Assembly: GCA_054661495.1 (NCBI GenBank)
Contig: BAAFSQ010000233.1
Span: forward strand, 1-15,574
Source: Zygophlyctis sp. KS116
Taxonomy: Eukaryota; Fungi; Chytridiomycota
Length of the DNA stretch: 15,574 bases
Direction: 5' to 3'
The position numbers were made by a program, and so were the translations under genes. The notes beneath the pieces are model-generated. The model ran no database searches and was not told the DNA's origin. It worked only from the letters and a program-made list of their open reading frames with translations. This document shows positions 1 through 15,574 of this stretch, in pieces. Every line of letters begins with the position of its first letter. The stretch's first letter is position 1.

Positions 1-1162
1 CTTTTTGCCGACTGCTACCATCAAAGTTTTTTTCAGAATCTGTTTAATAGCTTCTTCCCTCAAAAGATGTAAGGATATCCGAGGAAAATGAAAAGGACTA
101 CTTGTGATAGTCTTATCATCCGGACGTAGACCAACAGAACTAAGAAAAGAGCCTCGGCCAGCTATTAAAATGAAAACATCCTTCATAAGCATCCAATCCT
201 GTATGACTTCAGTACAGAAAAGCATAAACCTTTCTCTTCTTTGGATATCATCTAATTTTGGATCTTCAAATGCTTTTCCAATTTCATCCAAGACAATGAA
301 AACGGGACCCATTTCTGTGACCAGACTTCCCAAGAAAGAAGAGGTTTTATTAGTAGGATTTGATAATACCGCTGGAGGAACAACAAACATGTTTTTTAAA
401 GCATTTTGAAGATATTTGAGCATCAACTCATCCAAATCGCCTGAGACTAGAGCTTTGTAACCAAAGGCGATATGAATCGTATGACAATTACAAAGAGTTT
501 TTTGGAACTCATTTGCAGATCCATTCTTAATTTTGTCTTCCCACTTTTCTCGTGATTTTAGAATGTAGTGTCGACTAAATTCAGATTTGCCAAGTCCGAT
601 CACATTATCAACGATTGGAATAGTCCAATCCCGTCCAGTTTTTGATTTGGCTCTTGAATAATTGGCACGATGAATATCATTAAGCTGATTTATGGCCATT
701 GTTCTGTTAACAAAGAACAAATGCTCCTCGTCTAGTGAATATACGAATGCCGGTTCTATTTCCCATTGAGGAGTTTTGACTGGCTGTAAGTTATAATCAG
801 CTACAGCAACAATAAGAGCATCATCTTCAGTTTCTCCCAAACCACTGAGTTTGCAAGAAGACTTGAGCGGCTCTTCCTGTGATAAGATTCTAATAAATTA
901 CCTTTTCTACAGCAGCAACTCTCTTATCAAATGATTGCTTGTTCTGAAAGACCAAGAGATCATTAGCATCAATAGAAGAGAGTTTATTACTACACTTGAC
1001 TTTGACAGCATCACAAAATTCTGCAATATCAGAACCAATGGGAACTGAGACCTTTGAAGCTCTAGTTCCCTTGTATGGAAGACCATTAGCAGAGTCATAG
1101 AGATGAAACCAGATCTTGGATTCTTCTTTACTTGACAATTTCTGTTTCTTGGTTTTTGGCAT
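1..1162 (-). CDS. Crinkler (CRN)-family protein: ubiquitin-like CRN header plus P-loop NTPase; 3' part lies outside the window
   Basis: ATG at 1162. A 25-nt GT-AG intron at 877-901 joins ...KRVAAVEK to EEPLKSS..., and the frame is then open to base 1. The header IWFHLYDSANGLPYKGTRASKVSVP..DIAEFCDAVKVK..NKLSSIDANDLLVFQNK..EEPL..GLG..DDALIVAV matches chytrid/oomycete CRN N-termini from memory. Walker A-like DNVIGLGKS at ~583-609; Walker B VFIVLDE at ~283-303. Confidence 0.85.
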
Positions 1163-1216
1163 GTTTTTCCTAAAGTGTCAAAGTGGAAGATTAAGATCAG
1201 GAACAAGCAATCTCTA

Positions 1217-1337
1217 GTCAAAATGAAGTACTCTGACAGTCTTTTGAAATTATTGATGCTCTTCTGATCTCTTGGTCTTTCAGAACAAGCAATCATTTGA
1301 TCAGAGAGATGCTGCTGTAGAAAAGGTAATTTATTAG
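1217..1337 (+). pseudogene. Inverted, frameshifted relic of a CRN header exon end plus first 12 nt of its intron
   Basis: 1251-1337 is the reverse complement of 890-974 with 2 substitutions and an aa>cttc change. It reads VKMKYSDSLLK/IDA/DLLVFQNKQSFDQRDAAVEK|gtaatttattag. Confidence 0.85.
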
Positions 1338-1355
1338 TTATTTAAAATCTAAAAA

Positions 1356-2081
1356 TCAATCTCTTTTTCTCCTTGATTCTCTATTAAACTGTGAGTGATA
1401 GTATCCCTGCTCACTTTCATGCAATTTGTAATCTGTACTTTTCCGTGAATCCATACTTGATCCTGTCAATAGTTTTTTTGATTTTTCAGACTCTAACTTT
1501 TCACGCTCAATCCTTTTCCTTCTGAGCTCTTCAATACTACTACTTTTAGTACTACTACTTTGAACAGTACTATCTTGAGTACTTTTAGAAGAATTATAAA
1601 GTTTTTCCTTTGAAATAACTTGATTAGACTCTTGTCTGATTTTCCTTAGAGGATCTTGTTTAAATTTAATAACTTGATCCTTTTCCTTATTCATCCTACT
1701 AGAGTAAGATTTTGGTAATTCCTTTATAGAGTACTGATCAGATTTATTAAATTCCTTTACATCTGATTTTGAGTACCAAGGATCTGATTTCTCTCCACTT
1801 TTAGTTTCTCCTAGTTTCATAATCCAAGGATCATTTTTAATTTCATCCTTTTTAGACAAACTTGAACTTGACTCTTGAACTGGAAATAAAGTGAATTTTT
1901 CCTCTTTTCCTTTAGAAATTTGGAGTAAATTGAGTCTTTCTTCTCTTTCACTTTTTAATTTCTTTTCCAATTTTAATTCCTGCTGTTTTTTAGCATCTTC
2001 TTCGTCTTTAAGAACTCTGAGTCTATTATCTCTCTTGTATACATGCCATGATTTATGATGAAGAATGTTTAATTTTCCCAT
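1356..2081 (-). CDS. LENG1: LENG1/Saf4-like spliceosome-associated protein (CIR N-terminal domain), 241 aa, intronless
   Basis: N-terminal MGKLNILHHKSWHVYKRDNRLRVLKDEE; internal DPWY, QDPL and SIEELRRKRIERE; C-terminal YHSQFN. All are typical of the LENG1 family. Confidence 0.85.
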   Translation of the reverse strand: MGKLNILHHKSWHVYKRDNRLRVLKDEEDAKKQQELKLEKKLKSEREERLNLLQISKGKEEKFTLFPVQESSSSLSKKDEIKNDPWIMKLGETKSGEKSDPWYSKSDVKEFNKSDQYSIKELPKSYSSRMNKEKDQVIKFKQDPLRKIRQESNQVISKEKLYNSSKSTQDSTVQSSSTKSSSIEELRRKRIEREKLESEKSKKLLTGSSMDSRKSTDYKLHESEQGYYHSQFNRESRRKRD

Positions 2082-2171
2082 TTTTCTAAAACTTTAAGAT
2101 TTTGTAGATTTTACATTTTGCGTCTTGGGTTTGAGCTCAAGTAGAAATTTAAATTTAGGAATTTTGGGTTT

Positions 2172-2239
2172 TAGTTTACTGGAACTGGAGTTTCCCGATT
2201 CCTTTAACGAGAAATAGGAATAGTCCAGAGTTCAATCCC
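2172..2239 (+). promoter_or_regulatory. RNA polymerase III type-2 promoter (A box and B box) in the leader upstream of the RNase P-like RNA
   Basis: A box TAGTTTACTGG at 2172-2182 fits TRGYNNANNNG. B box GTTCAATCC at 2230-2238 fits GWTCRANNC. The spacing is tRNA-like. Confidence 0.55.
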
Positions 2240-2286
2240 TGCTACATCTAAAAGAGGGTGCAGGGTGTAGGCTGAGACCTAAAATT

Positions 2287-2485
2287 AAGAGCGTGGAAAG
2301 TGTACATATCAGCCCTTGTTGGCTGGACAGGCTCCCAAAAAGCTATTAACCTCTAAAGGGGTAGTATTAGTTTAGGCTAGTACTCATGTCACCAGAAATA
2401 AACTTTGCTGAAATAGGCATGAGCTGTAACACTTTAGTGCAATATGTACACGTACTTTCGAGTGCGACTTGATTGGGATGCTCTT
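2287..2485 (+). ncRNA. RPR1: Nuclear RNase P RNA-like ncRNA, minimal (~200 nt) and divergent
   Basis: Helices occur in RNase P order: P1 2287-2292/2480-2485; P2 GTGTACATAT 2300-2309/2442-2451; P3 2310-2325; P4 TCCCAA 2333-2338/TTGGGA 2473-2478 (pseudoknot); P7 2341-2344/2422-2425; P8 2349-2362; P9 2363-2384; P10/11 2385-2390/2416-2421; P19 UUCG hairpin 2452-2465. Conserved regions: CR-II AGAAA 2394-2398, CR-III TGAAA 2409-2413, CR-IV AGTGCAAT 2436-2443, CR-V-like ACTTGATTGGGATGC 2467-2481. CR-I is atypical. Confidence 0.68.
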
Positions 2486-2493
2486 CTATTCTC

Positions 2494-2503
2494 TTTTTTT
2501 TTT
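2494..2503 (+). terminator. Pol III oligo-T terminator
   Basis: T10 run 8 nt after the P1 3' strand. Confidence 0.6.
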
Positions 2504-2654
2504 AATTTTACATTTATTACTTTTTAAATTTCTTAAATTTGTTAAGTCTTTAAAGTCTGACTAAATAACTAATATAGAAAATATAGAAAATGACAAAAGT
2601 CCATGAGAGTAAAATTCAAAGAGTAAAAATTTACAGTAAAAATTTCTTGGAAAA

Positions 2655-4757
2655 ATGGTTTCGTCAGAGAGTTTACATCATCTTTTGGGATTGTCAAGGC
2701 AGGAATTAATGCAAGAGCCAATAGAAAAAATAGAAAAATTCTTTACAAATTCAAACTTGAATATAAAATCTATAAAATTATTGGAAATCTTAAAGGAAAA
2801 TTCAAAGGATTTCTCTGGGATTTTGCAGAAATTTGTTCAAGAGGCTCTCAAGGATGAGAATATTGAGATTTTAAGTAAATTGTTTCAAAGGTTTCCTAAA
2901 AAAATGAAAAATTATTCTGCATTGGCAAAAAAGGTTTTACAACAGCATTATTTAATTGGGTTTAAGCAGGGTTCTAGTGTCAAGCATATTGTAGATTTGG
3001 ATTTACAAGTTGAAATTTCAATCTCTTCTTCAACTACCATCCTTACAGCTTGCCCTAAAACTAGCCTCCAGGGGTGCTTGGATAATATTGTTTTTCTCAT
3101 TCAGTCTTGTTTGATATGCGTTCAAGGTATTTTCAGGCTTAATTCTCAAAAATTTAGATTACAAGATTCATGCATCCTGTGATTATCAACAGTATTTAGT
3201 TAGAGAATGTATGGATGATGATTACAAGGTACAATTGGAGAATTACTTGAAATTATTAAACTTCTACTGTTTTAAAGTCATTCCAGAAATGACAAGGTAT
3301 TTATTTACAATGAAATTTAACTAAAAGAAATTCAGCGTACAAGAATGTAATGATTGATATTAATCAATTTTTTTCAATTGCTTTTCAGGTTTTTCAACTG
3401 TCAAGGTTCAATAGTGTAATTTTACAAATTGTATCCTTAAAATTTAGAGTTCAGATCCTCAGAGGGATCCGCAAGATTTTGAATTGCTTTTAGGAAGCCT
3501 AGAAGGATTATATTTAGCACTCATAAATGTCTTGAAGGGGTTGGTGATACGTCTTCAAAATGCATTGGCTGGTTTCTCTCAGGATATTTTTCTTATAATT
3601 GAAAAAGGGTTAGAAAGAGGATCAATTGGTGTTAAATTAGAGATGTACGAATTAATGGCGACATGTTTTGAATATATTTCAAGTTTTTCAAATTTAGATT
3701 TTTCACGGCTAATGCAAATCATTCAAATAGATTGGGATTCTAAACTGGAAAAGCAAAATCAGAATCTGGTTTCCGAAAAAAATCATTCTTCTAAAAAACG
3801 CAAAGTTACTATTGAAAAGATTCAAAGTCCATATGATGGTCTACAGCAGCATCTGTCTATTAGAAAGCAGTTGATTAATGGTATTTTTTATAATTAAAAT
3901 TTATAGTCTTATCACAAATGGTAAAGTATGACTCATCACTATACGAAAATCACGATTTAATCGCAAATGCAATTCAAGATTTGCTGCAAATGAGGATTAA
4001 TCATTTGGAGAATGATTATGAGGACTATCACGTTAAACTTTTAAAGTTTGTATGTGAATTATTGATTTCAAACTATCCAAAGCATATATTTCCTTTGGTT
4101 TTACACAGTTTGCAAAAATCATATTACTCTGGAAGTTTAGAAATCAAGATTGCTAGTACTAATGGTCTTAGAATTTGTGAAGCAATTGTTCACAGCCATT
4201 CAAAAGCTCCTGCATCTTTTGATCTGCCTATTAAGAATGATACTGCTAGGAATCCTATAGACTGCGAAAAGTCTTCAAATATAGTGGATTTAGGAACGAA
4301 AACCGCTGAATTTAAGCAAATGAATACCGTGAAAGATCTCGGTTTTGTAGAGGCTAATCACAAAACCGTCGAAAATGCTGGTTTATTCCGCAAAATTCCA
4401 AACGATTCGACCGAAAGTGGGCTGATTGTTAAAGAAAGCATTAACTCTGTCATAAATGACGATAAATCAAGTTCAGGGAAGCAGGAAGAGAAGGAGACCG
4501 GATATATAAGCTTGGTGGTAAATGAAGAGGAAGCGGATGAGAAAATTATCGCTGAGGTGAATAATGATCCAGTCGTAACTTCAATTTTCAATTCATCAGA
4601 GCCAAAGTTTGAAGATGCCAGAATAGTCAATAATGATCAAGAAAATTCAGGAATGGATAAATTAGTAGATGATGGAGATGAGTCAGATGATAGCGACTTG
4701 TCTGCAGCCTTTAGTATTCCTGAAATAAATATAGACTCATCTGATAACGATGATTAA
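2655..4757 (+). CDS. RIX1: RIX1/PELP1-like pre-rRNA processing protein, ~660 aa
   Basis: Introns 3127-3157, 3297-3327, 3416-3447 and 3881-3906 join three ORF-track pieces into 661 codons. The protein has a helical N-region, LRICEAIVHSH (compare Rix1 LEALIHPR), a disordered linker and an acidic tail ending IPEINIDSSDNDD. Confidence 0.65.
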
Positions 4758-4775
4758 AACTTAAAATCAAGTTTA

Positions 4776-7669
4776 TTAATGTTGAATATTCAGAGCTGCC
4801 ATTCCATCTAGCGGGATCATCTCTCTTCCATCGGGATCCTCCACATTAACAGGCTTTTTCATTTGTTCCAGCAATTTAGAAAATCTAAAATATTTATATA
4901 AAATCCTTACCTTTTTAATGCATTCGTGGATACTAAGTCTCCATTAACCTCCTACTATTAATAAATTATGATACCTGCAGTAGATCTGAGCTTAAGTCAA
5001 CAAGATCATCATAAATCAAATGATCATTTTCAAATAATCCTTCCAAGTTGAATTTAGTCAAACATCCACAGAGAGACCTTCGTACCAATACTGAGATAAA
5101 TATAAATAGCTTTACCTGAATGATTTTCTAGCGCATACTCTGCAATACTTTTCACCATGGTGTAATGTAAGGAAGTACAATTCTCTGATTGTCCAGGCAT
5201 AAGCCGACGATAATCTGTCCAATCAGTGAAATGTGAAATGATTTGATTAATTGGAAGCATTTCAGACAGATATATTTTTGTCTGAACACAAAATCTGATA
5301 ATATTCATAAATATCTACCATGAAATATAATAACATACCTCCTGAATTAGTTTTTGTCGATGATACGAAGAAAAACAAAATACTTCGACAAAGTAGGAGA
5401 GATATTGCCGTAATTTCTTCCTTTTTATTTTGGGAACTGGGTTGTAGTATAAACAGAATAGAGAAGTTAGAATCTAAATATTAAACGTTTAGCAATACAT
5501 CTTTATCTTGAAGATCATTTAGAAGAAACAGTTTAGCAGAACCTTCAGCAGCTAGTATAACTACATCTTCATTCTGTGAGCTCATAGCTTTCCTGATAAT
5601 ATTGTTTAAAGCACTTGGTGATTCCTGGAGTAATTATAGCATAATCTTACTTCAGTATCAAACACATCAGTCCCATGAATAATAAAGAGATCCAAAATAG
5701 TCAATGATTTAAATCACAAAAAATTACCTTGAGACATAGAATAACCAATCTTTGATCATTGGAATTAAATCCAAACTCAAAGAGCTTGAAGTTATCAAAG
5801 GCCATTTGCTAATGATTAATCAAAGCCGACTAACCTTGCTTAAAAGGCAAGCAAGTCCCAGACATTCAATCCCAACACATCTAATAGCTATATGACTATT
5901 TTGTAAGGATGGTAAAACAAAACGTTCAAGGAGCGCATTCATAGGCTCATTTACTTCAGCACTCTATGGGTTATTTGATTTAATTTACAGTTTGACAAAA
6001 TAAAAATGCACATTTGACTATATCTAGACATTTCAGGGTTCTAATGGAGGCCGATACATCCTTTGTTTCTGGAGACTATCAGCAATTAGTACGATGAAAA
6101 TCACCTCTGAATCATCAATATCAGCATCCTCAATATCTAATAAAATATCAGTTACTATTCTGAATATTTAATGCCGTCATCATATACCTCAAAAAATCCA
6201 ATTCACCAGCAGAGCTTTTGTACAATGATTTGACTGCTACTTGTAAGCACTCTTCATCGACATCTGTATTGACTAAGAAGTTTCCTATTTAATAAATATA
6301 CATAAAACATACTTAAAAACAATTGAAGTTCATGCCGTCCAACTTCATCTGAAAAATCTCTGTCTAGTACAATACTCAGTAAATGATGTATGACGACCTC
6401 GAGTTTCATCTTGCGTTGTTCATCTTCCATAACAATCATATAATCCGTATATTTTTTCAAATATTGTACATGTAATACTAACTCTGGTAAAGCAAGATCA
6501 TAAGCTTCATTTAGCTATACAATTAACTTAAAAGACTTACCGAATTATCCATAGCGTATGACAAATATTCTCTAAGATATACAACGTTTTGAGGAGAAAG
6601 ATTGTTCCAAAAATCGGCTATTCATATGAGCCATGCATTAACTCTTACAATCATATTCCAATTCAAACTTTTTTTGCACAGAAAATACCTGAAATAAACA
6701 TAATTTAACTAGATCATAATTTTGTGCTACGTCCAATTCTGAAATGAACTTTTCATGAAAATCAAGTCAAGTACATACCTCTAAAAGATCATTTCCACTC
6801 TTCCTTATCCAACAATCACGCAGCATCGACCCACATTCTTTTCTGACCATGGCGTTCCTTAAAATTACGATTAAAACTGGCCATACCGATCATTTAACCC
6901 ATTTTTCAGTAAGAATCGTCGATCCTCTAAACTAATCTCTGTTGGTCCCATTCCATCATCGGAAATCTTTTTGAAAACTGCAATCCTTATAGTTGATTCT
7001 ATATCCTTGACTCTTTCTATAAAAGAGGGTAAAATTCGACTAGTCAATGTGATCTTTTCAACAATATTTTTTCTAACCAATGCACTCGTATCATACTGCA
7101 TAGAATTGATTAGCAAATCAACCAATTCCGTATCTTCATCGTCATCCTAAATTATTGATTTAGTGTAATGTACCTGTAATCTACAAAGTGCAGTCACCGC
7201 CAAAGCACGAACTTGAATCTCTTTATCACGACTCCTTTCCATTAATTTCGTCCTCAATAGCGCAAAAACAGAATCACTAATTATAAATAGATACATCTTA
7301 CTCTAATTCCTCCAAAAAATTCAAAAGCAAAAAGATGATATTCATGATTCGGACACGCACCAACTTTTGTCCGGATTCAATTCCAAGTATCAAGTTGCTT
7401 AATAAATATTCAGCCAGCTGATTTGAAAACAGGCCATCACTTTTATCTTTTAGAAAGGTTAAGAATGTTTCTATAAATGATTTAAGTAGCAATTGTGCCT
7501 GCGGATTATCTTTTTTAGCATTCAGCACTCGACAAATTGCAGTAAAAACCCCTGATATTACAGCTGCAGCATCATGGTTCATCATATTTAATAGCGCTAA
7601 ACTATTCTTTCTATGCGAAGCCTTTGATGAAGCAACCTGTTCCATAATATTTGCAATATCTCTCGCCAT
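4776..7669 (-). CDS. YCG1: Condensin I HEAT subunit Ycg1/Cnd3/CAP-G, 804 aa, 18 introns
   Basis: Motifs RDKEIQVRALAVTALCRLQ, QYDTSALVRK, ERVKDIESTIR, DFSDEVGR, AAEGSAKL, LRQYLSYF and DWTD. Introns: 7277-7301, 7147-7173, 6858-6886, 6749-6778, 6618-6648, 6515-6540, 6285-6312, 6160-6187, 6076-6104, 5964-5988, 5809-5834, 5702-5727 (GT..TG), 5625-5650, 5474-5498, 5315-5338, 5091-5115, 4952-4974, 4885-4910. Spliced length is 2415 nt = 805 codons. Confidence 0.93.
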
Positions 7670-7741
7670 CTAAATTCGGTTAAATTACTTGAATCCTCCG
7701 AATCCAATAGGCAATTAACGACAATCACTGAATATTAAACA

Positions 7742-8401
7742 ATGGCTACAAAGCAGGCAATCATTGACAAGATGCTGCAAAGGAAAAATGACATTCTAAA
7801 CAATCTTCAGAGCCTCAAAGAAGAAATTCAACAGTTTGATGTTGAGCATGATCGGACAAGTACCAAGGCCAATCAACAAACACAGATAGATAAGACATTA
7901 TGGATCGAAAAAGAGAATCTACTAAAGGATAATGATAATCTTAAAATTCAAAATCAAATATTAATACATAAAATACAACAGGGGGAAACTATTGCTGCTG
8001 AAAATACAATTCTAGTAACTCAATTAGATGCGTCTAGATCAGAACTGGCACAAAAATCTTTAGAACTCTTACAATCAAACAAACGAAATTTAGAACTTGA
8101 ATCAACTATTATCGGACTAAAAGCAGAGATTTCTAAACTACTAAAGCAGAGTCCAGTCATGTCTAGCGGATCTGTATCGACGAAAAAAGTAGATAATTCT
8201 GAAAGAATTGCAATGATCAATCAACAACAGTCTCTAATCTCAGAGATAGAAAGAATGAAGGCAGAATACGACAAGTATAAAGATCTTATCGCGTCTATCG
8301 AGACTGTTGCTGCAACAGGAAAGATCTGTCTTGTAAGTTCAAGAGGATTAAAAGTCACTACAATGCTTGAATTAGCTCAAGAAATTAAAAATTTCAAATA
8401 A
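7742..8401 (+). CDS. Hypothetical coiled-coil protein, 219 aa
   Basis: Long ATG-initiated ORF rich in L/Q/E/K/N with heptad pattern, filling the gap between two convincing genes. A possible 22-nt intron at 8333-8354 could alter the C-terminus. Confidence 0.7.
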   Translation: MATKQAIIDKMLQRKNDILNNLQSLKEEIQQFDVEHDRTSTKANQQTQIDKTLWIEKENLLKDNDNLKIQNQILIHKIQQGETIAAENTILVTQLDASRSELAQKSLELLQSNKRNLELESTIIGLKAEISKLLKQSPVMSSGSVSTKKVDNSERIAMINQQQSLISEIERMKAEYDKYKDLIASIETVAATGKICLVSSRGLKVTTMLELAQEIKNFK

Positions 8402-8426
8402 TGCATTAGGAAAGTTGTATTAATGA

Positions 8427-8766
8427 TCATTTACGGCTATTCTTTAAAAGATAAATTCCTAGGAATTCAGTTGGGTTTGGAGGCCTTTTAGTTTAGAAAA
8501 TATAAATTACCGTTCTTTAGATATTAATTTCAAGCCTTCGATCAGGATTGGTACAACAGTTTCATCAAGATATGATCGCAGAGGAAGTCCCTGTAAATTA
8601 GATTTAGAAAATGTTGTTGCAGCTTCCTTATCAGCGGCAATCATTTCCTAAATGAATTAATATTTCGAATTAATCATACTTCTAAGCTCTTTGTTAGACC
8701 ATATCCTTCTAATCCTGATGGAAAACTATAATCTGTTGGCTCAGATGATGCTTCTATGCTATTCAT
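8427..8766 (-). CDS. DPY30: Dpy-30 motif protein (COMPASS subunit Sdc1/DPY30), 93 aa; not in the ORF track
   Basis: Introns 8648-8679 (32 nt) and 8485-8510 (26 nt) give 94 codons containing [42 protein letters not shown]. An alternative start at 8791 is possible (see findings). Confidence 0.92.
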
Positions 8767-8787
8767 TATTTTATTACGACGATTACG

Positions 8788-11700
8788 TCATTGATCTGGG
8801 AAAACGGTTTTACGCCGCTCCAACTGCCCAAGTTCATTCGTCTTTTGGAATATTTTGAAAAGTCCAGTCCCAACTCCCATAGGAACTCCCATAATAATGC
8901 ATTCAGAAACTCCACGAATAAGATCTGATTTCCCGTAAAATGATGCTTCAAAAAGATGATCTGTTGTTTTTTCAAAGGATGCCAACATCAAAACACTATC
9001 CTTCATTTTTGCAATTCCAAATCTAGTTATTCCTAAAATGTCACCTTTAAAGGTCATTAGATCGGCTAATAGCATTACGTGTCGCCTATCAATAGTCATA
9101 CCGTGGGATTTCATGGTGTATAGAATTTCATTAACAATTGTTAACCTTTAATCGTTAATTATAATCACTATACCTTGCAGCTTCTATTCCAAGAGTACTA
9201 AATGCTTCCAAGACATGATTTGATTTTGTGGTCCGTCCATCTATACCTTCCACTCCTAAAACCTCTTTAAGACCATAGCCTTCGACTAGTAAATTGAGAC
9301 GGTTTTCTCCTTCGATATCATTGATTACTGCCCTTCCAATCAAAGGAAATCCTTTAATGACAATCTTGGGAATCGCTCTCTTAAGAATATGCAACAGTAA
9401 AAGTGGATGTTCATGATCAGTCTCGGGGATAGTTACTTTGATTTCGTTGGGATAAAATACCGAAACATTCTATCATTAGCAAAAATTTAAGTTACAGCTG
9501 CGCCAATTTTTAATTTTGGAGCCTTCAAAATAGAAAATCTAATGGATTCTAAATCAACCTCCAACTAAAATATTAAGTAATTCACTTACATGCAATTTTT
9601 TAATTGTTTTCATATCAAACCGGATTCTAAGAGCACATTCTTGGTTTGAAACTATTTCCTGGATAAATTCAGTAACCTAAATTTAATCACATAAAGTCAT
9701 ACATCGCCTATAAGGGTTTTCTCTATCCTCCCCTTCACTACTCGTGCCGCGGCTTCGCAAGTGAGTCGTGCCTGTCTTTTTTGTTCTTCAGTTGATCCAT
9801 CTGGAACCCCGTATCCACCAGATTTAGATTCAAGAGAGGCATCGATAATTGGAGTTGAAATCTTTTTTGATGCATTGATAATTTCCTTAATACGTGGAAC
9901 ACCAAGAGTAACATTCATACTTGCAACTCCAGCAAAATGAAAAGTCTTGAGCGTCATTTGAGTACCAGGTTCTCCAATACTTTGGGCACCAACAGCTCCT
10001 ACAGCAGTTGCTTATTTGTAAATCTTAAATATTATATACCTGGCTCTATCATAGCTTTTGCATACTTTGTGCAGCAAATATTAAAAAATGTATTCAGCTG
10101 ATTAAGGGTGACGCTGTTCTTAGCAGCTGGATCTAGATGAGTTTATTCATAAAATCACTCACCTCCTTCAGAACTATAATGTTCATTCTCATCAAGTCCT
10201 GATGATAAACCCAGTGAAACTCGAGATGAGACTAGCTTATCGACAACTGATTTCTCAATGAAACTACTTAGAGCTTTCAAGAACTCTTCTGAGCATCCTT
10301 TAAATCGAGGTGCTAATATTTGATTCTCCTTTTCCTTTAAAATTTGCCACGGCAACAAATATTTTTTCTTTGGATCATTTAAATGAACTGCAATAGAATG
10401 TTTAAGATTTCTTGAAAACTCGACAGGTCTATCTGATCCTTCTATAGATGCAGGATCAAGGCCGTCATCTCCGTAATAAAATTGCAGTATATTCCCGGCT
10501 GAATCACGAACAGATAAATCGTAAGTACATTGCAAATCCTCCAAGGCCTTTATAGGTTTACCTCAATCAAAAGTACCTTCATCAGACGTCTACTCATATA
10601 TCCAGTTTCGGCTGTCTTAACGGCTGTATCAACGAGACCCTCTCTACCAGATACAGCATGGAAAAAGAATTCCGATGGGGTAAGCCCACTGTAAAAACTA
10701 TTTCTCACAAATCCTTTAGCAGCAGGAATTCGTGCTAGGGTTAAAAATTACTCGTAAGTTACAATTTTTTGGGAAATGAGGTAATGATCGGTCACCAAAA
10801 CCATCCGGAATTCGGCTACCGCTAATAATTTGCTGCCCGACACAAGCCACCATCTGCGAAACATTAATTTTTGACCCTTAAATATCTTAAAAACCCCAAT
10901 TACCTTTTGAGCCGCATAGAGACATAATCAGTGGTGCATTGTGCTTGTTGAGCTCATTAAAACATACTTGACCGACATCGTCACGAATTTTGCTAAGAAT
11001 ACCAGATAATTTAGCCTAGAATATTTAGTAATAACTATTACCTCCAATGTTTCATCTTGGTTTAAACCTGCCTGATTCGAAAGTTTTCCTTCTTTTGACA
11101 TACGAATAGCTTCATCACATTCTGAGTACCCTCTTTCAACGGTGAAATCTTTTTCCTTTGATAAACGAACTCCAGGCTGAACATCATCTATTCCGATCGA
11201 AAATCCTTGATTGGCGAGCCATCGTGCAGAAAGTTTAGCTAATCGATTCATACATTCTGCCGCAGCCTTGGCTCCAAAGTCTCTTAAAACAACATAAAAC
11301 AGAGAATTCTTGCTTCCATCACCGACTATAGCTTTGTCAACCACCCCGGAGATTATTTCTCCATTCATTATCACGAAATATCCATCATTACCACACATAC
11401 TACTATCTGGACTTAGAACTGAAGCATATTTAGCTTGACTGAAGCGAATCCCATTTTTATCCTTCTGATCTTTATCATAAGTTCTACATTTTGTTTCAAG
11501 ATTTACAGGCCAACCAGAGTTTCTCTTGGGACACAAGAGAATGTTGAAAACTTGTTTGCCGGTCCACAATGGACCAGGTTTTAGAATTGCAGGATGTGGC
11601 AAGTCAATGTCCATCAATCCATCACCCATGTATGTGCAAATCTGTGAAAATTGTGCTTGGTTATAAAATCGATCTTTTTTTGAGAGCAAAAAACTTGCAG

Positions 11701-13477
11701 TGATAAAATCCTGCGTAGCTGCGATCAAAGGTTCGCCATTTCTAGGCGTAACTAGATTCTCTTTTGTCTTTTATTAGTAACATTGATATATACCCCCATT
11801 AAACATACTGCTTCAGTACGAGCTTCTTCCGTCTGTGGAACATGAAGATTCATTTCATCCCCATCAAAATCAGCATTATATGGTGTGCAGACACATTCGT
11901 TGAATCTAAAGGTTCTCCATGGTCGAACTTTGACCTATTGTTAGAGAAAAATATTTAAATAAAATACAAAATGAGACATGATACTAAGCTTATGCAAAGA
12001 GGGCTGTCGATTAAATAGTACTATATCATCATCTTGTAAATGACGATCCACCATATCTCCTATCATCATGTCCGCAGCGATTTTATTCCTATTCCCAAAT
12101 TTCAAGAATCGCTTAAATCCTGTAGACTTTAAAGTGAGATATGTCGCCCCTGGATGAACATCCGGACCATTGATCACGTTTTTCCGCAACCTTTCAATGT
12201 TGAAAGCAGTAACCCGTTCCGGATAAGTTAAAACCTTTGCAACTCTTTCTGGCACAGCTACTTGGTCAATCCTTAAATTTGGATCCGGAGATATCACAGT
12301 TCTTCCTGAAAAATCTACTCTCTTACCAGATAAATTCCCACGAAATCTACCATGCTTACCCTTTAGTCTTTGGCAAAGCCCTTTTTTAATTTTTGGTAAA
12401 CTTCCTTGCAGGTGATTTGGGATACCTGGTAAATCACTAGTGATATACATTGCACACTGAAGCTGCAAGAAATCCCAGTACTCTACTACCAAAGGAGTTT
12501 GCGTACCATCTTCAACACAAGCACGAATTTTAGTGTTTATGTCAATAATTTCAGAAGCCAAAACAGATAAATCATCTTCAGTGCTTGAATTTTCTTGACC
12601 GACTGAAGGACGAGTACAAATTGGTAAAACCGGCAAAGCCTCCCAAATAAATAACTCTGGTCTACCTTTTGTCGGGTCTAAGCCAACTAATTCACAGTCC
12701 TATAGTATTAAAAAAACTCATTATCCTACCTCATCACTTATATCTTCGAAAAGCCTCTTGACAACCACTGGATTAAGATCTTCTTGAGCCTTGCTGATAT
12801 GATGTTTCAAAGTTGGATCTAATTCAATCGCATCCTCAAATGTTCTTCGAAACATTTCTTCCTCTGCTGCTGAAGCTTTACTTTTTTTCTTAAACTTCTC
12901 ATGCACAAGTTTAAGAGCTCCAATTTTCTTGATACTTCCATTTAATTCATCACAATGCGGACATCGAGTAGTTTTTTTACATAGTGTATTGATTGATTTG
13001 AAAATATCTTTCCGTTGAATCGAATCCAAATGCGGATTTCTGACTCTTTTTAAATATGTTCGCCTCGTCTTCTCATCAAGCATTACTTGAGAGCAATACT
13101 AATACTAAGATGAATGAATTTACCTTGCATATATTCTGTAAGACTGTAACCATTAGCTTAAAGTAACCAATATGAAAAACGGGCAAAGCCAATCTGATAA
13201 CTCCAAAATGACCCGCACACTCCTGAATTGATTCTCCGCAAGTGTCGCAACAACCAACTTTCTCAGAGGTTCCCAATCGTTTATCCAAAACTCCATACTT
13301 AGCAGGCGGTCTTTCTGGAACTGATATATCATAGAGATCTCTCTGATGCAGCTCCAGAACCGATAGCTGCTTAACATCTTGAGGAGAGAATACACCAAAT
13401 TCAATCTTTTTTCTATAAATTAATGCATTGATGCATTACACTCTTTTAGGGATTTGATCAACAACTGGACGTTTCAT
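8788..13477 (-). CDS. RPC1: RNA polymerase III largest subunit (Rpc1/Rpo31/POLR3A), 1424 aa, 15 introns
   Basis: Motifs [30 protein letters not shown], catalytic [31 protein letters not shown] and Pol III-type [20 protein letters not shown]; no CTD. Introns: 13413-13439, 13099-13123, 12700-12729, 11935-11967, 11768-11793, 11016-11041, 10877-10903, 10735-10762, 10548-10576, 10133-10162, 10011-10039, 9677-9702, 9565-9589, 9470-9495, 9146-9173. Spliced length is 4275 nt = 1425 codons. Confidence 0.98.
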
Positions 13478-13575
13478 CGACGCAAAAAACAGATCTCCTC
13501 ATCCTAGACATTTGGACTTTTGCACTAATGAAATACTATATTTATAAATTAAATATTTCGACAAAGAGTCTTTAA

Positions 13576-14795
13576 TTATCCTAGTTGACTTTGAATCCAT
13601 CCAATTATTTTATGATGAGTGGAATTTTGTCGAAATGGACTCCTTTGGCTTCTTCTTAGGGTCAAAGTTGGATCGTCGGAATCACTATCGTGAGTGATAA
13701 TGCAAGCCTGATCCCTAATTTTGCAAGATTTTAGTACATCCTGCTGGCATACGGGACATAGTCTATTATGATCAAGTAACCAAGGATCAATACTATATTT
13801 AGTATAGAATAAAAATACCATAAAGAATGAAACAAGTGTCTACACGGCAATGCTCGAACCTTGTTTTCAACTTGAAATTCTTCTAAACAGATACAACATG
13901 AGTCATGATAAGAGCTAATTTCAGATTTAAAAATTCCATGAAATGTTTTTAAATCTTGAATATTCTTTTGATCAAGTATTTTTTCAGGGAAACTAGTAGG
14001 TATCGTGCGCAAGTTTGGAACATATCTAGTCTGACTATTTGCTGATAATGCAAGACATCCATCAACGAGCAGCTGATAAAATCGAAATCTACGATAAATT
14101 ATGATACTGCCAATAATGTAAAGAATGAGCCAAGAGCTCATTACAATGAATTCAGATGCATAAATGACAATTAAATTAATCACAATTTCCAGTACAATAT
14201 TTTGAAAGGTTAATACATTTTGCAAATTTGATTTGATGATTACTTGATTGACTGATTTATTAGACATATAATCATGGATTATCCTATAATTTCCAGAAGT
14301 TATAGACAAAATGTTGATATGTAGGGATTGACTTAAATTTTCGCTTTCTAAAGAAGGCATTCTTTGTTGATTGTGCAATAAAACAGCTGAAAATCCTTTT
14401 TCTTGCGCATTTAAAGCCTTTGAGTATAGAGAACAATTTCCTTTTGAAATTATTAACATTGATAAGTCATCTGATTTCAATTCAAAATGATCAAGATCGC
14501 TTTTTAAACAACCGGCATCCAAAACATACAAATTGACTTGACCCTGTAAACTGGGAGAGTATTTTATAACTGAAGCAGGAACTGGAAGCCGATAATAATC
14601 GATCGGCATTGAGATTGATACAAATATTTCATACGGATCAATGTTTCTTTGAATCATGAGCATCAAGACTATGTTTATAATTGAGAACAAGACTGCAATC
14701 ACAAATAATGGCAAAATAAAAGATTTATAAGTTTTACCAATTAAAGGCATTACATCTGCGCAAGTTAGTGGGATCTCATCATTGTCCGAATCCAT
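13576..14795 (-). CDS. PA-domain transmembrane RING-H2 E3 ubiquitin ligase (RNF13/RNF167-like), ~397 aa
   Basis: First ATG at 14795. N-terminal TM segment, PA motif IISKGNCSLYSKALNAQEKGFSAVLLHN, second hydrophobic region. A 26-nt intron at 13793-13818 completes the RING-H2 CCICLEEF..RALPCRHLFHSLC|IDPWL..CPVC. Confidence 0.9.
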
Positions 14796-15006
14796 TTTTA
14801 CTCTTGATAACAATGACAAATCACGCTGAAAATGTCGGACGTCACTGATCTGTTTGCGCAAGTGATTTCAGTTTAATCATTTCACAAATTCTTATAATTC
14901 TTTTAGTAAAATAAAAGAGATTATTTGAAAGAACTAATAGACATGACTAATTTAAATTTAGAAATAGGCCACCACACTAAATAATAAAAATATACCAAAA
15001 TGATAA

Positions 15007-15039
15007 GGGGCTCTCCGGGAATCGAACCCGGGACCTGTC
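15007..15039 (-). pseudogene. 3' half of a tRNA-Pro gene (positions ~41-73)
   Basis: GAC AGGTC CCGGG TTCGATT CCCGG AGAGCCC C; 31 of 33 nt identical to 15422-15454. No 5' half is adjacent. Confidence 0.9.
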
Positions 15040-15165
15040 TTAAATGGGACTTTAAATGGGTCCTTAAGGGGTCCTTAATGGGACTTTAAATGGGACTTTA
15101 AATGGGTCCTTAAGGGGTCCTTAATGGGACTTTAAATGGGTCCTTAAGGGGTCCTTAAGGGGTCC
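15040..15165 (+). repeat. G-rich minisatellite, 11 units of 11-12 nt with a 46-nt higher-order period
   Basis: Units A=TTAAATGGGACT, B=TTAAATGGGTCC, C=TTAAGGGGTCC, D=TTAATGGGACT, in the order ABCD ABCD BCC. Confidence 0.95.
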
Positions 15166-15421
15166 TTTTACGACATTAATCCAACTGGAGAAGTAGTTTC
15201 TTTTGGAGGATCAAGCTGCTTAGTGTGGCTGTGATTGGTAATTGCATTCATAGATACTTTTTGATGCCAGCTGCTGTTTTGATCCAGGTTTGTTGTGGAT
15301 CATAATACGCATGGTCAGGTTTCAATTTGCCTATAGAGCATTTGAATTCGATGTCTCGTGATTATGATTGTAGAATATATGATAGGGAGCTTTATCCCAT
15401 GAGAAAAATAAAAAAATTAAG

Positions 15422-15493
15422 GGGGCTCTCGGGGAATCGAACCCCGGACCTGTCACACCCTAAGCGACCATTATACCACTAAACCAAGAGCCG
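15422..15493 (-). tRNA. tRNA-Pro (anticodon AGG), intronless
   Basis: CGGCTCT TG GTTT AGTGGT ATAAT G GTCGC TT AGG GT GTGAC AGGTC CGGGG TTCGATT CCCCG AGAGCCC C. T7 terminator on the minus strand at 15410-15416. Confidence 0.95.
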
Positions 15494-15574
15494 ATATTTT
15501 GTAACTTTGAAAAATCGCACTTTCTTATAAATTTGAGATAGCAATTTATCAATGTCCAATATGAATCTAATTAA

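Follow-up and report, generated by a model that had tools for sequence, protein, structure and literature searches.

Nuclear RNase P RNAs (RF00009; yeast RPR1, human H1/RPPH1) usually comprise 250-550 nt (PMC2996960). Of the 21 RNase P nucleotides conserved universally, 11 lie in the P4 helix (PMC4919922), and the metal ligands in yeast are A91, U92, U93, G343 and A344, of which U93 is the universal U (PMC6565675). The exchange U52C in Thermotoga costs about 13-fold, and the authors of that study stress the role of backbone ligands (PMC3488217). Yeast RNase P requires Pop1, Pop5 and Rpp1, and cleavage without Pop6/Pop7 is correct but weaker (PMC6061874). Very small P3 helices and S-domains and a short Pop1 are found in microsporidia and Giardia, in which Rpp20 and Rpp25 were not found (PMC1636426). 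The authors of Bcheck reported deviant CR-I motifs in Coprinus and Laccaria and suspected that divergent fungal genes had been missed (PMC2996960).

The window, that is the whole stretch of 15,574 nucleotides that was analysed, is contig C233 of a 12.7-Mb eukaryotic assembly of 1175 contigs. It contains a gene for a small RNA that shares with nuclear RNase P RNA the helix order, CR-II, CR-III and CR-IV, the distal part of P4, a U at the universal position, the AC..GA letters of CR-V and the cognate proteins, and that differs from it by changed bases on the junction side of P4, by a changed base in place of the A after P4 and by a score below the Rfam cut-off. As its CR-I/CR-V letters are not canonical and its score lies below the cut-off, the RNA is filed as a variant of nuclear RNase P RNA, homologous to it. 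With catalysis attributed from the family, this is very probably the only nuclear RNase P RNA, and a working one, in a chytrid-like freshwater fungus with a small genome and in its relatives.

Structure of a reduced RNase P-type RNA

The features of the locus are listed in Table 1. CM R1 matches 2287-2496 at 257 bits. RF00009 was the top family in three separate scans with 20.2, 20.4 and 26.2 bits, all of them partial matches. At the locus it is the best family at 2341-2467 (20.2 bits, E 7e-4), no other family scores better, and the alignment spans P7 to P19 including CR-II, CR-III and CR-IV and ends short of CR-I and CR-V; one homologue scores 26.2 bits (E 3e-6). The gathering cut-off of RF00009 is 28 bits, and at this level Rfam gives no match at the locus. 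The single strand folds only slightly better than shuffled sequences (z -1.8), and the structure therefore rests on comparison.

Table 1. Features of the RNase P-type RNA locus and its surroundings (window coordinates)
Feature	Position	Strand	Basis
LENG1/Cir_N-like divergent neighbour gene, not part of the RNA	1356..2081	-	homologues with PF10197
A-box-like Pol III element, 115 nt upstream of the RNA	2172..2182	+	pattern match; chance ~0.02 per 30 nt
B-box-like Pol III element in putative 5' leader	2228..2238	+	sole strict B-box on the + strand of the window
Predicted mature RNase P-type RNA, 209 nt	2287..2495	+	ends deduced from P1; CM R1, covariation, metatranscriptome contigs
P1 5' strand, pairs with 2484-2495	2287..2298	+	3 pairs with two-sided change
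P2 5' strand, pairs with 2444-2451	2300..2307	+	8 bp, invariant in five lineages
P3, 5-bp hairpin without Pop6/Pop7 internal loop	2310..2325	+	1 two-sided, 2 one-sided changes
CR-I variant and P4 5' strand	2325/2326..2338	+	invariant in five lineages; register energies
Distal P4, 5 bp	2334-2338 with 2473-2477	+	intact
S-domain	2341..2425	+	RF00009 alignment
P7	2341-2344/2422-2425	+	
P8	2349-2362	+	1 two-sided change
P9	2363-2384	+	6 two-sided changes
P10/11	2385-2390/2416-2421	+	2 two-sided changes
CR-II, tRNA-elbow T-loop	2391..2398	+	RF00009 consensus match, invariant
CR-III, tRNA-elbow T-loop	2409..2413	+	RF00009 consensus match, invariant
CR-IV, canonical	2436..2443	+	identical to RF00009 consensus octamer; invariant
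P19 hairpin, UUCG loop	2452..2465	+	1 two-sided, 2 one-sided changes
CR-V variant	2467..2483	+	kept: A2467-C2468, G2471-A2472, G2477; 2478-2483 non-canonical
T-run, Pol III terminator-like	2494..2503	+	T-run of at least 4 after P1 in all five lineages
First ORF of downstream gene	2655..3182	+	syntenic with the RNA in L039/L040, L274, L275

A preliminary description of this DNA had read the RNase P motifs and helix order into about 200 nt, with a 5-bp P3 that lacks the Pop6/Pop7-binding loop and with almost no P12. All motifs are found at these places, and the RF00009 scores and the covariation in five lineages put them beyond chance. P3, closed by a loop of 6 nt, is a 5-bp hairpin in four lineages and is longer with a one-sided bulge in L275. 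A linker of 10 nt between CR-II and CR-III replaces P12; the five-lineage alignment reveals no conserved helix in it, and P12 is thus absent. Compared with the usual nuclear RNase P RNA, the RNA is short and lacks the P3 loop, P12 and P15. Both the small P3 and the missing P12 are known from microsporidia and Giardia (PMC1636426); neither the reduced size nor the lost P3 loop is a novelty. The likeness to this type, which includes the tiny S-domain and the undetected Rpp20/Rpp25, is regarded as convergent. The present RNA belongs to an independent chytrid-like lineage in which Rpp40 is present, and a non-canonical P4 is not described in PMC1636426.

Homologous lineages and covariation

Homologues were found in four further lineages, and the pairwise identity of the RNAs among the five is 75-96%. 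L032, which has other neighbour genes, is the one true homologue among 27 matches in JGI metagenomes to a P4-agnostic pattern, in which CR-II, CR-IV and part of CR-V were fixed and CR-I was free and which was limited to a short P12; a few CR-V letters of L032 were thus preset. The other lineages are free of this bias, as L039/L040, L274 and L275 were found by synteny alone via homologues of the downstream protein (94%, 45% and 39% identity, respectively).

On a model of 58 pairs, 14 pairs changed on both sides (distribution in Table 1), and 97.5% of all cells pair. None of 500 shuffles scored as high. With related sequences, this outcome cannot be read as a true probability; robustness lies with the two measures based on pair counts. 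Slid controls were paired to 31-48%, and P2, P4 and P7 are invariant or nearly so across the lineages. The covariation places P1 at 2287-2298 with 2484-2495, which gives the RNA its length of 209 nt, and confirms the nuclear RNase P helix order P1-P2-P3-P4-P7-P8-P9-P10/11-P19. An alternative P1 built with 2480-2485 was dropped, as covariation favours 2484-2495.

Viral and bacterial collections yielded chance matches only. Synteny on the LENG1 side is not kept (L004-L007, L282, L283) and led to no copy in a named chytrid, and no copy of the RNA was found in 20 kb of Globomyces DNA. Three metagenome contigs (L014, L018, L035) have a stretch of about 100 conserved nucleotides in common, which is a chance pattern match without any Rfam or model match. 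The predicted protein P0024 was discarded as a spurious fish repeat protein.

The RNase MRP RNA of the same genome

The genome encodes a separate RNase MRP RNA of 168 nt (G000:C45:10528-10695, corresponding to L001:1501-1668), which scores 37.7 bits, below the Rfam cut-off. It possesses a canonical P4, and its P3 is a plain 13-bp hairpin without internal loop. A second MRP match, L002, was rejected, since it shows only a word resembling the 5' strand of P4. The RNase P-type RNA shares with this MRP RNA (RF00030) the lengths of the core strands, the loop-less P3 and the missing A after P4; in contrast, the MRP RNA has canonical P4 letters and a GARAR loop and lacks CR-II/CR-III. The RNase P-type RNA is no MRP RNA itself, as its P8 loop is UAAA instead of GARAR and CR-II/III are present.

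The re-lettered P4 helix

On the junction side of P4, CR-I and CR-V depart from the canonical letters at 2326-2332 and 2478-2483. No other part of the molecule is conserved as well as this altered core: all 26 positions of 2326-2338 and 2472-2484 are invariant in the five lineages versus 105 of 183 elsewhere (p 3.6e-6), and the 14 re-lettered positions alone give p 1e-3. G2471-A2472, the equivalents of yeast G343-A344, are invariant as well. By its position, U2333 is the equivalent of the universal U and is kept at its place.

In the preliminary description, a GGC bulge was thought to replace the catalytic U. However, U2333 immediately precedes the C paired to the conserved CR-V residue G2477, which is the place of the universal U; the supposed loss arose because the first of two adjacent U residues in yeast, instead of the second, was taken for the bulge. 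Seven bases separate P3 from U2333 and six separate distal P4 from P1, and both distances are equal in the MRP RNA of the same genome. Thus, bases were exchanged without net insertion. The conserved A after P4 is indeed lost, as had been noted before; the MRP RNA carries a G at this site, and the lineage therefore tolerates the absence of the A.

When aligned position by position to the MRP RNA, the three P4 pairs on the junction side would be C.A, G-U and G.G, so that the pairing must slip by two nucleotides. A slip of the 5' strand forms C2328-G2480 and A2329-U2479, which the preliminary description had taken for a compensated change from A-U to C-G; this register has calculated energies of -6.4 kcal/mol with U2333 paired, -3.7 with U2333 free and -7.3 with two more pairs. 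A slip of the 3' strand forms G2330-U2482, G2331-C2481 and C2332-G2480 and reaches -11.4 kcal/mol with a U2333-A2478 pair and U2479 bulged, or -9.2 kcal/mol with U2333 free. The RNAalifold consensus chooses the latter slip. The proposed compensation thus belongs to one of several registers, whose rival is 5 kcal/mol more stable, and since the region is invariant in all homologues, covariation cannot support any of them.

At the level of the active site, a variant of the working-enzyme reading takes the most stable register literally. P4 would then be a helix of 9 bp (2330-2338 with 2473-2482). U2333 would form a pair with A2478, and the only bulged U would be found on the other strand, at U2479, where it would take over or reshape the metal site. 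It is consistent with the energies, with the choice of RNAalifold and with the invariance of every base involved. However, U2333 still occupies the universal position, the same register with U2333 unpaired retains -9.2 kcal/mol, comparative support for the register is absent, and a single base would be left between P4 and P1. The lowest-energy register is, moreover, not obligatory for a protein-bound eukaryotic P4. Such a new geometry is therefore rather improbable; if real, an essential eukaryotic RNase P would work with a rebuilt P4, shifted by two bases and with its universal U paired, a geometry present in no known RNase P or MRP.

The P4 re-lettering looks new: no literature on such a variant or on a chytrid RNase P RNA was found in a search whose coverage did not include the main inventories of CR-I/CR-V exceptions. 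The closest cases are the hypothetical RNAs of Coprinus cinereus and Laccaria bicolor and the 3-nt P4 insertion of Otolemur, in which a deviation in the 5' strand of P4 likewise defeats standard searches (PMC2996960). Those deviations consist of U insertions in the GAA motif and of point changes, each seen in a single genome, whereas here both P4 strands are re-lettered without net change in length, the letters are fixed in five lineages, and covariation is found elsewhere in the molecule. It is conceivable, though not probable, that chytrid RNase P RNAs normally carry these letters, unnoticed so far in public genomes. The deviant motifs and missed fungal genes discussed by the Bcheck authors (PMC2996960) fit this idea; however, the P4-agnostic scan of the JGI metagenomes, confined to RNAs with a short P12, gave this variant only, and no paper describing it was found. 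A distribution across chytrids would widen the finding and not cancel it.

A clade in which several universal P4 letters are changed, and fixed in their changed form, in the only apparent RNase P RNA represents a natural experiment on the base identities that the two-metal site needs and on how much Pop1/Pop5/Rpp30 can impose, and as the same proteins must serve the canonical P4 of the MRP RNA, a control is built in. With 209 nt and about six protein partners, the enzyme would be a small eukaryotic RNase P for reconstitution. The score below the Rfam cut-off also explains how RNase P RNA comes to be 'missing' in some fungal genomes.

A probably single RNase P, its proteins and its substrates

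No second RNase P RNA was found in the genome by BLAST, by the structure model (150 of 180 candidates scored) or by the sequence model. The genome scan with RF00009, in which 15 of 598 candidates were scored and which missed the present locus too, also gave no second copy. A canonical CR-IV/CR-V pattern had four matches, all lacking a P4 partner, versus five in the reversed control; a CR-II/III/IV pattern with a longer P12 had one match versus one in the control and no model match; a canonical CR-I plus P8 pattern had no match. Weak matches of the R1 and R2 models were discarded, as they lack the CR motifs, and the four R2 matches that were read lie in open frames.

The genome encodes Pop1, Pop4, one Pop5, Rpp30, Rpp40 and Rpr2. 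The Rpr2 match is closest to yeast RPR2 and not to an MRP subunit, and Pop1 keeps the arginine cluster that contacts P4 in yeast. PRORP was not found in a genome search that had no positive control, in agreement with its absence from fungi (PMC4919922). For Rpp20 and Alba/Rpp25, no match to PF12328 or PF01918 was obtained. Judged from these sequences, both RNAs have lost the Pop6/Pop7 site in P3, in step with the proteins. Among six genes of the L7Ae family, there is no clear Pop3/Rpp38. Pop1 (L037, G000:C28, ~34000-35800), when read without splicing, appears short, as it also is in microsporidia and Giardia, and little sequence precedes its conserved N-terminal motif. Another gene (L358:967-1893, minus strand) encodes a protein of 308 amino acids with an L7Ae domain followed by ankyrin-like repeats. 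A weak second match to the Rpr2 family (E 0.02) at a contig end (L009:1-132, G000:C915) might be a Snm1/RMP24-like fragment or a chance match.

In the approximately 50 tRNA genes, positions 1 and 72 pair and the bases upstream vary, and tRNA-His has no encoded G-1. They are ordinary substrates that need 5' trimming and give no sign of a shifted cut; a coupling of the altered P4 to a shifted cleavage site was rejected at genome level, as the 1:72 pairs are normal. Within the window, a tRNA-Pro(AGG) gene (15422-15493, minus strand), the only AGG copy found, has a C1.C72 mismatch, whereas the other nuclear tRNAs pair at 1:72. A copy of its 3' half (85% over 54 nt) follows short tandem repeats at 14986-15160 (minus strand) and may be a tRNA fragment or a SINE-like remnant. 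The genome has two genes of the Thg1 family, one of them TLP-like, and repair of tRNA 5' ends is therefore possible.

The preliminary description had left two readings, a divergent, reduced RNase P RNA or a re-purposed, non-catalytic paralogue. The first is well supported: the lack of a second RNase P RNA and of PRORP, the presence of RNase P proteins and the separate MRP RNA make a working enzyme the most likely reading. As a paralogue, the RNA would bind tRNA-like elbows, and the formation of tRNA 5' ends would fall to a canonical RNase P RNA that escaped detection, to a protein enzyme or to RNase MRP. The altered CR-I/CR-V would agree with this, and as the assembly is in 1175 contigs and the RF00009 scan is weak, a canonical copy could strictly have escaped, a long one also in the scans with the custom models. 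However, five kinds of search revealed no such copy, PRORP was not found, Rpr2 is present, the tRNA genes need 5' trimming, the metal-ligand positions are kept, and the altered core is the part conserved best. RNase MRP, moreover, has no CR-II/III, and a fit to tRNA is not expected of it (10.1101/2020.03.17.996132). A paralogue is thus very unlikely. What speaks against a working enzyme are the departure of CR-I/CR-V from the consensus at near-universal positions, the Rfam scores of 20-26 versus 28 bits and the best fold, which pairs U2333 with A2478.

For the working enzyme, the following mechanism can be proposed. RNA polymerase III would transcribe the gene from the A and B boxes in the 5' leader to the T-run, as in yeast RPR1, and the leader would be removed. 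The 209-nt RNA would assemble with Pop1, Pop4, Pop5, Rpp30, Rpp40 and Rpr2 and with no Pop6/Pop7 (Rpp25/Rpp20) pair. CR-II/CR-III would grip the tRNA elbow, and two Mg2+ ions, presumably bound through O4 of U2333 and through phosphates, both those immediately 5' of this U and those at G2471/A2472, would allow hydrolysis of the pre-tRNA leader at +1. The three base pairs on the junction side of P4 are re-lettered with strand lengths kept. As most metal ligands are backbone oxygens, the site could survive a two-base slip of the pairing, provided that proteins keep U2333 unpaired. The loss of only about 13-fold in the U52C exchange likewise suggests that much of the site rests on backbone ligands, so that a helix with exchanged letters could plausibly still work.

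Authenticity and expression

A contig from a DNA run of another study covers 2281-2527 with no substitution listed within the RNA and about 20 differences in 2144-2276. In two lake metatranscriptomes, contigs spanning 2301-2473 and 2185-2437 show no difference; such contigs carry no strand, ends or level. The runs containing this DNA come from fresh water. An assembly error, which the preliminary description had considered, or a decaying pseudogene would have nothing in its favour except the odd letters. The same CR-I/CR-V letters in the independent DNA study, in two RNA runs and in four other lineages argue against both, as do flanks that vary around a gene that does not, and the probability of either is negligible.

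In yeast RPR1, a tRNA-like promoter is located in the first 84 nt, the leader (PMC2566860), and the A- and B-box-like elements upstream of the present RNA would lie in a comparable putative 5' leader. A-boxes are also found at -109 in L040 and at -125 in L032, and the upstream DNA of neither aligns with the window. B-boxes are present upstream in L032 and L274, and none was found upstream of the RNA in L040; the B-box of the window has no listed variant inside it in run X4. The RNA contig starting at 2185 would fit a leader-bearing precursor and may equally derive from a neighbouring mRNA or from DNA. The upstream region of L040 (L040:1-150) does not align with 2140-2255 of the window despite an RNA identity of 96%, with the A-box at the same distance.

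Neighbouring genes

The closest named homologue of the LENG1-like protein is found in Globomyces pollinis-pini (35%). Together with the CUA-anticodon tRNA described below and the freshwater origin of the runs, this homologue is the ground on which the organism is taken for a chytrid-like fungus. The downstream ORF has no Pfam match and appears RIX1/PELP1-like by inspection. ORFs at 890-1296 of the window (minus strand) resemble a Crinkler-type N-terminal domain by eye and have no Pfam match. Elsewhere in the assembly (L289/L290, G000:C172, ~7900-8500), a mitochondrial-looking tRNA cluster with a CUA-anticodon tRNA adjoins a frame interrupted by TAG codons (UAG as Leu, a usage shared by some chytrids); a CUA-anticodon tRNA is known from Spizellomyces and relatives (PMC5304391).
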